The translations under genes were made by a program, and so were the position numbers. Positions 1 through 64,000 of a stretch of DNA of 64,000 bases are shown in pieces; within the stretch, counting starts at the first letter, position 1; every line of letters begins with the position of its first letter. Source of the stretch: Escherichia phage FL12. The stretch lies in the sequence record PP400786; one strand, written 5' to 3'. The notes beneath the pieces were generated by a model, which saw nothing but the letters and a program-made list of their open reading frames with translations, searched no databases and was not told the DNA's origin.

Positions 1-43
1 ATAAATATCTCCTATTTCTAAGAGTATTTATGTTCTCAAAATA

Positions 44-115
44 TGGCCCTGGGTGGAATTGAACCACCATCTGGCGATTATGAGTCGCTTGCTTGAACCT
101 TCCAGCTACAGGGCC
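44..115 (-). tRNA. tRNA-Ile (anticodon CAU)
   Basis: Reverse complement folds as a cloverleaf: acceptor GGCCCTG/CAGGGCC, T-arm GGTGG-TTCAATT-CCACC, anticodon loop CTCATAA, 3' CCA encoded. A CAU anticodon would read Met; assigned Ile (AUA-reading, lysidine-type) from T-even phage knowledge. Confidence 0.8.
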
Positions 116-121
116 TTGATA

Positions 122-194
122 TGCTGATTGACGGAATCGAACCGCCGACGTCCTCATTACAAGTGAGGTGCTCTACCTACTGAGCTAAATCGGC
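122..194 (-). tRNA. tRNA-Thr (anticodon UGU)
   Basis: Cloverleaf on reverse complement: D-arm GCTC-AGTAGGTA-GAGC, anticodon stem CCTCA/TGAGG with loop CTTGTAA, T-loop TTCGATT. One C-A mismatch in acceptor stem; CCA not encoded. Confidence 0.8.
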
Positions 195-201
195 GAAATT
201 A

Positions 202-288
202 CGGAGGCGATAGGATTTGAACCTATGAGTCGCCGGAGCGAATGCCGGTTTTCAAGACCGGTGCATTAAACCACTCTGCCACGCCTCC
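202..288 (-). tRNA. tRNA-Ser (anticodon UGA)
   Basis: 87 nt with long variable arm; acceptor GGAGGCG/CGCCTCC, anticodon stem-loop CCGGT-CTTGAAA-ACCGG, T-loop TTCAAAT. CCA not encoded. Confidence 0.85.
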
Positions 289-290
289 AG

Positions 291-364
291 TCTCCGTGGC
301 AGGATTTGAACCTACGACATTCTGCTCCCAAAGCAGACGCTCTACCAAACTGGGCTACACGGAG
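291..364 (-). tRNA. tRNA-Pro (anticodon UGG)
   Basis: Acceptor CTCCGTG/CACGGAG, anticodon stem TCTGC/GCAGA with loop TTTGGGA, T-arm GTAGGTTCAAATCCTGC. CCA not encoded. Confidence 0.8.
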
Positions 365-376
365 TAAATTAAATTT

Positions 377-448
<72 letters not shown>

Positions 449-454
449 AAACTT

Positions 455-541
455 TGGTACGAGAAGTGGGACTCGAACCCACAAGGAAATCATTCCGCAG
501 CATTTTAAGTGCTGTGCCTTTACCAATTTGACCATTCTCGC
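455..541 (-). tRNA. tRNA-Leu (anticodon UAA)
   Basis: 87 nt with long variable arm; anticodon stem CAGCA/TGCTG with loop CTTAAAA, T-arm GGGTTCGAGTCCC, 3' CCA encoded (plus-strand tgg at 455-457). Confidence 0.85.
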
Positions 542-542
542 G

Positions 543-615
543 CTGGGAATAAAGGACTCGAACCTTTGCATCTAGCAGTCAAAGTGCTATGCCTTACCAA
601 CTTGGCTAATTCCCA
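543..615 (-). tRNA. tRNA-Gln (anticodon UUG)
   Basis: Acceptor TGGGAAT/ATTCCCA, anticodon stem TAGCA/TGCTA with loop CTTTGAC, T-loop TTCGAGT. Separated from tRNA-Leu by 1 nt. CCA not encoded. Confidence 0.8.
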
Positions 616-681
616 ATTATTAACAAAGGCTCTCAAACAAGAACCCTTGATGATAGAGGGTATTAATCAGTGCGGTATGAG

Positions 682-709
682 TTAATAATAACAAATAATT
701 CTTAAAGCA
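682..709 (-). promoter_or_regulatory. Putative MotA-dependent middle promoter upstream of the tRNA cluster
   Basis: Minus-strand TGCTTTAAG (MotA-box-like TGCTT) followed about 12 nt later by TATTAT. The same 28 nt recur at 60639-60666 upstream of gene 31. Confidence 0.55.
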
Positions 710-1217
710 AATTAAACATTTTAACGGTCGGCAAAACAATTTCTTCTTCTATATAAGAGTATTTAACACTCTCAACTACACGCAAAAAATCATAATCATA
801 ATACTCAGAAGCATTACCTAAAATATTAATAAGTCCTTCAAGCACTTTATTACCATTCACAAAGAATAAGTCAAATACGCGTTCTTCGTCTTCTTCGGAT
901 TTATTACCAAGGTCAACTTCTATATCAAAGACCTTTTTAATGAATTCTGGATAAAGTTGTTCTGAGAACAGTCCTTCAACCAAGTATTCATAAATAAAAA
1001 GCGATTGCTCGCTGAACAAGCCATTACCACAATAACGTTCAGCTTTAGTACTAGAATGTCTACTTTTAAACTTCTTTAAAAGATATTGAAATTGTAAGAT
1101 TTCATGCTCTTCTACGCCAAACAGTGTTTTAGTTTTATAGTTGTCACCATCATTTTCCCAGGTAGTGACATCAATTACGTAACCCTGTGGAATTGTAGTA
1201 CCTAAACAAATATTCAT
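702..1217 (-). CDS. Hypothetical early protein, 171 aa
   Basis: ATG-initiated ORF, start overlaps stop of upstream ORF (ATGA). Last gene of a four-ORF operon between the internal-protein genes and the tRNAs. No motif recognised. Confidence 0.6.
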   Translation of the reverse strand: MNICLGTTIPQGYVIDVTTWENDGDNYKTKTLFGVEEHEILQFQYLLKKFKSRHSSTKAERYCGNGLFSEQSLFIYEYLVEGLFSEQLYPEFIKKVFDIEVDLGNKSEEDEERVFDLFFVNGNKVLEGLINILGNASEYYDYDFLRVVESVKYSYIEEEIVLPTVKMFNLL

Positions 1218-1507
1218 TTGCTCACCATATTAATGTAAGTATATTCAATACATTCAAGACCCAAAGGATTCTTGAAAATATCATATTCAAGAGGACCTTT
1301 TTCCGTTTCAATAAAGAAATCAAAATTTACTGTATTAAATTTACGGTCTTCCTTCACTAATTTAACCTGAGAAGATGAACGGTCAATGTAAACCTTTTCA
1401 ACTTCAAAACATGTTAAAATGCCATAATCATCAATCAAGGCTTTAGCCGCGTCTTGATCATATTTATATCCATTTTCAATGGATGATACTTTAGCATAAA
1501 GAATCAT
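1214..1507 (-). CDS. Hypothetical early protein, 97 aa
   Basis: ATG start 2 nt after the stop of the upstream ORF; same operon. No motif recognised. Confidence 0.55.
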   Translation of the reverse strand: MILYAKVSSIENGYKYDQDAAKALIDDYGILTCFEVEKVYIDRSSSQVKLVKEDRKFNTVNFDFFIETEKGPLEYDIFKNPLGLECIEYTYINMVSK

Positions 1508-1509
1508 TA

Positions 1510-1890
1510 TCAGCCTTCATCAACAATAGTATGAGTGTGGGCATTTACAATTTGCCACCAATCAAAGCGATTAGAACCATACATCGGTTTGTTTTCATTT
1601 TCTTTGATAATATCACGGAGTTCATCTTCGGTAGCGGCTTTCGCGATTAAATCAGCATATCCACCACGAGGATAATAATTATCACCTGCAAAAAGTAAAA
1701 AGTTTGGTTTAATATTATTAAACTCTTCAAGAGTAATAACTGTTCCACCAGGTTGAACAATCTCTACATAACTATATCCTAATTTTTGAGCAGCATCTAC
1801 TGCTTCAAGCAGGGTATCATGAGCCCATCCAATTTGGCAATCTGGCTTTTCAGATGGATTAGCCTGATAATCCGCGTACACTTTATACAT
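1510..1890 (-). CDS. Hypothetical early protein, 126 aa (ORF track shows a TTG-extended 137 aa form)
   Basis: First ATG at 1890 is preceded by AAAGGTGA; the track start at 1923 is TTG. Protein begins MYKVYADYQ. Function not recognised. Confidence 0.6.
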   Translation of the reverse strand: MYKVYADYQANPSEKPDCQIGWAHDTLLEAVDAAQKLGYSYVEIVQPGGTVITLEEFNNIKPNFLLFAGDNYYPRGGYADLIAKAATEDELRDIIKENENKPMYGSNRFDWWQIVNAHTHTIVDEG

Positions 1891-1891
1891 T

Positions 1892-2077
1892 CTATTCACC
1901 TTTAGAAATTTTATCCATAACAATAGCGATTAAACCAATTAAAAATGCTACTACAAGTGAAAACGCATTTTCTGCTGTAGTTAATAATCCGCATATAAAT
2001 CCAACAAACATTGAAAAACTAAAAGCGGAAGCAGAAATTGCAATAGCAACATTTCGAATTAATTCACAACGTTTCAT
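1892..2077 (-). CDS. Small predicted membrane protein, 61 aa
   Basis: ATG preceded by GAGGAG; two hydrophobic stretches (VAIAISASAFSFSMFVGFICGLL and FSLVVAFLIGLIAIV). First gene after early-promoter cassette A. Confidence 0.55.
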   Translation of the reverse strand: MKRCELIRNVAIAISASAFSFSMFVGFICGLLTTAENAFSLVVAFLIGLIAIVMDKISKGE

Positions 2078-2100
2078 TTTATTCTCCTCGGCAGTTGATA

Positions 2101-2135
2101 GGGTAATAATATCACTACCCTATTTAAAAGTAAAC
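2101..2135 (-). promoter_or_regulatory. T4-type early promoter (cassette A) with inverted repeat around the -10
   Basis: Minus-strand GTTTAC (-35-like), ~18-nt spacer ending in TG, then TATTAT; inverted repeat AGGGTA...TACCCT brackets the -10. Confidence 0.6.
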
Positions 2136-2147
2136 GGTTTTTATAAA

Positions 2148-2456
2148 CTATTTTATTCCGCGTGATGCAATTGTGTTCTGTCGTTTAACACCAGTTTGTT
2201 TAAAGTCATGGTCGTCAATTTGATCGGTACGAGCAACTCCGAATGATGATTTGATTTTAGCTTTAGATCCTTTAGTTATAGAAATAAACATCTCGGAAGC
2301 CCCTTTCTTAAAGTCCGAGGCGATTACTTCAACGCCGTTCTTAGCAAGTGACTTCAGAATTGCCTCCGCATACTCATCGTCAAGACTCGCCTGAGTATTA
2401 ATAACGAATGTCTTTGGCGCAGCCGCTTCATTGATAAATTCTTTAAATGTTTTCAT
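2148..2456 (-). CDS. Candidate capsid-targeted internal protein, 102 aa
   Basis: N-terminus MKTFKEFINE-AAAP resembles the T4 internal-protein capsid-targeting sequence (MKTYQEFIAE); basic C-terminus; own early promoter and AAGGA Shine-Dalgarno. Confidence 0.65.
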   Translation of the reverse strand: MKTFKEFINEAAAPKTFVINTQASLDDEYAEAILKSLAKNGVEVIASDFKKGASEMFISITKGSKAKIKSSFGVARTDQIDDHDFKQTGVKRQNTIASRGIK

Positions 2457-2485
2457 TTTATTTTCCTTATTTTCCTAATTAATTT

Positions 2486-2525
2486 TGATGAGGTAATAGT
2501 ATCACAACCCTATTTAAAAGTAAAC
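2486..2525 (-). promoter_or_regulatory. T4-type early promoter (cassette B)
   Basis: Minus-strand GTTTAC, ~18-nt spacer ending in TG, then TACTAT; shares a 39-nt identical leader (2467-2505) with cassette C (2800-2838). Confidence 0.6.
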
Positions 2526-2798
2526 TCATTTTAAATAAATTGCGTATTTTTTATAACCCGCTGACTCATGACGAAGACCCTTATCATTAGCAAAACGCTC
2601 AATGTTGTTAATTTGATTCTGATCAAGTTCAGAGATGTCAAACACGAAAAAGTTACGTTTGTTACCAACTGTTATATAGTCAGTTAAATCAATATCATAT
2701 AGGTAATTGATGTCAGCAATCAAAGTCTTGACAGCTTTGCTAATTTTTACTTTTTCGTTAAAAGCAGCTTCAGCAATAAATTCTTGATACGTTTTCAT
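2526..2798 (-). CDS. Candidate capsid-targeted internal protein, 90 aa, at the ipI position next to 57B
   Basis: N-terminus MKTYQEFIAE-AA matches the T4 capsid-targeting sequence exactly; predicted prohead-protease cleavage after Glu10. Whether the body is IPI itself or a variant cannot be decided without alignment. Confidence 0.7.
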   Translation of the reverse strand: MKTYQEFIAEAAFNEKVKISKAVKTLIADINYLYDIDLTDYITVGNKRNFFVFDISELDQNQINNIERFANDKGLRHESAGYKKYAIYLK

Positions 2799-2819
2799 TT
2801 TATTTTCCTAATTAATTTT

Positions 2820-2858
2820 GATGAGGTAATAGTATCACTACCTCATCAGTACGTAAAC
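2820..2858 (-). promoter_or_regulatory. T4-type early promoter (cassette C) with 9-bp inverted repeat
   Basis: Minus-strand GTTTAC, 17-nt spacer ending in TG, then TACTAT; perfect inverted repeat GATGAGGTA...TACCTCATC (2820-2847) brackets the -10. Confidence 0.6.
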
Positions 2859-2870
2859 AACTTTGTGAAA

Positions 2871-3567
<697 letters not shown>

Positions 3568-3568
<1 letters not shown>

Positions 3569-4293
3569 TATAGTACCTTTAGTGTATTTTTAATTTTAGA
3601 AAAAAGTTCTTCAAGAGAACCATCGTTTGTAATTACTAAATCGCCATCACGAATTGGCAATCCAGCTTCTGTAATATGTGTATCATTGGATTTTTGACCA
3701 GGACGAACTACATGAATTACTGTAGCATCCATCGCCCTAGCCGCATCCATTTCATGATCTTGACGAGTATCAGGAACGATATAATAATCATAACCCGAGT
3801 TAAATTTATCAAGATAATCTAAAGCAAATAATTTTACCCAGTACATGCGGTCGAAGTTATTAACAATCAAATCCGTACCTAGGGCTTGCATCAGACGACG
3901 GACTGACCATTGATCTTCAATATTATTTATAACGTCAGCAATTTTGTTAAATGCTACGAAATTAACTGATTCTTTTCCTTCGTCATCAAAAACAAACACA
4001 CCTTTAATTGGGCTTTTACCATTAAGATAGCAAAATGCTTGTTCCATAATCGTGATTACTTCTAATTTAGTCAGATTTAAATTAGTCTCACGATCATAGT
4101 CAATTCCTTCAAACTCTTTACGAGTTAAGCAAGGATAGTCAGTGTTTGCTGCAAATACTCCCCATGCATAAGCCAATGCGTCCTTAATAGGACCAGCAAG
4201 TTGGTATTTAACTGCAGAATAATTGCTCATGATAAAATCAGCAGTAGTATCTTTTCCACTACGCTTTACACCGCTTAAAAAGATTAGTTTCAT
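3568..4293 (-). CDS. 1: Gene 1 deoxynucleoside monophosphate kinase
   Basis: 241 aa from the first ATG (GAGGAG Shine-Dalgarno); P-loop GVKRSGKDT near N-terminus. The track's 254-aa form starts at TTG. Confidence 0.9.
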
Positions 4294-4342
4294 GTGTTTC
4301 TCCTCAAATTTAATTAAGATTATAACACACAAAACTGAAGCA

Positions 4343-4873
4343 TTAAACTTCTGCTATAATTTTTCCATCTTTTTCTACTTGAAAATAGGTGTAAGGAATC
4401 GTAGCTGTACATACTAAAGCCGGGTCTGAATCTTCCGTGTAGCTAAATTCTACTTCAGATAGGTCAGAAACCCAAGGCTTATAAAAATTTATTGACATCA
4501 CGATTTCAGTTTTGCTATTATCTAAGATGTAAAGCGTGATGTACTCAGGACCTGTTTTTTGGGCAGTATTTTCACCTGTAAGATAGTTGCTAGTTCCTAG
4601 CATCCATTCATACATTCCTATCCATGACTTAAGTTCTTCATCAACTATAAATCTCACAATGAGTGGATCATACTCGAATGTAACACCAGGACGTTGTGCT
4701 CGGCCCAGTCCAAACGGCCCAGTCACGGTATCAGTAACAGGTATTCTAATTCCTGGAATAGGAACTGACTGAGCATTTAAAGTAAAAGCAGATGTAGTAT
4801 TACTATGTGGTATTGATACTACAAAGTTAGTTGTATTTGCTTGGTTAAAAATTTGTTGCAGAGCTTGCGACAT
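4343..4873 (-). CDS. 3: Gene 3 tail completion / sheath stabiliser
   Basis: 176 aa from ATG at 4873 (GAGGA Shine-Dalgarno); the 203-aa track ORF is a TTG extension. Synteny 1-3-2-4. Confidence 0.85.
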   Translation of the reverse strand: MSQALQQIFNQANTTNFVVSIPHSNTTSAFTLNAQSVPIPGIRIPVTDTVTGPFGLGRAQRPGVTFEYDPLIVRFIVDEELKSWIGMYEWMLGTSNYLTGENTAQKTGPEYITLYILDNSKTEIVMSINFYKPWVSDLSEVEFSYTEDSDPALVCTATIPYTYFQVEKDGKIIAEV

Positions 4874-4979
4874 ATATTCCTCATAATGCTTTATAACTGT
4901 TGGTGGTATAATGGGTCTAAGTCCCTTCCATTCAATTCCATTTAGAACAAACAACAGAAAAGAATGGAAGATAATAGAA

Positions 4980-5804
4980 TTAGATATTTGACCAGACTTT
5001 GTTTGCAGAGAAACGTTTTCCTTTGGAGTAGAAGCTTTGGAGTGGCATCAACACAACGTTCGCCCAGTCTTTCGGGGCGATTTCAACAAGGCTACCCATA
5101 ATATTACCAGGTATATATGCCTTAATCATTTGGTCTGCACCCCTAAATCCTTTCACTTGACTCCAATCAATTTTTAATTTCGTTTTATTAGTAATAGTAG
5201 GTGTATTTGCATATTGCTTTAAAAGCTCTTCTAGAAATTGCTGGCGAGCTTTAGGTGGAATATAGTGCAAGTTTAATCCGTACATTAAATTATGCTTACC
5301 TAAACCAAGGTAAATTATCAAAGGAAATTTATCCCAGTAAGGAAGAGTTTCCTTGTGTTTAGCATCATAAGCAAAAGCATATATTCGTCCCGGCTGCGGG
5401 CGAACAACTTTATGTCCTTTTACTTGCTTAATAGTTTCAGCAAACCATTTTCTGGTTTTATTATTAATTGCTGCGCCTTCATTACGAATTTTATCACGCA
5501 ATGTTTGCCTGAATGAATTTATCATAAGCAGTTGTCTTTCTTGCTTATTGAGTTTATTCATTGGTTTTGATTCAAGCTTTTGAATCTTTTCAGCTGTTTT
5601 AATTCCTGAAGCATATTTTGACATTGCCGAAGTAAACGTAGAGTATTTGATTCCTCTTTCTTCAGCAAATTGCTTTCCTGTCATTCCTTTTGCTTTGGCC
5701 TTTTTATATTCAAGACCTATCTGAATCCATTTCTTTTCGTTTAATGATTGCTTAACCTTTGGAACTTGGGGAGTGCTTTCATTAATTATTTGAAAAATAG
5801 CCAT
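4980..5804 (-). CDS. 2: Gene 2 DNA end-protector protein
   Basis: 274 aa, basic; ATG preceded by AAGGGGG; position between genes 3 and 4. Confidence 0.85.
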
Positions 5805-6256
5805 TATGCCCCCTTAAAGCCAAGAGCTCGTAATCCATCTTCTGTTAGAATTCTAAATTTTATTCCACGCTTTTCAGCTAAAGATTGTGCTGCTTTCCAT
5901 TTGTCAGTGTTCACAGACCAGGTATAAATTTCATTCATAAATCTTTTCTTCGCTGCGGTTGTTAGATGTGCCGGTTTAACTGGTGGTTGTGTTTCTTTTT
6001 TAGGTTTTATTTCAATAAAAAATTCTTGCCCAGAAGAATCTTTCATCCAAATATCCATGAAGTATCTACGTTTTTTCCCTTCTGCATTACAAAAATAAGG
6101 AATTACTGCTGTTTCACTACCCCATGCAATAATTTCTGGATTTTTATCTAACCATTCAAAAAAGAATTTTTCCCAATTTGATCTATACGTAATTTTTTTA
6201 GGGTCACCTCTATACTTTGATATATTTTTAGGAACCCATTTTCCAGAATATGCCAT
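5804..6256 (-). CDS. 4: Gene 4 head completion protein
   Basis: 150 aa; late promoter TATAAATA about 27 nt upstream on the minus strand; diverges from gene 53. Confidence 0.85.
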
Positions 6257-6267
6257 TGGATTCTCCT

Positions 6268-6290
6268 TATAAATAGATAATATATTTATA
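6268..6290. promoter_or_regulatory. Divergent late promoters for gene 53 (plus) and gene 4 (minus)
   Basis: TATAAATA at 6268-6275 on the plus strand, 28 nt before the gene 53 ATG; reverse-complement TATAAATA at 6283-6290 about 27 nt before the gene 4 ATG. Confidence 0.75.
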
Positions 6291-6303
6291 AACAGGAGGG
6301 CCC

Positions 6304-6894
6304 ATGCTCTTTACATTTTTTGACCCGATTGAATATGCGGCCAAAACGGTGAATAAAAACGCGCCGACTATTCCTATGACAGATATTTTTAGAAACTATA
6401 AAGACTATTTTAAACGCGCTCTTGCGGGATACCGCTTACGTACTTATTATATCAAAGGTTCACCCCGCCCAGAAGAATTAGCAAATGCTATATATGGAAA
6501 TCCGCAGTTGTATTGGGTTTTATTGATGTGTAATGATAATTACGATCCGTATTATGGATGGATTACTTCACAGGAAGCTGCTTATCAAGCATCTATACAA
6601 AAATACAAAAATGTAGGTGGAGACCAGATAGTATATCATGTGAATGAGAACGGTGAAAAATTTTATAATTTAGTATCATACGATGATAATCCATATGTTT
6701 GGTATGATAAAGGCGATAAAGCTAGAAAATATCCTCAATATGAAGGAGCACTTGCTGCGGTCGATACGTATGAAGCGGCTGTTCTTGAAAATGAAAAACT
6801 TCGTCAAATAAAAATAATAGCAAAATCAGACATCAATTCATTTATGAACGACCTTATACGTATAATGGAGAAATCTTATGGAAATGATAAGTAA
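6304..6894 (+). CDS. 53: Gene 53 baseplate wedge protein
   Basis: 196 aa; late promoter upstream; overlaps the gene 5 start by 17 nt. Confidence 0.85.
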   Translation: MLFTFFDPIEYAAKTVNKNAPTIPMTDIFRNYKDYFKRALAGYRLRTYYIKGSPRPEELANAIYGNPQLYWVLLMCNDNYDPYYGWITSQEAAYQASIQKYKNVGGDQIVYHVNENGEKFYNLVSYDDNPYVWYDKGDKARKYPQYEGALAAVDTYEAAVLENEKLRQIKIIAKSDINSFMNDLIRIMEKSYGNDK

Positions 6895-8608
6895 TAACCT
6901 CAACTGGTTTGTTGGTGTTGTTGAAGATAGAATGGACCCATTAAAATTAGGTCGTGTTCGTGTTCGTGTTGTTGGTTTGCATCCACCGCAAAGAGCACAA
7001 GGTGATGTAATGGGTATTCCAACTGAAAAATTACCATGGATGTCAGTTATTCAACCTATAACTTCTGCAGCGATGTCAGGAATTGGAGGTTCTGTTACTG
7101 GACCAGTAGAAGGAACTAGAGTTTATGGTCATTTTTTAGACAAATGGAAAACTAACGGAATTGTCCTTGGCACGTATGGTGGAATAGTTCGCGAAAAACC
7201 GAATAGACTTGAAGGATTTTCTGACCCAACTGGACAGTATCCTAGACGTTTAGGAAATGATACTAACGTACTAAACCAAGGCGGAGAAGTAGGATATGAT
7301 TCCTCTTCTAACGTTATTCAAGATAGTAACTTAGACACCGCAATAAATCCCGATGATAGACCACTATCAGAAATTCCAACTGATGATAATCCAAATATGT
7401 CAATGGCTGAAATGCTTCGCCGTGATGAAGGATTAAGACTAAAAGTTTATTGGGATACCGAAGGATATCCGACAATTGGTATTGGTCATCTTATCATGAA
7501 GCAGCCAGTTCGTGATATGGCTCAAATTAATAAAGTTTTATCAAAACAAGTTGGTCGTGAAATTACTGGAAACCCAGGTTCTATTACAATGGAAGAAGCG
7601 ACGACTTTATTTGAGCGTGATTTGGCTGATATGCAACGTGACATTAAATCACATTCTAAAGTAGGACCAGTCTGGCAAGCTGTCAACCGTTCTCGTCAAA
7701 TGGCGTTAGAAAATATGGCATTTCAGATGGGTGTTGGTGGTGTAGCTAAATTTAACACAATGTTAACTGCTATGTTAGCCGGAGATTGGGAAAAAGCATA
7801 TAAAGCTGGTCGTGATTCATTGTGGTATCAACAAACAAAAGGCCGTGCATCCCGTGTTACTATGATTATTCTTACGGGAAATTTGGAATCATATGGTGTT
7901 GAAGTGAAAACCCCAGCTAGGTCTCTATCAGCAATGGCTGCTACTGTAGCTAAATCTTCTGACCCTGCTGACCCTCCTATTCCAAATGACTCGAGAATTT
8001 TATTCAAAGAACCAGTTTCTTCATATAAAGGCGAATATCCTTATGTGCATACAATGGAAACTGAAAGCGGACATATTCAGGAATTTGATGATACCCCTGG
8101 GCAAGAACGATACAGATTAGTTCATCCAACTGGAACTTATGAAGAAGTATCACCGTCAGGAAGAAGAACAAGAAAAACTGTTGATAATTTGTATGATATA
8201 ACAAATGCTGATGGTAATTTTTTGGTAGCCGGTGATAAAAAGACTAACGTCGGTGGATCAGAAATTTATTACAACATGGATAATCGTCTTCACCAGATAG
8301 ATGGAAGCAATACAATATTTGTACGTGGCGATGAAACTAAGACGGTTGAAGGTAATGGAACTATCCTAGTCAAAGGTAATGTTACTATTGTAGTTGAAGG
8401 TAATGCTGACATTACAGTTAAAGGAGATGCTACCACTTTAGTTGAAGGAAATCAAACTAATACAGTAAATGGAAATCTTTCTTGGAAAGTTGCTGGGACA
8501 GTTGATTGGGACGTTGGTGGTGATTGGACAGAAAAAATGGCATCTATGAGTTCTATTTCATCTGGTCAATACACAATTGATGGTAGCCGTATAGACGTAG
8601 GTTTATAA
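6878..8608 (+). CDS. 5: Gene 5 baseplate hub / cell-puncturing protein with lysozyme domain
   Basis: 575 aa; central T4-lysozyme-like segment (EMLRRDEGLRLKVYWDTEGYPTIGIGHL); C-terminal VxGxxxV beta-helix repeats (e.g. VEGNGTILVKGNVTIVVEGNADITVKGDATTLVEGN). Confidence 0.95.
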   Translation: MEMISNNLNWFVGVVEDRMDPLKLGRVRVRVVGLHPPQRAQGDVMGIPTEKLPWMSVIQPITSAAMSGIGGSVTGPVEGTRVYGHFLDKWKTNGIVLGTYGGIVREKPNRLEGFSDPTGQYPRRLGNDTNVLNQGGEVGYDSSSNVIQDSNLDTAINPDDRPLSEIPTDDNPNMSMAEMLRRDEGLRLKVYWDTEGYPTIGIGHLIMKQPVRDMAQINKVLSKQVGREITGNPGSITMEEATTLFERDLADMQRDIKSHSKVGPVWQAVNRSRQMALENMAFQMGVGGVAKFNTMLTAMLAGDWEKAYKAGRDSLWYQQTKGRASRVTMIILTGNLESYGVEVKTPARSLSAMAATVAKSSDPADPPIPNDSRILFKEPVSSYKGEYPYVHTMETESGHIQEFDDTPGQERYRLVHPTGTYEEVSPSGRRTRKTVDNLYDITNADGNFLVAGDKKTNVGGSEIYYNMDNRLHQIDGSNTIFVRGDETKTVEGNGTILVKGNVTIVVEGNADITVKGDATTLVEGNQTNTVNGNLSWKVAGTVDWDVGGDWTEKMASMSSISSGQYTIDGSRIDVGL

Positions 8609-8627
8609 ATAATTCCAGAGGTGAATT

Positions 8628-9494
8628 ATGAAAAAATCTAACACAGTTCAATTTAGATACATATATAAAACAACCGTTACTAATCCGAAAGGATTAGTAC
8701 GGGTTTATATTGGTAAACATGAATCTAGATATTTTGATTTAGAAAATGATAAGTATAGAGGTTCCGGTGATTATATTAAAAAGATACGTAATAAACCTGG
8801 TTATAAAATAGATTTTGAAATAATTGAATTTGTTTCTACTTATGAAATTCTCAATTCAAGAGAAAGATATTGGATTTCGAAATATAAATCATCTGATATT
8901 CTATGTACCAATATAAAATCCGGCGGTGATGGTTTTTCATCCGAAGATTTGAAGAGAATGTGGTCTAATCCTGAATATAGGAAAGCTCAATTGAAGGCAT
9001 TAGCTAAATCAACGTCAACTAAAGAATTTTCAGAGAAAATATCTAAAATAAACAAAGAAAGATGCGCATCGCCAGAATATCGAAAGAAAATGAGTAATGC
9101 GATGAAAACTGCTTTTGAAAATGATCCAACATTAAAAATTCGTATTTCTAATACCGTTAAATCTTTATGGAAATCCGATGAATATAGAAACAAATTAATC
9201 AATCATCCAGGAAAAATAGAAGGAACGAAACAATCATGGAATGATCCTTTGATAAGAAAATCGAGATTAGATGCTAGAAATAAAAAACTAAGATCAGTTG
9301 AACCTTGGATTAGTATAGAAAAAGTCAAAAAACTTTGGGAGGATTTGGGAAAACCACATCCACAGAAATACAAATGGTTTAGAGAAAAAGCAATTGAACA
9401 CGACCTCCCGGATGTAAGTTATAACGCAATTTTAAAAGCGTTGAAAAAATGTGATTATAAATTTACATCATTAGAGAATTCAACAATTGGCTAA
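8628..9494 (+). mobile_element. segC: Free-standing GIY-YIG homing endonuclease gene (Seg-like, segC position)
   Basis: 288-aa ORF; N-terminal YIY...VYIGK spaced like a GIY-YIG motif; three repeats (NPEYRKAQ, SPEYRKKM, SDEYRNKL) resembling DNA-binding modules of Seg/I-TevI enzymes. Lies between genes 5 and 5.1. Confidence 0.7.
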
Positions 9495-9504
9495 TATACT
9501 TCCA

Positions 9505-10023
9505 ATGAGCGCTGATTTAGGAGAATCCATGGAAGGTTCTTCTATCGACGTCACCTTTACCGCTCAATTAGAAACAGGTGAAACGTTAGTATCTATAAAT
9601 ATAACTAGTTACGAAGAAACTCCTGGGGTTTTAGTAGAAGAAAATCGCTTATATGGAACATATGAATCTGTATTTGGTTTCGGAAATGACGCATTGAAAT
9701 ATCGTTTAGGCGATGAATTTAAAACTGCTGCTTCATGGGAAGAACTTCCTACTGATTCTGATACTCAGTTGTATTTGTGGAAAGCTCCTCAAAACCTCCA
9801 GAAGACATTCACTTACGAAGTAACATTAATATATGACTACCAAGAACAAAGTGAATCTGGGGGTTCTGGTAGTAATTCTAGGTCATCTTCTGATACTACT
9901 GAACCAACAGATCCTCCTGCTCCAGTAAGAAAAACTCTCGTTAAAAATTATACTAAAACTATAGTTGGAAATTGGAGTCGTTGGGCTAATAAATTGAGAA
10001 GCTATGTGTATGAGAGGTCATAA
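9505..10023 (+). CDS. Gene 5.1-like hypothetical protein
   Basis: ORF between the Seg-like gene and 5.4; the track start at 9487 is TTG; first ATG at 9505 has a weak ribosome-binding site, so the start is uncertain. Confidence 0.55.
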
Positions 10024-10317
10024 ATGTCAGGATTAAGTTATGATAAGTGTGTTACTGCTGGCCATGAAGCGTGGCCTCCAACAGTTGTGAATGCTACACA
10101 AAGTAAAGTATTCACTGGAGGAATTGCTGTTCTCGTAGCAGGTGATCCAATTACAGAACATACAGAAATTAAAAAGCCATATGAAACACATGGCGGAGTG
10201 ACACAACCCAGAACTTCTAAGGTATATGTCACTGGAAAGAAAGCTGTTCAAATGGCTGATCCAATATCATGCGGTGATACTGTGGCTCAGGCATCATCTA
10301 AAGTATTCATTAAATAG
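10024..10317 (+). CDS. 5.4: Gene 5.4 PAAR-like spike-tip protein
   Basis: 97 aa, Gly-rich with conserved His and Cys; directly upstream of gene 6 as in T4. Confidence 0.8.
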
Positions 10318-10325
10318 GATTTAAA

Positions 10326-12308
10326 ATGGCAAATACCCCTGTAAATTATCAATTAACAAGAACAGCAAATGCTATTCCCGAGATATTCGTCGGGGGTACG
10401 TTTGCTGAAATAAAACAAAACCTCATTGAATGGCTTAATGGCCAAAATGAATTTTTGGATTATGATTTTGAAGGCTCAAGATTAAACGTTCTGTGTGACC
10501 TTTTAGCTTATAATACATTGTACATTCAACAGTTTGGTAATGCTGCTGTGTATGAAAGCTTTATGCGTACTGCTAACTTACGAAGTTCAGTTGTTCAAGC
10601 TGCACAAGATAACGGATATTTACCTACTTCAAAATCCGCTGCGCAGACCGAAATTATGTTAACATGCACCGACGCATTGAATAGGAATTACATTACTATT
10701 CCTCGCGGAACTCGCTTTTTAGCATATGCAAAAGATACTTCTGTTAATCCATATAACTTCGTTTCTACCGAAGACGTTATTGCCATTCGTGATAAAAATA
10801 ACCAATATTTTCCGCGTTTAAAATTGGCCCAGGGACGTATAGTAAGAACTGAAATCATTTATGATAAATTAACACCTATTATCATTTATGATAAAAATAT
10901 TGATAGAAACCAGGTTAAATTATATGTTGATGGAGCGGAATGGATTAACTGGACGAGAAAGTCAATGGTTCATGCTGGTTCAACATCAACGATTTACTAT
11001 ATGCGTGAAACTATTGATGGAAACACTGAATTCTATTTTGGTGAAGGTGAAATTTCTGTTAATGCTTCTGAAGGAGCTTTGACTGCTAATTATATTGGAG
11101 GTCTTAAACCTACACAGAACTCTACGATTGTTATTGAGTACATCAGTACTAATGGTGCTGACGCGAACGGAGCAGTCGGATTTTCATACGCAGATACATT
11201 AACAAATATAACTGTCATCAATATTAATGAAAATCCAAACGATGACCCAGATTTTGTTGGGGCAGATGGCGGCGGTGATCCAGAAGATATTGAGCGTATC
11301 CGCGAATTGGGTACTATTAAACGCGAAACCCAGCAACGATGCGTAACTGCGACTGATTATGATACATTCGTTTCAGAGAGATTCGGTTCTATTATTCAGG
11401 CAGTTCAGACTTTCACTGATTCTACTAAACCTGGGTATGCATTTATTGCTGCTAAACCTAAATCAGGTCTGTATTTAACTACCGTACAGCGTGAAGATAT
11501 TAAAAATTATCTCAAAGACTATAATTTGGCTCCTATTACACCATCAATTATTTCTCCTAATTATCTTTTTATTAAGACTAATTTAAAAGTCACATATGCT
11601 TTAAATAAACTGCAAGAATCCGAGCAGTGGCTTGAAGGTCAAATAATTGATAAAATTGACCGCTATTATACTGAAGATGTAGAAATTTTTAACTCGTCTT
11701 TTGCCAAGTCTAAGATGTTAACTTATGTAGATGATGCAGATCATTCTATCATTGGTTCATCAGCGACAATTCAAATTGTTCGTGAAGTACAAAACTTCTA
11801 TAAAACGCCTGAAGCAGGTATTAAATACAATAATCAAATAAAAGATCGTTCTATGGAATCTAATACGTTTTCATTTAATTCTGGACGAAAGGTTGTAAAT
11901 CCTGATACTGGTTTAGAAGAAGATGTATTATATGACGTTCGCATAGTATCAACAGACCGAGATTCTAAAGGAATTGGTAAAGTTATTATTGGTCCATTTG
12001 CTTCTGGCGATGTTACAGAAAATGAAAACATTCAGCCATATACAGGCAACGATTTTAACAAATTAGCAAATTCTGATGGACGCGACAAATACTATGTTAT
12101 CGGTGAAATAAATTATCCAGCTGATGTGATTTATTGGAATATCGCTAAAATTAATTTAACATCTGAAAAATTTGAAGTTCAGACTATTGAATTATATTCT
12201 GACCCAACCGATGATGTTATCTTTACTCGCGATGGTTCACTGATTGTATTTGAAAATGACTTACGTCCACAATACTTAACTATCGATTTGGAGCCTATAT
12301 CACAATGA
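10326..12308 (+). CDS. 6: Gene 6 baseplate wedge protein
   Basis: 660 aa; synteny 5-6-7-8. Confidence 0.9.
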   Translation: MANTPVNYQLTRTANAIPEIFVGGTFAEIKQNLIEWLNGQNEFLDYDFEGSRLNVLCDLLAYNTLYIQQFGNAAVYESFMRTANLRSSVVQAAQDNGYLPTSKSAAQTEIMLTCTDALNRNYITIPRGTRFLAYAKDTSVNPYNFVSTEDVIAIRDKNNQYFPRLKLAQGRIVRTEIIYDKLTPIIIYDKNIDRNQVKLYVDGAEWINWTRKSMVHAGSTSTIYYMRETIDGNTEFYFGEGEISVNASEGALTANYIGGLKPTQNSTIVIEYISTNGADANGAVGFSYADTLTNITVININENPNDDPDFVGADGGGDPEDIERIRELGTIKRETQQRCVTATDYDTFVSERFGSIIQAVQTFTDSTKPGYAFIAAKPKSGLYLTTVQREDIKNYLKDYNLAPITPSIISPNYLFIKTNLKVTYALNKLQESEQWLEGQIIDKIDRYYTEDVEIFNSSFAKSKMLTYVDDADHSIIGSSATIQIVREVQNFYKTPEAGIKYNNQIKDRSMESNTFSFNSGRKVVNPDTGLEEDVLYDVRIVSTDRDSKGIGKVIIGPFASGDVTENENIQPYTGNDFNKLANSDGRDKYYVIGEINYPADVIYWNIAKINLTSEKFEVQTIELYSDPTDDVIFTRDGSLIVFENDLRPQYLTIDLEPISQ

Positions 12309-15300
12309 CAGTAAAAGCACCTTCAGTCACTAGTCTCAGAATTTCCAAGTTATCCGCAAATCAGGTGCAAGTACGCTGGGATGACGTTGGTGCTAATTTC
12401 TACTATTTTGTAGAAATCGCTGAGACAAAAACAGACTCGGGGGAAAATCTCCCGAGTAATCAATACAAATGGATTAACTTAGGATATACAGCAAATAATA
12501 GTTTCTTTTTTGATGACGCCGATCCACTGACATCATATGTTATTAGAGTAGCTACGGCGGCTCAAGATTTTGAGCAATCTGACTGGATTTATACCGAAGA
12601 GTTTGAAACTTTTGCTACGAATGCTTACACATTTCAAAATATGATTGAAATGCAATTAGCTAATAAATTCATTCAGGAAAAGTTCACTCTTAATAATTCT
12701 GATTATGTTAATTTTAATAATGACACCATAATGGCTGCATTGATGAATGAATCATTCCAGTTCAGCCCATCGTATGTTGATGTCTCATCAATAAGTAATT
12801 TTATTATTGGTGAAAATGAGTATCATGAAATACAAGGTTCTATTCAGCAAGTATGTAAGGATATTAACCGAGTTTATTTGATGGAATCAGAAGGGATTCT
12901 ATATCTTTTTGAGCGTTATCAGCCTGTAGTTAAAGTATCTAATGATAAAGGACAAACCTGGAAAGCTGTAAAGCTCTTCAATGACCGCGTAGGATATCCT
13001 TTATCTAAGACTGTATATTACCAATCTGCGAACACTACATACGTTCTAGGATACGACAAGATTTTCTATGGCCGTAAATCGACTGACGTTAGATGGTCAG
13101 CAGATGATGTCAGATTCAGTTCACAGGATATAACATTTGCTAAATTAGGAAACCAACTTCATTTAGGATTCGATGTTGAAATCTTCGCTACTTATGCTAC
13201 TTTACCAGCGAATGTATACCGTATAGCTGAGGCTATTACTTGCACGGATGATTATATCTATGTTGTTGCCAGAGATAAAGTTAGATACATAAAAACGAGT
13301 AATGCACCCATAGATTCTGATCCATTATCTCCAACATATTCGGAAAGACTTTTTGAACCTGACACAATGACTATAACCGGAAATCCTAAAGCAGTATGCT
13401 ATAAAATGGATTCTGTTGGTGATAAAGTTTTTGCTCTTATTATTGGTGAAGTTGAAACATTAAATGCTAATCCGAGGACTTCAAAAATAATTGATTCTGC
13501 TGATAAAGGAATATATGTTTTAAATCATGACGAAAAAACATGGAAAAGAGTTTTTGGTAATACTGAAGAAGAAAGAAGACGTATTCAACCCGGATATGCG
13601 AATATGTCAACTGACGGTAAATTAGTTTCTCTGTCTTCGAGTAATTTTAAATTTTTAAGTGATAATGTTGTTAATGACCCTGAAACTGCAGCAAAATATC
13701 AGTTAATTGGTGCTGTCAAATATGAATTTCCTCGTGAATGGTTAGCTGATAAGCATTATCATATGATGGCATTTATAGCGGATGAAAAATCTGATTGGGA
13801 GACTTTTACTCCTCAACCAATGAAATACTACGCAGAACCATTCTTTAACTGGTCTAAAAAATCTAACACACGTTGTTGGATAAACAACTCTGATAGGGTT
13901 GTAGTAGTTTATGCTGATTTAAAATACACTAAAGTTATAGAAAATATTCCTGAAACATCACCAGATAGATTAGTTCATGAATACTGGGATGATGGCGATT
14001 GCACTATAGTAATGCCAAATGTTAAATTCACTGGATTTAAAAAATATGCATCTGGGATGCTTTTCTATAAAGCCTCTGGCGAAATAATTTCTTACTATGA
14101 TTTTAACTATCGTGTTAGAGACACTGTCGAAATTATTTGGAAGCCAACTGAAGTATTTTTAAAAGCATTTTTACAAAACCAAGAGCATGAAACTCCTTGG
14201 TCGCCTGAAGAAGAGCGTGGATTAGCTGACCCTGATTTAAGACCGTTGATTGGCACAATGATGCCTGATTCTTATTTGTTACAGGATTCGAATTTTGAGG
14301 CATTTTGCGAAGCATATATTCAATATCTTTCTGATGGATATGGAACCCAGTATAACAATTTACGAAATTTAATTCGTAACAAATATCCACGAGAAGAGCA
14401 TGCATGGGAATATTTGTGGTCAGAGATATATAAAAGAAACATTTATTTAAATGCTGACAAACGTGATGCTGTTACAAGATTTTTCGAATCACGTAGCTAT
14501 GATTTTTATTCTACTAAAGGAATTGAAGCATCATACAAATTTCTTTTTAAAGTTCTTTATAATGAAGAGGTTGAAATTGAAATTGAATCTGGAGCTGGTA
14601 CTGAATATGATATAATCGTTCAATCTGATTCTTTAACTGAAGATTTAGTAGGACAAACGATTTATACAGCTACAGGAAGATGTAATGTTACTTATATAGA
14701 AAGAAGTTATTCTAACGGTAAATTGCAATGGACCGTAACTATTCATAATCTTTTGGGAAGATTAATTGCCGGTCAAGAAGTTAAAGCAGAAAGACTCCCT
14801 AGTTTTGAAGGCGAAATTATTCGTGGCGTTAAAGGAAAGGATTTGCTTCAAAACAATATAGACTATATTAATAGAAGTAGATCATACTATGTAATGAAAA
14901 TTAAATCCAATTTACCTTCATCCCGCTGGAAATCTGACGTTATTCGTTTTGTTCATCCAGTAGGATTTGGATTTATAGCAATTACTCTTTTAACAATGTT
15001 TATTAATGTTGGTTTAACTCTTAAACATACAGAGACTATAATTAATAAATACAAAAACTATAAATGGGATTCTGGATTGCCTACTGAATATGCCGATAGA
15101 GTAGCTAAATTAACTCCAGCTGGTGAAATTGAACATGATCCAGTAACAGGCGAAGCAATTTATGAGCCTGGTCCAAAGGCTGGTGTAAAATATCCTCTTC
15201 CTGATGACTATAATGCTGAAAATAATAATTCAATATTTCAAGGTCAATTGCCATCTGAACGACGTAAATTAATGAGTCCTGTATTTGATGCATCTGGAAC

Positions 15301-15403
15301 AACATTTGCACAATTTAGGGATTTAGTTAATAAACGTCTAAAAGATAATATAGGAAATCCAAGAGACCCTGAAAATCCAACACAGGTTAAAATAGATGAA
15401 TGA
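12305..15403 (+). CDS. 7: Gene 7 baseplate wedge initiator
   Basis: 1032 aa; ATGA overlap with gene 6. Confidence 0.9.
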   Translation: MTVKAPSVTSLRISKLSANQVQVRWDDVGANFYYFVEIAETKTDSGENLPSNQYKWINLGYTANNSFFFDDADPLTSYVIRVATAAQDFEQSDWIYTEEFETFATNAYTFQNMIEMQLANKFIQEKFTLNNSDYVNFNNDTIMAALMNESFQFSPSYVDVSSISNFIIGENEYHEIQGSIQQVCKDINRVYLMESEGILYLFERYQPVVKVSNDKGQTWKAVKLFNDRVGYPLSKTVYYQSANTTYVLGYDKIFYGRKSTDVRWSADDVRFSSQDITFAKLGNQLHLGFDVEIFATYATLPANVYRIAEAITCTDDYIYVVARDKVRYIKTSNAPIDSDPLSPTYSERLFEPDTMTITGNPKAVCYKMDSVGDKVFALIIGEVETLNANPRTSKIIDSADKGIYVLNHDEKTWKRVFGNTEEERRRIQPGYANMSTDGKLVSLSSSNFKFLSDNVVNDPETAAKYQLIGAVKYEFPREWLADKHYHMMAFIADEKSDWETFTPQPMKYYAEPFFNWSKKSNTRCWINNSDRVVVVYADLKYTKVIENIPETSPDRLVHEYWDDGDCTIVMPNVKFTGFKKYASGMLFYKASGEIISYYDFNYRVRDTVEIIWKPTEVFLKAFLQNQEHETPWSPEEERGLADPDLRPLIGTMMPDSYLLQDSNFEAFCEAYIQYLSDGYGTQYNNLRNLIRNKYPREEHAWEYLWSEIYKRNIYLNADKRDAVTRFFESRSYDFYSTKGIEASYKFLFKVLYNEEVEIEIESGAGTEYDIIVQSDSLTEDLVGQTIYTATGRCNVTYIERSYSNGKLQWTVTIHNLLGRLIAGQEVKAERLPSFEGEIIRGVKGKDLLQNNIDYINRSRSYYVMKIKSNLPSSRWKSDVIRFVHPVGFGFIAITLLTMFINVGLTLKHTETIINKYKNYKWDSGLPTEYADRVAKLTPAGEIEHDPVTGEAIYEPGPKAGVKYPLPDDYNAENNNSIFQGQLPSERRKLMSPVFDASGTTFAQFRDLVNKRLKDNIGNPRDPENPTQVKIDE

Positions 15404-16400
15404 TTCAAGTGTTATCTATCGTGCGATAGTTACTTCAAAATTTAGAACAGAAAAAATGTTGAATTTTTATAATTCAATTGGAAGTGGTCCGGATAAAAAC
15501 ACTATCTTTATCACATTTGGAAGATCAGAACCGTGGTCATCAAATGAAAATGAGGTGGGCTTTGCCCCACCTTATCCTACCGATTCTGTATTAGGCGTAA
15601 CTGACATGTGGACTCATATGATGGGAACTGTAAAGGTTCTTCCATCTATGCTTGATGCAGTTATTCCTCGTAGAGATTGGGGAGATACTAGATATCCTGA
15701 TCCATACACATTTAGAATTAACGATATTGTAGTGTGTAACTCAGCTCCTTACAATGCTACTGAATCAGGCGCAGGCTGGTTAGTATATCGTTGTTTAGAT
15801 GTTCCTGACACAGGAATGTGTTCAATCGCATCTTTAACTGATAAGGATGAATGCCTTAAGTTAGGTGGAAAATGGACTCCTTCTGCTAGGTCAATGACTC
15901 CTCCTGAAGGTCGAGGAGACGCGGAAGGAACAATCGAACCCGGCGACGGATATGTTTGGGAATATCTTTTTGAGATTCCGCCTGATGTATCTATAAATAG
16001 ATGCACGAATGAATACATCGTGGTTCCTTGGCCTGAAGAATTAAAAGAAGACCCGACTAGATGGGGATATGAAGATAATCTCACTTGGCAACAAGATGAT
16101 TTTGGATTAATTTACCGTGTTAAGGCAAATACTATCCGTTTTAAAGCATATTTAGATTCAGTTTATTTTCCTGAAGCTGCATTGCCAGGAAATAAAGGAT
16201 TTAGACAAATATCAATAATCACGAATCCTCTTGAAGCTAAAGCTCATCCAAATGACCCAAACGTTAAAGCTGAAAAGGATTATTATGATCCGGAAGATTT
16301 AATGAGGCATTCGGGCGAAATGATTTATATGGAAAATAGGCCACCTATTATTATGGCAATGGATCAGACAGAAGAAATCAATATTCTGTTTACATTTTAA
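15396..16400 (+). CDS. 8: Gene 8 baseplate wedge protein
   Basis: 334 aa; overlaps the gene 7 end. Confidence 0.9.
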   Translation: MNDSSVIYRAIVTSKFRTEKMLNFYNSIGSGPDKNTIFITFGRSEPWSSNENEVGFAPPYPTDSVLGVTDMWTHMMGTVKVLPSMLDAVIPRRDWGDTRYPDPYTFRINDIVVCNSAPYNATESGAGWLVYRCLDVPDTGMCSIASLTDKDECLKLGGKWTPSARSMTPPEGRGDAEGTIEPGDGYVWEYLFEIPPDVSINRCTNEYIVVPWPEELKEDPTRWGYEDNLTWQQDDFGLIYRVKANTIRFKAYLDSVYFPEAALPGNKGFRQISIITNPLEAKAHPNDPNVKAEKDYYDPEDLMRHSGEMIYMENRPPIIMAMDQTEEINILFTF

Positions 16401-16405
16401 CTTAA

Positions 16406-16428
16406 GGGAGCCCATGGGCTCCCTTTTT
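16406..16428 (+). terminator. Intrinsic terminator after gene 8
   Basis: Perfect hairpin GGGAGCCCATGGGCTCCC followed by TTTTT. Confidence 0.75.
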
Positions 16429-16431
16429 CTT

Positions 16432-16439
16432 TATAAATA
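16432..16439 (+). promoter_or_regulatory. Late promoter for gene 9
   Basis: TATAAATA about 25 nt upstream of the gene 9 ATG. Confidence 0.7.
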
Positions 16440-16463
16440 CTATAAACTCATAAGGAAACCGCT

Positions 16464-17330
16464 ATGTTCATTCAAGAACCAAAGAAATTGATTGATACCG
16501 GCGAAATTGGTAACGCTTCTACTGGTGATATCTTATTCGACGGTGGTAATAAAATTAATAGTGATTTTAACGCAATTTATAATGCGTTTGGCGATCAACG
16601 TAAAATGGCAGTAGCAAATGGCACCGGAGCAGATGGTCAAATTATCCATGCTACTGGATATTATCAAAAACACTCTATTACAGAGTACGCAACTCCAGTG
16701 AAAGTTGGCACTAGACATGATATTGATACCTCTACTGTAGGTGTTAAAGTTATCATTGAAAGAGGCGAACTTGGCGATTGTGTTGAATTTATTAACTCTA
16801 ATGGATCAATATCAGTTACTAATCCTTTGACAATTCAAGCTATTGATTCAATTAAAGGTGTTTCAGGTAATTTAGTAGTAACTAGCCCATATAGTAAAGT
16901 AACTTTACGCTGTATTTCATCTGATAATTCCACGTCGGTTTGGAATTATTCTATTGAAAGTATGTTTGGACAAAAGGAATCACCGGCTGAAGGTACATGG
17001 AATATTTCTACATCTGGATCAGTTGATATTCCACTATTTCATCGCACTGAATACAATATGGCTAAATTGCTAGTTACATGCCAATCGGTAGATGGAAGAA
17101 AAATTAAAACAGCAGAAATAAATATTCTTGTGGATACTGTCAATTCAGAGGTAATTTCTTCTGAATATGCTGTCATGCGAGTTGGGAATGAAACCGAAGA
17201 AGACGAAATCGCTAATATTGCATTTAGTATTAAAGAAAATTATGTAACGGCGACTATAAGTTCTTCAACTGTCGGTATGAGAGCAGCAGTTAAAGTTATC
17301 GCTACGCAGAAAATCGGGGTGGCTCAATAA
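16464..17330 (+). CDS. 9: Gene 9 baseplate wedge / long tail fibre socket
   Basis: 288 aa; synteny. Confidence 0.9.
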   Translation: MFIQEPKKLIDTGEIGNASTGDILFDGGNKINSDFNAIYNAFGDQRKMAVANGTGADGQIIHATGYYQKHSITEYATPVKVGTRHDIDTSTVGVKVIIERGELGDCVEFINSNGSISVTNPLTIQAIDSIKGVSGNLVVTSPYSKVTLRCISSDNSTSVWNYSIESMFGQKESPAEGTWNISTSGSVDIPLFHRTEYNMAKLLVTCQSVDGRKIKTAEINILVDTVNSEVISSEYAVMRVGNETEEDEIANIAFSIKENYVTATISSSTVGMRAAVKVIATQKIGVAQ

Positions 17331-19138
17331 TGAAACAAAATATTAATATCGGTAATGTTGTAGATGATGGTACCGGTGACTACCTGCGTAAAGGTGGTAT
17401 AAAAATAAATGAAAACTTTGATGAGCTTTATTATGAGCTTGGTGATGGAGATGTTCCATATTCAGCCGGTGCCTGGAAAACTTATAATGCTTCATCAGGA
17501 CAAACATTAACAGCAGAATGGGGAAAATCATACGCTATTAATACATCTTCTGGAAGAGTGACTATAAATCTTCCAAAGGGTACAGTTAATGATTACAACA
17601 AGGTAATTAGAGCTAGAGACGTATTTGCTACGTGGAACGTCAACCCAGTTACACTAGTAGCTGCTTCCGGCGATACGATTAAAGGGTCTGCAGTACCAGT
17701 TGAAATTAATGTTCAATTCAGCGATTTAGAACTAGTGTATTGCGCCCCAGGACGTTGGGAATATGTCAAAAATAAACAAATTGACAAAATTACCAGTTCA
17801 GACATTAGTAATGTAGCTCGTAAAGAATTTTTAGTTGAAGTTCAAGGACAAACGGACTTTTTAGATGTTTTCCGTGGAACTAGTTATAATGTAAATAACA
17901 TCAGAGTAAAACATCGTGGTAACGAATTATATTACGGCGATGTGTTTAGCGAAAACAGTGATTTTGGCTCTCCAGGCGAAAATGAAGGAGAACTGGTTCC
18001 TCTTGATGGATTTAATATTCGATTAAGACAGCCTTGTAATATTGGTGACACTGTTCAAATTGAAACATTTATGGATGGTGTATCGCAGTGGAGAAGTTCA
18101 TATACAAGACGTCAAATTAGATTGTTAGATTCAAAATTAACGTCAAAAACTTCTTTAGAAGGAAGCATTTACGTTACTGATTTATCAACAATGAAATCAA
18201 TTCCATTTTCTGCTTTTGGATTAATTCCAGGAGAACCTATTAATCCTAACTCTCTTGAGGTTCGTTTTAATGGAATTTTGCAGGAATTAGCTGGCACAGT
18301 TGGAATGCCATTATTTCATTGTGTTGGTGCCGATTCAGACGATGAAGTAGAATGCTCTGTTTTAGGTGGAACTTGGGAACAATCTCATACCGATTATTCA
18401 GTTGAAACTGATGAAAACGGCATACCGGAAATTTTACATTTCGATAGAGTATTTGAGCATGGTGACATTATCAATATCACCTGGTTTAATAATGATTTAG
18501 GTACATTATTAACAAAAGATGAGATTATTGATGAAACTGATAATCTCTATGTATCGCAAGGACCAGGGGTAGATATTTCTGGCGATGTAAATTTAACAGA
18601 CTTCGATAAAATTGGTTGGCCAAATGTAGAAGCAGTTCAATCTTATCAACGCGAATTTAATGCTGTTTCAAATATCTTTGATACGATTTATCCTATTGGA
18701 ACTATATATGAAAACGCTGTTAATCCAAACAACCCTGTTACATATATGGGATTCGGCTCATGGAAATTATTTGGGCAAGGAAAAGTTTTAGTTGGATGGA
18801 ATGAAGATATTTCGGATCCGAATTTTGCTCTAAATAACAACGATTTAGATTCGGGTGGAAATCCTTCGCATACTGCAGGTGGAACAGGTGGTTCTACTTC
18901 TGTTACATTGGAAAATGCTAATCTTCCTGCAACTGAAACAGATGAAGAAGTTCTAATAGTTGATGAAAATGGATCAGTCATTGTTGGTGGGTGTCAATAC
19001 GATCCAGATGAATCCGGTCCAATTTACACTAAATACCGTGAAGCTAAAGCATCTACTAACTCTACTCACACTCCGCCAACATCAATAACTAACATTCAAC
19101 CATATATTACAGTTTATCGTTGGATAAGGATTGCATAA
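17330..19138 (+). CDS. 10: Gene 10 baseplate wedge / short tail fibre attachment
   Basis: 602 aa; synteny. Confidence 0.9.
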
Positions 19139-19797
19139 TGAGTTTACTTAATAATAAAGCGGGAGTTATTTCCCGCTTAGCCGATTTTCTTGGTTTTAGA
19201 CCTAAAACTGGCGACATCGATGTAATGAATCGTCAATCAGTTGGGTCAGTGACAATTTCTCAATTAGCGAAAGGATTTTATGAACCAAATGTAGAATCAG
19301 CTATTAATGATGTTCATAATTTTTCTATAAAAGACGTTGGTACAATTATTACTAATAAAACTGGTGTTTCTCCTGAGGGTGTTTCTCAAACTGATTATTG
19401 GGCATTTTCAGGAACTGTGACAGATGATTCGCTTCCTCCTGATTCTCCTGTTACTGTATTAGTATTTGGTCTTCCAGTTTCAGCAACAACTGGAATGACA
19501 GCTATTGAGTTTGTCGCCAAAGTTCGTGTTGCGCTACAAGAAGCTATTGCGTCATTTACTGCTATCAATTCATATAAAAACCATCCAACTGACGGTAGTA
19601 AATTAGAAGTTACTTATTTAGATAATCAAAAACATGTATTAAGCACATATTCTACATATGGAATAACTATTTCCCAAGAAATTATTTCCGAATCTAAGCC
19701 TGGATATGGCACATGGAATTTGCTTGGTACACAAACTGTAACTTTAGATAATCAGCAAACTCCAATAGTACTTTATCATTTTGAGAGAACAGCATGA
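19138..19797 (+). CDS. 11: Gene 11 baseplate wedge / short tail fibre connector
   Basis: 219 aa from ATG at 19138 (TAATG overlap with gene 10); the track start at 19120 is TTG. Confidence 0.9.
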
Positions 19798-21377
19798 GTA
19801 ATAATACATACCAACACGTTTCTAATGAATCTCGCTATGTAAAATTTGATCCAACTGGCACAAATTTTCCAGCAGAGATTACTGATGTTCAGGCTGCTAT
19901 AGCAGCCATTTCTCCTGCTGGTGTAAATGGAGTTCCTGATGCATCATCAACAACAAAAGGAATTTTATTTCTTGCCACTGAACAAGAAGTTATCGACGGA
20001 ACTGATAATACCAAAGCAGTTACACCGGCAACGTTGGCAACAAGATTATCATATCCAAATGCTACCGAAGAAGTTTATGGACTTACACGTTATTCAACAG
20101 ACGATGAAGCTGTAGCTGGTGTTAATAATGAATCATCTATAACTCCGGCTAAATTTACTACAGCAATTAATCACATTTTTGATACACGAATTTCTTCTGA
20201 AAGTTCACTTGGTGTTATTAAGTTATCATCTCTACCGCAAGCATTAGCTGGTGCAGATGATACTACTGCAATGACTCCATTAAAAACGCAGCAGTTAGCT
20301 ATTAAATTAATTGCGCAAATTGCTCCTTCTGAAACTGCAGCTACCGAATCGGACCAAGGTGTTGTTCAATTAGCGACAGTAGCTCAAGTTCGTCAAGGAA
20401 CCTTAAGAGAAGGCTATGCAATTTCTCCTTATACGCTAATGAATTCTACTGCTACTGAAGAATATAAAGGCGTAATTAAATTAGGAACACAATCAGAAGT
20501 TAACTCGAATAATGCTTCTGTTGCGGTTACTGGCGCAACTCTTAATGGTCGTGGTTCTACAACGTCAATGAGAGGCGTAGTTAAATTAACTACAACCGCC
20601 GGCTCACAGAGTGGAGGTGATGCTTCATCAGCACTAGCTTGGAATGCTGACGTTATCCATCAAAGAGGTGGTCAAACGATTAATGGAACACTTCGCATTA
20701 ATAATACACTCACAATAGCTTCAGGCGGAGCAAATATTACCGGAACAGTTAACATGACCGGTGGTTATATTCAGGGTAACCGCATCGTAACGCAAAATGA
20801 AATTGATAGAACTATTCCTGTCGGAGCTATTATGATGTGGGCCGCTGATAGTCTTCCTAGTGATGCTTGGCGCTTCTGCCATGGTGGAACTGTTTCAGCG
20901 TCAGATTGTCCATTATATGCTTCTAGAATTGGAACAAGATATGGCGGAAACCCATCAAATCCTGGATTGCCTGACATGCGTGGTCTTTTTGTTCGTGGCG
21001 CTGGCCGTGGCTCTCATTTAACAAATCCAAATGTTAATGGTAATGACCAGTTTGGTAAGCCTAGATTAGGTGTAGGTTGTACCGGTGGATATGTTGGTGA
21101 AGTACAGAAACAACAGATGTCTTATCATAAACATGCTGGCGGATTTGGTGAGCATGATGATTCTGGAGCATTCGGTAATACCCGTAGATCAAATTTTGTT
21201 GGTACACGTAAAGGACTTGACTGGGATAACCGTTCATACTTCACCAATGACGGATATGAAATTGACCCGCCATCACAACGAAATTCCAAATATACATTAA
21301 ATCGTCCTGAATTAATTGGAAATGAAACACGTCCATGGAACATTTCTTTAAACTACATAATTAAGGTAAAAGAATGA
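19794..21377 (+). CDS. 12: Gene 12 short tail fibre
   Basis: 527 aa; repetitive Thr/Ser/Ala-rich fibrous sequence; synteny. Confidence 0.9.
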
Positions 21378-22837
21378 CAGATATTGTACTGAATGACTTA
21401 CCATTCGTTGACGGCCCTCCTGCGGAGGGCCAGAGCCGCATTTCCTGGATTAAAAACGGCGAAGAAATATTAGGAGCTGACACACAGTATGGAAGCGAAG
21501 GTTCAATGAATAGACCTACAGTTTCTGTACTAAGAAATGTTGAAGTTCTTGATAAAAACATTGGAATACTCAAAACATCTTTAGAATCCGCGAATAGTGA
21601 TATTAAAACAATTCAGGGCATCTTAGATGTATCTGGTGATATTGAAGCTTTGGCCCAAATAAGTATCAATAAAAAGGATATTTCTGACCTCAAAACGCTA
21701 ACCAGTGAACACACAGAAATATTAAATGGAACTAATAGCACGGTTGACAGTATTCTTGCCGATATTGGTCCATTTAACGCCGAGGCCAACTCTGTATACA
21801 GAACAATCAGAAATGATTTACTGTGGATAAAGCGTGAACTTGGACAATACCCAGGTCAAGATATTAATGGTCTTCCTGTTGTAGGAAATCCTAGTAGTGG
21901 AATGAAGCATCGCATTATTAATAATACTGATGTCATTACTTCACAGGGAATACGTTTAAGCGAATTAGAAACAAAATTTATTGAATCTGATGTAGGTTCT
22001 TTGACTATTGAAGTTGGTAATCTTCGTGAAGAGCTTGGACCGAAACCACCATCATTTTCACAAAACGTTTATAGTCGTTTAAATGAAATTGACACTAAAC
22101 AGACAACATTTGAATCTGACATTAGTGCTATTAAGACCTCAATAGGATATCCAGGAAATAATTCGATTATCACGAGTGTTAATACAAACACTGATAATAT
22201 TGCATCTATTAATTTAGAGCTAAATCAAAGTGGAGGTATTAAACAGCGTTTAACCGTTATAGAAACTTCTATCGGTTCAGATGATATTCCTTCGAGTATT
22301 AAAGGCCAAATCAAAGATAATACAACTTCAATCGAATCTTTAAATGGAATCGTCGGTGAAAACACTTCATCTGGTTTAAGAGCGAATGTTTCGTGGTTAA
22401 ACCAAATTGTTGGAACTGATTCTAGCGGTGGACAACCTTCTCCTCCTGGGTCTCTTTTAAACCGAGTTTCTACAATTGAAACTTCTGTTTCAGGCTTGAA
22501 TAACGATGTTCAAAACCTACAAGTAGAGATTGGTAATAACAGCACAGGAATTAAAGGACAAGTTGTAGCGTTAAATACTTTAGTAAATGGAACTAATCCA
22601 AACGGTTCAACTGTTGAAGAACGCGGATTAACCAATTCAATAAAAGCTAACGAAACTAACATTGCATCAGTTACACAAGAAGTGAATACAGCTAAAGGCA
22701 ATATATCTTCTTTACAAGACGATGTTCAAGCTCTCCAAGAAGCCGGTTATATTCCTGAAGCTCCAAAAGATGGCCAAGCTTACGTTCGTAAAGACGGCGA
22801 ATGGGTATTGCTTTCTACCTTTTTATCACCAGCATAA
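21374..22837 (+). CDS. wac: Fibritin (whisker) with C-terminal foldon
   Basis: 487 aa; heptad-repeat coiled-coil segments; C-terminus [30 protein letters not shown] is the foldon trimerisation motif. Confidence 0.95.
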
Positions 22838-22840
22838 CAT

Positions 22841-22856
22841 GGGGCCGCAAGGCCCC
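22841..22856 (+). other. GNRA-tetraloop hairpin after wac
   Basis: GGGGCC-GCAA-GGCCCC directly after the wac stop; no T-run follows, so more likely an RNA stability or processing element than a terminator. Confidence 0.5.
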
Positions 22857-22868
22857 AAAGGATTTTAA

Positions 22869-25379
<2,511 letters not shown>

Positions 25380-25420
25380 TAAATATTATAAACTAATTAA
25401 AGCCCAGATTAGGAGAAATC

Positions 25421-28561
<3,141 letters not shown>

Positions 28562-28589
28562 TATTAAAGCATATTAAAGAGGATTAAAA

Positions 28590-30569
28590 ATGACTTTATT
28601 ATCTCCGGGCATTGAGCTCAAAGAAACTACGGTTCAAAGCACCGTGGTTAATAACTCTACTGGTACAGCAGCTTTGGCCGGTAAATTCCAGTGGGGTCCT
28701 GCTTTTCAGATTAAACAGGTTACAAATGAAGTAGATTTAGTTAATACTTTTGGTCAACCAACCGCTGAAACTGCTGACTATTTTATGTCTGCGATGAATT
28801 TCTTGCAGTACGGAAATGACTTACGAGTAGTTCGTGCTGTTGATAGAGATACCGCTAAAAACTCATCACCAATCGCTGGTAATATTGAATACACAATTTC
28901 TACCCCAGGTAGTAACTATGCAGTTGGAGATAAAATCACGGTCAAATATGTTTCAGATGATATTGAAACTGAAGGTAAAATTACTGAAGTAGACGCAGAT
29001 GGAAAAATTAAGAAAATTAATATTCCTACTGCAAAAATTATCGCTAAAGCGAAAGAAGTCGGTGAATATCCAACACTAGGTTCTAACTGGACTGCGGAAA
29101 TTTCTTCATCTTCCTCTGGTTTAGCTGCAGTAATAACTCTTGGAAAAATTATTACTGATTCTGGTATTTTATTAGCTGAAATTGAAAATGCTGAAGCTGC
29201 TATGACAGAGGTTGACTTTCAAGCAAATCTCGAAAAATACGGAATTCCAGGAGTAGTAGCTCTTTATCCAGGCGAATTAGGCGATAAAATTGAAATTGAA
29301 ATCGTATCTAAAGCTGACTACGCAAAAGGGGCTTCTGCATTACTGCCAATTTATCCAGGCGGTGGTACTCGTGCATCTACTGCTAAAGCTGTGTTTGGAT
29401 ATGGACCACAAACTGATTCACAGTACGCTATTATAGTTCGTCGCAATGATGCTATTGTTCAAAGTGTTGTTCTTTCAACTAAGCGTGGTGAAAAAGATAT
29501 TTACGATAGTAACATCTATATCGATGACTTTTTCGCAAAAGGTGGTTCAGAATATATTTTCGCAACTGCACAAAACTGGCCAGAAGGCTTCTCTGGAATT
29601 TTAACTCTGTCTGGTGGATTATCATCAAATGCTGAAGTAACAGCAGGAGATTTGATGGAAGCTTGGGACTTCTTTGCTGACCGTGAATCTGTTGATGTTC
29701 AACTGTTTATTGCGGGTTCTTGTGCCGGTGAATCTTTAGAAACAGCATCTACTGTCCAAAAACACGTCGTTTCAATTGGGGATGCTCGCCAAGATTGCTT
29801 AGTATTGTGCTCACCTCCGCGTGAAACTGTAGTTGGAATTCCTGTAACTCGTGCAGTAGATAATTTAGTTAACTGGAGAACTGCGACAGGTTCATACACT
29901 GATAATAACTTTAATATCAGTTCAACCTACGCAGCAATTGATGGTAACTACAAGTATCAGTATGACAAATATAATGATGTGAATCGTTGGGTTCCATTAG
30001 CAGCTGATATTGCTGGTTTATGCGCAAGAACTGATAACGTATCTCAGACTTGGATGTCTCCAGCTGGTTATAATCGTGGTCAGATTCTTAACGTTATTAA
30101 ACTGGCTATTGAAACTCGCCAGGCTCAGCGCGACCGTTTATACCAAGAAGCTATCAACCCAGTAACTGGTACAGGTGGTGATGGTTACGTATTGTATGGT
30201 GATAAAACAGCTACTTCTGTTCCTTCTCCATTTGATCGTATTAACGTTCGTCGTCTGTTTAATATGTTGAAAACGAATATCGGACGTAGTTCAAAATATC
30301 GTTTGTTCGAATTAAACAACGCGTTTACTCGTTCATCATTCCGCACAGAAACTGCCCAGTACTTGCAGGGAATTAAAGCTCTCGGTGGAATTTATGAATA
30401 TCGTGTAGTTTGCGATACAACAAATAATACTCCGTCAGTAATTGATAGAAATGAGTTTGTTGCAACATTCTACATCCAACCGGCTAGAAGCATTAACTAC
30501 ATTACCTTAAACTTCGTAGCAACTGCTACTGGTGCAGATTTCGATGAGTTGACTGGTCTTGCAGGTTAA
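28590..30569 (+). CDS. 18: Gene 18 contractile tail sheath
   Basis: 659 aa; synteny 17-18-19. Confidence 0.95.
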   Translation: MTLLSPGIELKETTVQSTVVNNSTGTAALAGKFQWGPAFQIKQVTNEVDLVNTFGQPTAETADYFMSAMNFLQYGNDLRVVRAVDRDTAKNSSPIAGNIEYTISTPGSNYAVGDKITVKYVSDDIETEGKITEVDADGKIKKINIPTAKIIAKAKEVGEYPTLGSNWTAEISSSSSGLAAVITLGKIITDSGILLAEIENAEAAMTEVDFQANLEKYGIPGVVALYPGELGDKIEIEIVSKADYAKGASALLPIYPGGGTRASTAKAVFGYGPQTDSQYAIIVRRNDAIVQSVVLSTKRGEKDIYDSNIYIDDFFAKGGSEYIFATAQNWPEGFSGILTLSGGLSSNAEVTAGDLMEAWDFFADRESVDVQLFIAGSCAGESLETASTVQKHVVSIGDARQDCLVLCSPPRETVVGIPVTRAVDNLVNWRTATGSYTDNNFNISSTYAAIDGNYKYQYDKYNDVNRWVPLAADIAGLCARTDNVSQTWMSPAGYNRGQILNVIKLAIETRQAQRDRLYQEAINPVTGTGGDGYVLYGDKTATSVPSPFDRINVRRLFNMLKTNIGRSSKYRLFELNNAFTRSSFRTETAQYLQGIKALGGIYEYRVVCDTTNNTPSVIDRNEFVATFYIQPARSINYITLNFVATATGADFDELTGLAG

Positions 30570-30585
30570 TACGGTGCATTCTAAA

Positions 30586-30603
30586 GGCCTGTTTCGGCAG
30601 GCC
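30586..30603 (+). other. Stem-loop after gene 18
   Basis: GGCCTG-TTTCGG-CAGGCC; no clear T-run. Confidence 0.5.
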
Positions 30604-30604
30604 A

Positions 30605-30671
30605 TATAAATACACTATATCCTTAATTCTTTAATTCTATATGCCCTAGGTTAAACATAGGGATATAAATA
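30605..30671 (+). promoter_or_regulatory. Two late promoters upstream of gene 19
   Basis: TATAAATA at 30605-30612 and again at 30664-30671. Confidence 0.7.
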
Positions 30672-30685
30672 CTACAGAGGCTAAT

Positions 30686-31177
30686 ATGTTTGTAGATGAT
30701 GTAACACGAGCGTTTGAATCTGGTGATTTTGCTCGACCTAACTTATTCCAAGTAGAAATTTCTTATCTTGGACAAAATTTTACGTTTCAATGTAAAGCCA
30801 CTGCTTTACCAGCTGGTATTGTAGAAAAAATTCCAGTCGGATTTATGAACCGTAAAATTAACGTAGCAGGCGATCGTACATTCGATGACTGGACTGTTAC
30901 AGTAATGAACGATGAGGCACATGATGCTCGCCAGAAGTTTGTTGATTGGCAAAGCATTGCTGCTGGGCAAGGGAACGAAATTACTGGTGGAAAACCAGCA
31001 GAGTATAAAAAGAGCGCTGTTGTTCGCCAATATGCTCGTGATGCTAAAACTGTAACAAAAGAAGTCGAAATTAAAGGCCTGTGGCCTACTAACGTGGGTG
31101 AACTTCAATTAGATTGGGATTCAAACAATGAAATCCAAACCTTTGAAGTAACTCTTGCTCTCGATTATTGGGAATAA
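30686..31177 (+). CDS. 19: Gene 19 tail tube
   Basis: 163 aa; synteny. Confidence 0.9.
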   Translation: MFVDDVTRAFESGDFARPNLFQVEISYLGQNFTFQCKATALPAGIVEKIPVGFMNRKINVAGDRTFDDWTVTVMNDEAHDARQKFVDWQSIAAGQGNEITGGKPAEYKKSAVVRQYARDAKTVTKEVEIKGLWPTNVGELQLDWDSNNEIQTFEVTLALDYWE

Positions 31178-31184
31178 AATGAAT

Positions 31185-31198
31185 GGGGAGAAATCCCC
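31185..31198 (+). other. GAAA-tetraloop hairpin after gene 19
   Basis: GGGGA-GAAA-TCCCC. Confidence 0.5.
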
Positions 31199-31209
31199 AT
31201 CCTGCTTAA

Positions 31210-32834
<1,625 letters not shown>

Positions 32835-32835
<1 letters not shown>

Positions 32836-33083
32836 TGGAAGGTTTAATTGAAGCTATTAAATCAAACGACCTCGTAGCCGCTCGTAAATTATTTGCTGAA
32901 GCCATGGCTGCAAGAACGACTGATTTAATTAAAGAAGAAAAAATCGCTATCGCTCGTAATTTCTTAATCGAAGGTGAAGAACCTGATGACGAGGATGATG
33001 ACGAAGACGAAGATAGTGATGATAAAGACGACAAAAAAGACAAAGATTCTGATGAAGATGACGAAGACGAGGATGATGAATAA
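32835..33083 (+). CDS. 67: Gene 67 prohead core protein
   Basis: 82 aa with extremely acidic Asp/Glu C-terminal tract; synteny 20-67-68-21. Confidence 0.85.
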
Positions 33084-33508
33084 TGCTTCTGATCCCTGAA
33101 ACTCATGAATTAGTTCTCGAGAATGTCGAAGCACTTATTCCTGAAGCACAGGGTCGCTTTGACGAATTGTCTTCTGCTTTAAATAAAGACGATATAAATA
33201 CAATTGTCGAGAATATGCTTGATGATGAAACTGATTTAGCGGTTGCATTAGCTTCTATTAATGAAAATATGCCGTTAAATGAATTTATCGTTAAACATGT
33301 TTCTGCCCGTGGTGAAATTACTCGCACTAAAGATCGCAAAACCCGCGAACGTAATGCATTTCAAACTACCGGGTTGTCTAAAGCAAAACGTAGACAAATT
33401 GCTCGTAAAGCTACCAAAACGAAGATTGCCAATCCAGCAGGTCAATCTCGTGCTCAGCGTAAGCGTAAAAAAGCTCTTAAACGCCGTAAAGCATTAGGAT
33501 TAAGCTAA
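33083..33508 (+). CDS. 68: Gene 68 prohead core protein
   Basis: 141 aa, basic C-terminus; synteny. Confidence 0.85.
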
Positions 33509-34146
33509 TGAATGAACCCCAATTACTAATTGAAACTTGGGGTCAACCTGGCGAAATTATTGATGGCGTGCCAATGCTTGAATCTCATGATGGAAAAGAC
33601 TTAGGTTTAAAACCGGGTTTATACATCGAAGGAATATTCATGCAAGCGGAAGTTGTCAATAGAAATAAACGTCTTTATCCAAAACGTATATTAGAAAAAG
33701 CGGTAAAAGACTATATTAATGAGCAAGTTTTAACTAAACAAGCTCTCGGAGAATTAAATCATCCTCCACGCGCTAATGTTGACCCGATGCAAGCCGCTAT
33801 CATTATAGAAGATATGTGGTGGAAAGGAAATGACGTATACGGACGAGCTCGTGTTATTGAAGGTGACCATGGTCCTGGAGATAAATTAGCAGCTAATATT
33901 CGTGCCGGATGGATTCCAGGAGTTTCTTCTCGTGGATTAGGTTCATTGACTGACACAAATAAAGGTTATCGTATCGTAAACGAAGGATTCAAATTAACTG
34001 TAGGTGTTGATGCAGTATGGGGTCCAAGTGCTCCAGATGCATGGGTAACTCCTAAGGAAATTACCGAATCACAGACGGCGGAAGCCGATACAAGTGCCGA
34101 TGACGCCTATATGGCTCTCGCAGAGGCCATGAAAAAAGCGTTATAA
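33508..34146 (+). CDS. 21: Gene 21 prohead core protease
   Basis: 212 aa; synteny between 68 and 22. Confidence 0.9.
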   Translation: MNEPQLLIETWGQPGEIIDGVPMLESHDGKDLGLKPGLYIEGIFMQAEVVNRNKRLYPKRILEKAVKDYINEQVLTKQALGELNHPPRANVDPMQAAIIIEDMWWKGNDVYGRARVIEGDHGPGDKLAANIRAGWIPGVSSRGLGSLTDTNKGYRIVNEGFKLTVGVDAVWGPSAPDAWVTPKEITESQTAEADTSADDAYMALAEAMKKAL

Positions 34147-34176
34147 ATATTATTATCTAAACAACAGGACTACAAA

Positions 34177-34986
34177 ATGCTTAAAGAACAACTGATTGCC
34201 GAAGCGCAGAAAATTGATGCTTCCGTTGCTCTTGATAGTATTTTCGAATCAGTTAATATTTCTCCGGAAGCAAAAGAAACTTTCGGCACTGTATTCGAAG
34301 CTACCGTCAAGCAGCACGCCGTTAAATTAGCTGAATCTCATATCGCTAAAATTGCTGAAAAAGCAGAAGAAGAAGTAGAAAAAAATAAAGAAGAAGCAGA
34401 AGAAAAAGCTGAGAAGAAAATCGCTGAGCAAGCTTCTAAATTCCTTGACCATCTTGCAAAAGAATGGCTCACTGAAAATAAATTAGCAGTAGATAAAGGT
34501 ATCAAAGCCGAACTGTTTGAATCCATGCTTGGTGGATTGAAAGAGCTCTTCATTGAACACAACGTTGTTGTTCCAGAAGAATCAGTTGATGTTGTAGCTG
34601 AAATGGAAGAAGAGCTGCAAGAACATAAAGAAGAATCAGCTCGTCTGTTCGAAGAACTCAATAAGCGTGACGCATATATCAATTATGTGCAGCGTGAAGT
34701 GGCATTGAGCGAAAGTACTAAAGATCTGACTGAGTCTCAAAAAGAAAAAGTCTCTGCTCTGGTCGAAGGTATGGATTATTCAGATGCATTCTCAAGTAAA
34801 TTGAGTGCAATCGTAGAAATGGTGAAGAAATCTAATAAAGATGAAAGCACTATTACTGAGAGTATAAATACTCCTGATACTGAAGCAGCCGGACTGAATT
34901 TCGTCACTGAAGCTGTAGAAGATAAAGCTGCACAGGGTGCAGAAGATATTGTAAGTGTATATGCGAAAGTCGCATCTCGTTTCTAA
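34177..34986 (+). CDS. 22: Gene 22 prohead scaffolding core protein
   Basis: 269 aa; Glu/Lys-rich helical scaffold sequence; synteny. Confidence 0.9.
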   Translation: MLKEQLIAEAQKIDASVALDSIFESVNISPEAKETFGTVFEATVKQHAVKLAESHIAKIAEKAEEEVEKNKEEAEEKAEKKIAEQASKFLDHLAKEWLTENKLAVDKGIKAELFESMLGGLKELFIEHNVVVPEESVDVVAEMEEELQEHKEESARLFEELNKRDAYINYVQREVALSESTKDLTESQKEKVSALVEGMDYSDAFSSKLSAIVEMVKKSNKDESTITESINTPDTEAAGLNFVTEAVEDKAAQGAEDIVSVYAKVASRF

Positions 34987-35004
34987 TTTTAAAGGTTAAC
35001 ACAA

Positions 35005-36570
35005 ATGACTATCAAAACTAAAGCTGAACTTTTGAACAAATGGAAGCCATTACTGGAAGGTGAAGGTTTACCGGAAATTGCTAATAGCAAACAAGCGATT
35101 ATCGCTAAAATCTTTGAAAACCAGGAAAAAGATTTCCAGACAGCTCCGGAATATAAAGACGAAAAAATTGCTCAGGCATTTGGTTCTTTCTTAACAGAAG
35201 CTGAAATCGGTGGTGACCACGGTTACAATGCTACCAACATCGCTGCAGGTCAGACTTCTGGTGCAGTAACTCAGATTGGCCCAGCTGTTATGGGTATGGT
35301 ACGTCGTGCTATTCCTAACCTGATTGCTTTCGATATTTGCGGTGTTCAGCCGATGAACAGCCCGACTGGCCAGGTATTCGCACTGCGTGCAGTATATGGT
35401 AAAGACCCAATTGCTTCCGATGCTAAAGAAGCATTCCACCCAATGTATGGTCCAGATGCAATGTTCTCTGGTCAGGGTGCTGCTAAGAAATTCGCTGCTT
35501 TGAAAGCAAGTGATACTCTTGAAGTTGGAACTATTTACACCCACTTCTTCCAGGACACTGGTACTGTATATCTGCAAGCTACAGAAGTTAAGCAAATTGA
35601 TACTAGTGCATCTGACGCAGCTAAATTAGATGCTGAAATTAAGAAACAAATGGAAGCTGGTGTACTGGTAGAAATCGCTGAAGGTATGGCTACTTCTATC
35701 GCTGAACTCCAGGAAGGTTTCAATGGTTCTACCGATAACCCATGGAATGAAATGGGCTTCCGTATCGATAAGCAAGTTATCGAAGCTAAATCTCGTCAGC
35801 TGAAAGCTGCTTACTCTATTGAATTAGCACAAGACCTTCGCGCTGTTCACGGTATGGATGCTGATGCTGAACTGTCTGGTATTCTGGCTACCGAAATTAT
35901 GCTGGAAATCAACCGCGAAGTTGTTGATTGGATTAACTACTCCGCTCAGGTTGGTAAATCTGGTATGACCCTGACTCCGGGTTCTAAAGCTGGTGTATTT
36001 GACTTCCAGGACCCAATCGATATTCGTGGTGCTCGCTGGGCAGGTGAATCCTTTAAAGCTTTGTTGTTCCAGATTGACAAAGAAGCAGTTGAAATTGCTC
36101 GTCAGACCGGTCGTGGTGAAGGTAACTTCATTATCGCTTCCCGTAACGTAGTTAACGTTCTGGCTTCAGTTGATACTGGCATTTCTTATGCTGCACAGGG
36201 TCTGGCTACCGGCTTTAACACTGATACTACCAAGTCAGTATTTGCTGGTGTTCTGGGTGGTAAATACCGTGTATATATCGACCAGTATGCTAAACAGGAT
36301 TATTTCACTGTAGGTTATAAAGGTCCGAACGAAATGGATGCTGGTATTTACTACGCTCCATATGTAGCTCTGACTCCGCTGCGTGGTTCCGATCCGAAGA
36401 ACTTCCAACCGGTAATGGGATTCAAAACTCGTTACGGTATCGGTATCAACCCATTTGCAGAATCCGCTGCTCAGGCTCCGGCTTCTCGCATCCAGAGCGG
36501 TATGCCTTCTATTCTGAATAGCCTTGGTAAGAACGCTTACTTTAGACGTGTATATGTTAAAGGTATCTAA
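35005..36570 (+). CDS. 23: Gene 23 major capsid protein
   Basis: 521 aa; begins MTIKTKAELLNKWKPLLEGEG; synteny 22-23-24. Confidence 0.97.
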   Translation: MTIKTKAELLNKWKPLLEGEGLPEIANSKQAIIAKIFENQEKDFQTAPEYKDEKIAQAFGSFLTEAEIGGDHGYNATNIAAGQTSGAVTQIGPAVMGMVRRAIPNLIAFDICGVQPMNSPTGQVFALRAVYGKDPIASDAKEAFHPMYGPDAMFSGQGAAKKFAALKASDTLEVGTIYTHFFQDTGTVYLQATEVKQIDTSASDAAKLDAEIKKQMEAGVLVEIAEGMATSIAELQEGFNGSTDNPWNEMGFRIDKQVIEAKSRQLKAAYSIELAQDLRAVHGMDADAELSGILATEIMLEINREVVDWINYSAQVGKSGMTLTPGSKAGVFDFQDPIDIRGARWAGESFKALLFQIDKEAVEIARQTGRGEGNFIIASRNVVNVLASVDTGISYAAQGLATGFNTDTTKSVFAGVLGGKYRVYIDQYAKQDYFTVGYKGPNEMDAGIYYAPYVALTPLRGSDPKNFQPVMGFKTRYGIGINPFAESAAQAPASRIQSGMPSILNSLGKNAYFRRVYVKGI

Positions 36571-36585
36571 TCTTTGACGATTTAA

Positions 36586-36614
36586 GGGACCTTCGGGTCC
36601 CTTTAGTTGTTTTT
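36586..36614 (+). terminator. Intrinsic terminator after gene 23
   Basis: GGGACC-TTCG-GGTCCC followed by TTTAGTTGTTTTTA. Confidence 0.8.
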
Positions 36615-36618
36615 ATGG

Positions 36619-36626
36619 TATAAATA
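36619..36626 (+). promoter_or_regulatory. Late promoter for gene 24
   Basis: TATAAATA about 27 nt before the gene 24 ATG. Confidence 0.7.
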
Positions 36627-36653
36627 AATCATATAAACCAAAAGGAAAGCGCA

Positions 36654-37937
36654 ATGGCTAAAATCAACGAACTTCTGCGCGAATCAACCACAACGAATAG
36701 CAACTCAATCGGTCGCCCAAATCTCGTTGCTTTGACTCGCGCTACCACTAAATTAATATATTCTGACATTGTAGCAACGCAAAGAACTAATCAACCTGTT
36801 GCTGCTTTTTATGGTATCAAATACCTTAACCCAGACAACGAATTTACATTTAAAACTGGTGCTACTTACGCTGGCGAAGCTGGATATGTAGACCGAGAAC
36901 AAATCACAGAATTAACAGAAGAGTCTAAATTAACTCTCAATAAAGGCGATTTATTCAAATATAATAATATCGTCTATAAAGTGTTAGAAGATACACCATT
37001 TGCAGATATTCAAGAAAGTGACTTAGAGCTAGCTCTTCAGATTGCAATTGTTCTTTTAAAGGTTCGTCTATTTTCTGATGCAGCGTCAACAAGCAAATTT
37101 GAAAGCTCTGATAGTGAAATTGCGGATGCTAGATTCCAGATTAATAAATGGCAAACCGCAGTTAAATCTCGTAAACTTAAAACTGGCATTACAGTTGAAT
37201 TAGCACAAGATTTAGAAGCAAATGGATTCGATGCTCCTAATTTCTTGGAAGATTTGCTTGCAACCGAAATGGCAGATGAAATCAATAAAGATATTCTGCA
37301 GTCTTTGATTACAGTGTCAAAACGTTATAAAGTTACAGGAATTACTGATACTGGATTCATTGATTTGAGTTATGCATCTGCACCTGAAGCGGGTCGTTCA
37401 TTATATCGAATGGTATGTGAAATGGTTTCACATATCCAAAAAGAATCAACTTATACAGCAACGTTCTGTGTTGCTTCAGCTCGTGCTGCTGCGATTCTTG
37501 CTGCATCAGGTTGGTTAAAACATAAACCAGAAGATGATAAATATCTTTCACAAAATGCCTACGGGTTCTTAGCTAATGGTTTACCACTTTATTGCGATAC
37601 TAACAGCCCATTAGATTATGTAATCGTTGGTGTAGTAGAAAATATCGGTGAAAAAGAAATCGTTGGATCAATTTTCTATGCTCCATACACTGAAGGAGTA
37701 GATTTAGATGACCCGGAACATGTCGGTGCTTTTAAAGTTGTTGTTGATCCAGAAAGCTTACAACCGTCTATCGGTTTATTAGTTAGATATGCTTTATCAG
37801 CAAATCCTTATACCGTAGCAAAAGATGAAAAAGAAGCAAGAATAATTGATGGTGGAGACATGGATAAAATGGCGGGTCGTTCAGATTTGTCTGTTTTATT
37901 AGGTGTTAAATTACCAAAAATTATTATTGATGAATAA
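36654..37937 (+). CDS. 24: Gene 24 capsid vertex protein
   Basis: 427 aa; synteny. Confidence 0.92.
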   Translation: MAKINELLRESTTTNSNSIGRPNLVALTRATTKLIYSDIVATQRTNQPVAAFYGIKYLNPDNEFTFKTGATYAGEAGYVDREQITELTEESKLTLNKGDLFKYNNIVYKVLEDTPFADIQESDLELALQIAIVLLKVRLFSDAASTSKFESSDSEIADARFQINKWQTAVKSRKLKTGITVELAQDLEANGFDAPNFLEDLLATEMADEINKDILQSLITVSKRYKVTGITDTGFIDLSYASAPEAGRSLYRMVCEMVSHIQKESTYTATFCVASARAAAILAASGWLKHKPEDDKYLSQNAYGFLANGLPLYCDTNSPLDYVIVGVVENIGEKEIVGSIFYAPYTEGVDLDDPEHVGAFKVVVDPESLQPSIGLLVRYALSANPYTVAKDEKEARIIDGGDMDKMAGRSDLSVLLGVKLPKIIIDE

Positions 37938-37943
37938 AACAAA

Positions 37944-37964
37944 GGGACCGAAAGGTCCCTTTTT
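37944..37964. terminator. Bidirectional terminator between gene 24 and rnlB
   Basis: GGGACC-GAAA-GGTCCC flanked by an A-run upstream and TTTTT downstream; convergent gene ends. Confidence 0.8.
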
Positions 37965-37966
37965 AT

Positions 37967-38971
37967 TTAGCTCATTAACTCAATCCAAGCTGGACGAAGT
38001 ACATCTTGCACCATTTTAACTAATTCCTTTTTAATCAAAGAAGGATTATCTGCTTGAGTTAGAGTAATACCTTCACGAGAAGTTTCTTCCAAAATATCTT
38101 GAACAGTTAGCCCCATCACCTTTCCAAAATCCTTTGGACCAATTTCGCCAATTTTAGAAATAACGTTATTTACTCGGTTCAGTGTAACGTAACAAGCTAA
38201 AATCCCCACCAATTTGTTATCAGCTTCTGACAGTTCAACTTTAGCTTTAATAGGCTTATCAGACTTTTTCTTTTCACTAAATTTGGAATTCTTGCATTTA
38301 ATCGCTACACGATTGCGATTAGGCAGCCAAGAAGGATAACAAGGTTTCAATACATATCCTTCAGCAGTAAATACTTCGCCTTTTGCTTCGGCATTCCAGA
38401 CGCATTTATTTGCATCAACTAATCCAGCATGGTCTACTGTAAAATTATAATCTTGGACGACAGAATCTAAATCATTTGGCAATTTAATAAGCTCTTCAAA
38501 TTTACCGCGACCTAAAAGTGGAGCCATTTTAAATTTAAATGTATTACAGAATGATTCCATCATATAATCGTCGACATAAGTCACATCACCACTTTCTGTA
38601 GTGACAATAATGTCAAATACATAAAAATCTTTATCACCATAATCAACATTCTTCTGAATGCCAGGTCCAGCGAATTCGCCAAAGACTTGATAAGATACAA
38701 CCGCTGAGGTTTCCATAATATCTTGTACTGCTTTAATGGAATCAGCGTAATTCTTTAGAATAATTTCATACCCAAAGAAATCTTCAGCGGGAAGAATCGG
38801 TCCAGTACGTTTAGCGCAAGTTACTTTATCACGCTCAATAATCAATGAGAAATTTGTGCCGTGAATCTTTTCACGAGCTACCCATTCGCCGCCAGTCAAT
38901 CCTAAGTTATAAAGTTTTTCAATAAATTTAGAGTTGTAATGATTTTCAAGACTGCTATACTTTTTAAACAT
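37967..38971 (-). CDS. rnlB: RNA ligase 2
   Basis: 334 aa; nucleotidyltransferase motif I KIHGTN near the N-terminus; position after gene 24. Confidence 0.9.
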
Positions 38972-38980
38972 AATTAATCC

Positions 38981-39259
38981 TCAAAATGTAATTTCTAACC
39001 AATCACCATCACGCTGATCACTATTGACTTTAAAGCTGAATCCTTCTTTTCTCAGCCAATCACCAATTTCTTCAGTAATCAATTTATCACGAGCAATACA
39101 ATAATAACTAAAATGCGTTTTACCTTGTTCAGCTGCTTTATTAGCAAGTTCCGAAAAATCTTTAATAAAACACTCTAGCTTAAACTGTTTACTTTTTAAT
39201 GCTTTTTCGCGCAATTGATTAGCAAAAGATTCATTTTCATAAAGATCATACTGTTCCAT
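38981..39259 (-). CDS. Hypothetical protein (gene 24.2 position), 92 aa
   Basis: ATG-initiated ORF downstream of hoc. Confidence 0.6.
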   Translation of the reverse strand: MEQYDLYENESFANQLREKALKSKQFKLECFIKDFSELANKAAEQGKTHFSYYCIARDKLITEEIGDWLRKEGFSFKVNSDQRDGDWLEITF

Positions 39260-39461
39260 TTTTCACCTTTTTATTGATATGTCTTTTTCTATAGACAACT
39301 TTTTCTCGAGTTTCAAATTTATTCTTAGCAGTCATAGCTCGAGCCCATAATACAGCCACTTCTTTTGCCTGTAAGTTCAATTCACGAGCAATTTCAATGA
39401 ATGACTTTCCAGACTCATGAAGAGTAAACACCACAACCTCAGTTCTCATAATCAATCTCAT
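39246..39461 (-). CDS. Hypothetical protein (gene 24.3 position), 71 aa
   Basis: Small ORF with possible helix-turn-helix (SFIEIARELNL); overlaps the 24.2 start. Confidence 0.55.
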   Translation of the reverse strand: MRLIMRTEVVVFTLHESGKSFIEIARELNLQAKEVAVLWARAMTAKNKFETREKVVYRKRHINKKVKNGTV

Positions 39462-39530
39462 GTTATCGAGTTGGTGCCATTATATACATCATTTTCTGAT
39501 TGTGTTTTGTGTGCTTTCAAAATGAAGAAA

Positions 39531-39545
39531 GGGGCCGAAGCCCCC
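39531..39545 (-). terminator. Terminator after hoc
   Basis: On the minus-strand RNA, GGGGC-UUCG-GCCCC followed by a U-rich tract. Confidence 0.7.
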
Positions 39546-39550
39546 TATGA

Positions 39551-40969
39551 TTATGGATAGGTATAGATGATACCAGTTTCTAAAGCAGTTTTATGAATGA
39601 TGTATCCATTACGTGATTCTTGAACATCAACTTCTGGATAGTCTTTCATCATCTTCTGAAGAGTGTAACGATGCAGGTAATATTTACTATCTGGATCGTC
39701 AGTTTTCCAATCTTTACCTTCTTCAGTCATTTTTTGGATTTCATCCATAACCCACCAACCGCACCAGATGTAAGCTGAAGTACGATGTGGAAGAGGATGA
39801 ACATAAGGTAATTCACCTTCTGGTTCTGGAGCAACTTTATCAGTTACCTGAACTTGACCTTCTGCTGTGATAGTTTTGCTATCATAATCAGTAGCAGTAA
39901 CAGTTGCAGTAACTTCAATAGTTTGACTTCCAATAGATGATGTATCAACGGTGTATACATTAGTTGACCCTTCTACAGGAGAAGAATCTTTCTTCCATGA
40001 ATACGCAATTTGTGCTTCTTCTGGAGCATCAGTAACATTAGCAGTAAATGTAGCCGAAGCATCTTGCTGGACGTTAATAGAAGGAGGAGTCAATGTAACC
40101 TGTGGATTCATTGTCTTCTTATTAACTGTCAATGATACTTCATTAGAAGTAACTTCCTTTTCATTGTAATTTTCTGCCGTTACTTGCGCTACGCATTTAA
40201 TTCTTTTTACTCCACTTGTAGTTGGAGTGTAATTGAACGTAGCATTAGTTTCTCCACCAACTTGTGAATCATCTACATACCATTTATATGTAGCAGACGC
40301 TCCAACAGGTTGAGAAACCAAGGCAGCAGTAAATTGAACTGGGGTTCCAATTACTCCAGCTGAAGGACTATCAGGAGTTACGGCTAATGTAGTTGTCTGC
40401 GTCTTTTTATTAACAGTCAGTGACACTTCATTGGAAGTAACTTCCTTTGTATCATAATCTGTCGCGGTTACTTGAGCTACACACTTAATTGTTTTAACTC
40501 CGCTTGTGTCAGGAGTGTAATTGAATGTAGCGTCAGTTGCTTCGCTTACAGGAGAACCGTCAACGTGCCATTGATACGTAGCAGATGCACCTGGCGGCTG
40601 TGAATCTAAGGCAGCGGTAAATTGAACGGCTGTTCCAATCACTCCAGCCGCAGGACTAGCAGGAGTTACAGCTAAGGTAGTCGTTTGTGTCTTATTTTGA
40701 ACTGTGATAGTTGTTGTCGCTTCAGCCGTTTCCGGGCCTCCTTCAGAAAGTGTATTTGTTGCAACAACTTTAATTGTTTTTGTTCCAGCAGGTCCTTTTA
40801 ATACATAATCAAAAGTTGCCGCTGATCCTTCTTGTGGAGCATTATCTACACTCCAAGCATAGGTAATAGTTCCACCTCCAGTTTGACCACTGGGTGCAGC
40901 AGTAAACTGCTGAGTCTGATCTATAACTCCAGTAGGTGTTTTAGGAGTTATATCAACTGTAAAAGTCAT
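39551..40969 (-). CDS. hoc: Highly immunogenic outer capsid protein, four Ig-like domains plus capsid-binding C-terminus
   Basis: 472 aa; N-terminus MTFTVDITPKTPTGVID; conserved C-terminal module ending GIIYTYP; two adjacent near-identical ~95-aa Ig-like units. Confidence 0.92.
   Translation of the reverse strand: MTFTVDITPKTPTGVIDQTQQFTAAPSGQTGGGTITYAWSVDNAPQEGSAATFDYVLKGPAGTKTIKVVATNTLSEGGPETAEATTTITVQNKTQTTTLAVTPASPAAGVIGTAVQFTAALDSQPPGASATYQWHVDGSPVSEATDATFNYTPDTSGVKTIKCVAQVTATDYDTKEVTSNEVSLTVNKKTQTTTLAVTPDSPSAGVIGTPVQFTAALVSQPVGASATYKWYVDDSQVGGETNATFNYTPTTSGVKRIKCVAQVTAENYNEKEVTSNEVSLTVNKKTMNPQVTLTPPSINVQQDASATFTANVTDAPEEAQIAYSWKKDSSPVEGSTNVYTVDTSSIGSQTIEVTATVTATDYDSKTITAEGQVQVTDKVAPEPEGELPYVHPLPHRTSAYIWCGWWVMDEIQKMTEEGKDWKTDDPDSKYYLHRYTLQKMMKDYPEVDVQESRNGYIIHKTALETGIIYTYP
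40124..40696 (-). repeat. Tandem in-frame duplication of a ~288-bp Ig-domain unit within hoc
   Basis: Protein units NKTQTTTLAVTPASPAAGVIGTAVQFTAAL... and NKKTQTTTLAVTPDSPSAGVIGTPVQFTAAL... align residue for residue; DNA at about 40140-40240 and 40428-40530 is visibly similar at a 288-nt offset. Confidence 0.85.
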
Positions 40970-40978
40970 AAGTTATCC

Positions 40979-41659
40979 TTATTTTAATGTTACGAAAGAA
41001 GAATTGCGTGTTTCACGAATTAGAACTGATCCGTCACGATTAATGTAGTAAATTAAACTAAACAAAGTTTGATGCGCAGACGCATGTTCAAAACTGGTTG
41101 GGCGAGATTTCCAATCTGGAGTTTCAGCTATCCATTGATAAATCCACCAAGGAACAGTGCAGAATCCTGGATTTTTTCCAATCAGCTGAAGATTTGGACT
41201 AAAGTTTTCCGGAAGAGTAAATACAGACGGCTTTTCAGATTCAATAATCTCAGCTACAGCCTGTTCGAATTTTTCTTCAACAAAAGGAGTATCTTCAATC
41301 AAAACTGAGGTATTTTCAGGAATTTTATCCGTTTCTACTACTTCAATTTTAATGTCAGATTTAACCGGAGAATCAATCAGAAGTGCTGCTTCTGGATTGA
41401 CTTCTTCATCGTCATATTTTAATCCCTCTGCAGCATCAGCAGCATCAATTAAGTCTTTAATAGATAACCCATCAGTCTCTGGCATAGGTTCACTAGCGAG
41501 CTTCTGGAGGGCTTCTTCAATATCAACAACGATATTATCAAAAGATTTATTCTTTTTGACCTTTATACCAAACTGTTCAGCATATTCAGCTAATTTAGCT
41601 TTAGCTTCTTTGTTATCATCAAGAGCCTTCAGCTCTGCAATATAATCTTTATCTATCAT
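40979..41659 (-). CDS. inh: Inhibitor of prohead protease
   Basis: 226 aa; position between hoc and uvsW. Confidence 0.8.
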   Translation of the reverse strand: MIDKDYIAELKALDDNKEAKAKLAEYAEQFGIKVKKNKSFDNIVVDIEEALQKLASEPMPETDGLSIKDLIDAADAAEGLKYDDEEVNPEAALLIDSPVKSDIKIEVVETDKIPENTSVLIEDTPFVEEKFEQAVAEIIESEKPSVFTLPENFSPNLQLIGKNPGFCTVPWWIYQWIAETPDWKSRPTSFEHASAHQTLFSLIYYINRDGSVLIRETRNSSFVTLK

Positions 41660-41709
41660 AATATTTCCTCAGTATAAATATAGATATATTTATTACATGG
41701 TATTTAGAC

Positions 41710-43221
41710 ATGACTGACATTAAAGTACATTTTTATGATTTTAGTCACGTGAGAATTGATTGTGAAGAAAGTACATTTCATGAACTCCGTGATTTCTTTA
41801 GCTTTGAAGCTGACGGGTATCGTTTTAATCCTCGCTTCAGATATGGCCACTGGGATGGACGAATTCGTCTTTTAGATTATAATCGTCTTCTTCCATTCGG
41901 CTTAGTCGGGCAAATTAAAAAGTTCTGTGATAACTTTGGCTATAAAGCCTGGATTGACCCACAAATTAACGAAAAAGAAGAATTATCAAGAAAAGATTTT
42001 GATGAATGGCTTTCTAAATTAGAAATCTATTCAGGAAATAAAAGAATTGAACCACACTGGTATCAAAAAGATGCAGTGTTCGAAGGATTAGTTAATCGTC
42101 GTAGAATTCTTAATCTTCCAACATCCGCTGGTAAATCTTTAATTCAAGCTTTGCTTGCGCGGTATTATTTGGAAAATTATGAAGGTAAAATTCTTATCAT
42201 TGTTCCAACAACTGCTCTGACAACTCAGATGGCTGATGACTTTGTTGACTATCGTTTATTCAGTCATGCAATGATAAAGAAAATTGGTGGCGGAGCATCA
42301 AAAGATGATAAATATAAAAATGATGCACCAGTCGTTGTTGGTACATGGCAAACTGTAGTTAAACAACCGAAAGAATGGTTCTCACAGTTTGGAATGATGA
42401 TGAATGATGAATGCCATCTTGCTACAGGAAAAAGTATTTCATCTATCATATCAGGTTTAAATAACTGCATGTTTAAATTTGGTCTATCAGGTTCATTACG
42501 TGATGGCAAAGCCAATATCATGCAGTATGTTGGAATGTTTGGTGAAATATTTAAACCAGTAACGACTTCTAAATTAATGGAAGATGGACAAGTAACTGAG
42601 TTAAAAATTAATAGTATTTTTCTTCGCTATCCCGATGAGTTCACTACTAAATTAAAGGGAAAAACTTACCAAGAAGAAATAAAAATTATTACTGGGCTCA
42701 GTAAAAGAAATAAATGGATCGCTAAATTAGCTATTAAGCTTGCGCAAAAAGATGAAAACGCTTTTGTCATGTTTAAACATGTATCACATGGTAAAGCTAT
42801 TTTCGATTTAATTAAAAATGAATACGATAAAGTTTATTACGTATCAGGGGAAGTTGATACCGAAACCCGCAATATAATGAAAACCTTAGCTGAAAATGGT
42901 AAAGGAATAATTATAGTAGCGAGTTATGGCGTATTTTCTACTGGTATTTCAGTTAAAAATCTGCATCACGTTGTTTTAGCGCACGGTGTTAAATCAAAAA
43001 TCATTGTATTACAAACAATCGGTCGTGTATTACGTAAGCATGGTTCTAAGACAATAGCAACAGTCTGGGACCTCATAGATGACGCAGGCGTCAAGCCAAA
43101 ATCTGCTAATACGAAAAAGAAATATGTTCATTTGAACTATCTTTTAAAACACGGCATTGATCGTATTCAGCGCTACGCAGATGAAAAATTTAATTACGTA
43201 ATGAAAACAGTTAATTTATAA
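41710..43221 (+). CDS. uvsW: UvsW RNA-DNA / DNA helicase
   Basis: 503 aa; Walker A LPTSAGKS and DECH box (MMNDECHLA); SF2 helicase motifs. Confidence 0.95.
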   Translation: MTDIKVHFYDFSHVRIDCEESTFHELRDFFSFEADGYRFNPRFRYGHWDGRIRLLDYNRLLPFGLVGQIKKFCDNFGYKAWIDPQINEKEELSRKDFDEWLSKLEIYSGNKRIEPHWYQKDAVFEGLVNRRRILNLPTSAGKSLIQALLARYYLENYEGKILIIVPTTALTTQMADDFVDYRLFSHAMIKKIGGGASKDDKYKNDAPVVVGTWQTVVKQPKEWFSQFGMMMNDECHLATGKSISSIISGLNNCMFKFGLSGSLRDGKANIMQYVGMFGEIFKPVTTSKLMEDGQVTELKINSIFLRYPDEFTTKLKGKTYQEEIKIITGLSKRNKWIAKLAIKLAQKDENAFVMFKHVSHGKAIFDLIKNEYDKVYYVSGEVDTETRNIMKTLAENGKGIIIVASYGVFSTGISVKNLHHVVLAHGVKSKIIVLQTIGRVLRKHGSKTIATVWDLIDDAGVKPKSANTKKKYVHLNYLLKHGIDRIQRYADEKFNYVMKTVNL

Positions 43222-43238
43222 GGGCTTCGGCCCTTTGG
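43222..43238 (+). terminator. Hairpin after uvsW (weak terminator)
   Basis: GGGC-TTCG-GCCC followed by TTTGG. Confidence 0.5.
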
Positions 43239-43246
43239 AGAAAAAG

Positions 43247-43477
43247 ATGTTACTAAAATTTAAACAATTTCTTTATGAAGCTTCTATTGATGAATTTATG
43301 GGTAAAATTGCCTCTTGTCAAACATTAGAAGGTTTAGAAGAACTTGAAGCTTATTATAAGAAAAGAGTCAAAGAAACTGAATTAAAAGATACTGATGACA
43401 TCTCTGTAAGAGATGCTTTGGCAGGAAAAAGAGCTGAATTAGAAGATTCAGACGATGAAGTAGAAGAAAGCTTTTAA
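43247..43477 (+). CDS. uvsW.1: UvsW.1 small acidic protein
   Basis: 76 aa from ATG at 43247 preceded by GGAGAAAAAG; the track start at 43235 is TTG. Confidence 0.75.
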   Translation: MLLKFKQFLYEASIDEFMGKIASCQTLEGLEELEAYYKKRVKETELKDTDDISVRDALAGKRAELEDSDDEVEESF

Positions 43478-43532
43478 ATTAAAAAAGGCCCAACCAAAAA
43501 GGAAGGGCCAAAACTATAGACTAAAGGTCACA

Positions 43533-43700
43533 CTATAGCAAAAGTTGTGTTTCATTTAATTGTTCTTCCGAACTTTCTGAAACTGGTAGTTCTTTAATGT
43601 AATTATAGCAAGGCCCAGGATGTACAGGACCTTTGTCTGTTTCAACAACCAATGCAGAATCGATTGGAGTTTTACAGACAACACAAATCTTATCTGACAT
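43533..43700 (-). CDS. Small Cys-containing protein, 55 aa, second ORF downstream of uvsY (not in the ORF track)
   Basis: Translated by hand: MSDKICVVCKTPIDSALVVETDKGPVHPGPCYNYIKELPVSESSEEQLNETQLLL; ATG preceded by GAGGAG; CxxC...HPGPC suggests a metal-binding ribbon. Confidence 0.6.
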   Translation of the reverse strand: MSDKICVVCKTPIDSALVVETDKGPVHPGPCYNYIKELPVSESSEEQLNETQLLL

Positions 43701-43728
43701 GATTGTCTCCTCTGAATTATATATCTAT

Positions 43729-43953
43729 TTATACAACTCTCATATGCATATCAATGCCCATATCTTTAGAATAAAAATATTCATCAAGATATCCGGCAAA
43801 TTTTCCTTTAATATAAAGGACATCTTCACCACACGGGTGGTCGGCCAGGATACGAATATCCTGACGCTTAAGATTATGCTTTTTCATTAAGAATTGAATT
43901 TCCGTTTCAAATTCTTCTTCATAATTAAAAGCATCATCAATGCTATATCTCAT
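43729..43953 (-). CDS. Hypothetical protein, 74 aa, immediately downstream of uvsY
   Basis: ATGA overlap with the uvsY stop. Confidence 0.65.
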   Translation of the reverse strand: MRYSIDDAFNYEEEFETEIQFLMKKHNLKRQDIRILADHPCGEDVLYIKGKFAGYLDEYFYSKDMGIDMHMRVV

Positions 43954-44366
43954 TATTTTCCAACCTCAAATGCTCGCATGTCTTGAATATGCTTAATAGC
44001 AAATCCGCGTGATTTAATAGCATCAAGAGCTCCGCTACAGAAATCCAATAAAATTCCCCAATACTGTAACGAGGTATCAACTTTTAAAACATCCTTATCA
44101 GCTGATAGAACTGTCTTCATTTCTGATTTCTCATAACGGTCCATACTAAATTCATCACCATCTCCTCGTCCCGAGTAGTAGTCTAATCTAGCTTTAAGAG
44201 CAACTTTTTTCTGTGCGTCAATTCTAAGCATTTCCTTTTTAATACTTGAATGCTTATTAAGCCATTTACTATATAACATCACATTATTAGCTGCTTCATA
44301 CTGTAATTTAGTCGAATCTATAAACACATCTTTCTTCAATTCTTCTTGAAGATCTTCTAATCTCAT
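43953..44366 (-). CDS. uvsY: UvsY recombination mediator
   Basis: 137 aa, begins MRLEDLQEELKKDVFIDSTKLQYEAANN; middle promoter upstream. Confidence 0.95.
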   Translation of the reverse strand: MRLEDLQEELKKDVFIDSTKLQYEAANNVMLYSKWLNKHSSIKKEMLRIDAQKKVALKARLDYYSGRGDGDEFSMDRYEKSEMKTVLSADKDVLKVDTSLQYWGILLDFCSGALDAIKSRGFAIKHIQDMRAFEVGK

Positions 44367-44404
44367 ATTGTTCTCTATTCAATTGTTATTGGATGGACTT
44401 AGAT

Positions 44405-44434
44405 TCATTATACCACGTTTTAACGTGAAGCATT
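44405..44434 (-). promoter_or_regulatory. uvsY middle promoter (MotA box plus -10), corresponding by synteny to the oriF region
   Basis: Minus strand ATGCTTCA (MotA-box-like), 13 nt, then TATAAT in the 66-nt gene 25-uvsY spacer. The oriF assignment is from T4 knowledge, not from the sequence. Confidence 0.65.
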
Positions 44435-44831
44435 ATACCCTATTACTCGAAGCCAGTTGCAGTTTTATCTGCTCAATATCATCAGGGTTATCGATGACCG
44501 AAAAGCGTATTTCTACTATCAGAGTATAATCATCATAAACTGGTATCACATTAACTGATAATTTATCAATACGTGGCTCATAGTTTCTTACTGCGCTTTC
44601 AATATTGCGCTCAACTGTGTCAGCAGTAAGAGGAGTCATATTTTCAAAAAGCTGGTCTGATAAATCACATCCAAATTCAGGGTCAAACGGTCTTGAACCT
44701 TTTCTTGTTGTAATAATTCCCAAAAGACTGTTTTTAATTGACCTTAATCCAAGTGATCTGGAAACATCTTTGTTCCAATCCATTTTCATTTCCGGGTCAA
44801 TATCAGAATAAAGCTTATTAATATTTGCCAT
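44433..44831 (-). CDS. 25: Gene 25 baseplate wedge protein
   Basis: 132 aa, begins [19 protein letters not shown]; synteny 26-25-uvsY. Confidence 0.92.
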   Translation of the reverse strand: MANINKLYSDIDPEMKMDWNKDVSRSLGLRSIKNSLLGIITTRKGSRPFDPEFGCDLSDQLFENMTPLTADTVERNIESAVRNYEPRIDKLSVNVIPVYDDYTLIVEIRFSVIDNPDDIEQIKLQLASSNRV

Positions 44832-45457
44832 TATAGTAACTCAAAGAACTCTTTGAGGCCTCTTAATACGTGAGCATGGGTTTTTCCACACTCTGGACAC
44901 TTAATTGGAACAGCCAAATAAACGGTAGGTTTTAAAAGCATATCTTTTATAGCTACAATATCTGACTCTGTGATGATAGAATATAAATCTTCCAACTCTT
45001 TTTCATTTAAGTCTTCAATTGGAATGCTTTCACCGTTAGCATGAATCGTTTCTATACATGATACTATCATGTGGGCTATATTTTTATCATCAAAAATTTT
45101 AGGGTAATGGAACTTAATTTTAATGTCACCCAGTGTATACCAGAGGTCTTCTGATGCATCTATTTGTGTATGTAATAGATTTATATGGGTTGGTATTTCA
45201 GTTCCACAGGTGCACTTCCAGGAGTTTTCGTGATTAACTTCACCGAGAGAATGTGCCCATAAATGAATCAGCAGTAGTTCTGATTCTTGGCGGTTTAAAT
45301 CTTTTGCATTTGTGCAGTCTTTGATTAGCTTTTTAACAATTACTTCTACAGAACCATTATTTTTGGCAGTAATAAGTTCTAGATATTCTTTAAGCGTGAA
45401 TGCGCGACAATTGATTATTTTAGAACCAACTCTCACATCAAATTTGTATTCATACAT
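44831..45457 (-). CDS. 26: Gene 26 baseplate hub protein
   Basis: 208 aa; synteny; diverges from gene 51. Confidence 0.85.
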
Positions 45458-45478
45458 ATTTAGCTCCTTTATTTATCA

Positions 45479-45490
45479 TATTTATAAATA
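45479..45490. promoter_or_regulatory. Divergent late promoters for genes 26 and 51 sharing a palindromic TATTTATAAATA
   Basis: TATAAATA on the plus strand at 45483-45490 and its reverse complement at 45479-45486 on the minus strand. Confidence 0.7.
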
Positions 45491-45507
45491 GAATAAAAGG
45501 AGCATCT

Positions 45508-46257
45508 ATGGCAAACATTATTCGTTGTAAATTACCAGATGGTGTTCATCGTTTTAAACCATTTACGGTAGAAGATTATCGAGATTTTTTGTTAGTTCGA
45601 AACGATATAGAACATCGGTCACCACAAGAACAAAAAGAAATAATTACTGATTTAATTGATGATTATTTTGGAGACTATCCAAAGACTTGGCAACCATTTA
45701 TATTTTTGCAGGTATTTGTAGGGTCTATAGGTAAAACAAAAGTACCAGTCACATTTGTATGTCCAAAATGTAAAAAAGAAAAGACAGTTCCATTTGAAAT
45801 ATATCAAAAAGAATTAAAGGAACCTATTTTTGATGTAGCTAATGTTAAAATTAAATTAAAGTTTCCTTCTGAGTTTTATGAAAATAAAGCAAAGATGATT
45901 ACTGAAAATATTCATTCTGTTCAAGTAGATGAAATTTGGTATGATTGGAAGGAAATTAGCGAGTCTAGTCAAATAGAACTCGTTGACGCCATCGAGATAG
46001 AAACATTAGAACAAATTCTCGATGCAATGAATCCTATTAATTTAACTCTACATATGTCATGCTGTAATAAGTACATTAAAAAATACACTGATATAGTAGA
46101 TGTGTTTAAGCTATTAGTTAACCCAGATGAGATATTTACTTTTTATCAAATTAATCACACACTTGTAAAAAGTAATTATAGCTTAAATTCAATAATGAAA
46201 ATGATTCCTGCTGAGCGCGGATTCGTATTAAAACTGATTGAGAAGGATAAACAATAA
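45508..46257 (+). CDS. 51: Gene 51 baseplate hub assembly catalyst
   Basis: 249 aa; synteny 51-27-28-29. Confidence 0.85.
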
Positions 46258-47432
46258 TGAGTATGTTGCAACGCCCCGGATATCCAAATCTCAGCGTTAA
46301 ATTATTTGATAGCTACGACGCTTGGAGTAATAATAGATTTGTTGAATTAGCTGCTACTATTACCACATTAACTATGCGGGATTCTCTTTATGGCCGAAAT
46401 GAAGGAATGCTGCAGTTTTATGATTCTAAAAATATCCATACAAAAATGGATGGAAATGAAATAATTCAGATTTCTGTAGCTAATGCAAATGATATTAATA
46501 ATGTTAAAACACGAATTTATGGATGTAAGCATTTTTCAGTGTCAGTAGATTCAAAGGGTGATAACATCATTGCTATTGAATTGGGAACTATTCATTCTAT
46601 AGAAAATCTTAAATTTGGCAGACCGTTTTTCTCTGATGCAGGTGAATCTATAAAAGAAATGCTTGGTGTCATTTATCAGGATCGCACGTTATTAATTCCA
46701 GCAATAAATGCTATAAATGCTTATGTTCCTGATATTCCATGGACTAGCACATTTGAAAACTATTTGTCGTATGTCAGGGAAGTTGCTCTAGCTGTAGGAA
46801 GTGACAAATTTGTATTTGTGTGGCAAGACATCATGGGAGTTAACATGATGGACTATGATATGATGATAAATCAAGAACCGTATCCAATGATTGTCGGTGA
46901 GCCATCTTTAATAGGTCAATTCATCCAAGAATTAAAATATCCATTAGCATATGATTTCGTTTGGTTGACTAAATCGAATCCTCATAAACGCGACCCAATG
47001 AAAAACGCTACTATCTATGCTCATTCATTTTTAGATTCTTCATTGCCAATGATTACTACAGGAAAGGGAGAAAACTCTATTGTAGTGTCAAGGTCAGGTG
47101 CTTATTCTGAAATGACTTATAGGAATGGATATGAAGAAGCTATTCGTCTTCAAACTATGGCACAATACGATGGCTATGCTAAATGTTCTACTGTCGGTAA
47201 TTTTAACTTGACTCCTGGCGTTAAAATTATTTTTAATGATAGTAAAAACCAATTTAAAACAGAATTTTACGTTGATGAAGTTATCCACGAATTATCCAAT
47301 AATAATTCAGTAACTCATCTATATATGTTCACTAATGCAACGAAACTGGAAACAATAGACCCAGTTAAGGTTAAAAATGAATTTAAATCTGATACTACCA
47401 CTGAAGAAAGTAGTTCTTCCAATAAGCAATAA
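46257..47432 (+). CDS. 27: Gene 27 baseplate hub protein
   Basis: 391 aa; synteny. Confidence 0.9.
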
Positions 47433-47910
47433 AGAAGTTTCTATTCCTAAAATGGGTCTTAAACATTATAACATTTTAAAAGATGTTAAAGGTCCTGATG
47501 AAAATTTAAAACTTCTTATTGATTCTATTTGTCCGAATTTATCACCAGCAGAAGTTGATTTCGTTTCCATTCATTTATTAGAATTTAATGGAAAGATTAA
47601 ATCTCGTAAAGAAATAGATGGTTATACTTATGACATTAATGATGTTTATGTATGCCAAAGATTGGAATTTCAATACCAAGGAAATACATTTTATTTTAGA
47701 CCGCCTGGAAAATTTGAACAATTTTTAACTGTGAGCGATATGTTATCCAAATGCTTGCTTAAGGTCAATGATGAAGTTAAAGAAATTAATTTTCTTGAGA
47801 TGCCAGCATTCGTTTTAAAATGGGCAAATGATATTTTTACAACTTTAGCAATTCCTGGCCCTAATGGTCCAATAACCGGAATTGGCAATATTATTGGATT
47901 ATTTGAATGA
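47377..47910 (+). CDS. 28: Gene 28 baseplate hub distal subunit
   Basis: 177 aa; overlaps the gene 27 3' end in another frame. Confidence 0.8.
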
Positions 47911-49679
47911 AAAAGCCACAAGAAATGCAAACGATGCGTAGAAAAGTTATTTCAGATAATAAACCAACACAGGAAGCGGCTAAATCCGCTTCTAACACTT
48001 TATCTGGACTTAACGATATATCTACGAAATTGGATGATGCTCAAGCTGCTTCTGAATTAATTGCTCAAACTGTCGAAGAAAAATCGAATGAAATAATTGG
48101 AGCAATTGACAATGTAGAAAGCGCAGTGAGTGATACTACTGCTGGTTCTGAGTTAATTGCTGAAACTGTCGAAATTGGCAATAATATTAATAAAGAAATC
48201 GGTGAATCGCTCGGAAGTAAATTAGATAAATTAACGAGTTTACTCGAGCAAAAAATCCAGACAGCCGGAATTCAACAAACAGGAACTAGTTTAGCTACGG
48301 TTGAAAGCGCTATTCCTGTTAAAGTTGTTGAGGACGATACAGCTGAATCTGTGGGTCCTTTATTACCGGCTCCTGAAGCAGTTAATAATGATCCTGATGC
48401 TGATTTTTTCCCTACCCCTCAGCCAGTTGAACCTAAACAAGAATCGCCAGAAGAAAAACAGAAAAAAGACGCATTTAACTTAAAATTATCTCAAGCTTTA
48501 GATAAATTAACAAAGACTGTTGATTTTGGATTTAAGAAATCCATTTCAATTACTGATAAAATATCAAGCATGCTATTTAAGTATACCGTTAGTGCTGCTA
48601 TTGAAGCTGCTAAAATGACTGCAATGATATTGGCTGTTGTTGTTGGAATAGATCTGCTGATGGTTCATTTCAAATATTGGTCAGATAAATTTTCGCAGGC
48701 TTGGGATTTGTTTAGTACAGACTTTACTAAATTCTCTAGCGAAACCGGAACATGGGGTCCTTTATTACAGAGCATCTTTAGTTCTATTGATGAAATTAAA
48801 AAATTCTGGGAAGAGGGAGATTGGGGCGGTTTGACGGTAGCTATTGTAGAAGGGCTTGGAAAGGTTCTTTATAATTTAGGAGAACTTATTCAGCTTGGAA
48901 TGGCTAAATTATCTGCTGCAATTCTTCGAGTTATTCCTGGTATGAAAGATACTGCTGATGAAGTAGAAGGAAGAGCATTAGAAAATTTCCAAAATTCTAC
49001 TGGAGCATCTCTCAATAAAGAAGACCAGGAAAAAGTTGCAAATTATCAAGATAAACGAATGAATGGAGACCTTGGTCCGATAGCAAAAGGATTAGATAAA
49101 ATTGCTAATTGGAAAACTCGTGCATCTAATTGGATTCGTGGGGTTGATAATAAAGAAGCACTAACTACCGACGAAGAACGCGCAGCAGAAGAAGAAAAAT
49201 TAAAGCAACTTTCACCGGAAGAAAGAAAAAATGCTTTAATGAAGGCTAATGAAGCCCGTGCCGCAATGATTCGCTTTGAAAAATATGCTGATTCAGCTGA
49301 TATGAGTAAAGACTCAACGGTTAAATCAGTTGAATCTGCCTATGAAGACCTTAAAAAACGGATGGATGACCCGGATTTAAACAATTCACCGGCAGTTAAA
49401 AAAGAACTTGCTGCTAGATTTTCTAAAATTGATGCTACTTATCAAGAGCTCAAGAAAAATCAGCCTAATGCCAAACCTGAAACTTCTGCTAAATCGCCAG
49501 AAGCGAAACAGGTCCAGGTTATTGAAAAGAACAAAGCACAGCAAGCTCCTGTTCAGCAAGCATCTCCTTCAATCAATAATACTAATAATGTTATTAAGAA
49601 AAATACTGTCGTTCATAATATGACACCTGTCACAAGCACAACTGCTCCTGGTGTATTTGATGCGACTGGAGTTAATTAA
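47907..49679 (+). CDS. 29: Gene 29 tail length tape-measure / hub protein
   Basis: 590 aa; long predicted helical regions; synteny. Confidence 0.9.
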   Translation: MKKPQEMQTMRRKVISDNKPTQEAAKSASNTLSGLNDISTKLDDAQAASELIAQTVEEKSNEIIGAIDNVESAVSDTTAGSELIAETVEIGNNINKEIGESLGSKLDKLTSLLEQKIQTAGIQQTGTSLATVESAIPVKVVEDDTAESVGPLLPAPEAVNNDPDADFFPTPQPVEPKQESPEEKQKKDAFNLKLSQALDKLTKTVDFGFKKSISITDKISSMLFKYTVSAAIEAAKMTAMILAVVVGIDLLMVHFKYWSDKFSQAWDLFSTDFTKFSSETGTWGPLLQSIFSSIDEIKKFWEEGDWGGLTVAIVEGLGKVLYNLGELIQLGMAKLSAAILRVIPGMKDTADEVEGRALENFQNSTGASLNKEDQEKVANYQDKRMNGDLGPIAKGLDKIANWKTRASNWIRGVDNKEALTTDEERAAEEEKLKQLSPEERKNALMKANEARAAMIRFEKYADSADMSKDSTVKSVESAYEDLKKRMDDPDLNNSPAVKKELAARFSKIDATYQELKKNQPNAKPETSAKSPEAKQVQVIEKNKAQQAPVQQASPSINNTNNVIKKNTVVHNMTPVTSTTAPGVFDATGVN

Positions 49680-49687
49680 GGAATAAT

Positions 49688-50782
49688 ATGGCAATTGTTA
49701 AAGAAATAACTACTGATTTAATTAAAAAGTCCGGTGAGAAAATTTCAGCCGGACAGAGCACTAAATCAGAAGTAGCAACTAAAACATACACTGCCCAGTT
49801 TCCAACTGGACGTGCTAGTGGTAATGACACTACAGGGGACTTCCAGGTAACAGATCTATATAAGAATGGATTATTATTTACTGCATACAATATGTCATCT
49901 AGGGATTCTGGAAGTCTTAGATCGATGAGATCTAACTACTCTTCTTCATCTTCGAGTATTTTAAGTACAGCTAGAAACACTATTAGTAGTACAGTATCAA
50001 AACTATCAAATGGATTAATATCAAACAATAATTCAGGAACAATAAGTAAAGCTCCTGTCGCAAACATTCTTTTACCGAGATCTAAATCTGACGTTGATAC
50101 ATCATCACATAGATTTAATGATGTTCAAGAAAGTCTTATCAGCAGAGGCGGAGGTACTGCTACTGGTGTGTTAAGTAATATTGCTTCAACTGCAGTATTT
50201 GGGGCACTGGAAAGTATAACACAAGGTATAATGGCTGATAATAATGAACAGATTTATACGACAGCCAGAAGTATGTACGGTGGTGCTGAAAATAGAACTA
50301 AAGTGTTTACATGGGATTTGACTCCACGTTCAACAGAAGATTTAATGGCTATTATTAATATCTATCAATATTTTAACTATTTTTCTTATGGTGAAACAGG
50401 TAAATCTCAATATGCTGCTGAAATAAAGGGGTATTTAGATGATTGGTATCGTTCTACGTTAATTGAACCTTTATCTCCGGAAGACGCAGCTAAAAATAAA
50501 ACACTATTTGAGAAAATGACAGCAAGTTTAACGAACGTTCTTGTAGTTTCAAACCCGACAGTTTGGATGGTGAAAAACTTTGGTGCAACATCTAAGTTTG
50601 ATGGAAAAACGGAAATATTTGGTCCATGCCAAATACAGAGCATTAGATTTGATAAAACACCTAATGGTAACTTTAACGGATTAGCTATTGCTCCAAACCT
50701 CCCTAGTACATTTACTCTCGAGATTACTATGAGAGAAATTATCACGTTAAACCGTGCTTCTTTATATGCGGGGACTTTTTAA
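49688..50782 (+). CDS. 48: Gene 48 baseplate tail-tube junction protein
   Basis: 364 aa; synteny. Confidence 0.9.
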   Translation: MAIVKEITTDLIKKSGEKISAGQSTKSEVATKTYTAQFPTGRASGNDTTGDFQVTDLYKNGLLFTAYNMSSRDSGSLRSMRSNYSSSSSSILSTARNTISSTVSKLSNGLISNNNSGTISKAPVANILLPRSKSDVDTSSHRFNDVQESLISRGGGTATGVLSNIASTAVFGALESITQGIMADNNEQIYTTARSMYGGAENRTKVFTWDLTPRSTEDLMAIINIYQYFNYFSYGETGKSQYAAEIKGYLDDWYRSTLIEPLSPEDAAKNKTLFEKMTASLTNVLVVSNPTVWMVKNFGATSKFDGKTEIFGPCQIQSIRFDKTPNGNFNGLAIAPNLPSTFTLEITMREIITLNRASLYAGTF

Positions 50783-51747
50783 TGTATTCTTTAGAGGAAT
50801 TTAATAATCAAGCAATAAACGCAGATTTCCAACGTAATAATATGTTTAGCTGCGTTTTTGCGACAACTCCATCAACTAAAAGCTCTTCGTTGATAAGTTC
50901 AATTAGCAACTTTTCTTATAATAACTTGGGCCTAAATTCAAATTGGTTAGGATTAACTCAAGGTGATATTAATCAGGGAATTACCACGCTAATTACAGCT
51001 GGCACACAAAAACTAATAAGAAAATCAGGAGTCAGTAAATATCTTATTGGTGCCATGAGTCAACGTACTGTCCAGAGTTTATTAGGCTCATTTACAGTTG
51101 GTACATATTTAATTGACTTCTTTAACATGGCATATAACTCATCTGGATTGATGATATATTCTGTAAAAATGCCAGAGAATAGATTATCTTATGAAACTGA
51201 CTGGAACTATAATTCCCCTAATATTCGTATAACTGGGAGAGAATTAGACCCTTTGGTTATTTCATTTAGAATGGATTCAGAAGCTTGTAACTATCGTGCA
51301 ATGCAAGACTGGGTTAACTCTGTTCAAGACCCAGTAACTGGACTACGTGCTTTGCCGCAAGATGTCGAGGCAGATATTCAGGTTAATCTTCATTCTCGTA
51401 ATGGATTGCCTCATACTGCGGTGATGTTCACCGGATGCATTCCAATATCAGTGAGCGCTCCTGAGCTATCATATGATGGAGATAACCAAATAACTACATT
51501 TGATGTTACTTTTGCGTATAGAGTGATGCAGGCTGGAGCAGTTGATAGGCAAGCTGCGCTTGAATGGCTTGAATCTGCTGCTATAAATGGTATTCAAAGC
51601 GTTCTCGGAAATAGTGGAGGTGTTACTGGACTATCTAATTCGCTTTCACGACTCAGTAGATTAGGGGGAACTGCAGGAAGCATTTCAAACATTAATACTA
51701 TGACAGGAATTGTCAATTCGCAAAGTAAAATATTAGGAGCAATATAA
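50782..51747 (+). CDS. 54: Gene 54 baseplate tail-tube initiator
   Basis: 321 aa; synteny. Confidence 0.9.
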   Translation: MYSLEEFNNQAINADFQRNNMFSCVFATTPSTKSSSLISSISNFSYNNLGLNSNWLGLTQGDINQGITTLITAGTQKLIRKSGVSKYLIGAMSQRTVQSLLGSFTVGTYLIDFFNMAYNSSGLMIYSVKMPENRLSYETDWNYNSPNIRITGRELDPLVISFRMDSEACNYRAMQDWVNSVQDPVTGLRALPQDVEADIQVNLHSRNGLPHTAVMFTGCIPISVSAPELSYDGDNQITTFDVTFAYRVMQAGAVDRQAALEWLESAAINGIQSVLGNSGGVTGLSNSLSRLSRLGGTAGSISNINTMTGIVNSQSKILGAI

Positions 51748-51751
51748 CAAC

Positions 51752-51780
51752 GGGGACCTTTCGGTCCCCATATTTTTATT
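51752..51780. terminator. Bidirectional terminator between gene 54 and the minus-strand alt block
   Basis: GGGGACC-TTTC-GGTCCCC followed by ATATTTTTATTT; convergent gene ends. Confidence 0.8.
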
Positions 51781-52066
51781 TACGGAATGAAATGAAAGCA
51801 GCAACTGAAGCAACTAAACCGTCTTCAATATAAACCTCAATTTTTACCGGAGCTTCTGACTCAAATTTACCTGTTACTACACCTTGGAAAATACTTTCAG
51901 TCTGTTCTGGCTTTGAAAAATTTTCAGAAGGAAAAATTCCGAACTTTTTATCTGTTCCAAAAATTTTGATAAATTCATCGTAAACTGCTTCATTAAAAGC
52001 ATTATCAGCAGGAATAACGCCTTCAACTACAAGTTCTTGACCTAAAAAGCGCAAAGAAGATTTCAT
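51776..52066 (-). CDS. Hypothetical protein, 96 aa (alt-downstream position)
   Basis: ATG-initiated ORF; no motif recognised. Confidence 0.55.
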   Translation of the reverse strand: MKSSLRFLGQELVVEGVIPADNAFNEAVYDEFIKIFGTDKKFGIFPSENFSKPEQTESIFQGVVTGKFESEAPVKIEVYIEDGLVASVAAFISFRK

Positions 52067-52098
52067 TTTGTGTTCCTCATGTTATGTCAGTAAGACTA

Positions 52099-52485
52099 CT
52101 ATAACACAACACGAGGGACTTGTAAACTACATTTTGAACTTTTTAGTACGCGGAATAGGCATGCGTCAATTTTATACTGCTTCATTGTTTGAAGAGCAGT
52201 ATCAAAAACAGCGTTAATGACGCCAATTGGATTTCCACCCAAGTTTCTAAGTTTAACCAGTGATAATTTCTCGTTGACACCTATCATTACGATATGCATC
52301 ATTTTATCGCCCGGCTTAACGTTTTTATTCGTATCACCGCCAGAGGTGTATGTACAAAATCTAAATCCAGGAAGCACGCTTTCTTCGCCGGCTTGAATAG
52401 CAAAAATTTGTGGTATTTTATGCTTAGGATTTAAGTTAACAACCGGCGCCGAAGCGCCGTCAAATAATTATGTAATAAGTTCCAT
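52099..52485 (-). pseudogene. Truncated paralogue of the alt 5' region with an in-frame TAA at codon 6
   Basis: Immediately after the alt stop: ATG GAA CTT ATT ACA TAA, then the same frame continues ...KIPQIFAIQAGEESVLPGFRFCTYTSGGDTN..., paralleling Alt residues 1-110. Only a GTG at 52377 could restart translation. Confidence 0.6.
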
Positions 52486-52488
52486 GAT

Positions 52489-54579
52489 TTATCCTTGAAC
52501 GAACTTGTAAGGCATGTTTGCAATATCTATGCAAGACGCAATAATTCCAAGAGATGATTCTACTTTCTGTTTAACATTTGATGAAACAAATGATGCAAAG
52601 TCAACTCTGTCTTCTATATCACCTGTCATTGTAACCAATTCACCAGTTTCCATTAAATGGTCTCCGTCATAGATTACCGATTCGGTGAGTTCTTCTGTGG
52701 TCATGACTTCAGCTTGAATGAGTTTTGTATTATTAGATGTTGTTCCGTCATTATTAGAAGCATCAGTTATTTTATTAACTTTGACCATTAATCCGCGCGG
52801 TAGAATAACTTCAGCTTCTGTTGCTATTCCGAGACTTCCTGGATATACAACATTAACTTTATGTGCGCCGTCAATTGCCCATCCTATTTGAACTTTAACG
52901 TATTCAGGATTTTCTTTATACGCTCTTATTTCGTTTGGATTAATAGTTATTCCTTCTTCATTTTTATCAACTGTCAATTCATTACGAGCTTCTGGTTCTA
53001 AAAGACCAATACCAGCATGTGTAATTCCAAAACGCCCAAAAATGATAGGAGTTAAAGAAGTAGATACAAAATTTCTGAAATAGAACACTTTATTTTTAAC
53101 TAACGCTTCATATATAGGAGCAGTCATACTTTGAGCACGATAAACTGTAATGCCTTCTGGTATACGGTCACCATTTTCAAAAGCTGAATCTAAGTTATTT
53201 ATAGCAGATTCAATTTCTTTTTCACTCATTACATCATATCGTTCTGGATTGTAACGACCTAAAAGAAGATTATTGATGTCAGTATATCCTGAACCGCAAT
53301 ATTCTCTAATGCCACGCTTTTGTGATGGAGTATATTTAGAACCATCGCGGGCAATAGTAATATCAATCATTGGACCAGCACCAATTCCAGAAAAACTGTA
53401 AATCATTCGTTTGAGGAATTTAGTTTTTGCTGCGTTCCAGGAATTTTTAGTTATTTCTTCCCAGACTTCATCTGGTTGTCCTTTACGATTTTTATTATGA
53501 TTAGCAAGCCATTTATCTTTATAATCTTCAAAGAATTGATTTACAGCTGCTGCGTATTTCTCTAAACATTTTATTGAAGTAGTTGGTTCATTTTTAATTG
53601 CATTAAAAATTACTTCTTTAATTTTTTCTGAAACTTCACCGACTTGACTCATTGGAAAGAATTTATAATCATAGTGAAGTTCATCTGCCGTTCCTTCAGC
53701 AATAATTTTTGCTGCCTTTGTTTTAGAAGCTAATGAATTAATTCCAATTTTCATTTCTTCTGCTTCGGGAATTAAAGGTGCAGTAGCTGGTTTATTAAAA
53801 TTAGCTGCTGTAGATTCATACTTCTGGAATAATTCACTTTCAAATCTAGAAGATTCCAATGACTGACTTTGTGCAATTGCTCTACGGGAAATTTTAACTT
53901 TAACAATTACGGCTTGGTCAGAACGTTTATCATTTTCTTGTGCAATAGATGCTGCAATTGCCTCATTTTTAGTTACTTGAGCTCCAGTATCTTTATTGAT
54001 ATAAACATCACCGACCTTCGATTCAACTTTAGTAAAGAGCTCGGTACTAATTTCCGGAACCCCTGGAATGTCTTCTAGTGATACATTTTTGCGATGTATA
54101 AGAATATATGCATACTTTTTATCATAATCCCAGAGTTCCTTAAGAAGGACGTATCTGCCACCTGAACGACTACGGATAAGTCTATCAGCAATAACTTGAA
54201 TTTGTCGAGCTTGACCAGCAGTTTTAGACTTAAGAATACGGAGCATACAGGCATCAATTTTATACTGACGCATTGTTTGCATTGCAACAGTAAAAACTGA
54301 ATTGATATAATTAATTGGGCTTGGACCAAGACCTTTTAATTTAGCAATTGAACCTTTAGCGGTTAATGTAAAAGGAACAATATGCATCATTTTGTCGCCC
54401 ATTTTTAAATCACGATTAGTATCACCTCCAGATGTATAGGTACATAAACGAAAGCCTGGTTGTTCAATTGCATCATCAACGTGAACTGAAAAAATTTGCG
54501 GTATTTTCTTCTTTGGATGTAAGTTTGTAATTGGAAGAGTAGTATCTTCGTCAAATAATTCTGTAATAAGTTCCATCAT
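52489..54579 (-). CDS. alt: Alt ADP-ribosyltransferase (packaged, modifies host RNA polymerase)
   Basis: 696 aa; ADP-ribosyltransferase signature R...STS...ExE (YRAQS, FVSTSL, EAEVILP); position next to gene 30. Confidence 0.9.
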   Translation of the reverse strand: MMELITELFDEDTTLPITNLHPKKKIPQIFSVHVDDAIEQPGFRLCTYTSGGDTNRDLKMGDKMMHIVPFTLTAKGSIAKLKGLGPSPINYINSVFTVAMQTMRQYKIDACMLRILKSKTAGQARQIQVIADRLIRSRSGGRYVLLKELWDYDKKYAYILIHRKNVSLEDIPGVPEISTELFTKVESKVGDVYINKDTGAQVTKNEAIAASIAQENDKRSDQAVIVKVKISRRAIAQSQSLESSRFESELFQKYESTAANFNKPATAPLIPEAEEMKIGINSLASKTKAAKIIAEGTADELHYDYKFFPMSQVGEVSEKIKEVIFNAIKNEPTTSIKCLEKYAAAVNQFFEDYKDKWLANHNKNRKGQPDEVWEEITKNSWNAAKTKFLKRMIYSFSGIGAGPMIDITIARDGSKYTPSQKRGIREYCGSGYTDINNLLLGRYNPERYDVMSEKEIESAINNLDSAFENGDRIPEGITVYRAQSMTAPIYEALVKNKVFYFRNFVSTSLTPIIFGRFGITHAGIGLLEPEARNELTVDKNEEGITINPNEIRAYKENPEYVKVQIGWAIDGAHKVNVVYPGSLGIATEAEVILPRGLMVKVNKITDASNNDGTTSNNTKLIQAEVMTTEELTESVIYDGDHLMETGELVTMTGDIEDRVDFASFVSSNVKQKVESSLGIIASCIDIANMPYKFVQG

Positions 54580-54615
54580 ATCCTCTCTAGTGTTTATTCT
54601 ATTTATAAAATTAAA

Positions 54616-54627
54616 GGCCCGAAGGCC
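54616..54627 (-). terminator. Terminator between the 62-aa ORF and alt
   Basis: Minus-strand RNA GGCC-UUCG-GGCC followed by UUUAAUUUUAU, directly after the stop at 54629. Confidence 0.7.
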
Positions 54628-54628
54628 T

Positions 54629-54817
54629 TTAGTAATCTAGTGGTAAGAGAGTACGATATATTTCAAACTTTGGTCCTTTTTCATAGGCATCAAATGTTTC
54701 TGTAAATTTATTATAAGCGTATGCATCTACAAATTCGAGAATGACTTGTGATACAGAAGTAGAAACATCTCCACCTTCTTTTTGAGCAATGACAATTGTT
54801 TCTAAGTAAGCTTTCAT
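54629..54817 (-). CDS. Hypothetical protein, 62 aa (alt.1 position)
   Basis: Small ORF overlapping the gene 30 stop. Confidence 0.55.
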   Translation of the reverse strand: MKAYLETIVIAQKEGGDVSTSVSQVILEFVDAYAYNKFTETFDAYEKGPKFEIYRTLLPLDY

Positions 54818-56277
54818 AGACCAGTTACCTCATGAAAATCGCCAAATACATCTTCGAACGTATTAGCTTTAGTTTTATCTTCACGTAAACGAATCGCAAT
54901 CGGAAGAAATAATTTAACGTAATCAGTGCGGCCATCAGATTTTAACCAACCGTTGCATTCGCACTCTAGAATTTTTCCAATATAATAATTTTGGTTTTCC
55001 ATAATGCGAGTACGGTCAAGTTCATGTGATTTTACACCGGCTTTATCTTTTAAGCCTGAGCCAGCATTTACCTTAATTTTTCCACACTCTGACTCAAGAA
55101 TAAATCCACCCGCTTTAGTAGGGTCTTTACGGTGAGGATAAATTCCTACAATTTTTAAATCAACATCAATTACTTCTTTAAATTTATAGAGATTTTTTGA
55201 ACGAGCATTTTCCCATAATCCATCGATATTTTTGAGAATAATACCTTCAAGACCTTGGTCAATATACTTTTTATAAATTACCTTAGCTTCATCTAGGTTA
55301 TTTACTATCTGGTTTTCAATTAAAATTACTTTATCATAGCCTGATGTCATTTGTTCTAGTTTAGAAAAACGTACATCATATTTTAAACGAAATGCTGGAA
55401 GACCATATATTTCTACTAATGGAACATAGTCCCAGACCTGAAACTTCATGCATTGAGCTTCTTTTTCAGAAATGGTTCCCTTTAAAGATTTATTAGCGAT
55501 TCCATTAGAAGTAGTACGTGATTCAGCTACTTCGGCGAATTCTTTGGCTTTACTAATTTCAGGATGAGCATCAAAAAGAAAATCTAGGCCTTCTGGCTCC
55601 TTTTTAACTTGCTCATGGTATACCAATTCGCCATCAATTAACACGCCTTCTGGATGAATCTTGCGGGCTTCAGCGGTCATTTTAATTAACTCTTCCTTAA
55701 GAAGATCTAATCCTAGATATTCATTACCAGCTCGTGATAAAAGACGAACATCATCTAATTCATCACCTCTGACTTCAGCAAAGCACCGAGCTCCATCAGC
55801 TTTTAACTGGGCAAAAGCTGGAAATTTGATATTCTTATTAATGCCTTTTTCATCATAAGAACTTGCCAGCATTTGAGGTTGTTCAGGAATTAAACCTGGC
55901 CAAACTTTGTTCGCAATAGATACTGATGCACCGCATTCAAGGTCTCGCATCATCACCCGACGCAAAACTTCAACATCATCTTTTTTACCATCAGTGATAT
56001 ATCCAGTTAATTCCTCAATTGCTGCATTTCCAGTCAATTTCCGAGTAGCTAACGTGAATTCAATGAAGTCAAGCATATCGGTAATAGTCAACATTCCAAA
56101 ACTCTGGGTAGCAATACCCGGTTTAGGCCATTTCTTGATATAATACTGTAACCCACGAGAATAAGTCAGACGATATACTCGTTTAAGCAATTCATTATCT
56201 TTATTCTTTTCAAGAATTGCTTGCTTCTGCTTAGTTGATCCAATAGATGCTATTTCATTCAGAATTTTAAGAATCAT
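54814..56277 (-). CDS. 30: Gene 30 ATP-dependent DNA ligase
   Basis: 487 aa; adenylation motif KADGAR; begins MILKILNEIASIGSTKQKQ. Confidence 0.97.
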   Translation of the reverse strand: MILKILNEIASIGSTKQKQAILEKNKDNELLKRVYRLTYSRGLQYYIKKWPKPGIATQSFGMLTITDMLDFIEFTLATRKLTGNAAIEELTGYITDGKKDDVEVLRRVMMRDLECGASVSIANKVWPGLIPEQPQMLASSYDEKGINKNIKFPAFAQLKADGARCFAEVRGDELDDVRLLSRAGNEYLGLDLLKEELIKMTAEARKIHPEGVLIDGELVYHEQVKKEPEGLDFLFDAHPEISKAKEFAEVAESRTTSNGIANKSLKGTISEKEAQCMKFQVWDYVPLVEIYGLPAFRLKYDVRFSKLEQMTSGYDKVILIENQIVNNLDEAKVIYKKYIDQGLEGIILKNIDGLWENARSKNLYKFKEVIDVDLKIVGIYPHRKDPTKAGGFILESECGKIKVNAGSGLKDKAGVKSHELDRTRIMENQNYYIGKILECECNGWLKSDGRTDYVKLFLPIAIRLREDKTKANTFEDVFGDFHEVTGL

Positions 56278-56543
56278 TGTTCATCCTTTAGAGTTTGGTT
56301 TACAGCTCTATTATAAATCAATTCATCATTAAGCTCAGTCAAAGACCTGTGGTACGTGGTTCTAACTTTATTTCCTTGCATCCAGTGCTTGATATAAATG
56401 AAACCTTGCTCTACACATTTTTTAAAAATTCGTTCGTCTTTTTGAGCTCGGAATTCTGGATTGCATCTAAAAAATTGATTTACGTGACCGTAATCACGTG
56501 TAGTATTACCTTCATTTTCATAAATAGTGTGAACAACAAACAT
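56274..56543 (-). CDS. Hypothetical protein (30.1 position), 89 aa
   Basis: ATG-initiated; ATGA overlap with gene 30. Confidence 0.6.
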   Translation of the reverse strand: MFVVHTIYENEGNTTRDYGHVNQFFRCNPEFRAQKDERIFKKCVEQGFIYIKHWMQGNKVRTTYHRSLTELNDELIYNRAVNQTLKDEQ

Positions 56544-56554
56544 TAGAATGCTCC

Positions 56555-57406
56555 TTAGAAAATATTATCACCACTAGTAAGTCTATTAAAATACCCTGCG
56601 TCGCCAGGCTTAATATAACTCCACGTGTGGAATGGATTCATATGATACGGGTGTGTATAATATGGATTATATGGATGTGTATAATATGGATGATATGGAT
56701 TTAATCCAGGCGTTCTCCAGGTAGTGTTCCAAGGAAAAGAATCGTTTTTAACCATCTTCTCAATTACATCTTTTATAACTTTTTCACTATCAAAACTTTC
56801 TTTATTTTCCTTTGGTGAAAAAAGCTTATTTTCTACATCATTCCATGTATAAACTCGCTGCGCAGTTTTTGGAATATTGTCACGCTCTCCTCGAGCCATC
56901 CAATAAACCGGAACATTTAATATTTCACTCGCATGATCGCAATGGTGAGCGAGATCGTCAATATAACAAATTACGTTATATTTCTCTTTTGCCTTTTTGA
57001 ACAACTCTTCTTTTGAAGAATCATGACTACACATCAGTACTTCTGAGAAGGCACCAGGAAAAAGAGCATTCAAATTAAATTGACGATTCAGCAGAGCGTC
57101 AATAGAATCACCCAGCGCTGTAACAGCTACAAAATTATAATCTTCTTTTAATTTGTTAATTACACACAGAGCATCTTTATATGGAGACAAGTAACGAATA
57201 AAATCCGAACGATTGTATTTTTCAATTAACTTGACGCCAAGTTCTTCATCACAATTAAAAAGTTTACCTGGAGAGATAAATTTCTCATCTTGGATCATTT
57301 TTAAAATATGTTCCAATGGAAGATTATATTTCTGAGCAAAATAAGGAAGGCCTGATTGCCAGCTTAAACATACTCCATCAATATCAGTTAAAATAGTAGG
57401 CTTCAT
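56555..57406 (-). CDS. HAD-like phosphatase-fold protein with Pro/Tyr/His-rich C-terminal repeat (30.2 position)
   Basis: 283 aa; N-terminal DIDGV (HAD motif I-like) and YIDD (motif IV-like); C-terminal NPYHPYYTHPYNPYYTHPYHMNPF. Confidence 0.6.
   Translation of the reverse strand: MKPTILTDIDGVCLSWQSGLPYFAQKYNLPLEHILKMIQDEKFISPGKLFNCDEELGVKLIEKYNRSDFIRYLSPYKDALCVINKLKEDYNFVAVTALGDSIDALLNRQFNLNALFPGAFSEVLMCSHDSSKEELFKKAKEKYNVICYIDDLAHHCDHASEILNVPVYWMARGERDNIPKTAQRVYTWNDVENKLFSPKENKESFDSEKVIKDVIEKMVKNDSFPWNTTWRTPGLNPYHPYYTHPYNPYYTHPYHMNPFHTWSYIKPGDAGYFNRLTSGDNIF
56641..56700 (-). repeat. Short tandem coding repeat inside the 30.2-position gene
   Basis: Plus-strand tatgatacgggtgtgtataatatggattatatggatgtgtataatatggatgatatggat shows the reiterated unit encoding the HPYYTHPY repeats. 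Confidence 0.6.
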
Positions 57407-57861
57407 AGAGAGTCTCTTAATAGGTTTAACACATCAATAAATTCAGCTTCGGTTAGTATTGTATCATCTTTTGTTAGACCACTAGCCATGCTGTGCTTCA
57501 AAACTTTTCCTTTCGAGGCTTGTAATGCATCGCGAAAGCCCTTGTTTTGGATCGCTGCTTCAAAATATGCATTTGTGTATAATTCTTTCCACGCCGGGGA
57601 GTATCTTGAAAACGGAACTCCAAGCCAGAAGAGGGTCCCACGGTCCTGAGCTCTAGCATAAGACCTTCCAGCTTGTTGAGCGGCAAGCCCGGATAACCCA
57701 AATATACGGCGTTGTTGTTCAACATTTTTCACCTTGCATCCTTGGAGGAATCCTTCGAGACCTCCAAATTGAATGCCATCCATAACGAAAGGCCATTGGG
57801 CGAAATTACTTAATGCACATGATGGCCATTTAAAATTGCTTCTTATCTCTAGCTCAGACAT
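57403..57861 (-). CDS. NADAR / YbiA-like (DUF1768) domain protein (30.3 position)
   Basis: 152 aa from ATG at 57861 (track start is TTG). Motif run LSNFAQWPFVMDGIQFGGLEGFLQGCKV matches my memory of the NADAR signature SNF..P..DG.....E...Q..K; not verified by search. Confidence 0.55.
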   Translation of the reverse strand: MSELEIRSNFKWPSCALSNFAQWPFVMDGIQFGGLEGFLQGCKVKNVEQQRRIFGLSGLAAQQAGRSYARAQDRGTLFWLGVPFSRYSPAWKELYTNAYFEAAIQNKGFRDALQASKGKVLKHSMASGLTKDDTILTEAEFIDVLNLLRDSL

Positions 57862-58060
57862 TTTCAATACTTATAATTTCAACATCAGCCCAATGACCAT
57901 AGCAAGGAAGACGAAATTCAACTGGCCAGTTAGGGTCCTTTTCTAATATAATAGACTCAACTTGTGGTTCTTCATGTTCATCAGTATATGGATTTTTATC
58001 TGTTACTTTATATGTGACCTTAATGTACTGAATTCCAAAAATCTTATTAATTATATTCAT
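57854..58060 (-). CDS. Hypothetical protein (30.4 position), 68 aa
   Basis: ATG-initiated small ORF in a tightly packed early operon. Confidence 0.5.
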   Translation of the reverse strand: MNIINKIFGIQYIKVTYKVTDKNPYTDEHEEPQVESIILEKDPNWPVEFRLPCYGHWADVEIISIENV

Positions 58061-58254
58061 ACTAATTCCTTTAATCCGTAAATAGGAGATAATTCATCAC
58101 CCATACGAAGGTCTTCATTTCCATCTACCCAGGAAACAATATAAGCCTCTTTTATTTGAATACCACTCCATTTAAATGGAGGTAGAACCTTAGAAATTAA
58201 TCCAGGTATACCAACTCCCTTTAATTCAACAGTTTGACCTAAAAAGAATTTCAT
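58057..58254 (-). CDS. Hypothetical protein (30.5 position), 65 aa
   Basis: ATG-initiated small ORF. Confidence 0.5.
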   Translation of the reverse strand: MKFFLGQTVELKGVGIPGLISKVLPPFKWSGIQIKEAYIVSWVDGNEDLRMGDELSPIYGLKELV

Positions 58255-58541
58255 TAGAACCTCATCTGAAAACCGTGTGATTTAACATTACCGCCGCCAA
58301 TGTCAGAAATGTTAATTTCACGCGCAATTGAAGGGTCAATGTCAATTTCACGATTGAGTTTAGTGATAGCTAGAGTATCACGCCCATTTACAGTACGGAA
58401 CTCTAAAGGGCAGACTACATTAACGTAGTTTTTAATTGATTCACTGGTAGGTTGCAAATGAGCAGGAAGGTCTTTAGGCGCCTTAGAGAAAACTACTTCA
58501 CAGAAGTTTTTGCGGGTATCAAAATAAGTAGTCATAAACAT
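58254..58541 (-). CDS. Hypothetical protein (30.6 position), 95 aa
   Basis: ATG-initiated ORF. Confidence 0.55.
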   Translation of the reverse strand: MFMTTYFDTRKNFCEVVFSKAPKDLPAHLQPTSESIKNYVNVVCPLEFRTVNGRDTLAITKLNREIDIDPSIAREINISDIGGGNVKSHGFQMRF

Positions 58542-58558
58542 AGTATTTTCCTCAGTAA

Positions 58559-58572
58559 GGGGCCGAAGCCCC
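58559..58572 (-). other. UUCG-tetraloop hairpin between the 30.7 and 30.6 ORFs
   Basis: Minus-strand RNA GGGGC-UUCG-GCCCC with no following U-run; likely an RNA stability or processing element. Confidence 0.5.
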
Positions 58573-58582
58573 TCATTTTATT

Positions 58583-58948
58583 TTAAATATCAAATTCGTT
58601 AAGAACTACATCAAAGATCGCTTCAAGATGCTCAGGTTTAGCTCTGTTACTCAGAATATGACGAATCCAAGTTTTAACCAGAAGCTTGCGATTAACACCA
58701 TTCCAACAAGGATGAGTCCCTAAATCACGTTGACGAAAATCATCATCTAATGCGATTTTAAAAGAAGAGCCTTCTTTTGTGATTGAAACCGTGATGCCAT
58801 TTTCAAATCGCATATAAACGTAGTTAGGAGTCATATACTGTTCAATTTCGCATACTGATCCATTTTGATGTTTCCAAAGGCAAATAGTATCAATAGAACC
58901 TGCAATACCGTTAGAAACATATTTACGTTCAAAGTTGATGTAGTTCAT
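58583..58948 (-). CDS. Hypothetical protein (30.7 position), 121 aa
   Basis: ATG at 58948 preceded by GGAGA; the track start at 58960 is TTG. Confidence 0.55.
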   Translation of the reverse strand: MNYINFERKYVSNGIAGSIDTICLWKHQNGSVCEIEQYMTPNYVYMRFENGITVSITKEGSSFKIALDDDFRQRDLGTHPCWNGVNRKLLVKTWIRHILSNRAKPEHLEAIFDVVLNEFDI

Positions 58949-59015
58949 TTTATTCTCCAAGATGTTTAATTGTGGTACAGGTATATAATATCATATCCTG
59001 TACCAAAGTAAACAA

Positions 59016-59348
59016 TTATTTTACTACTTTCCAATGTTGCATGTCAAGTTTACCAACTTTTTTCATCTTCTCAATTAAACGTTCGGCACGTTGGCGAGCT
59101 GTAACATAATACCATTCACCTAATTCATTTTGTTCAATTTTTCCAACGATTACTGTATTCAATTCATAAATCCAACCAGTAAAGAAATTATGAACTTGAA
59201 TTGTAAAGGTGAAATCTGTTCCCATACCTTCTGTCGTTTCTACTTCAATAATATCACCTTCAACTGCCATTAAGAACCACATAGTTTCATTATATTTACC
59301 ATTGAAGCATTTAGTTTTAACTGCAGCGTTCAGATTAATCGTTTTCAT
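59016..59348 (-). CDS. Hypothetical protein (30.8 position), 110 aa
   Basis: ATG preceded by AAGGAGA; early promoter upstream. Confidence 0.6.
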   Translation of the reverse strand: MKTINLNAAVKTKCFNGKYNETMWFLMAVEGDIIEVETTEGMGTDFTFTIQVHNFFTGWIYELNTVIVGKIEQNELGEWYYVTARQRAERLIEKMKKVGKLDMQHWKVVK

Positions 59349-59365
59349 TTTATTCTCCTTTGTTT

Positions 59366-59405
59366 GTGTAAGATAATACTATCACAAAGGAACCATGCTG
59401 TAAAC
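59366..59405 (-). promoter_or_regulatory. T4-type early promoter upstream of the 30.8 ORF
   Basis: Minus strand GTTTAC, ~17-nt spacer ending in TG, then TAGTAT. Confidence 0.55.
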
Positions 59406-59435
59406 AACTTTATGCAATCTTTGGAAAATAAAAAA

Positions 59436-59458
59436 GGACTCCCGAAGGAGTCCTCAAC
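59436..59458 (-). terminator. Intrinsic terminator after the 30.9 ORF
   Basis: Minus-strand RNA GGACUCC-UUCG-GGAGUCC followed by UUUUUUAUUUU. Confidence 0.8.
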
Positions 59459-59635
59459 TTATGCTTTCTGCTTACCAAAACGAGAAGCATCATCTCGAAG
59501 AACCGCACGTGCTCGGCGCATGATCTTCTCAACAGTTTGATTGATACGAGAGTTCGACCCACGCTTGTAACCAGCGCGTTTAGAATCACCAACTTTCTTT
59601 TCAACTGCTTTCTTTGCTTTAGCTTGTTTTGCCAT
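59459..59635 (-). CDS. Small highly basic protein (30.9 position), 58 aa
   Basis: MAKQAKAKKAVEKKVGDSKRAGYKRGSNSR..., Lys/Arg-rich; an upstream in-frame ATG at 59677 would give the 72-aa form shown in the track. Confidence 0.55.
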   Translation of the reverse strand: MAKQAKAKKAVEKKVGDSKRAGYKRGSNSRINQTVEKIMRRARAVLRDDASRFGKQKA

Positions 59636-59771
59636 TATAAATTCTCTTTTAAATGAAAATGCAGGACTTATTGGCATTGCCTGCGCAAGCCCTCAAGGGG
59701 AACATAGGTTTTTGGATATTTAACGACCAGGATAACCATAAACCCGTCATCATTCACATTCAAGAGGTACA

Positions 59772-59836
59772 CCGTAAAACTGTCGGGGTCTTAAAACTAT
59801 AATGATTCGCAAATCATTAATCAGACAGTTCGACGG
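59772..59836. other. Nested inverted-repeat element in the rIII - 30.9 gap
   Basis: Perfect palindrome TAATGATT-CGCA-AATCATTA (59800-59819) nested inside imperfect 13-bp inverted arms CCGTAAAACTGTC (59772-59784) and GACAGTTCGACGG (59824-59836). Confidence 0.6.
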
Positions 59837-59879
59837 CTCCTCGATTTAGCTCACACTAAGGCAGTGAATCTCCAATAAA

Positions 59880-60128
59880 TTACTTCAATGTTACCACAAA
59901 GTGACGAACTGCTTTTCGTGCAGCAGAAGCCAGAGGCTTAGCATATTTAAGTTCATCTTTTTCCTGAAGCTCAGCAGCTAATGCAGTTTGAGCAGGATTC
60001 AGATGTTTGAAATAACGCAGGATTTCAAGAGCTTCGGCTTCAACATCAATAGATGCGCCATAGTTTTCGTGACCATTATTCCATGCGTTTCGTTGCAGTT
60101 CAAGAGCGTGTTGTAATTGTTTAATCAT
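59880..60128 (-). CDS. rIII: rIII lysis-inhibition accessory protein
   Basis: 82 aa, begins MIKQLQHALELQRNAWNNGHENYG; position next to gene 31. Confidence 0.85.
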   Translation of the reverse strand: MIKQLQHALELQRNAWNNGHENYGASIDVEAEALEILRYFKHLNPAQTALAAELQEKDELKYAKPLASAARKAVRHFVVTLK

Positions 60129-60275
60129 TTAAAAATTCTCGTTAGAGATTAAAACTCGGTAGTCACGTTCTTCTGAATTTCATCTTCTTTCGACAGATCT
60201 CTCAGTTGTAGACTACCACGTAGAATTGTTCGGTTAACTTATTATTCCGACACCCAATTCATATTATTATTTATA

Positions 60276-60611
60276 TCACTTATAAAGACACGGAATAGCT
60301 TTATAGTGACAGGTAACGAATTTTTGTTTAATTTCTTTTGGCTGCTTAAGACCCAGAGCTACAAAAGGGTGTGGAACGTTTCGAATTTGACCAACTGGAA
60401 GAGAAGTCAAATCACCAACTTCACAGAAACCTTCAGGAACATCAGGACCAACAGAGTGAACTACACACAGTTCAGGAACTTCACCTTGAACACGTTTACC
60501 GATAATAAGTCCTGATTCTGTAACTTCTTCATCACCGGCTTGTGCAGGTTCAGAAACTAAAATAACATATTCACCGACAGCACGAATTGGTAGCTGTTGT
60601 ACTTCAGACAT
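60276..60611 (-). CDS. 31: Gene 31 co-chaperonin (GroES-like)
   Basis: 111 aa, begins [22 protein letters not shown]; middle promoter upstream. Confidence 0.9.
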
Positions 60612-60638
60612 CGTTTTTCCTTTTTGTTAACAGATGAA

Positions 60639-60666
60639 TTAATAATAACAAATAATTCTTAAAGCA
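60639..60666 (-). promoter_or_regulatory. Putative MotA-dependent middle promoter upstream of gene 31
   Basis: Same 28-nt sequence as 682-709: TGCTTTAAG, about 12 nt, then TATTAT. Confidence 0.55.
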
Positions 60667-60667
60667 T

Positions 60668-60976
60668 TTATTTACCAATAAATTGGAGCAAATGCTCAAC
60701 TTTCATACCATTAACAGAAATCAATTTGTCAATAGAAAAACCTCGCCATGCACCAAGCTCAACATCAAATACTGGAATCATATCCGTAGATTCTTTCCGA
60801 GTAGATTCAGTCAATTTACCAGTTTGCATGGTTGGCATAAAGTCTGCATCACGAGTACCTTTCATAGTACGAATAGTACCATCAGACTTTTCAAAAACTA
60901 CGTTTGAAACACCCATGGACAGTTTAGTTTTCAAAATTTCACGAATTGCTACTTTCTGCTCAGTTGTCAGTTTCAT
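60668..60976 (-). CDS. Hypothetical protein (31.1 position), 102 aa
   Basis: ATG-initiated ORF. Confidence 0.55.
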   Translation of the reverse strand: MKLTTEQKVAIREILKTKLSMGVSNVVFEKSDGTIRTMKGTRDADFMPTMQTGKLTESTRKESTDMIPVFDVELGAWRGFSIDKLISVNGMKVEHLLQFIGK

Positions 60977-61213
60977 TTATTTACCTATCACAGTTTTAAT
61001 ATGAGTTGTTCCACGTTCTTTAAGGGTGGAAAGCAATTTTTGGCATTTTTCTAAATCAGATTTCCAACTATATGGTCTATCAATACTAGTCCAATCAGTT
61101 TTATAATACTGTTTCCATTTAGAGAAAAAATATTTCTTATACTCTACAGCAAATGAGATGTTCTCATTAGAATAAGAACTAATTGCTGTGAGCTTTACCA
61201 AACGAAATTTCAT
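60977..61213 (-). CDS. Hypothetical protein (31.2 position), 78 aa
   Basis: ATG-initiated ORF abutting 31.1 and cd. Confidence 0.5.
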   Translation of the reverse strand: MKFRLVKLTAISSYSNENISFAVEYKKYFFSKWKQYYKTDWTSIDRPYSWKSDLEKCQKLLSTLKERGTTHIKTVIGK

Positions 61214-61794
61214 TATTCACCGCAGAATTCGTTGATATTTTCCCAGTTTAACTTATTCAAGTTTTTCTTAGGAACATTAAACACTTCAATACCTGCATTT
61301 CGCAGAATATCATCCCAGCCAGGTTTATTTTTATCGTATGTTTCGCAATAAACCAGCTTTTTAATACCAGATTGAGCTATCGCTTTTGCACAATCTGGGC
61401 AAGGAGAAAGTGTTACATACATAGTAGCACCTTCAATTGAAGAACCATTTCGTGCAGCAAACAAAATTGCATTTAGCTCAGCATGAATTTCATTTTTAGA
61501 CGACCATTCAGAGTGAGCGCTGCGGTGTTCTTTCGCTAAGACAAAACGATCAGTTGAACCAAACGATACACATTCGGGCTTATGACCTTGAATGATAGTA
61601 TGTTTAGGTTTATTCAACAACCAACCTTGCTCGGCAGCATAATCACAACAGTTCACACCACCAGCAGGTGAACCATTATATCCGGTAGAAATAATACGTC
61701 CATTCTTTTCAATTACTGCTCCTACCTTCCAGGAGCAACATTTTGATTCTTGTGATACTAAATATGCAATTTGAAGTACTGTACTCGCTTTCAT
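61213..61794 (-). CDS. cd: dCMP deaminase
   Basis: 193 aa; zinc-binding cytidine/dCMP deaminase motifs HAELNA and PCPDCA. Confidence 0.95.
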   Translation of the reverse strand: MKASTVLQIAYLVSQESKCCSWKVGAVIEKNGRIISTGYNGSPAGGVNCCDYAAEQGWLLNKPKHTIIQGHKPECVSFGSTDRFVLAKEHRSAHSEWSSKNEIHAELNAILFAARNGSSIEGATMYVTLSPCPDCAKAIAQSGIKKLVYCETYDKNKPGWDDILRNAGIEVFNVPKKNLNKLNWENINEFCGE

Positions 61795-62129
61795 TTCATA
61801 ATCACCAAATAAGCAGATTTAGCAGTTTCAACACGATAAATTTCGTGACGAAGTTTAGTTATACTTTTAATAACAGAACTAATTATATTCTGCCCATCTT
61901 TAAAGCGGTTTTTCTTATCAATAAAAATTGCGCCAACCATCTTTTTGTGAAGCTCAACTGGATACTTCGTCACAATAATAGCATCATACACAGAAGGATG
62001 AATACTATTCACCAGAGTATCATTCATTAAAGTTATTCTAATGAACTTTGCTGTTTCAGAGTCAAGCGCTCTATGACCACCAGTATCATTTTCAAGACAA
62101 TTATCAATTATATCAGTTAAATTCATCAT
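61791..62129 (-). CDS. Hypothetical protein (cd.1 position), 112 aa
   Basis: ATG-initiated; ATGA overlap with cd. Confidence 0.55.
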   Translation of the reverse strand: MMNLTDIIDNCLENDTGGHRALDSETAKFIRITLMNDTLVNSIHPSVYDAIIVTKYPVELHKKMVGAIFIDKKNRFKDGQNIISSVIKSITKLRHEIYRVETAKSAYLVIMK

Positions 62130-62362
62130 AGTACGCCATACACCCTTTGTGCTTCAACTAATCCATCAAAATCCAGTTTAAGATGCGATATTTGATCGCC
62201 ATCGCCTGGATTCACAATTACTAATACTGAACGAGGAGTTTCGGTAATAACACGAACCGATGTTTCAGGAAATCTTTCAGAAACCTTATTTACCAATTCC
62301 TGCGCAAATAGCTTAACTTTTTCTTGGAATTCTTTAACAGTAATCGGTTTTTCACTTAGCAT
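62126..62362 (-). CDS. Hypothetical protein (cd.2 position), 78 aa
   Basis: ATG-initiated; early promoter upstream. Confidence 0.55.
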   Translation of the reverse strand: MLSEKPITVKEFQEKVKLFAQELVNKVSERFPETSVRVITETPRSVLVIVNPGDGDQISHLKLDFDGLVEAQRVYGVL

Positions 62363-62382
62363 TTTGTTTTCCTCATTTGTTT

Positions 62383-62421
62383 GGTAGAGCTATAATATCA
62401 CAACTCTACCGTAAAGTAAAC
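62383..62421 (-). promoter_or_regulatory. T4-type early promoter with inverted repeat, upstream of the cd.2 ORF
   Basis: Minus strand GTTTAC, ~18-nt spacer ending in TG, then TATTAT; inverted repeat GGTAGAG...CTCTACC brackets the -10. Confidence 0.55.
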
Positions 62422-62423
62422 TA

Positions 62424-62699
62424 TTAAATCGCTTTGAATTCCGCAGTTTGAGATTCAAAGCGAATGTCGCCTTTGATAACTAACTCAGCATCAAGACCGA
62501 ATACAACAATGATATGCGCGGAACCTGGATACAACGTAATTGCAATAGAATCCACTTGGTCTGGAAGCAAAGTGTTCAATACATGAGTCACTTGAGCATG
62601 AATTCGAAGCTCGGCTGCGTTATCAAGCTTTTCAAACATATTATTAGCGATAATTTGACTAAACACTACTTCTACGATTTTAGAATAAGTCGGAAACAT
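62424..62699 (-). CDS. Hypothetical protein (cd.3 position), 91 aa
   Basis: ATG-initiated ORF. Confidence 0.5.
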   Translation of the reverse strand: MFPTYSKIVEVVFSQIIANNMFEKLDNAAELRIHAQVTHVLNTLLPDQVDSIAITLYPGSAHIIVVFGLDAELVIKGDIRFESQTAEFKAI

Positions 62700-62763
62700 A
62701 TTTACCTCACATAATTTTCTTCAAGCCAATCAATAATATCACAAGTTTCATGGTGCAAAGCCA

Positions 62764-63968
<1,205 letters not shown>

Positions 63969-64000
63969 TTATTTTTCTCAACTAATGATTGAATATAATC

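Follow-up and report, generated by a model that had tools for sequence, protein, structure and literature searches.

The closest described counterpart of the locus studied here is the trna.4/trna.3/trna.2 block of bacteriophage T4 (NC_000866 72,628–73,514; UniProt P13322, P13323 and P13324). In T4, trna.4 belongs to the early RNA class and its product is annotated as a 'predicted membrane protein'; trna.3 and trna.2 have each been recorded both as early RNA and as early protein. According to the SegB paper, the T4 tRNA genes are transcribed from a middle promoter located immediately 5′ of their cluster. Genes in the neighbourhood of the block have proven counter-defence roles (57B/Acb1 against CBASS and IPI* against GmrSD), and Bas37_0260, a new anti-McrBC internal protein, is encoded at the equivalent locus of phage Bas37. 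Promoter/stem-loop (PeSL) cassettes, whose T4/PST promoter consensus is TTTACW-N17-TAYWAT (Comeau 2014, PMC4122927), have been proposed to mediate modular shuffling (Arbiol 2010, PMC2839356; Comeau 2014, PMC4122927).

Here we describe the corresponding locus of Escherichia phage FL12, as found in the 64-kb stretch of DNA that we analysed (the window; sequence record PP400786). On the minus strand, positions 702–2077 hold four ORFs of 61, 126, 97 and 171 aa, which are flanked by a predicted early promoter and a tRNA cluster that runs past the window start:

2098–2135, minus strand: predicted T4-type early promoter in a PeSL-like promoter/stem-loop cassette (pattern search and consensus scan).
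1892–2077, minus strand: trna.4, 61 aa, 98% identical to T4 NP_049748.
1510–1890, minus strand: trna.3, 126 aa (phrog_1411, T4 orthologue).
1214–1507, minus strand: trna.2, 97 aa, 96% identical to T4 NP_049746.
702–1217, minus strand: ORF171 (AR1 ar1_142 / phrog_2290), 171 aa (profile match and structure model).
685–712, minus strand: predicted middle promoter of MotA type, serving the tRNA genes (read from the sequence, kept in T4 and annotated in SA21RB).
44–615, minus strand: tRNA-Gln, Leu, Gly, Pro, Ser, Thr and Met (ARAGORN and Rfam tRNA matches).

A preliminary description of this DNA had reported four tightly coupled ORFs, and the junctions agree with it: trna.4 and trna.3 are separated by 1 nt (TAG-A-ATG), trna.3 and trna.2 by 2 nt (TGA-TA-ATG), and trna.2 and ORF171 overlap by 4 nt (ATGA). 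Shine–Dalgarno-like purine runs (GGAG, AGGTGA, GAAGG and GGTGAG) lie 3–8 nt 5′ of each start, and judging from this arrangement the four cistrons are translationally coupled. PHROG profile matches to all four proteins (E-values 1e-34 to 8e-69), tblastn relatives in 583–803 phage records and the detection of T4 orthologues as proteins indicate, well beyond chance, that the ORFs are coding. The same description had placed none of the four in a family, which no longer holds: trna.4, trna.3 and trna.2 are named genes in T4, and ORF171 is phrog_2290, known in AR1 as ar1_142. The profile searches that it had proposed returned a PHROG family for every protein and no significant match for any of the four in Pfam, NCBIfam or PADLOC, although the Pfam copy searched lacked the model PF26894, which is precomputed on all close Trna.3 homologues. 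When the four families were searched as profiles against every PDB sequence, no credible match emerged, and Rfam matched no RNA family on either strand between 616 and 3400. We are confident of the anatomy and identity of the locus: by gene order and similarity it is the T-even block trna.4–trna.3–trna.2 with ORF171, which T4 has lost, as the fourth cistron.

Order, strand and position of the trio in FL12 match those in T4, and in both phages it lies between the internal-protein locus and tRNA-Gln, behind an early promoter of the same type. T4 has no ORF171 and a single upstream internal-protein gene (ipI), whereas FL12 has two unrelated ones (matching phrog_2667 and phrog_7673). DNA identity to T4 is 94–98% in trna.4 and 94–100% in trna.2; it is 78–86% in the C-terminal half of trna.3 and approximately 50% in the N-terminal half, and the internal-protein genes have been replaced outright. 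The 57B/acb1 region is 96–100% identical to that of T4, which, with the two internal-protein matches, upholds the earlier view that the operon shares one block with acb1 and the internal-protein genes. Such a mosaic, visible both across the block and between the domains of Trna.3, is typical of arms-race loci. AR1, SA21RB, T2 and vB_EcoM-101117BS1 carry an identical gene set in identical order (ar1_142 with trna.2, trna.3 and trna.4) at 96–98.7% DNA identity across the interval, essentially without difference from FL12, and all four genes are 'hypothetical' in their records. The arrangement is already catalogued, and the window holds another copy of one in public genomes rather than a newly found operon. 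Comparison of the locus across T-even genomes, also proposed earlier, revealed variation in the fourth cistron, which T2 and AR1 have and T4 lacks; in Bas37 a homing endonuclease takes its place.

The promoter that the preliminary description had assigned to the four genes was recovered at 2135–2106 as GTTTAC-N14-GTGA-TATTAT, with the −35 element GTTTAC at 2135–2130, GTGA at 2115–2112 and the −10 element TATTAT at 2111–2106. It fits the early consensus GTTTAC, 14 nt, gtgg, TAttaT, which is also quoted in the annotation of SA21RB; the consensus scan further found TG preceding the −10 element, and the SA21RB record annotates an early promoter at the equivalent site. Transcription would start at approximately 2099. 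In the window, GTTTAC-N18-TAYWAT occurs 4 times (0.04 expected), and three of these copies precede trna.4 and the two internal-protein genes. Alignment of the copies revealed three near-identical promoter cassettes inside 800 bp. In the trna.4 copy, an 11-bp hairpin (2123–2098; fold −12.7 kcal/mol, z −1.3) overlaps the −10 element. The hairpins of the PeSL-like cassettes are not followed by a T-run, which makes terminator activity doubtful.

At the opposite end, the MotA box TTTGCTTTA (711–703) overlaps the stop codon of ORF171 (704–702) and is followed, after a 12-nt spacer, by the −10 element TATTAT (690–685). This predicted MotA-dependent promoter agrees with the consensus (a/t)(a/t)(a/t)TGCTT(t/c)A located about 12 nt 5′ of a TAnnnT −10 element; an identical box and −10 sequence are kept in T4 downstream of trna.2, and SA21RB is annotated with a middle promoter at the MotA-type site. 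A terminator scan from 702 to 615 found no terminator-like site in the 86 nt between the end of ORF171 and tRNA-Gln; the sole sites between 500 and 3000 are two weak terminator-like hairpins inside ORF171 (1000–1021), a number within chance expectation. Because no terminator separates ORF171 from tRNA-Gln, the four genes do not form a self-contained operon, which corrects the earlier description, and read-through into the tRNA genes is probable. Together with the MotA-type promoter in the last codons of ORF171, this suggests that the tRNA transcription unit begins with the block as its early leader, the four genes being the protein-coding front end of the phage tRNA transcript. We suggest that host σ70 RNA polymerase would fire the early promoter right after infection, yielding one mRNA that encodes the four proteins and continues, by presumed read-through, into the tRNA genes. 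At a later stage, tRNA transcription would pass to the MotA-dependent promoter, with the ORFs excluded.

ORF171, which abuts the tRNA genes, matches phrog_2290 over positions 1–170 (E 8.2e-69) and is strongly acidic (pI 4.5, charge −14). The structure model predicts a β-hairpin with an invariant W20-E-N-D-G-D25 turn, a helical insert and a C-terminal strand carrying R146-V147. Among 109 diverse family members, E21 and D23 are invariant and W20, N22, D25, G64, N65, R146 and V147 are at least 92% conserved; ORF171 carries the family's [ST]-W-E-N-D-[GA]-D hairpin and its G-N and R-V motifs. The cluster E21/D23/D25/N65/R146 resembles a metal-binding, ligand-binding or catalytic site. Two specific readings of the ENDGD motif were rejected because it sits in a β-hairpin turn and neither fold was found: an EF-hand-like calcium loop, prompted by a match to a calmodulin-based sensor (E=0.14), and the G[GS]-x9-DxD motif of Pol-β nucleotidyltransferases. 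The searched Pfam copy contains no model of ORF171, the PDB offers it no neighbour, and none of the 109 relatives matches a common Pfam family. The family comprises more than 1000 clusters at 50% identity, so far in phage sequence only; the patterns ENDGDNYK and [IF][PKN][KQ]GY[VYQ][IL][DEH][VI]T, searched for in 185,579 bacterial and archaeal genomes, returned no cellular relative. In Klebsiella, Aeromonas, Xanthomonas and jumbo phages, relatives are found unaccompanied by trna.4, trna.3 and trna.2. Small ORFs 5′ of the homologues in JD18 and an Aeromonas phage proved unrelated to trna.4, and ORF171 and trna.4 are therefore no ancient pair. ORF171 would then represent a separate, widely distributed phage module.

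The position of ORF171 invites another explanation, namely that one or more of the proteins, and ORF171 above all, support the co-transcribed phage tRNAs in maturation, modification or protection from host anticodon nucleases. The short distance to tRNA-Gln and the tRNA promoter within the last codons of ORF171 are in keeping with it, as are homologues beside or inside tRNA clusters in other genera (JS10, JD18 and Muenster). Muenster is a jumbo phage outside the Straboviridae. Of 80 homologue loci in IMG/VR, 40 have a tRNA gene within 5 kb, which shares their strand in every case; for clusters at ≥50% identity a tRNA lies within 2.1 kb in 17 of 33 and within 500 nt in 10 of 33, against a few per cent for a random position by a rough estimate. 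Eight of the 21 clusters outside T4-sized contigs are among those with a nearby tRNA, and the invariant acidic and arginine residues would suit an RNA- or nucleotide-directed active site. However, tRNA clusters reside in accessory, early, co-oriented regions where any accessory gene may be enriched; the Trna.3 family, tried as a control for this effect, returned T-even-like loci alone and gave no baseline. Some 40% of clusters lack any tRNA within 5 kb, with Xanthomonas phage BUDD and two metagenomic contigs among the counter-examples, and T4 and Bas37, which have no ORF171, still express functional tRNA clusters. The charge of ORF171 is unfavourable for RNA binding, and no similarity to known RNA enzyme folds was found. 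On balance, we consider a tRNA-support function unlikely.

The first gene of the block encodes a protein that matches its T4 counterpart at 60 of 61 residues and phrog_1692 over its whole length (positions 1–61 of 61, E 1.5e-34), with relatives in 788 phage records (tblastn). The two-helix membrane protein envisaged before is consistent with two hydrophobic segments at about 10–35 and 35–58 (Kyte–Doolittle values up to 3.0): Trna.4 is predicted to form an inner-membrane hairpin of two hydrophobic helices, with its K/R-rich ends probably facing the cytoplasm. A possible relationship to the Mosigvirus early peptide (Emp) was dropped, as term counts for the preprint on it include neither trna.x nor 'transmembrane'. 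Trna.3, Trna.2 and ORF171, the three soluble proteins, are all acidic (pI 4.5–4.7).

Trna.3 (pI 4.5; phrog_1411 over 1–126, E 5.8e-56; BLASTP against T4, E 2e-44) is read as 126 aa from an ATG; a 137-aa version from an upstream TTG is less likely. It consists of a variable N-domain (1–60; identity across homologues down to 20%, mean 49%) and a conserved C-domain (63–126; at least 65%, mean 77%) with the motifs NFLLFAG, YYPxGGY and DWWQIV. Compared with T4, the C-domain is 88% identical and the N-domain 32% identical, the latter representing a different allele. An internal duplication, considered since both halves share a predicted β-α-β-β order, was unsupported (hhalign E=0.98). We suggest that the fast-diverging N-domain would give target specificity and the C-domain a constant activity.

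This allelic exchange bears on whether the four products assemble into a single system of several subunits, such as a membrane-anchored complex that Trna.4 would nucleate, and act together on one target. Tight translational coupling, which favours equimolar co-expression, and the conserved trna.4–trna.3–trna.2 order in Tequatrovirus and Dhakavirus would fit such a complex. Yet the N-domain of Trna.3 has been swapped with no matching change in its neighbours, ORF171 is gained and lost independently and is found alone in many other phages, and in the early regions of T4, small genes with no relation to one another are normally coupled. A single machine is accordingly very improbable, and we favour independent factors.

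Trna.2 is a soluble, acidic protein (pI 4.7) that is very strongly conserved, with 46 invariant columns in an alignment of 22 sequences, a match to phrog_2023 (E 1.8e-48) and relatives in 803 phage records (tblastn); PF27001 is precomputed on all 45 of its homologues. T4 Trna.2 differs in its C-terminal tail, beside the deletion scar. In a pulldown of the reverse-transcriptase defence protein DRT1, T4 Trna.2 and just one further T4 protein were enriched with the wild-type form compared with RT-dead DRT1, and this enrichment is the single functional lead for the T4 genes. Trna.2 would then contact the DRT1 complex; against this, DRT1 escape mutations lie in dda and not in trna.2. A bolder combination, in which ORF171 represents a large, structurally novel, tRNA-linked phage family whose W-E-N-D-G/A-D hairpin forms an active or ligand site with N65 and R146, and which might for instance mature phage tRNAs or shield them from tRNA-targeting immunity of the host, while Trna.2 is a direct trigger or inhibitor of DRT1, we regard as quite unlikely.

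On laboratory E. coli the T4 orthologues of trna.2, trna.3 and trna.4 are dispensable. In a transposon screen, T4 trna.2, trna.3 and trna.4 and their Bas37 homologues were non-essential (saturation 0.92–0.98), and CRISPRi-ART knockdown of the three T4 genes was scored 'Not Fit', with no fitness effect. That screen exposed its T4 and Bas37 libraries to RexAB, RnlAB, CBASS and type IV restriction, to uropathogenic hosts and to minimal medium; the main text of the study reports no conditional phenotype for, or mention of, trna.2, trna.3 or trna.4, and two of its comparison tables list an adjusted p of 1.0 for these genes and for bas37_0257–0259. None of the four proteins has sequence or fold homology to any characterised anti-defence or host-takeover protein. 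Moreover, trna.2 and trna.4 are 96–98% identical to T4, whereas a protein caught in a fast arms race should diverge.

Dispensability could also mean that the ORFs are neutral or selfish cargo, riding without present benefit in a region made prone to recombination by PeSL repeats, conserved tRNA sequences and homing endonucleases. The repeated promoter cassettes within 800 bp, the cassette-wise replacement relative to T4, the proposed part of PeSLs in modular shuffling, the loss of ORF171 in T4 with a homing endonuclease in its place in Bas37, and the absence of a fitness effect in laboratory screens can all be accommodated in this way. Strong purifying selection speaks against it, given the protein identities of trna.4 and trna.2 to T4 and the invariant columns of Trna.2, as does retention of the trio in approximately 760–800 phage records from several genera. 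In addition, the invariant residues of ORF171 persist across the 109 members at approximately 30% identity, and T4 Trna.2 and Trna.3 are made as detectable proteins. Passive cargo is, in our judgement, rather improbable.

We instead propose that the products, which would comprise one membrane hairpin with two transmembrane segments and three small acidic cytoplasmic proteins, are independent accessory factors needed only on some hosts. Their most likely action would be early binding of host or host-defence components, and not assembly into one machine. In favour of this picture are the laboratory dispensability of the T4 genes, the independent presence of ORF171, the mosaic pattern, the acidity of the three soluble proteins, the proven counter-defence roles of neighbouring genes and the enrichment of Trna.2 with DRT1. 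That the four have a conditional, accessory role in host interaction is a proposal on which we are evenly poised; counter-defence specifically, to which the preliminary description had pointed, is plausible but less likely, and the screens partly discourage it. For the composite picture, a T-even block expressed early and then bypassed by a MotA-dependent promoter, encoding accessory host-interaction factors, our confidence is middling.

T4 is the best-studied phage, yet roughly half of its genes still lack a function. The block exemplifies them well: it is conserved, its expression begins minutes after infection, and laboratory growth does not require it. Functions for its four genes would supply a missing part of the T4 map, and a function for the ORF171 family would annotate more than 1000 phage protein clusters at once. 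The present work narrows the experiments and proves no new mechanism.

The locus resembles the PeSL cassettes of T4-like phages in that early promoters with putative stem-loops recur before accessory genes that vary between close relatives, and the trna.4 promoter matches the published PeSL consensus. Promoter, repetition and replacement of flanking genes relative to T4 are all found here. The stem-loop is convincing in only one of the three copies (z −3.4, compared with −1.3 and +1.6): unlike in PeSLs, the hairpin of the trna.4 copy is no more stable than shuffled sequence and the middle cassette copy is degenerate. With regard to Acb1, IPI* and Bas37_0260, the four proteins differ in that they resemble none of these in sequence or fold and lack an MKT[FY].EF N-terminus of the capsid-targeted kind, and the main text and two comparison tables of the transposon screen report no defence-dependent phenotype for trna.2–trna.4. 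What the four genes share with these counter-defence genes is their setting and character, as early or packaged, laboratory-dispensable, cassette-like accessory genes gathered in one variable region.

The source of the window is a Tequatrovirus (T4-like) genome, and the four coupled minus-strand ORFs behind a T4-type early promoter that the preliminary description had read in it were confirmed in every detail, including the ORFs, their junctions and the promoter match:

2135–2106, minus strand, early promoter GTTTAC-N14-GTGA-TATTAT, upstream of the four ORFs
2077–1892, minus strand, trna.4 ORF, 61 aa
1890–1510, minus strand, trna.3 ORF, 126 aa counted from its ATG
1507–1214, minus strand, trna.2 ORF, 97 aa
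1217–702, minus strand, ORF171, 171 aa

The junctions read, in order, TAG-A-ATG, TGA-TA-ATG and ATGA, a Shine–Dalgarno-like purine-rich run lies ahead of every ORF start, and we hold this anatomy with high confidence. The sequence at 2135–2106 fits the early-promoter consensus of T4 that the SA21RB annotation quotes, and GTTTAC-N18-TAYWAT is matched four times across the 64 kb of the window versus 0.04 expected, three copies preceding trna.4 and the two upstream internal-protein genes. The fourth exact match (62392–62421, minus strand; GTTTAC-N18-TATTAT, its extended -10 again being GTGATATTAT) is distant from the block. The trna.4 promoter is part of a repeated promoter-plus-hairpin motif of the type described as PeSL, of which the hairpin at 2829–2858 is convincing (z −3.4), that of the copy ahead of trna.4 weak (z −1.3) and that of the middle promoter copy degenerate.

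The preliminary interpretation stood in part. Its statement that the function of the four genes is unknown was correct, but none of them had been thought assignable to a known family, and this was wrong, because three are named T4 genes and all four have a PHROG match. By annotated relatives and direct comparison, the 61-aa ORF is trna.4 (sharing 60 of its 61 residues with T4), the 126-aa ORF is trna.3 and the 97-aa ORF is trna.2 (96% identity to T4); they fall into phrog_1692, phrog_1411 and phrog_2023, respectively, all families of unknown function. ORF171 corresponds to ar1_142 of phage AR1 and matches phrog_2290. The local Pfam copy gave no match for the proteins; the homologues of Trna.3 and Trna.2 in the protein database carry the precomputed accessions PF26894 and PF27001, respectively, both newer than that copy.

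The idea of a self-contained operon was likewise not borne out, as no terminator-like site was found between the ORF171 stop codon (704–702) and tRNA-Gln (615–542). The features at this junction are:

1000–1021, minus strand, a pair of weak, overlapping hairpins that resemble terminators and have a T-rich tail, inside the ORF171 coding sequence
685–712, minus strand, predicted MotA-box middle promoter: TTTGCTTTA (711–703), 12 nt, TATTAT (690–685)
1–615, tRNA set: Gln, Leu, Gly, Pro, Ser, Thr, Met; the window begins within the cluster

The two hairpins are the only terminator-like sites in 500–3000, a number equal to the chance prediction; if active, they would dampen early transcription running on into the tRNA genes. 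The MotA box sits in the last ORF171 codons, so that the middle promoter overlaps the stop codon; T4 has this promoter without a single base change, and in SA21RB it is annotated as a middle promoter. According to the SegB paper, T4 tRNAs are transcribed mainly from a middle promoter immediately upstream of the cluster. An Rfam search of 1–3400 returned the seven tRNAs and no other RNA family. We infer from this layout that the four ORFs head the tRNA transcription unit as its early protein-coding leader rather than forming a closed operon; one early transcript would run through the four ORFs and on into the tRNAs.

Comparison with T4 revealed a mosaic locus, with DNA identities as follows:

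57B, 96–100%
internal-protein genes, replaced relative to T4
trna.4, 94–98%
trna.3 N-half, about 50%
trna.3 C-half, 78–86%
trna.2, 94–100%

ORF171 is absent from T4, where tRNA-Gln follows trna.2 after 97 bp. Homology to the window restarts ~20 nt ahead of the ORF171 stop codon, a deletion scar in T4 (about 2532–2660 of the T4 locus) preserving the middle promoter and the last ~20 nt of ORF171, and Trna.2 ends in ...CIVNTY... in T4 versus ...CIEYTYINMVSK in the window. T2 carries ORF171 (88% identity), and Bas37 has a homing endonuclease in its position.

The T4 orthologues are expressed early and are dispensable. Time-resolved omics (PMC9697503 supplement) placed all three in the early RNA class, and the products of trna.2 and trna.3 among the early proteins as well; CRISPRi-ART scored all three as 'Not Fit'. 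According to the HIDEN-SEQ preprint, transposon sequencing hit 92–98% of TA sites in the three genes, which are non-essential, as are the Bas37 homologues bas37_0257–0259; two conditional comparisons gave an adjusted p of 1.0 for all six. The main text does not mention them among conditionally essential genes, the listed conditions comprising RexAB, RnlAB, CBASS, type IV restriction, minimal medium and uropathogenic hosts. The only functional lead for the three genes comes from pulldowns of DRT1, a reverse-transcriptase defence protein whose escape mutants mapped to dda: in material from T4-infected cells, the wild-type form brought down more of two phage proteins, Inh and Trna.2, and of no others, than the RT-dead form did. 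Trna.2 is highly conserved (46 invariant columns among 22 homologues) and has no sequence relative in the PDB. Trna.4, with K/R-rich ends and two hydrophobic segments, is consistent with a predicted membrane hairpin, and Trna.3, Trna.2 and ORF171 are all acidic (pI 4.5–4.7). The C-domain of Trna.3 is found alone in other phages; an origin of the two Trna.3 halves by duplication was not supported.

The ORF171 family seemed small in a word-indexed search; when 1.84 billion representatives were scanned exhaustively with HMMER, 1019 clusters passed E ≤ 1e-3, and 497 of them also passed E ≤ 1e-10. Almost all are stand-alone proteins of 130–190 aa. ORF171 matched no Pfam family and no PDB sequence, its BFVD matches were exclusively uncharacterised proteins of Klebsiella, Vibrio, Stenotrophomonas and Aeromonas phages, and scanning 185,579 cellular genomes by pattern turned up no relatives. 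All of 109 diverse members (about 30% identity) have E21 and D23; G12, W20, N22, D25, G34, F50, G64, N65, R146 and V147 are at least 90% conserved, and the helical middle varies. The confident model (pLDDT 89.7, pTM 0.84) comprises a beta-hairpin with a W-E-N-D-G-D turn, several helices and a C-terminal strand carrying R146-V147, and the conserved polar cluster suggests a putative metal, ligand or catalytic site. A distant relative with a 75-aa N-terminal extension (6001–6603 of a 77.6-kb metagenomic phage contig) is flanked by NMNAT-Nudix and NAMPT genes (NAD salvage) and adjoined by a Dda-like helicase and an Rnl1-type RNA ligase.

ORF171 homologues lie 80–400 nt upstream of the tRNA cluster in T-even, Mosigvirus and Dhakavirus types, within it in Klebsiella phage JD18, 142 nt upstream of tRNA-Leu in jumbo phage Muenster and between tRNAs on a 97-kb contig. 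A tRNA, always on the same strand, occurs within 5 kb at 40 of 80 IMG/VR loci; among clusters of full-length homologues, the distance is at most 2.1 kb in 17 of 33 and at most 500 nt in 10 of 33, including 8 of 21 outside T4-sized contigs. A rough estimate for a random position, which served as the comparison in place of a control family, is a few percent. The proximity extends to several non-T4-like lineages. Because tRNA clusters occupy accessory early regions, about 40% of ORF171 clusters have no tRNA nearby and T4 lacks the gene, we regard the association as a lead rather than a finding, and a tRNA-support function as unlikely.

Four independent accessory proteins would instead act by binding host or defence components. 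Tight coupling might suit a single four-part complex, but ORF171 and the Trna.3 N-domain come and go separately, which argues for independence and leaves such a complex very improbable. We give a conditional host-interaction role an even chance. Counter-defence specifically is a more tentative reading, suggested by the neighbourhood (Acb1, IPI and the Bas37 anti-McrBC protein), the mosaicism of the locus and the Trna.2–DRT1 association; no homology or phenotype supports it, and for trna.2 and trna.4 a fast arms race is made less likely by how strongly both are conserved. Neutral or selfish cargo, with dispensability on its side and the conservation of these same genes on the other, appears quite improbable. 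The block still is a reasonable place for seeking accessory functions, with sharper handles in Trna.2 with DRT1, the conserved site and tRNA neighbourhood of ORF171, and the variable Trna.3 N-domain.

With respect to known systems, the window has two different internal-head-protein genes where T4 has a single ipI:

2148–2456 and 2526–2798, minus strand, internal-head-protein genes, phrog_2667 and phrog_7673

Both encode the capsid-targeting N-terminus MKT[FY].EFI.EAA and have their own early-promoter cassette. One of two Bas37 genes at the internal-protein locus is a new anti-McrBC factor according to the HIDEN-SEQ preprint; the FL12 proteins differ in length from both Bas37 proteins. The tRNA set is of the T2/AR1 type, with Met after Thr, whereas the T4-type cluster has Ile and then segB. 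Nothing found for the four ORFs shows a new kind of system: they are an already catalogued T-even gene block with a near-identical copy in public genomes, the interval 650–2150 being 98.7% identical to phage vB_EcoM-101117BS1 and 96–98% identical to AR1, SA21RB, CM8 and others.

Follow-up and report, generated by a model that had tools for sequence, protein, structure and literature searches.

The window is the whole stretch of DNA that we analysed, 64,000 nt from Escherichia phage FL12 (PP400786), a T4-like myovirus (Tequatrovirus). A query of ~1.5 kb taken from the region described here matched 802 phage records, mainly Escherichia and Shigella Tequatrovirus, with identities of up to ~96%. 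Along the minus strand of positions 1-6500 the genes follow in the transcription order gp4, gp2, gp3, gp1, 57A, 57B, a 90-aa ORF, a 102-aa ORF, trna.4, the trna.3/trna.2 homologues, a 171-aa ORF and seven tRNA genes. This is the gene order of T4 at 74.6-72.4 kb, where ipI is the sole gene from 57B to trna.4. The features of the locus, in transcription order, are as follows.

2871..3329, minus strand: 57B homologue (phrog_755), the conserved upstream boundary of the hyperplastic locus.
2799..2858, minus strand: cassette C, between 57B and the 90-aa internal head protein gene (repeat search, pattern scan, folding); -35 GTTTAC 2858-2853; TG 2837-2836; -10 TACTAT 2834-2829; 5′ arm TGATGAGGTA 2848-2839 and 3′ arm TACCTCATCA 2828-2819 (10-bp inverted repeat); predicted start ~2822; leader to 2799; ATG 2798-2796.
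2526..2798, minus strand: 90-aa internal head protein gene (phrog_7673, 3.6e-55), with capsid-targeting sequence (CTS) MKTYQEFIAE.
2457..2525, minus strand: cassette B, between the 90-aa and 102-aa internal head protein genes (repeat search, pattern scan, folding); -35 2525-2520, abutting the TGA stop at 2528-2526; TG 2504-2503; -10 TACTAT 2501-2496; A-type 5′ half ATAGGGTT 2513-2506 and C-type 3′ half TACCTCATCA 2495-2486; predicted start ~2489; leader with a 9-nt tandem duplication of the Shine-Dalgarno sequence (SD) 2458-2475; ATG 2456-2454.
2148..2456, minus strand: 102-aa internal head protein gene (phrog_2667, 2.9e-41), with CTS MKTFKEFINE.
2078..2135, minus strand: cassette A, between the 102-aa internal head protein gene and trna.4 (repeat search, pattern scan, folding); -35 2135-2130; TG 2114-2113; -10 TATTAT 2111-2106; 5′ arm ATAGGGTA 2123-2116 and 3′ arm TACCCTAT 2105-2098 (8-bp inverted repeat); predicted start ~2099; SD GAGGAG; ATG 2077-2075.
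1892..2077, minus strand: trna.4 homologue (phrog_1692), a predicted membrane protein of 61 aa, the first gene after cassette A.
44-615, minus-strand unit: seven tRNA genes (tRNA/Rfam scan).

The 90-aa and 102-aa ORFs thus occupy the exact position of T4 ipI, between 57B and trna.4. Both carry the N-terminal CTS of internal proteins (IPs), ~10 residues of the form MKT(Y/F)(Q/K)EFIxE, ended by the prohead-protease motif (L/I)xE, as in the cleavage rule established for T4, and the same CTS N-termini occur in 30 or more relatives. The 90-aa gene makes up the body of a repeat unit of 333 bp, which phage G8 lacks. Cassette A heads the unit trna.4-trna.3-trna.2-ORF171-tRNA. The initial annotation had the cassettes driving internal-protein genes and a downstream operon; the gene identities, with PHROG ‘internal head protein’ matches and 57B and trna.4 as flanks, fit that claim. 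An Rfam search of positions 1-6500 (E≤1) returned only the seven tRNAs and sub-threshold noise, with no known RNA family at the cassettes.

The three cassettes form a single direct-repeat family with copies at 2077-2135, 2467-2525 and 2800-2858, 73-86% identical and spaced 390 and 333 nt apart. Their elements can be read in the correct sense on the minus strand only. Each takes up ~60 nt and consists of GTTTAC, a 17-bp spacer (15 nt to TGA-TA(C/T)TAT), a TG-extended -10, an A/U-rich leader, an SD and an ATG. The pattern GTTTAC-N15-TGnTAnnnT has six matches in the window where 0.09 would be expected, every one of them on the minus strand; three of these matches (2106-2135, 2496-2525 and 2829-2858) are the cassettes, and the remaining three are homologous to T4 early promoters elsewhere along the genome. 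The threefold GTTTAC module with TG-extended -10 that had been described here is thus confirmed. In all three copies the elements are those of a T4 early promoter, GTTTAC supplying the sigma-70 hexamer TTTACN, with a 17-bp spacer and a TGn-extended TAnnnT, and each cassette would therewith hold a strong sigma-70-type T4 early promoter (TTTACN, 17 bp, TG-extended TAYTAT), an open A/U-rich leader and an SD. Upstream of the -35, where an A/T-rich, UP-like region would be expected, cassette C has aaaataatttcacaaagtt, common to several T4 early promoters; cassette B has coding sequence there up to the TGA. At the ipI locus the T4 GenBank and RefSeq records annotate neither promoters nor transcription start sites.

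Cassettes B and C are identical over 39 nt (2467-2505 and 2800-2838). The identity had been noted before as that of a leader; it is exact, and it covers more than the leader, since it spans the TG, the -10 and the 3′ arm as well. The 51 nt that follow reach into the coding starts; they are 84% identical between the two and encode MKTFKEFINEAA and MKTYQEFIAEAA, so that the near-identical first codons specifying the CTS (MKTYQEFIAE and MKTFKEFINE) are also as described.

An inverted repeat brackets the -10 in two of the three cassettes. As sense RNA, cassette C folds into a hairpin of 13 bp, including G.U pairs into the TG and -10 (-17.4 kcal/mol, z -5.25), and cassette A into one of 11 bp, again with G.U pairs into the TG and -10 (-12.7 kcal/mol, z -3.44); both are retained when folded in a context of 131 nt. 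RNA folding of cassette B gave no significant hairpin (-3.2 kcal/mol, z +0.69). The earlier claim that such a repeat is found in all cassettes accordingly stands for C (10 bp) and A (8 bp) and fails for B, and the stem-loop that belongs to the published definition of promoter-early stem-loop elements (PeSLs, discussed below) is likewise present in C and A and missing from B. The leaders that the cassettes' own promoters would produce are unstructured (z +0.3 to +1.0); the initial annotation had proposed folding the leader RNA, and it is the region straddling the -10, in C and A, that holds the hairpins. Between the end of the 3′ arm and the SD lie 12-14 nt in A and C, and SD and AUG are open in the 131-nt folds.

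The arms of cassette B are mismatched, the 5′ arm being A-type (ATAGGGTT) and the 3′ arm C-type (TACCTCATC), which is why they yield no significant fold. Its -35/spacer half equals that of A up to position -18 (at -17, B has T and A has A); in the -10/leader half it matches C exactly. On sequence grounds, cassette B is a chimera that joins A-type sequence in its 5′ half to C-type sequence in its 3′ half, the product of a crossover. The same hybrid junction is found in four other phages (loci L001, L002, L020 and L029), so that hybrids lacking the hairpin persist in five phages. Because B and its homologues persist in this state, the hairpin is dispensable at internal junctions. Between C and A themselves, the arms differ by two adjacent compensatory pair changes (G-C to A-T and A-T to G-C).

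Cassette structure is shared with related phages, a point on which the original proposal could have fallen. T4 has a C-type cassette before ipI and an A-related cassette before trna.4. Its ipI cassette differs from cassette C in one spacer base (C has G for A after GTTTAC) and C has one A fewer before the ATG; its trna.4 promoter is a homologue of cassette A with few base differences. The interval from 57B to trna.4 holds one IP gene in T4 and in G8, two in the window, three in G4498 and four in UFV-AREG1, and zero to five in 36 relatives from IMG/VR. A cassette precedes most of these genes; in some relatives ATGA overlaps are found instead (translational coupling). Compared with G8, the window has the 90-aa module in addition, and the end points of this module fall inside the repeated stretch of -10, leader and ATGAAAAC. 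The locus therefore shows the indels that mark PeSLs: zero to five IP genes, a repeat-bounded indel relative to G8 and the chimeric cassette B. It shows their position too, with cassettes that are intergenic, reach from a stop codon to SD and ATG and lie between small non-essential ORFs of a hyperplastic region.

Across the loci, the -35/spacer half stays associated with the gene upstream, and the -10-distal half with the gene downstream. Matched junctions, with the hairpin intact, are the rule at the first and last positions; the internal ones are hybrids like B. Such half-and-half junctions are, as far as sequence comparison can tell, the expected outcome of homologous exchange within the cassette. 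This modifies the suggestion that effector bodies are swapped behind a constant promoter and targeting tag: the variable IP number, the repeat-bounded indel and chimeric B speak for swapping, but the promoter is not a constant unit, as its halves travel with different genes. Internal proteins are injected and inhibit restriction enzymes of the GmrSD type, each internal protein acting on one enzyme variant (PMC12373910), and the cassette structure would give T-even phages a means to reshuffle this anti-defence arsenal rapidly. For annotation, the cassettes, once recognized, pin down where genes start, where promoters lie and where modules end, at a locus mostly labelled ‘hypothetical’ by pipelines.

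To ask what the inverted repeat is, its pairing was compared over many promoters. The set comprised 106 unique promoter-like cassettes, taken from T4 (127.9 kb), the window and relatives; ~18% of them have stems of at least 6 bp in the register symmetric about the -10, compared with 0-3% when the register is slid by 1-4 nt and 3.3% with permuted partners. A perfect helix of at least 7 bp straddles the -10 at 24 of 57 unique ipI-locus junctions; partner permutation gave 5.5 (maximum 14 in 500) and shuffled 3′ segments 1.1. In a fixed-register alignment 45 cells were changed on both sides against 31.7±4.1 expected, a value reached by none of 500 shuffles, and 53.7% of cells were paired against 33-45% in slid registers. 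The place of the arms is taken by at least ten sequences unrelated to one another, among them TGATGAGGTA, ATAGGGTA, GGTAGGACTA, GTGTAGGGATA and AGGGCTAT/AGGGTTAT, and further GATGGGATA, GACAAGACTA, AGTTGACAAGATTA, GGTAGAG and GGTGTAAGAT. An IMG/VR scan for GTTTAC-N15-TGATAYTAT contributed a few new arm variants among the matches listed, which were dominated by unrelated contigs.

The inverted repeat straddling the -10 is thus under selection, and the suspicion voiced earlier that it goes beyond promoter function alone is upheld by the register, permutation and both-side-change tests, in all of which the arms covary. That the repeats are a mere residue of recent duplication, with palindromes arisen by chance, could draw on the local duplication of the cassettes and on the consensus gTGaTAcTAT, which alone supplies three inner pairs. 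Against this are the six promoter matches for 0.09 expected, fold z-scores down to -5.25, the permutation and slid-register controls and the compensatory differences between C and A; covariation and controls rule the reading out, and we give it a negligible probability. A palindrome centred on the -10 might also be the operator of a dimeric DNA-binding regulator that shuts off early promoters, all the more as the mechanism of T4 early-promoter shut-off has been stated to be unknown (PMC2988021). However, the arms differ wholly between promoters and phages yet remain complementary, and the majority of T4 early promoters have no straddling inverted repeat. Since the arms are unrelated in sequence yet complementary, base pairing rather than a sequence-specific protein site is the likely object of selection; a repressor operator is very improbable and was rejected.

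The position of the arms relative to the start suggests when such pairing could matter. In C and A the promoter spacer is complementary to the first ~9 nt past the -10. The start is predicted 7 nt past the -10 (~2822, ~2489 and ~2099 for C, B and A), which falls within the 3′ arm; in the T4 record the promoter name Pe133295, given to the hairpin-bearing cd.3 promoter, fits a start 7-8 nt past the -10 and again within the 3′ arm. With the start inside the 3′ arm, transcripts from a cassette's own promoter would lack the hairpin and have an open leader. The hairpin would form only on RNA reading through from upstream, ~20 nt past the upstream stop codon. At cassette C, 12 nt separate the 57B stop codon from the -35 that follows it. 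Because the upstream stop codon abuts the -35, the hairpin would have been squeezed into the spacer and the discriminator, the only unconstrained positions of the promoter.

We consider it probable that these are T-even early-promoter/leader (‘PeSL-like’) cassettes in which the straddling hairpin is a boundary element for read-through transcription and the repeats serve as homology for the exchange of IP modules. The hairpin would mark the end of the upstream module, as an attenuator or terminator, as a pause site, or as a 3′-end barrier against exonucleases that protects the upstream cistron. It would in this way insulate each gene module, in place of the canonical terminator that stands just upstream of other T4 early promoters. 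The invariant -10, leader and first CTS codons would offer 40-60 nt of homology to the T4 recombination system for the insertion, deletion and exchange of IP gene modules, and cassette B would be the scar of one such exchange, with the crossover inside the -10 loop. The boundary role, which we favour, amounts to a slight widening of the published reading of such stem-loops as terminators or attenuators.

The hairpins of the window are unlikely to act as canonical intrinsic (Rho-independent) terminators, because no U-tract follows them on either strand (the 3′ flanks are AAAAUUAAUU (AAAAUUAA) and CAACUGCC) and a terminator scan was silent at the hairpins (2098-2123 and 2819-2848); this class was rejected for the elements. 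A relation to terminators is visible in another way. T4-like early promoters with a canonical hairpin and T-run just upstream carry no straddling helix (0 of 16), compared with 44 of 224 others (Fisher p=0.048). This suggests that the straddling hairpin and a canonical upstream terminator may be alternatives doing the same job, an exclusivity that is marginal at p about 0.05.

The same design straddles the -10 at T4 ipII (12 bp), ipIII, dmd, mobD.2a (14 bp), cd.3 and 30.7. The first two belong to the second IP locus of T4, whose cassettes are analogous and have other arms (12 bp, CCTAGAATTGTG/CACAATTCTAGG, at ipII; 8-9 bp at ipIII). A wider proposal, possible in our view but doubtful, is that selection has made hairpins across the start a general feature of early promoters in T4-like phages, with one arm in the promoter spacer and the other just past the -10 or on the SD; they would tag read-through RNA for decay, processing or translation and not be simply terminators, the ipI cassettes being one instance.

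A related reading places the effect after transcription at these genes: with only the read-through RNA structured, its processing (RNase E entry, 5′/3′ protection) or its translation would be altered, and IP expression would depend on the promoter used. The predicted start inside the 3′ arm, leaving a cassette's own transcripts unstructured, agrees with this, as does an AU-rich, RNase E-like sequence 3′ of the hairpin. The same logic is known for T4 e, soc, 49 and I-TevI (PMC3014915), where the promoter lies inside a hairpin, so that proximal transcripts lack the 5′ arm and read-through ones fold. It has a counterpart in a second class of T4-like early promoters, in which the spacer is complementary to the SD, with helices of at least 7 bp in 15 of 91 against 2.9 permuted; examples are ATCTCCATTTG/CAAATGGAGAT and, at T4 denV, TCTCCTGTAG/CTACAGGAGA. 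The T4 e group, however, has late promoters and buries SD and AUG, whereas cassettes A and C have an early promoter and a free SD; hairpins that bury the SD do exist at other T4-like early promoters. As SD and AUG are open in the 131-nt folds of A and C, translational masking does not apply there, and we regard this reading as unlikely for the ipI cassettes.

The pairing might instead matter in DNA, a hairpin or cruciform at the -10 being kept for cassette exchange as a preferred substrate for recombination or template switching (e.g. by endonuclease VII or a dedicated DNA-binding protein). Cassette B has its crossover in the -10 loop, and L020 carries a tandem duplication of the -10 and the 3′ arm. 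The T4 record notes that an earlier report gave the 14 nt separating the arms at the cd.3 promoter as their inverted complement, a recombination protein binding the stem-loop has been speculated on (Arbiol 2010, PMC2839356), and hairpins in DNA reach significance for either strand (z -3.9/-4.6 for C). These DNA hairpins are nevertheless weak (-5 to -8 kcal/mol, with 10-nt loops), and crossovers in the loop are expected anyway because the loop is the longest invariant stretch. Natural inversions of the loop between the arms were found in no locus; the three hits all came from the T4 ipII promoter, whose loop is nearly palindromic. Folding is stronger for sense RNA than for antisense RNA or DNA, although the promoter consensus itself contributes part of this, and the stem is extended by G.U pairs only as sense RNA (-17.4 against -13.7 kcal/mol). 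Single-sided stem changes on the sense strand give G.U in 10 cases and A.C in 5, numbers that lean towards RNA and are too small to decide between RNA and DNA. Selection for evolvability would also be weak beside a direct effect on expression. The DNA-level reading is the less economical and, to our judgement, quite improbable, and the boundary element acting on read-through RNA is retained.

In the account that Arbiol 2010 gives of Repoila 1994 (EMBO J 13:4181), ‘PeSL-like sequences’ at the two T-even IP loci consist of T4 early promoters whose stem-loops are weaker and A/T-rich, and IP shuffling was proposed to take place through them (PMC2839356). As far as that account goes, these elements share with the window the locus 57B-ipI-trna.4, the T4 early-promoter base, the A/T-rich stem-loops, the conserved leader and CTS codons, and the variable number and identity of IP genes. 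No essential difference emerges from it: the window is a further allele, with 90-aa and 102-aa IP genes, one chimeric junction and a 9-nt SD duplication. The cassettes are thus, within what that account describes, the already published PeSL-like elements of T-even IP loci, ordinary for this phage group. The initial annotation is supported, its observation being essentially right and its interpretation right. What is added here is cassette B as a crossover chimera, quantitative covariation of the stem straddling the -10, its exclusivity with canonical terminators and the anti-SD variant, which leave the classification unaffected. Neither PeSL paper (Arbiol 2010, Comeau 2014) reports covariation, the start-inside-arm geometry, the anti-SD class or terminator exclusivity.

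Arbiol 2010 describes PeSL subclasses with the stem-loop between -35 and -10 or overlapping the -10, reads them as terminators or attenuators of upstream transcription, and places the crossovers of PeSL mini-circles between the -10 and the ATG (PMC2839356). Comeau 2014 extended PeSLs to the PST/T4 pair, with the consensus TTTACW-N17-TAYWAT (PMC4122927). The PeSLs of RB49/phi1, PST/T4 and nt-1/KVP40 share with our cassettes the composite of stop codon, A/T-rich region, early promoter, stem-loop, SD and ATG, and are likewise found at indels in hyperplastic regions, with crossovers from the -10 to the ATG. The IP-locus elements were called analogues, not homologues (PMC2839356). In RB49 the stems are G/C-rich (GGGG..CCCC) on TTGACA promoters and one has been shown to terminate; the stems of the window are A/T-richer, on GTTTAC promoters and lack a U-tract. 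That one RB49 stem-loop, G/C-rich and the only one in the literature put to a reporter test, lowered lacZ as much as rrnB T1 (PMC2839356).

Integron gene cassettes offer a more distant likeness. There too, small gene modules, promoter-less or self-contained, are swapped at one fixed site by way of a junction element that is repeated and forms an imperfect palindrome, giving a variable array of defence or counter-defence genes. At the ipI locus there is no integrase and no attC or attI, and each side of a module carries half a promoter. Unlike in integrons, exchange here presumably proceeds by general T4 homologous recombination over 40-60 nt.

The helix that straddles the -10, in which a spacer arm pairs with an arm just 3′ of the -10, was found at none of the 16 early promoters that have a canonical G/C hairpin and T-run directly upstream, versus 44/224 (p = 0.048). 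Promoters with this upstream arrangement include the following, L-numbers denoting compared phage sequences, mostly ipI loci of relatives:

T4 15288, 55384, 58780, 130310, 146875 and 163673: early promoters, canonical hairpin and T-run directly upstream
L007 ∼4460–4490: the same
L040 ∼5055–5090: the same

A second class of early promoters carries in the spacer a pyrimidine-rich 'anti-SD', complementary to the SD downstream; examples of the pair are TCCTTTGT/ACAAAGGA and ATCTCCATTTG/CAAATGGAGAT. Complementarity of at least 7 bp between spacer and SD was present in 15 of 91 promoters, compared with 2.9 when the pairs were permuted. In anti-SD promoters the ribosome-binding site would be masked on read-through RNA only.

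Window 59376–59405, minus strand: anti-SD early promoter
T4 65413, 53943, 62797 and 130310: anti-SD early promoters
L006, L011, L022 and L037, ∼4665–4790: anti-SD early promoters

At the second internal protein (IP) locus of T4 there is a separate pair of cassettes, 5′ of ipII and ipIII (15819–15933 and 16516–16602 of L042, which carries these upstream regions). Their inverted repeats around the -10 measure 12 bp and 8–9 bp (core AATTGTG/CACAATT), and the leader aaaatatttaaaggaaacatATGAAAACATATCAAGAA is common to both. At the cd.3 early promoter (window 62392–62421, minus strand; T4 133293–133331) a 7-bp inverted repeat, GGTAGAG/CTCTACC, flanks the -10. The T4 record annotates 133300–133313 as a misc_feature, 'inverted complement of previously reported sequence', and because this interval coincides exactly with the 14-nt loop between the arms, the entry goes back to a sequencing artefact or else to an inversion of the loop templated by the hairpin.

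Duplications occur within B-type junctions, the chimeric cassettes. In the leader of the 102-aa IP gene (window 2458–2475, minus strand) the 9-nt TTATTTTCC (sense AGGAAAATA) stands twice in tandem, creating two SD-like boxes 5′ of the ATG; the homologous junctions of L001, L002 and L029 have one copy. In the B-type junction of L020 (∼5176–5245) the -10 and 3′ arm are duplicated in tandem (TGATACTATtacctcatcaaGATACTATtacctcatcaa), a scar of slippage or unequal exchange within the cassette.

Many relatives lack a promoter cassette in front of their first IP-like gene, which overlaps the 57B stop, so that IP genes can, judging from the sequence, also be translationally coupled.

L006, L011, L015, L017, L020, L022–L025, L027, L028, L030–L032, L037, L038 and L040, ∼4456: ATGA overlap at the 57B stop

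A weak A/U-rich hairpin of 9 bp, AAAUAAUUU/AAGUUGUUU, is predicted in a 131-nt fold (window 2853–2876, minus strand). It takes in the -35 of cassette C, the cassette preceding the 90-aa IP gene, together with the 57B stop/UP-like region. A 171-aa ORF (window 702–1217, minus strand; phrog_2290, unknown function) separates the trna.2 homologue from the tRNA cluster; a gene at this position is absent in T4 and present in L005 and L008, and the ORF is one more indel in this hyperplastic region.

Follow-up and report, generated by a model that had tools for sequence, protein, structure and literature searches.

ip7 of a T4-like phage, a gene of the interchangeable internal-protein cassettes whose product is a candidate injected head protein

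Results

The open reading frame (ORF) at 2148..2456 of the window (the whole stretch of DNA that was analysed, 64,000 nucleotides) is, by sequence comparison, ip7, a known T-even internal head protein gene and not a discovery. It belongs to the internal-protein (IP) genes that T-even phages exchange as cassettes, and it has homologues in both IP loci. On the evidence of its sequence, the product is very probably a small protein that travels inside the phage head and enters the cell along with the DNA. As to what it does in the cell, we lean somewhat, by analogy, towards the full chain in which Ip7 would be packaged through its capsid-targeting sequence (CTS), cleaved, injected, and would then neutralise a type IV restriction enzyme.

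Identification of the gene and its neighbours

The window comes from the genome of a T4-like phage, a Tequatrovirus, and the first 25 kb of the window are 95-97% identical to T6, phage N2 and many others. Around ip7, the gene order runs on the minus strand, from right to left:

3326-3568, minus strand: 57A
2871-3329, minus strand: 57B (Pfam PF23474 Acb1, E = 2.7e-60)
2526..2798, minus strand: ip9 (90 aa, N-terminus MKTYQEFIAE followed by A; PHROG 7673 'internal head protein', E = 3.6e-55; annotated as Ip9 in RB32 and RB15)
2148..2456, minus strand: ip7 coding sequence (102 codons plus TAA, from the ORF listing)
1892-2077, minus strand: trna.4, followed by trna.3, trna.2 and an RB32ORF135c-like gene
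44-615, minus strand: tRNA cluster of seven genes (Met/CAU, Thr, Ser, Pro, Gly, Leu and Gln)

The 102-aa ORF described in the earlier note was recovered exactly at 2148..2456 in the ORF listing, on the minus strand, with the ATG at 2454-2456, the TAA at 2148-2150 and the product MKTFKEFINEAAAPKTFVINTQASLDDEYAEAILKSLAKNGVEVIASDFKKGASEMFISITKGSKAKIKSSFGVARTDQIDDHDFKQTGVKRQNTIASRGIK. A Shine-Dalgarno sequence, AGGA, is located at 2464-2467, 7 nt 5' of the ATG. The full product has a pI of 9.4 and a net charge of +4, in agreement with the basic body that had been claimed for it.

Since 57B matches Acb1, an anti-CBASS nuclease, the IP locus adjoins another counter-defence gene; 57B lies directly upstream of the IP cassettes, and many phage records still label it 'RNA ligase'. 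Two further observations concern the flanking genes: the CAU tRNA of the cluster was called Met in the window and is annotated as tRNA-Ile in T4 and RB32, and the RB32ORF135c-like gene (702-1217), between the tRNAs and trna.2, is also present in RB32 and T2, and not in T4.

The protein is 99% identical to Ip7 of RB15, 98% to that of RB32 and 97% to that of T2 across all 102 residues. Against PHROG 2667 ('internal head protein'), residues 1-102 align to positions 1-101 of the profile, with E = 2.9e-41. At the nucleotide level, the 793-bp ip9-ip7 region shows ~95% identity to VEc74, RB33, RB32 and RB15, where the genes are annotated Ip9 and Ip7. The annotation of ip7 as 'internal head protein' is found in RB32, RB15, T2 and many other genomes, and database records and citing papers credit the name itself to Repoila et al. 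(1994). The RB15, RB32 and T2 proteins differ from that of the window by one to three substitutions, and share with it the CTS, the locus and the flanking repeats. All three have N82 where the window's protein has D82; RB15 Ip7 keeps V90 as in the window, whereas RB32 and T2 Ip7 have A90, and T2 Ip7 additionally has T23.

Comparison with these three relatives gave a dN/dS of 0.04-0.13, with synonymous differences far outnumbering the non-synonymous ones, which indicates that ip7 is a functional protein-coding gene under purifying selection, that is, the protein matters. The neighbouring ip9 gave the opposite pattern against RB15 and RB32 (1-3 non-synonymous and 0 synonymous differences), numbers too few for a positive-selection call.

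Ip7 belongs to a narrow family that is restricted to phages. When 1.84 billion representative proteins were searched exhaustively with the profile, only 7 proteins were returned: two full-length clusters, two fragments and three weak matches. Using tblastn, Ip7 was found in 283 phage records, from phages of Escherichia, Klebsiella, Enterobacter, Shigella, Salmonella, Citrobacter and Erwinia; its homologues span Tequatrovirus, Dhakavirus, Karamvirus and Klebsiella, Citrobacter and Erwinia phages. Ip7 is among the commoner internal-protein variants. The search of Pfam and NCBIfam with Ip7 gave no family, and the PDB sequence search gave no relative. The Pfam matches to Mur_ligase_M (E = 0.021) and AbiJ_NTD3 (E = 0.092) were far below the cut-offs and were rejected. 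A PDB match to a DARPin (E = 0.022), a short ankyrin-like helix-loop resemblance (ILKSLAKNGVEVIASD), was rejected as chance, because it occurs in a single copy in Ip7, outside any repeat architecture.

Capsid-targeting sequence and predicted processing

The N-terminus of Ip7 reads MKTFKEFINEAAAPK and was divided as follows:

2427..2456, minus strand: CTS, residues 1-10 (MKTFKEFINE), ending at the predicted gp21 site I-N-E/A, from the alignment with the T4 internal proteins
2151..2426, minus strand: predicted mature protein Ip7*, residues 11-102 (92 aa, 9.9 kDa, pI 9.5), assuming a cut after E10

The earlier note regarded this N-terminus as a close variant of the CTS of the T4 internal proteins, and the comparison agrees: 7 of 10 residues are identical to MKTYQEFIAE of IPII and IPIII, and all of the first 7 to MKTFKEF of IPI. 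The proposed alignment against T4 IPI, IPII, IPIII and the ipI-locus variants gave a divided result, in which the CTSs were alike and the bodies were without similarity.

In IPIII, the first 10 residues suffice for incorporation into the prohead (PMC9026906, a review of Black's work); targeting depends chiefly on residues 4 and 7, and processing on residues 8 and 10 (PMC9026906). The corresponding residues of Ip7, F4 (as in IPI), F7, I8 and E10, are compatible with these determinants. The protease gp21 cleaves after the Glu of L/I-X-E (PMC9026906), and I8-N9-E10 followed by Ala is the sole site of this kind in Ip7. The mature N-terminus predicted from a cut after E10 is Ala11 (AAAPK; AAAPKTFVINTQASLDDEYAEAILK). 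To this can be added that the motif MK[TS][FY][KQ][EKQ][FL] occurs twice in the six-frame translation of the 64-kb window, against 0.004 occurrences expected, and that both occurrences begin ORFs of the IP locus, ip7 and ip9 (2526..2798). Within the Ip7 family the CTS is the best-conserved segment, with a mean column identity of 0.88. Ip7 has every sequence-level property of a CTS-bearing internal protein; with this, the annotation as ip7 and the position in the ipI locus, the earlier proposal of a capsid-targeted, injected internal protein and anti-restriction effector is upheld, as a candidate in both respects.

In the literature searched, the packaging, cleavage, injection, phenotype or target of Ip7 are not reported. 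Two virion proteomes were considered as possible sources of Ip7. The virion-detected 'internal virion proteins' of the Klebsiella phage ValerieMcCarty04 were rejected as Ip7, since they correspond to an IPII homologue and another CTS protein, and the virion proteome of the Yersinia phage fD1 was rejected because its locus has a single gene of 94 codons, a size unlike that of ip7 (309 nt). The second ValerieMcCarty04 protein, VMC04_119 (8174-8653 of the compared piece), is 159 aa long and carries the CTS MKTYQEFLNE. Its body resembles none of the Ips compared, and purified virions of this Klebsiella phage yielded 66 peptide-spectrum matches to it. Its presence in virions is independent evidence that diverse CTS-tagged bodies reach the virion.

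Promoter and stem-loop repeats

The sequences that delimit the ip7 cassette are:

2457..2525, minus strand: ip7 upstream cassette, with a T4 ipI-type early promoter, a stem-loop remnant and the Shine-Dalgarno sequence
2520-2525 (GTTTAC) and 2496-2501 (TACTAT), minus strand: ip7 promoter elements with an 18-nt spacer, by homology to T4 ipI
2077..2135, minus strand: downstream cassette, a copy of the 59-nt repeat that is the trna.4 promoter and the 3' boundary of the ip7 cassette

A 59-nt direct repeat is present in three copies (2077-2135, 2467-2525 and 2800-2858), one ahead of each of trna.4, ip7 and ip9. The upstream region of T4 ipI can be aligned with this repeat, including GTTTAC, the 18-nt spacer, TACTAT and a hairpin across the -10 region. 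We assigned the ip7 promoter because of this homology, and its early activity is inferred from the same sequence relationship. The ip7 promoter was not among the sites called by a generic sigma-70 scan, which, in the trna.4 cassette, found a sigma-70-like site with a TG extension, running from 2134 to 2106.

The ip7 cassette is chimeric: it corresponds to the trna.4 cassette in the 5' half and to the ipI/ip9 cassettes in the 3' half. The hairpin is disrupted, with -3.2 kcal/mol compared with -17.4 and -12.7 kcal/mol for the neighbouring cassettes, the latter value being that of the trna.4 copy. Different chimeric cassettes occupy the position upstream of ip7 in RB32 and T2, and a note in the RB32 record describes ip7 and ip9 as 'flanked by 43 bp direct repeat'. 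Repeated early-promoter/stem-loop elements flanking IP genes have been described (PMC2839356), and the shuffling of IP cassettes by recombination between the repeats is reported to have been proposed by Repoila et al., and was restated by Arbiol et al. (PMC2839356). The chimeric ip7 cassette would be the footprint expected if such repeat recombination had shuffled the IP cassettes. The ip7 leader also carries a 9-nt tandem duplication (two copies of GGAAAATAA at 2459-2476, minus strand) that doubles the Shine-Dalgarno region and is missing from RB32, T2 and T4.

An exact late-promoter box, TATAAATA, was not found between gene 1 and ip7; the nearest one on the same strand is at 3924-3931, within gene 1, and the same is true of T4. 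Given that T4 ipI, whose product is a known virion component, has this same layout, the missing late box of ip7 is no argument against packaging.

Movement of the cassette between loci

In the window, ip7 lies between 57B/ip9 and trna.4; this is the polymorphic ipI locus, which in T4 is occupied by ipI. The arrangements compared were:

T4: 57B-ipI-trna.4
T2: 57B-ip5-ip7-trna.4
RB32: 57B-ip5-ip9-ip7-trna.4
RB15: 57B-ip5-ip9-ip7-ip8-trna.4 (flanking genes according to the note in the record)
Window: 57B-ip9-ip7-trna.4

RB32 and RB15 thus have ip5 ahead of ip9 and ip7, whereas the window does not have ip5. The order seen in the window recurs as an uninterrupted single match in Pu-Krd-SF1-7, Lv5cm, SP1 and IME340.

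Further homologues were observed in other contexts. In the Dhakavirus VR5, a 52% identical Ip7 is encoded between ip3 and denV (e-ip3-ip7-denV; 1801-2100 of the compared VR5 piece), and in the Klebsiella phage phi1_146055 a 49% identical Ip7 is found downstream of the endolysin gene e (1801-2100 of the compared piece); both are in the second IP locus, that of ip3 and denV. The Karamvirus myPSH1140 has a 93% identical Ip7 directly after 57B (1801-2109 of the compared piece); this ip7 overlaps the end of 57B and is without a promoter cassette of its own. Such an identity across genera suggests a recent horizontal transfer.

Predicted fold of the body

The structure was predicted with AlphaFold2 on an alignment of 25 homologues reaching down to ~43% identity, and two regions were distinguished:

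2217..2414, minus strand: predicted folded core, residues 15-80, beta-alpha-beta-beta-alpha-beta, putatively ferredoxin/ACT-like
2151..2210, minus strand: C-terminal basic tail, residues 83-102 (HDFKQTGVKRQNTIASRGIK), predicted disordered, pLDDT < 50

The core was modelled with a pLDDT of ~90, and the N-terminal helix and the C-terminal tail with low confidence. The predicted fold may be that of a generic ferredoxin/ACT/RRM-like domain, and by sequence and fold comparison the body bears no specific likeness to IPI*, IPII, IPIII, Bas37_0260 or any solved inhibitor. The last 17 residues have a net charge of +5. In the 25 sequences, an R-x-N-T motif of the tail is kept in both clades of the family, with N94 invariant and R92 and T95 nearly so, and this conservation suggests that the motif is a functional linear one. 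With the CTS removed, Ip7 gave no BLASTP match to the bodies of IPI, IPII, IPIII, Ip5, Ip8, Ip9 or Bas37_0260; the earlier statement that Ip7 is unrelated to its neighbour, Ip9, is therefore correct.

Discussion

We propose the following route for Ip7. With a layout identical to that of T4 ipI, ip7 would be transcribed from its own T4-type early promoter, and read-through from upstream, late transcripts included, would also reach it. As in the experiments with IPIII, the CTS MKTFKEFINE would dock the protein on the scaffolding core of the assembling prohead. A cut by gp21 after Glu10 (I-N-E/A) would then leave a basic protein of 92 aa and 9.9 kDa that stays in the head with the DNA and is presumably ejected into the cell together with it. 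There, if the analogy holds, Ip7 would most likely bind and neutralise one variant of a host nuclease-type defence against incoming modified DNA, by the same analogy most probably a type IV restriction enzyme. The putative ACT-like domain and the basic R-x-N-T tail could, speculatively, serve as binding surfaces.

The analogy comes from the characterised CTS proteins. Ip1 inhibits GmrS/GmrD of CT596, Ip2 inhibits GmrSD-ECOR21 and Ip3 inhibits GmrSD-ECOR17, with a strict one-to-one specificity (PMC12373910), and Bas37_0260 inhibits McrBC (HIDEN-SEQ preprint, bioRxiv 10.1101/2025.11.20.689424). All four small CTS proteins with a known target act on type IV enzymes. Because the bodies of the CTS proteins are unrelated, what Ip7 has in common with them is the delivery tag and the locus. 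Phage T2 is subject to restriction by both GmrSD-ECOR21 and GmrSD-ECOR17 if it is not provided with Ip2 or Ip3 (PMC12373910); since it carries Ip7 and is restricted nonetheless, these two enzymes are unlikely to be the targets of Ip7.

The sensitivity of T2 also speaks for another reading, to which we give a distinctly smaller though appreciable probability, namely that Ip7 is packaged and injected and has a target other than a type IV enzyme, either another first-response defence or a host process. This reading would accommodate a putative generic ferredoxin/ACT/RRM-like fold with its partly conserved basic tail, which might, as one possibility, bind nucleic acid or a small ligand, and it agrees with the dissimilarity of Ip7 to every known type IV inhibitor, with the spread of its homologues across Tequatrovirus, Dhakavirus, Karamvirus and Klebsiella, Citrobacter and Erwinia phages, and with the non-restriction role of the packaged T4 protein Alt (PMC9026906). 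However, the four inhibitors just mentioned all point to type IV restriction, and, as GmrSD enzymes are very diverse and their inhibitors strictly specific (PMC12373910), little can be concluded about the others from the restriction of T2 by two of them. Were this reading true, the internal-protein repertoire of the T-even phages would extend beyond type IV anti-restriction.

It is improbable that Ip7 has a mainly structural or charge-balancing role, in which it would associate with the scaffolding core or with DNA inside the head and would lack a specific host target. Mature Ip7 is predicted to be basic (pI 9.5) and lysine-rich. Each T4 internal protein is present in ~300 copies and binds DNA when the salt is low. 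DNA phosphates are contacted by internal-protein lysines (PMC3012670), and head assembly is slower without IPIII (PMC9026906). Nevertheless, the net charge of Ip7 is only +4, T4 lives without ip7, and a folded domain and a tail motif are maintained under purifying selection. Moreover, most close relatives lack ip7, and it is exchanged as a cassette, a pattern that corresponds to an accessory, host-range-type function and not to a structural need.

That the CTS is a non-functional relic, and Ip7 an unpackaged early protein confined to the cytoplasm after infection, is hardly credible: the early-type promoter and the missing late promoter box of its own would fit, but T4 ipI, whose product is packaged, shares this promoter layout, conservation in the family is highest in the CTS (mean column identity 0.88), which keeps every residue known to matter, and the homologues are confined to the two IP loci.

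Neutralisation of a type IV restriction enzyme by injected Ip7 remains the reading that we favour. Internal proteins arrive with the phage DNA and so act ahead of any phage gene expression, and they help to decide which wild strains T4-like phages infect. The target of Ip7, once found, would add one more inhibitor–defence pair and would help host-range prediction for therapeutic T4-like phages.

Comparison with characterised internal proteins

T4 IPI is similar in size to Ip7 and shares with it the locus (57B to trna.4), the first 7 residues (MKTFKEF) and the type of promoter cassette; its route, through the prohead core, gp21 cleavage and injection, is presumed to be similar for Ip7. Nevertheless, the propeptide of IPI has 19 residues and is cut after ITE, whereas the CTS of Ip7 has 10. 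The bodies also differ: IPI matches PF11634 (IPI_T4) at E = 7.3e-54, which served as the positive control, whereas Ip7 gives no match at E <= 0.1, and BLASTP between the two bodies gives E > 8. IPI* is built of two beta-sheets flanked by terminal helices (PMC3012670), in contrast with the beta-alpha-beta-beta-alpha-beta arrangement plus tail that is modelled for Ip7.

T4 IPII and IPIII have a 10-residue CTS ending in I-x-E/A that is 7/10 identical to that of Ip7, and they are injected proteins and, like Ip7, basic, but their bodies are unrelated to it. Their locus houses the Ip7 homologues of Dhakavirus and Klebsiella phages, whereas ip7 of the window is in the other IP locus. IPII and IPIII inhibit GmrSD-ECOR21/BrxU and GmrSD-ECOR17, respectively, and T2, with its Ip7, is unprotected against both; IPIII is active in the cytoplasm without its CTS (PMC9391042).

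Bas37_0260 (77 aa; phage KarlGJung, MZ501089) is, like Ip7, small and CTS-bearing, and is encoded in the ipI locus, directly upstream of trna.4. It was considered as a possible Ip7 and rejected, since hhalign aligned the first 21 residues only (the CTS plus linker) and BLASTP of the bodies gave nothing; what the two proteins share is the small size, the CTS and the ipI locus.

Follow-up and report, generated by a model that had tools for sequence, protein, structure and literature searches.

The slot between trna.4 and 57B holds ipI in T4 and other cassettes in related phages, and the locus analyzed here raises the question of which internal protein it encodes and what this protein might do. 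We studied a stretch of 64,000 nt of Escherichia phage FL12 (record PP400786; referred to as the window), a Tequatrovirus; 24 kb of it align with phages such as N2 and T6 at 95-97% identity. The original prediction had pointed to a 90-codon ORF directly beside 57B/acb1 at the T4 ipI position, and had left it undecided whether its product is IPI itself or one of the alternative proteins of this polymorphic locus. The position was borne out by the Pfam match of the neighboring gene to Acb1 and by the T4-like gene order (Table 1). The ORF product, which starts with MKTYQEFIAEAAFNEK when the minus strand is translated, showed 97% identity over 100% coverage to Ip9 of RB15 ("Ip9 [Enterobacteria phage RB15]"), and a protein of phage VEc74 was 100% identical to it. 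PHROG 7673, "internal head protein", matched the ORF from end to end (3.6e-55 over 1-90/90), and 199 tblastn matches were obtained among phage records. The BLASTP alignment to T4 IPI was confined to residues 1-9 (E 0.031), and the multiple alignment gave 15% identity between the two proteins. As the mature region did not match, the gene is not simply ipI, and we rejected IPI as its product. These alignments identify the ORF as ip9, one of the alternative cassettes for internal proteins that T4-like phages carry at the ipI hot spot. Ip9 is already known: it has been named since 1994 and is annotated in many genomes. Repoila et al. reportedly gave the first description, in 1994, of alternative cassettes for injected internal proteins at ipI, a variable locus of T4-like phages.

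No family match for Ip9 was found in Pfam, NCBIfam, or PADLOC, and known anti-defence proteins showed no similarity to it. In the literature searched, the name "Ip9" occurred only in unrelated senses, and no paper with virion-presence or ejection data for Ip9 was found. Since Bas37 (phage KarlGJung) also has two genes at the locus, we checked the identity of its McrBC inhibitor Bas37_0260. Bas37 carries Ip5 and an Ip6-like protein, not Ip9 and Ip7, and Bas37_0260 was rejected as the counterpart of the ORF. It aligned closely with a VR7 gene annotated as ip6 ("similar to T6 Ip6") and thus seems to belong to the Ip6 family, which has its name already. Passages on this inhibitor in the preprint (10.1101/2025.11.20.689424) do not call it Ip6.

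Table 1. Features of the ip9 locus in the window, cassette content of the same hot spot in other phages, and relatives of Ip9 and Bas37_0260. Positions without a locus handle refer to the window.
Feature	Phage	Position	Strand	Description
ip9 CDS	FL12	2526..2798	(-)	90 aa + stop; from the ORF list; ATG start; protein MKTYQEFIAEAAFNEKVKISKAVKTLIADINYLYDIDLTDYITVGNKRNFFVFDISELDQNQINNIERFANDKGLRHESAGYKKYAIYLK
CTS of Ip9	FL12	2769..2798	(-)	residues 1-10, MKTYQEFIAE, ending in I-A-E before A; identity to T4 IPII/IPIII; [LI]xE motif at residues 8-10
Mature domain of Ip9	FL12	2529..2738	(-)	predicted alpha-beta-beta-alpha-beta-beta, residues ~21-90; AlphaFold2 model
Junction upstream of ip9	FL12	2799..2870	(-)	D1 copy 2800-2858; GTTTAC-17 nt-TACTAT, 13-bp hairpin, AGGAAA ribosome-binding site; read from sequence
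Junction ip9/ip7	FL12	2457..2525	(-)	D1 copy 2467-2525; mismatched hairpin arms, hybrid of the flanking types; aligned with RB15
ip7	FL12	2148..2456	(-)	second CTS-bearing gene, 102 aa, starts MKTFKEFINEAA; 99% to RB15 Ip7; PHROG 2667 2.9e-41
Junction ip7/trna.4	FL12	2078..2147	(-)	D1 copy 2077-2135; 11-bp hairpin; TTTACT-17-TATTAT promoter-like site
57B / acb1	FL12	2871..3329	(-)	left border of the hot spot; Pfam Acb1 2.7e-60; same place as T4 57B
trna.4 homolog	FL12	1892..2077	(-)	right border of the hot spot; PHROG 1692 1.5e-34; same place in T4 and RB15
gp21 prohead core protease	FL12	33508..34146	(+)	Pfam Peptidase_S77 1.5e-111
gp22 scaffolding core protein	FL12	34177..34986	(+)	Pfam T4_CASP 1.3e-89
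Cassettes	T4			ipI only
Cassettes	UFV-AREG1			ipI-ip9-ip7-ip8
Cassettes	RB15			ip5-ip9-ip7-ip8
Cassettes	VEc74			four genes, sizes like ip5-ip9-ip7-ip8 of RB15
Cassettes	VR7			unnamed ORF, ip9, two further ORFs, ip6
Cassettes	Bas37			ip5 and ip6-like gene
bas37_0260	Bas37/KarlGJung	L011 1054-1287		Ip6-like
JSSK01_64	Kagunavirus JSSK01	L015 2501-2719		72-aa homolog, no CTS
SHAK7858_0056	Kagunavirus, e.g., SHAK7858			72-aa homolog, no CTS
~72-aa homolog	Kagunavirus/Seuratvirus	L005 3007-3225		no CTS
CDS0075	Seuratvirus KS_A3	L016 2492-2716		~71-74-aa homolog, no CTS
Homolog ORF	Seuratvirus ECP2304	L007 ~2992-3216		without annotation
gp077	Agtrevirus SKML-39	L006 1252-3234		Ip9-like module near C-terminus
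ORF082/081	LIMEstone1	L012 2501-4097		phrog_3867-family homologs

The gene order of the window, tRNAs - trna.2/.3/.4 - ip genes - 57B - 57A - 1 - 3 - 2 - 4 / 53 - 5, is that of T4, with genes 53 and 5 on the strand opposite to 57B-57A-1-3-2-4. In the window, as in RB15, ip9 stands upstream of ip7 within the 57B-trna.4 hot spot; ip7 follows directly, and 57B is the next gene upstream on the minus strand. Window and RB15 DNA were collinear across ip9, the junction, and ip7; of the two outer RB15 cassettes, ip5 (toward 57B) and ip8 (toward trna.4), the window has neither. Since it holds only ip9-ip7, compared to the four cassettes of RB15, its ip9 abuts 57B directly. The 1.3-kb region was matched by 613 phage records, 47 of which covered at least 80% of it in one piece. 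The cassette is present or absent among close relatives, which characterizes ip9 as a non-essential gene of the host-range type. For the neighboring ip7, Silas et al. obtained a hint of an interaction with GmrSD CLS_011 that was not reproducible.

Two further differences to T4 were seen outside the hot spot. A 171-aa ORF (702-1217, minus strand; PHROG 2290) between the tRNA cluster and the trna.2 homolog is absent at this place in T4 and present in VEc74. The tRNA cluster itself (44-615, minus strand; Met-Thr-Ser-Pro-Gly-Leu-Gln) differs from T4 at the distal end, with Met in place of Ile; in UFV-AREG1 the cluster has additional Asn and Tyr genes.

The N-terminus MKTYQEFIAE had been predicted to match the T4 capsid-targeting sequence (CTS) exactly. 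This held for IPII and IPIII, which both start with MKTYQEFIAEA when translated from NC_000866 and are identical to Ip9 in residues 1-10 (10/10). It did not hold for IPI, which starts with MKTFKEFTST (MKTFKEFTSTTTPVSTITEA when translated from NC_000866), so the CTS called canonical was the IPII/IPIII version. The gp21 protease of T4 cleaves after the motif (L/I)-x-E, which is present in Ip9 as I8-A9-E10 followed by A11; a second motif, ISE, lies at 55-57 within the folded domain. In all six frames of the window, only two CTS-like N-termini were found, those of ip9 and ip7. As read from the sequence, the coincidence of CTS and locus is not a chance match. The N-terminus M-K-T-[YF]-x-E-F is kept in all T4-like homologs except a chimeric protein of phage OLB35 described below, while the remainder diverges to 72%. 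Distant CTS-bearing homologs in other T4-like or metagenomic contigs start with MKSFKEYLTES, MKTFQEFLNEA, or MKSFKEFVTES, and on one of these metagenomic contigs the neighbors are nrdB-, glutaredoxin-, and topoisomerase-like genes.

Both gp21 and gp22 are encoded in the window, which means that the machinery recognizing and removing the CTS is present; the gp20 portal protein, gp67, and gp23/gp24 are encoded as well. The role of the CTS and its cleavage are known from T4 IPIII (PMC3012670, PMC9391042). The T4 CTS suffices to package even foreign proteins, and the internal proteins of T-even heads are a diverse cargo that counters defence (PMC3012670).

The ip genes are separated by repeated junctions. 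A copy of a direct repeat of about 59 nt (D1) stands before each gene, the three copies being 73-86% identical, and the likeness runs through the ribosome-binding site into the CTS codons (D1 + D2). Upstream of ip9, a perfect hairpin of 13 bp is formed around the second hexamer (arms 2820-2828 / 2839-2847 plus extension; -17.4 kcal/mol, z = -3.6). The 11-bp hairpin of the trna.4 junction (-12.7 kcal/mol) has arms unlike the ip9 type. The ip7 junction combines one arm of the trna.4 type with one arm of the ip9 type and therefore cannot fold; no stable structure was obtained for it (-3.2 kcal/mol, z = +1.6). From its sequence, this junction looks like the scar of a crossover within the shared loop/-10 segment, a footprint of cassette shuffling. 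The junction repeats are obvious substrates for gain, loss, and exchange of cassettes. Exchange by this route is consistent with the "ip7 protein" of OLB35 (P0017, MH992122 75912-76199; 77 aa), in which an Ip7-like N-terminal part is joined to the last ~35 residues of Ip9. The annotated start of this chimera appears to be without the normal CTS.

The element GTTTAC-17-TACTAT upstream of ip9 is presumably a promoter, based on the T4 early-promoter consensus. In a scan with the sigma-70 consensus, the promoter-like elements upstream of ip9 and ip7 stayed below the threshold. No late promoter of the type TATAAATA was present within the locus; the nearest one on the minus strand lies at 3924-3931, inside gene 1.

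For the mature part of Ip9, an AlphaFold2 model was built with an alignment of 26 relatives. The mean pLDDT was 87.8, with values of 86-97 in the blocks from residue 21 on and lower confidence for the first ~20 residues, which comprise the CTS and a linker. Residues 21-88 are confidently predicted as a compact alpha/beta domain, with the secondary structure H21-34 E42-45 E50-54 H60-72 E76-79 E84-88. A cut after the IAE motif would leave 80 residues of 9.3 kDa with a pI of 8.2, 12 K+R, and a net charge of about +1. This charge excludes the mature protein (Ip9*) as an acidic DNA mimic and fits direct binding to a protein. Residues invariant or nearly invariant in the whole family (K21, I30, R48, N61, N65, R68, R76, E78, G81, K83, and A86) cluster in the second helix and the last two strands. 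Among the T4-like variants, the first half is variable, and hardly any change is seen in the last ~35 residues. In the PDB, no entry was matched by the sequence profile at an E value below 0.25, and no function was assigned to Ip9 by family-library and structural searches. IPI*, the solved fold of which consists of two beta sheets with terminal helices on the flanks (PMC3012670), was absent among the matches listed in the structural search with the Ip9 model, and no IPI*-like fold was recognized there.

Relatives of the mature domain were also found beyond the T4-like phages. These homologs lack a CTS and match Ip9 at residues ~20-90 with 35-60% identity (tblastn E 1e-6 to 3e-23); PHROG 7673 recognized them from profile positions ~17-20 on (E 1.7e-8 to 3.8e-27). 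In Kagunavirus, the homolog is the first gene past a 480-bp gap and is divergent from genes for an HTH regulator and a helicase-primase, and in Seuratvirus it sits in a cluster of small accessory genes. The label "internal head protein" is probably wrong for these free-standing siphophage homologs, an over-transfer from PHROG 7673. In Agtrevirus, the Ip9-like module is part of a protein of 660-861 aa (family phrog_3867). The N-terminal ~190 aa of this family are conserved across the Ackermannviridae; the remainder is variable and holds the module in Agtrevirus. LIMEstone1 homologs of the N-terminal part are annotated as "confirmed structural protein", and a location of the Ip9-like module in such a protein is consistent with delivery by the virion. 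With the phrog_3867 family, a further type of variable cargo that is delivered by the virion may exist. The N-terminus, MATPSFLNFLEE followed by S, resembles an (L/I)xE protease site.

A profile search of 1.84 billion representatives gave only 13 proteins at E <= 0.001, essentially all of them small phage proteins plus the Ackermannviridae fusion. A 991-aa repeat protein matched at E 6e-4 and was judged spurious. Among 185,579 bacterial and archaeal genomes (one per species), a single relative of the Ip9 domain was detected. It lies on a 6.2-kb contig of a "Bacillota bacterium" MAG (JAEWLW010000073.1; L017 2460-2681) and has 47% identity to residues 17-90; this is probably a phage contig binned into the MAG. 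As this lone hit does not amount to a reservoir in bacteria, the domain looks phage-only.

By analogy to the T4 internal proteins, we infer that Ip9 is packaged, processed, and injected, and that it acts against host defence. Expression of the precursor would depend on the promoter-like element of ip9 itself and/or on transcripts reading through from upstream, and the 10-residue CTS would steer the precursor into the scaffolding core that gp22 forms in the prohead. Cleavage by gp21 after Glu10 would leave the slightly basic Ip9* inside the DNA-filled head, from where it would enter the host by injection together with the phage DNA. The alpha/beta domain would then bind and neutralize a cytoplasmic host defence factor that acts on the incoming DNA, most likely a subtype of modification-dependent (type IV) restriction nuclease. 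This course of events, with Ip9 as a packaged, cleaved, and injected inhibitor of a host factor, is on balance probable. Its parts differ in strength: by the same analogy, packaging and processing are very likely, an anti-defence role is likely, and a type IV enzyme as the target has a roughly even chance.

The analogy is based on the CTS proteins characterized so far, all four of which (Ip1, Ip2, Ip3, and the Ip6-like Bas37_0260) inhibit type IV restriction. Each of Ip1, Ip2, and Ip3 blocks a GmrSD type IV nuclease of its own, without cross-protection (PMC12373910), and IPIII is active in the cytoplasm without its CTS (PMC9391042). Inhibition of McrBC by Bas37_0260 is described in the preprint (bioRxiv 10.1101/2025.11.20.689424), which shows that cassettes of the 57B-trna.4 locus can target type IV enzymes beyond GmrSD. 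A published GmrSD panel included ten ip genes, and no reproducible inhibition of eight active GmrSD systems was obtained with ip4-10, which counts against the simple type IV version of the mechanism. The CTS-less homologs, which show that the domain can work without injection, count against it as well.

The negative result for ip4-10 would fit better if injected Ip9 inhibits a defence other than type IV restriction, or another early host function, and is a general mobile anti-defence module that was given a CTS. The occurrence of the CTS-less domain as a small gene in accessory clusters of Kagunavirus and Seuratvirus and as a fusion in Agtrevirus also speaks for this explanation, and these phages are not known to share the glucosyl-hmC DNA of T4. 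We nevertheless regard it as unlikely, because the targets of all CTS proteins characterized to date are type IV enzymes and Ip9 resembled no known anti-defence protein in our searches. The DNA of Seuratvirus and Ackermannviridae is modified as well, which makes a modification-dependent nuclease plausible as the common enemy and is a further argument against a target outside type IV restriction. A related and rather doubtful proposal is that the mature domain is a widely mobile, phage-only counter-defence module with a delivery mode that depends on the lineage, and that its target is a defence common to the enterobacterial hosts and not the glucosyl-hmC-specific GmrSD. The three modes would be packaging by the CTS in T4-like phages, transport within a large virion-family protein in Agtrevirus, and expression from a free accessory gene in Kagunavirus and Seuratvirus. 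A shared non-GmrSD target would explain why Ip9 was negative in the GmrSD panel.

Two other explanations do without a specific injected inhibitor. Ip9 might be packaged as a filler of the head or as a counter-ion within it, with effects on DNA condensation or ejection dynamics but no specific target; the cassette polymorphism would then be neutral turnover. A T4 head contains ~1000 internal protein molecules, the lysines of which touch DNA phosphates (PMC3012670), mature Ip9 is mildly basic, and the gene is dispensable in many relatives. A filler is, however, highly improbable in view of a net charge that is far below that of IPII/IPIII and of the near invariance of the C-terminal 35 residues. 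In addition, three other phage families keep the specific fold at identities as low as 35%, and in two of them the protein is not packaged by a CTS; a filler would not persist as a free-standing accessory gene of siphophages. It is very unlikely, finally, that the CTS is a relic of recombination and that Ip9 stays unpackaged and acts early in the cytoplasm, as its CTS-less homologs would. The CTS coding segment belongs to the repeated junction (D2) that mediates cassette exchange and may thus ride along passively, and an early-promoter-like element precedes ip9. Yet the CTS of Ip9 is complete, lies in the reading frame, and agrees with functional T4 CTSs at 10 of 10 residues, the cleavage motif is preserved, and such a 10-residue CTS suffices for packaging of foreign proteins (PMC3012670). 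Distant T4-like homologs keep a diverged but recognizable CTS, which argues for selection. A packaged and injected anti-defence protein is our preferred explanation.

Internal proteins arrive with the DNA and are thus the first phage products that are met by host immunity; the 57B-trna.4 hot spot can be considered a natural library of injected effectors. Ip9 belongs to a series of cassettes that already have names. The window thus brings no new type of element, and nothing about the find is unusual except for the relatives of the mature domain in unrelated phages. Its additions are modest: the confidently predicted fold, the non-T4-like homologs in three delivery contexts, and the apparent recombination scar in the ip7 junction. 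The T4-like, siphophage, and Ackermannviridae versions provide three independent genetic systems for seeking the target of Ip9, and the predicted fold together with the strongly conserved C-terminal half should help later work.

In comparison with T4 IPI, Ip9 occupies the same genomic slot and is of the same size class (95 aa for IPI, 90 aa for Ip9). Both have an N-terminal targeting sequence for removal by gp21 and, by analogy, a presumed role as injected anti-defence proteins. The leader of IPI comprises 19 residues (MKTFKEFTSTTTPVSTITE, with the cut before A), whereas that of Ip9 has 10, and past residues 1-9 similarity is not detectable. IPI/IPI* inhibits GmrSD of E. coli CT596, whereas no GmrSD is known to be inhibited by Ip9. 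IPII and IPIII, the inhibitors of GmrSD-ECOR21 and GmrSD-ECOR17, have the same 10-residue CTS as Ip9, but their locus is next to gene e and their mature parts are unrelated in sequence. Bas37_0260 is, like Ip9, encoded by a CTS-bearing cassette in the 57B-trna.4 hot spot; it differs in its length of 77 aa and in a mature sequence that is unrelated to Ip9 and aligns with VR7 Ip6. The CTS-less members of PHROG 7673, in contrast to Ip9, have neither a CTS nor the context of a T4-type prohead protease, and are free-standing accessory genes or fused into a large phrog_3867 protein. Ip9 of RB15 has the same CTS, orientation, ip7 neighbor, and 57B-to-trna.4 hot spot and differs from Ip9 of the window by three amino acids.

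Follow-up and report, generated by a model that had tools for sequence, protein, structure and literature searches.

Why does the hoc gene of Escherichia phage FL12 carry the same Ig-like domain twice in tandem, and is the doubling a recent and unstable change in this phage or an old feature shared with its relatives? In phage T4, the highly immunogenic outer capsid protein (Hoc) binds with its C-terminal domain at hexamer centres and forms a fibre ~180 Å long, and the number of Ig-like domains in Hoc homologues ranges from one to ten (PMC10385173). We analysed a stretch of 64,000 nt from FL12 (sequence record PP400786), hereafter referred to as the window, in which hoc is encoded on the minus strand. 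As argued below, the gene very probably belongs to a common Tequatrovirus hoc allele class, in which Ig-like domain 2 (D2) occurs twice in tandem, as the old and diverged units A and B in this order.

The hoc locus

The 472-aa hoc gene given in the initial annotation was confirmed by its open reading frame and by the match of its product to T4 Hoc (PDB 5vf3_Z, 376 aa; phmmer, E = 9.8e-230). Coordinates of the gene, its domains and its surroundings are listed in Table 1. The gene order is the Tequatrovirus-conserved rnlB - 24.2 - 24.3 - hoc - inh - uvsW: an rnlB-like gene, 24.2 and 24.3 are located downstream of hoc, and inh directly upstream, followed by uvsW. Annotations of relatives name these neighbours gp24.2, inhibitor of prohead protease and uvsW, and those of Ge15 and wV7 place hoc at the corresponding position. 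A 24-kb region (window 28000-52000) is ~97.5% identical to several Tequatrovirus genomes. Within this region hoc is a local hotspot of divergence, with 91.5% identity to BCH953P4 versus 97.5% over the 24 kb.

Table 1. Features of the hoc locus in the window (positions of the window; aa, residues of FL12 Hoc).
Feature	Position	Strand	Remarks
hoc, highly immunogenic outer capsid protein	39551..40969	minus	ORF of 472 aa plus stop, frame intact
Ig-like domain 1 (D1)	40691..40969	minus	aa 1-93; aligns to T4 Hoc 1-93; all-beta, pLDDT ~87-94 (AF2)
Repeat unit A, first copy of Ig-like domain 2, A-type	40403..40690	minus	aa 94-189
Repeat unit B, second copy of Ig-like domain 2, B-type	40115..40402	minus	aa 190-285; closest to the single domain 2 of T4
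Ig-like domain 3 (D3)	39842..40114	minus	aa 286-376; aligns to T4 Hoc 190-280; all-beta, high pLDDT
C-terminal capsid-binding domain	39554..39841	minus	aa 377-472; near-identical to T4 Hoc 281-376, few substitutions
Terminator-like GC hairpin with T run	39529..39546	minus	5 nt downstream of the hoc stop codon
inh	40979-41659	minus	
uvsW	41710-43221	plus	

The start of hoc lies 9 nt past the stop codon of inh, and hoc may be co-transcribed with inh. The T4 late-promoter motif (TATAAATA) is absent from the minus strand upstream of hoc (40970-41700), and none is found just upstream of inh. Terminators are annotated in phages G29 and fPS-90 at the place equivalent to that of the hairpin in Table 1. 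Elsewhere, a late-promoter-like TATAAATA is present on the plus strand at 41673-41680, 30 nt upstream of the uvsW start codon, and the motif is enriched across the window (23 matches vs 8.6 expected). The genes inh and uvsW are divergent, with the uvsW start 51 nt from the inh start codon, and the homing-endonuclease gene segE is absent from the stretch between them (41660-41709). In the record of T4 strain 147, segE is located beyond hoc, flanked by the end of the locus examined and by a stretch lacking annotation in which inh would be expected. An antisense ORF of 72 aa with a GTG start was found inside hoc (39951-40169, plus strand), which is most likely a chance ORF.

Domain architecture and comparison with T4 Hoc

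T4 Hoc (PDB 5vf3, 8t1x and others) shares family and locus (24.3 - hoc - inh) with the window gene, and its length of 376 aa, given in the initial annotation, is correct (PDB 5vf3_Z; the CDS of T4 strain 147 has 1131 nt). The proteins align in two stretches, residues 1-134 of the query with T4 1-134 and residues 198-472 with T4 102-376. Therefore, the surplus 96 aa represent a second copy of T4 Ig-like domain 2, which bears out the claim that FL12 Hoc has one Ig-like domain more than T4 Hoc. T4 domain 2 shows 87% nucleotide identity to unit B of the window, and relative to T4 an additional A-type unit of 96 aa is placed between D1 and the T4-like domain 2. The window protein is organized as D1 - D2A - D2B - D3 - capsid-binding domain and has four Ig-like domains in 472 aa, whereas T4 Hoc has three in 376 aa and thus neither this architecture nor this length. 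T4 residues 281-376, the counterpart of the last domain in Table 1, constitute the defined capsid-binding domain (PMC10385173).

In Pfam searches with the window protein, PKD scored above its cut-off, and matches to Ig_2, Ig_3 and I-set remained below theirs; Ig_3 and I-set matches were located at aa 289-373, in domain 3. AlphaFold2 (AF2), run on a shallow alignment of 30 sequences that all have at least 83% identity, predicted four consecutive all-beta domains with a pLDDT of ~85-95 up to ~aa 376 and a low-confidence C-terminal domain. A Foldseek comparison with the PDB matched four-Ig fragments of Dscam, ICAM D1-D4 and RB49 Hoc (3shs).

Divergence of the two repeat units

Tandem Repeats Finder detected the array at 40113-40693 (period 288, 2.0 copies, 78% matches, score 717), a second repeat search paired 40113-40400 with 40401-40688 at 77% identity, and self-comparison of the Hoc protein revealed 96 aa as the one strong offset. 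The repeat far exceeds chance expectation. Units A and B are in exact phase without indels, and 223 of 288 bases (77%) and 77 of 96 residues (80%) are identical. The 65 base differences, 41 of which are at third codon positions, lead to 34 synonymous and 19 non-synonymous codon differences (dS ~1.1, dN ~0.12, Nei-Gojobori), and the longest identical run in register is 15 nt. The initial annotation had described two near-identical units of ~95 aa at a 288-nt spacing; period and coordinates are upheld, and the near-identity is not, given these identities and the dS of ~1.1. Since the copies are not near-identical, the duplication is not recent. A and B are old copies under purifying selection.

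The amino-acid differences between A and B are concentrated in predicted loops (15 of 19, Fisher p = 0.002), a placement in the structural model that may reflect a conserved framework with diversified surfaces. In addition, a common linker is found at three domain junctions, ending in ...TVQNKT at D1/A and in ...TVNKKT at A/B and B/D3.

Occurrence and copy number in Tequatrovirus

The exact 472-aa protein is deposited in GenBank for Escherichia phage FL12 (XAO16585.1) and falls into a 68-member cluster at 90% identity (NCBI, ENA and Logan assemblies), together with the proteins of teqsoen, fPS-90, Kelasse and vB_Eco_Some. The 472-aa Hoc proteins of FL12, Ge15, teqsoen, fPS-90, Kelasse and vB_Eco_Some are identical to the window protein in architecture and differ by allelic mosaicism only. 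The closest match to the gene is Ge15, with 96.6% nucleotide identity. The two-unit Hoc of wV7 (HM997020) has 474 aa and again the same architecture.

Altogether 658 phage records match hoc. Allele frequencies were estimated from 52 Tequatrovirus records sampled systematically, evenly spaced along the match ranking. Among these full-length records, 22 of 52 span ~1419-1425 nt in one piece, and in 30 of 52 the match amounts to ~1131 nt in two pieces; one of the 22 two-unit records spans 1474 nt in two pieces. Roughly 40% of the sampled hoc genes are thus two-unit genes and ~60% are T4-like, and the unusualness implied in the initial annotation is not supported. The megablast figure of 598 records covering at least 80% of the query was rejected for counting alleles; it is inflated, because the single domain 2 of T4-type genes aligns to both units and the pieces are joined to 100% coverage.

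Beyond these two classes, longer forms exist, and proteins with 1, 2, 3 and 4 D2-type units have 376, 472, 568/570 and 664 aa, respectively. UGKSEcP1 and UGKSEcP2 encode a Hoc of 568/570 aa with three D2-type units of 96 aa, and vB_EcoM_FJ1 a Hoc of 664 aa with four, all in the same phase as in the window. The hoc CDS of FJ1 (L022, MZ170040, 1501-3495) comprises 1995 nt, codes for six Ig-like domains, is annotated as a hypothetical protein and gives the longest Tequatrovirus Hoc among those examined. At 1474 nt, the hoc of vB_EcoM_G29 (L026, MK327940, 301-1774) exceeds the two-unit gene by ~55 nt; its annotation consists of two overlapping CDSs, each named 'PKD domain protein', and a frameshift, a partial re-duplication or a sequencing error may lie behind this.

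The window hoc therefore represents an ordinary and already deposited allele class of a decoration gene known to be hypervariable, and a variable number of Ig-like domains in Hoc has been published before. The literature searched gave no explicit account of a four-Ig Tequatrovirus Hoc or of a copy-number polymorphism within the genus, and the statement found was a general one (PMC10385173).

Two lineages of domain 2 units

Comparison of individual units at the DNA level was based on a small sample, as a scan of IMG/VR yielded four close relatives only. Units cluster by position and not by phage. The first units of the window, L001, Ge15, BCH953P4 and wV7 and unit 1 of FJ1 are 83-100% identical to each other in nucleotide sequence, versus 74-81% to second units, and the second units of two-unit genes are 88-98% identical to each other. 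Unit A of the window has the same nucleotide sequence as that of Ge15 (100%), against 83-92% identity to first units elsewhere. At 29 nucleotide sites, first (A) and last (B) units show fixed differences. In the window, all 29 are of the A state in unit 1 and all 29 of the B state in unit 2, and the same holds for L001, Ge15, BCH953P4 and wV7. The dS between A and B (~1.1) far exceeds that of orthologous D1 or D3 plus C-terminal segments (0.10-0.37), and therefore the A/B split predates the divergence of these genomes. Likewise, since the units form two lineages conserved by position across phages, the doubling predates these genomes.

Single-unit genes are of either type: those of T4 and L002 are B-type, that of L004 is A-type and that of L003 is a mosaic. 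Most of 82 single-unit protein representatives have an A-type core and ~11 a B-type core, with mixed patterns. The inner units of three- and four-unit genes, including FJ1, are A/B mosaics. Mosaicism also extends beyond domain 2: in the comparison of Ge15 with the window, unit A is 100% and D1 91% identical. The window hoc is a recombination mosaic.

Discussion

The number of D2 units ranges from 1 (T4) to 4 across the genus, with the A-B order kept in many phages. Recombination, both unequal and homologous, among the units and among phages infecting the same cell would be the simplest source of the mosaic alleles. Such exchange may be aided by the conserved framework and by the linker common to the junctions (...TV(Q/K)NKT / ...TVNKKT), which is a plausible site for in-phase unequal recombination. 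Expansion and contraction, predicted for the locus in the initial annotation, is supported in this sense across the population, where alleles with 1-4 units exist. It finds little footing within the genome of the window, in which units of 77% identity with identical runs of at most 15 nt are a poor substrate.

The direction of change can be approached through the single-unit genes. Deletion by unequal crossover in an A-B gene predicts one switch from a 5' A part to a 3' B part. In nucleotide sequence, T4, L002 and L004 agree with this prediction and L003 does not, and at the protein level the 82 representatives are mixed, so that the single-unit patterns are mosaic, without one clean switch. 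T4 has the A state at site 42 and L004 the B state at site 276. An A-like 5' edge in T4 together with a B-like 3' edge in L004 leads us to lean, very tentatively, towards deletion from an A-B gene. Conversely, the two-unit gene could have been formed by unequal recombination at the shared linker between divergent single-unit alleles of A- and B-type, which would make the T4 form ancestral. Single-unit genes of A-type (L004) and B-type (T4, L002) both exist, microhomology of the linker is available at the D1/D2 and D2/D3 junctions, and hoc is mosaic, as seen for Ge15 and the window. However, a 5' A-like or a 3' B-like edge is frequent in single-unit genes, as expected from deletion in an A-B gene, and we regard such a fusion of alleles as possible, if somewhat improbable. 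An old and widespread A-B allele is the outcome of both the duplication and the fusion of alleles.

A further-reaching proposal is that D2-unit number and A/B type are actively selected and recurrently reshuffled, tuning fibre length as well as glycan avidity or specificity to the animal-gut niche, and that the three-Ig form of T4 was derived by deletion from a multi-unit ancestor. We consider this a speculative and rather unlikely extension.

It is highly improbable that the tandem duplication arose recently in situ, is specific to the phage of the window and is unstable. Its exact head-to-tail phase of 288 nt without indels would be in line with such an origin, as would the alleles of differing copy number in relatives. 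However, a divergence of a few per cent at most would be expected, and the units are 77% identical in nucleotide sequence, with 65 of 288 nt different, a dS of ~1.1 and no identical run longer than 15 nt. Moreover, unit A matches its Ge15 counterpart at 100%, yet its own neighbour at 77%, and ~40% of the sampled relatives, as well as wV7, have the same architecture. That assembly falsely expanded a single domain-2 repeat is scarcely credible: apart from the hazard inherent to tandem repeats in short-read assemblies, nothing speaks for the collapse or expansion feared in the initial annotation, and against it stand copies diverged enough for any read to tell them apart, an intact reading frame, the identical deposited FL12 protein in its 68-member cluster, and a 1419-nt hoc in dozens of independent genomes.

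For the product of the old A-B allele, function can be extrapolated from related proteins. Hoc mediates adherence to MUC2/fucose, with critical residues that vary by phage; in PNJ-9 Hoc, S183, L184 and T185 in domain 2 are critical (PMC11853027). The motif NEVSLT is found at the end of both units of the window protein, at aa 180-185 in A and aa 276-281 in B. As in T4, each gp23 hexamer would bear a single Hoc at its centre, anchored by the C-terminal domain, and from the near-identity of the anchor domain we infer one monomer per hexamer centre and a protein that is dispensable for infectivity. The string of Ig-like domains pointing outward would form a fibre one domain longer, a gain that we estimate from the typical size of an Ig domain at ~4 nm over the ~18 nm of T4. 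The extra module, with surface loops unlike those of its neighbour, could serve in weak adhesion to mucin glycans or cell surfaces. The likely role is thus that of an extended fibre whose additional module adheres weakly to mucus or cell surfaces, and the suggestion that it alters adhesion or antigenicity is reasonable. The literature searched contained no measurement of binding, antigenicity or fibre length for a 472-aa Hoc.

Variation in the string of Ig-like domains is not confined to Tequatrovirus. RB49 Hoc (3shs), the Hoc of Serratia phage Muldoon with 10 Ig-like domains and PNJ-9 Hoc, which is without domain 3 (PMC11853027), combine a conserved C-terminal anchor with a variable Ig-like string as in the window (PMC10385173, PMC11853027); they belong to other genera and their sequences are distant from the window Hoc. 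In another genus of the Tevenvirinae, L006 (IMGVR_UViG_2974546015_000001, 1501-2907; ~48% identity) encodes a Hoc of 471 aa with an internal duplication that starts at aa 186; the copies are offset by 94 aa, and their aa identity is 81%. Because a different region of hoc is duplicated, this event is independent of that in the window, and domain duplication in hoc is therefore recurrent. The Hoc of L005 contains an older internal duplication with 52% identity, and forms of ~280 aa and ~550 aa occur among L011, L017 and L013.

The value of the finding as a discovery is limited: databases already include the sequence, many phages share the architecture, and variation in Ig-domain number has been published. 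Its significance lies with T4 Hoc as the reference in phage display, in work on mucus adherence and in phage-therapy pharmacokinetics, as in about four of ten sequenced T4-like coliphages Hoc is one Ig domain longer, and in a few it is two or three Ig domains longer than that of T4. It is mainly in surface loops that the extra unit departs from its neighbour, and it brings a second copy of NEVSLT, of which S-L-T is reported to be critical for MUC2 binding in a related phage. The genus of T4 has at least four copy-number states of Hoc, made up of two old types of unit, and the textbook T4 architecture is one of them.

Follow-up and report, generated by a model that had tools for sequence, protein, structure and literature searches.

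A very probable pseudogene downstream of alt in Escherichia phage FL12, the remnant of a second full-length alt-type gene

Introduction

The DNA that follows alt has been described in T4 and in a Yersinia phage. In the T4T record the same place is occupied by two short ORFs, alt.-1 (61 codons) and alt.-2 (67 codons), which according to a GenBank note 'reflect a deletion and further frame shift in the second copy of gene alt', and Nolan et al. (2006; PMC1524935) treat the T4 alt.-1 and alt.-2 genes as paralogues of alt. The corresponding product of Yersinia phage fPS-2, g192c (LR215722), is labelled 'similar to N-terminal of RNA polymerase-ADP-ribosyltransferase Alt; putative pseudogene'. The remnant is already documented for these two phages, and T2, T6 and most other Tequatroviruses carry in its position a full 685-codon gene, alt2.

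The stretch of DNA analysed here, 64,000 nucleotides of Escherichia phage FL12 (PP400786) and referred to below as the window, is a segment of a T4-type (Tequatrovirus) genome. Its interval 52099-52485, immediately downstream of alt, had been interpreted in an initial annotation as either a decaying duplication of the alt 5′ end or a gene restarted from an internal GTG. Aligned with the ORFs that lie downstream of alt in T4, a comparison which that annotation had proposed, the interval proves to be the alt.-1/alt.-2 locus, with 94-95% nucleotide identity. Judged by its sequence, it is the T4 alt.-1/alt.-2 remnant in a different allelic state.

Results

An Alt-like reading frame interrupted at codon 6

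Genes 29, 48 and 54 lie on the + strand of the window, and ligase gene 30, alt.1, alt, the remnant interval and alt.-3 lie on the − strand. The features of the locus are as follows.

52489-54579 (−): alt, the functional packaged ADP-ribosyltransferase and paralogue of the remnant; 696-codon ORF, annotated alt in T4T, T2 and fPS-2
52468-52485 (−): start of the alt2 remnant, ATG and MELIT, then at 52468-52470 a TAA nonsense codon in place of the GAA (Glu6) of intact copies
52444-52459 (−): hairpin CGGCGC-UUCG-GCGCCG, at alt2 codons 9-14 (DGASAP); 6-bp all-G:C stem, ΔG −11.2 kcal/mol folded alone
52375-52377 (−): GTG (codon 37), the proposed restart but only a mechanical ORF start, opening a 92-codon ORF (52099-52377)
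52322-52326 (−): A5 run, intact in the window; A4 in T4 and many relatives, where this −1 frameshift divides the remnant between alt.-1 and alt.-2
52138-52146 (−): deletion junction, with the sole surviving copy of the repeat CTAAAAAGT, from the alignment to full-length alt2
52099-52137 (−): remnant tail, …KCSLQVPRVVL and a stop, aligned to the T2 alt2 3′ end (…MSKKFKM and a stop)
52098-52126 (−): T4 early-type promoter for alt.-3, TTTACA-17-TATAGT with an extended TG, 10/12 match
51776-52066 (−): alt.-3 (DUF5498), the intact gene downstream of the remnant, given for context

The alt stop codon (TAA, 52491-52489, − strand) is followed by ATC and then by the remnant ATG (52485-52483), and the observation that a MELIT frame begins three nucleotides past alt and runs straight into TAA was borne out on the − strand. 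Beyond this codon the frame remains open for another 122 codons, to the TAG at 52101-52099, for a total of 129. With codon 6 read as E, it is identical to the Alt protein of the window at 70 of 117 residues (60%; BLASTP, E = 2e-47), and it shares 236 of 351 nucleotides with the alt 5′ end, a likeness that must be considered far beyond chance on the strength of these alignments. A parallel to Alt residues 7-110 had been proposed; the homology holds, but its end point lies slightly further on, at codon 116/117. Nor does the frame simply diverge after the Alt-like part, as had been thought, since what follows is a deletion junction and then out-of-frame and promoter sequence.

The remnant matches phrog_802 only at positions 2-120 of 674 (E = 5e-51) and, unlike Alt, in which Pfam places the PF03496 ADP-ribosyltransferase domain at residues 379-628, it has no Pfam match and so no PF03496 domain. 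The N-terminal region of Alt is presumed to be the part concerned with head packaging; in the PDB there was no structure over this region, and weak matches were to the CDT toxin catalytic region alone. The uninterrupted reading frame to be expected of an Alt-like ADP-ribosyltransferase is broken in the window by the TAA at codon 6. A word-indexed protein search with the reconstructed 128-aa query returned three matches, namely a 92-aa cluster from SG1-type phages and two fragments, and did not recover Alt itself, so that it says nothing about full-length relatives.

Some further features of the window may be recorded here. The alt gene opens with two adjacent ATGs (54574-54579, − strand; MMELIT…), with the Shine-Dalgarno sequence GAGAGGA upstream of both, and the mechanical alt ORF thereby gains one codon over T2 alt, which starts MELIT…. 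Between the convergent genes 54 and alt.-3, at 51750-51771, lies a bidirectional terminator-like stem-loop, GGGGACC-TTTCGG-TCCCC, which is an annotated terminator in the fPS-2, e11/2 and G8 records. Seven tRNA genes (Met/CAT, Thr, Ser, Pro, Gly, Leu/TAA and Gln) form a cluster at 44-615 on the − strand, as in the T4 tRNA region.

A 1,699-bp deletion in a full-length second alt gene

A megablast search against 50,697 phage records found the region in about 500 (~489) T-even-type phages, the closest record over the region being that of Escherichia phage EC128 (98.7-99%). In most of these records only the first 351 nt of the remnant match, and they do so under a full-length gene for an 'Alt-like ADP-ribosyltransferase'. 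In T2 and T6 this gene, alt2, is 2,058 nt long, starts 3 nt past alt and begins MELITELFDGASAPVVNLNPKHK… (MELITELFDGASAP); the remnant is 97% identical to it.

When the window was aligned to T2, the alignment broke at a 9-bp direct repeat, CTAAAAAGT, which is found in alt2 at nt 340 and again at nt 2039, 1,699 nt apart, a spacing present in five of eight full-length alt2 copies. The deletion takes out alt2 codons ~117 to 682, stripping away everything homologous to the catalytic ADP-ribosyltransferase domain, and joins codon about 116 to the last few codons of the gene, with a shift of frame at the junction, 1,699 not being divisible by three. About 90 of the roughly 489 records carry this junction, which in T4 is identical to that of the window, and the 9-bp repeat alone accounts for its end points.

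We conclude that the interval is very probably a pseudogene, the remnant of alt2, the full-length alt-type gene found immediately after alt in most T-even phages. The idea of a decaying duplication of the alt 5′ end was correct in so far as a duplicate has decayed, but the interval is not a copy of the 5′ end only; it is the internally deleted remnant of a complete and ancient second gene, which remains full in T2, T6 and Merlin. The last of these, a Citrobacter phage of the genus Moonvirus (KT001915.1), has two full-length alt genes (814-2904 and 2940-5063), and over the N-terminal 120 aa the second of them stands nearer T2 alt2 (65%) than alt (52%). This makes the duplication an old one, which predates the Tequatrovirus/Moonvirus split.

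A different fate of the gene was observed in phage sutha (PV245934.1, 4691-4807), in which another, independent deletion of alt2 has left the last 38 codons (MTGFNQFLVEES…KKFKM and a stop), overlapping the alt stop. This loss by a different deletion argues that alt2 is dispensable.

The tail of the remnant consists of the last 11 nt of alt2, read out of frame (the old stop, TAG, is at 52127-52129), together with sequence from downstream of the gene, and it overlaps the early promoter of alt.-3. The RNA and the protein of alt.-3 are both early in T4 (PMC9697503, Table S2). A 48-nt segment of Staphylococcus phage SAJK-IND (MG010123.1, 31849-31896) matches the remnant tail and alt.-3 promoter region at 97.9%; it is situated near the end of a 32-kb record and probably reflects contamination or chimeric assembly there.

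Second lesions and relaxed constraint in the deleted copies

Twenty-six copies of the region were aligned and more were added later. The deleted copies differ in the further lesions that they carry, as listed here by phage.

SYGD1, FL23, AV121: deletion only, 128 codons uninterrupted
Window, fPS-2, fPS-90, 215Ecol030PP: deletion and TAA at codon 6
T4T, G8, e11/2, TB004, Lv5cm, VEc20, Pu-Krd-SF6, two uncultured contigs: deletion and A5-to-A4 frameshift
Lutter, BYEP02, GRNsp7, slur03, SP21535, F26, ELT1: deletion and both lesions
F1: deletion, both lesions and a 9-nt deletion inside the remnant (alignment columns about 242-250)
HY03: deletion, both lesions and a 7-nt insertion (AGAAACT) inside the remnant (alignment columns about 215-221)

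The exact TAA-bearing segment of 71 nt occurs in 44 phage records from many laboratories, so that the TAA is not a private error of one sequence, and the deletion was present in 42 of 42 TAA records among the matches listed (of 44). All eight full-length alt2 genes sampled (T2, T6, two IMG/VR contigs and four metagenome contigs) are intact, with GAA at codon 6, the A5 run and an open 685-codon frame. Pattern scans of IMG/VR and of metagenomes, which yielded 4 and 5 loci, served as an independent sample and gave six full-length intact copies and three deleted copies with the frameshift.

Variants private to the deleted copies were 6 synonymous to 12 nonsynonymous, which does not differ from the neutral site ratio (p = 0.26), as against 28 synonymous to 2 nonsynonymous for variants seen in full-length copies (Fisher p = 1.7e-5, with a full-length sample that is small, at eight, and sequences that are related). 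Private variants are few in the C-terminal, alt.-2-like part (2 synonymous and 2 nonsynonymous), and constraint there is statistically compatible with the data. Taken together, these observations show alt2 to be a dispensable paralogue that evolves without constraint once gutted.

These states can be ordered in a two-step pathway. In the first step, deletion of 1,699 bp between the 9-bp repeats CTAAAAAGT removed the catalytic domain and shifted the frame, which now runs through the old stop and into the alt.-3 promoter. In the second, the disabled copy suffered a G-to-T change in the lineage of the window, turning Glu6 (GAA) into TAA, and the loss of one A from the A5 run in T4. In other relatives the two lesions occur together, or further indels are present.

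The C(UUCG)G hairpin and possible retention of cis-acting elements

A hairpin, GGCGC-TTCG-GCGCC, had been noted just past the TAA at 52445-52458. It is real and extends to a 6-bp stem at 52444-52459, starting 9 nt past the TAA. Its unchanged presence inside intact alt2 genes indicates that it was inherited and is not a product of decay. At the top of its stable stem a C:G pair closes the UUCG loop, as in the C(UUCG)G hairpins of T4 mRNA, which Tuerk et al. in 1988 are said to have called 'extraordinarily stable'. We considered and rejected an intrinsic (Rho-independent) terminator at this place, where the stem-loop is G+C-rich but the U-tract is missing (tail GTTGTTAACTTA) and the terminator scan was silent; Rfam has no family at the hairpin.

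The C(UUCG)G hairpins were noticed as a class in T4 mRNA (PMC4371310), and the window contains eight UUCG hairpins with perfect stems of 5 bp or more, against 0.65 expected from block shuffles (maximum 3), a 12-fold enrichment. They are located as follows.

36584-36603 (+): UUCG hairpin
39531-39544 (−): UUCG hairpin
43220-43235 (+): UUCG hairpin
43846-43863 (−): UUCG hairpin
52444-52459 (−): UUCG hairpin of the remnant
54612-54631 (−): UUCG hairpin between the alt.1 stop and the late promoter of alt, TATAAATA
58558-58573 (−): UUCG hairpin
59435-59454 (−): UUCG hairpin

The hairpins at 54612-54631 and 52444-52459 thus bracket alt. It is plausible that the latter might stabilise alt mRNA or form a structural barrier at its 3′ end.

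If so, the segment may have been kept for its RNA or cis-acting elements, the hairpin serving in 3′ end formation, stability or processing of the alt transcript and the tail serving as the alt.-3 promoter, and selection would then explain why the remnant survives. We regard this as unlikely, although the enrichment of UUCG hairpins and the presence of one just upstream of the late promoter of alt agree with it. The hairpin lies 30 nt past the alt stop and is invariant in 26 of 26 aligned copies, intact alt2 included, but it is no more conserved than its flanks, in that zero variants in 16 nt, against an expectation of about 0.8-2.2, is what chance would give. Nearly all of the 489 records are within one base of the 71-nt segment of the window, and yet the hairpin is absent from Merlin alt2 at the same codons. 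Its 81-nt context folds only marginally better than shuffled sequence (z = −1.3), and the missing U-tract sets it apart from canonical intrinsic terminators. At the promoter-like site 52098-52126 the Lutter record likewise has an annotated promoter, which favours a function for the tail, although the end points of the deletion need nothing beyond the 9-bp repeat. Retention of cis-acting elements complements the pseudogene verdict, which concerns the coding frame, and does not exclude it. The only working elements left in the pseudogene would be inherited cis-acting ones, namely the alt.-3 early promoter, which is supported, and perhaps the C(UUCG)G hairpin.

Translation of the remnant

The remnant ATG retains a good Shine-Dalgarno sequence, AAGGA (−5.2 kcal/mol, compared with −5.7 to −6.4 at the starts of alt, alt.-3, 48 and 54), and for this reason the five-codon MELIT ORF is probably translated. 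Ribosomes would load 3 nt past alt, make MELIT and stop, and no functional protein would result. In SYGD1, FL23 and AV121, in which the frame is uninterrupted and the Shine-Dalgarno sequence is likewise good, a truncated N-terminal-domain protein could be made and might perhaps be useful. This leads to a combined proposal, to which we assign a very low probability, that the hairpin defines or protects the alt mRNA 3′ end, that the Alt N-terminal piece made in those three phages modulates Alt packaging, and that the TAA is a recent knock-out of this modulator in which the RNA element has been kept. Were it true, a truncated Alt N-terminal protein would compete with Alt for packaging or modulate it.

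A still less probable alternative is that a small functional gene restarts past the TAA and supplies a free-standing Alt N-terminal fragment, either from the GTG at 52377 (92 aa), as the initial annotation had suggested, or from the ATG-ATG at 52302 (67 aa, equivalent to T4 Alt.-2). The frame is open from both places, but their Shine-Dalgarno sequences are weak (−2.4 kcal/mol for the GTG and −3.6 for the ATG-ATG, against −5.2 to −6.4 at real starts), and in T4-type relatives the −1 frameshift interrupts the GTG frame. Most of the lesions, that is the TAA at codon 6 and the frameshift at about codon 54, lie upstream of the ATG-ATG, and many records annotate the 67-codon ORF, for which there is a separate PHROG (phrog_15247). 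Even so, this frame is broken by the 7-nt insertion of HY03, F1 lacks 9 nt inside it, and its final 12 codons are out-of-frame and promoter sequence. As a separate ORF it is absent from most Tequatroviruses because the gene there is full length. In T4, transcripts of alt.-1 and alt.-2 were seen and classed as 'middle', but proteomics did not detect the Alt.-1 and Alt.-2 proteins, small proteins being easily missed (PMC9697503, Table S2). We therefore abandon the restart at the GTG, on the combined grounds of its weak Shine-Dalgarno sequence, the broken frame in T4-like relatives and the undetected T4 proteins.

It is scarcely credible that the TAA reflects a fault of sequencing or assembly, or that readthrough or suppression yields a 128-residue protein, even though GAA is one base away and the ATG has a good ribosome-binding site. 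The identical allele recurs in 44 independent records, often beside other frame-breaking lesions; the seven tRNA genes of the window have ordinary anticodons with no ochre suppressor among them; and the protein would in any case be without the catalytic domain.

Discussion

The pseudogene interpretation of the interval has little significance beyond annotation hygiene. The 92-codon GTG ORF and the 67-codon 'alt.-2' ORF, which annotation pipelines predict here and sometimes name 'RNA polymerase ADP-ribosyltransferase', should be flagged as pseudogene fragments. To the remnant as previously documented, our analysis adds the exact junction at a 9-bp microhomology, a survey of alleles and evidence for relaxed constraint in the deleted copies. 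On a small scale, the locus illustrates how a gene of T-even phages dies step by step: a deletion at a microhomology comes first, and nonsense, frameshift and indel hits then arise independently and are reshuffled by recombination. The locus also shows the second alt paralogue to be dispensable and repeatedly lost, which may provide background for the function of alt2 in T2 and T6.

The interval resembles alt2 of T2 (KMC23_gp211, 685 aa) in its position, in 97% nucleotide identity over the first 116 codons and in the DGASAP codons that form the hairpin. It differs from the alt2 genes of T2, T6 and Merlin in that these are intact, with a C-terminal ADP-ribosyltransferase region, while the window lacks 1,699 bp. 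In relation to the C(UUCG)G hairpins of T4, that of the remnant is distinguished by lying within present or former coding sequence, not in a spacer between genes, and by having no U-tract. With alt.-1 and alt.-2 of T4 (AF158101 / HM137666) the interval shares its place between alt and alt.-3, its strand, the 9-bp junction, the hairpin and the high nucleotide identity noted at the outset, but T4 has GAA at codon 6, the A5-to-A4 change and two ORFs, whereas the window has the A5 run, one continuous frame and TAA at codon 6. The genotype of Yersinia phage fPS-2 is identical to that of the window, combining the deletion, TAA at codon 6 and an intact A5 run in a region that is 98.6% identical; the ORF annotated in the fPS-2 record is the 92-codon GTG ORF, and between these two phages there is no substantive difference.
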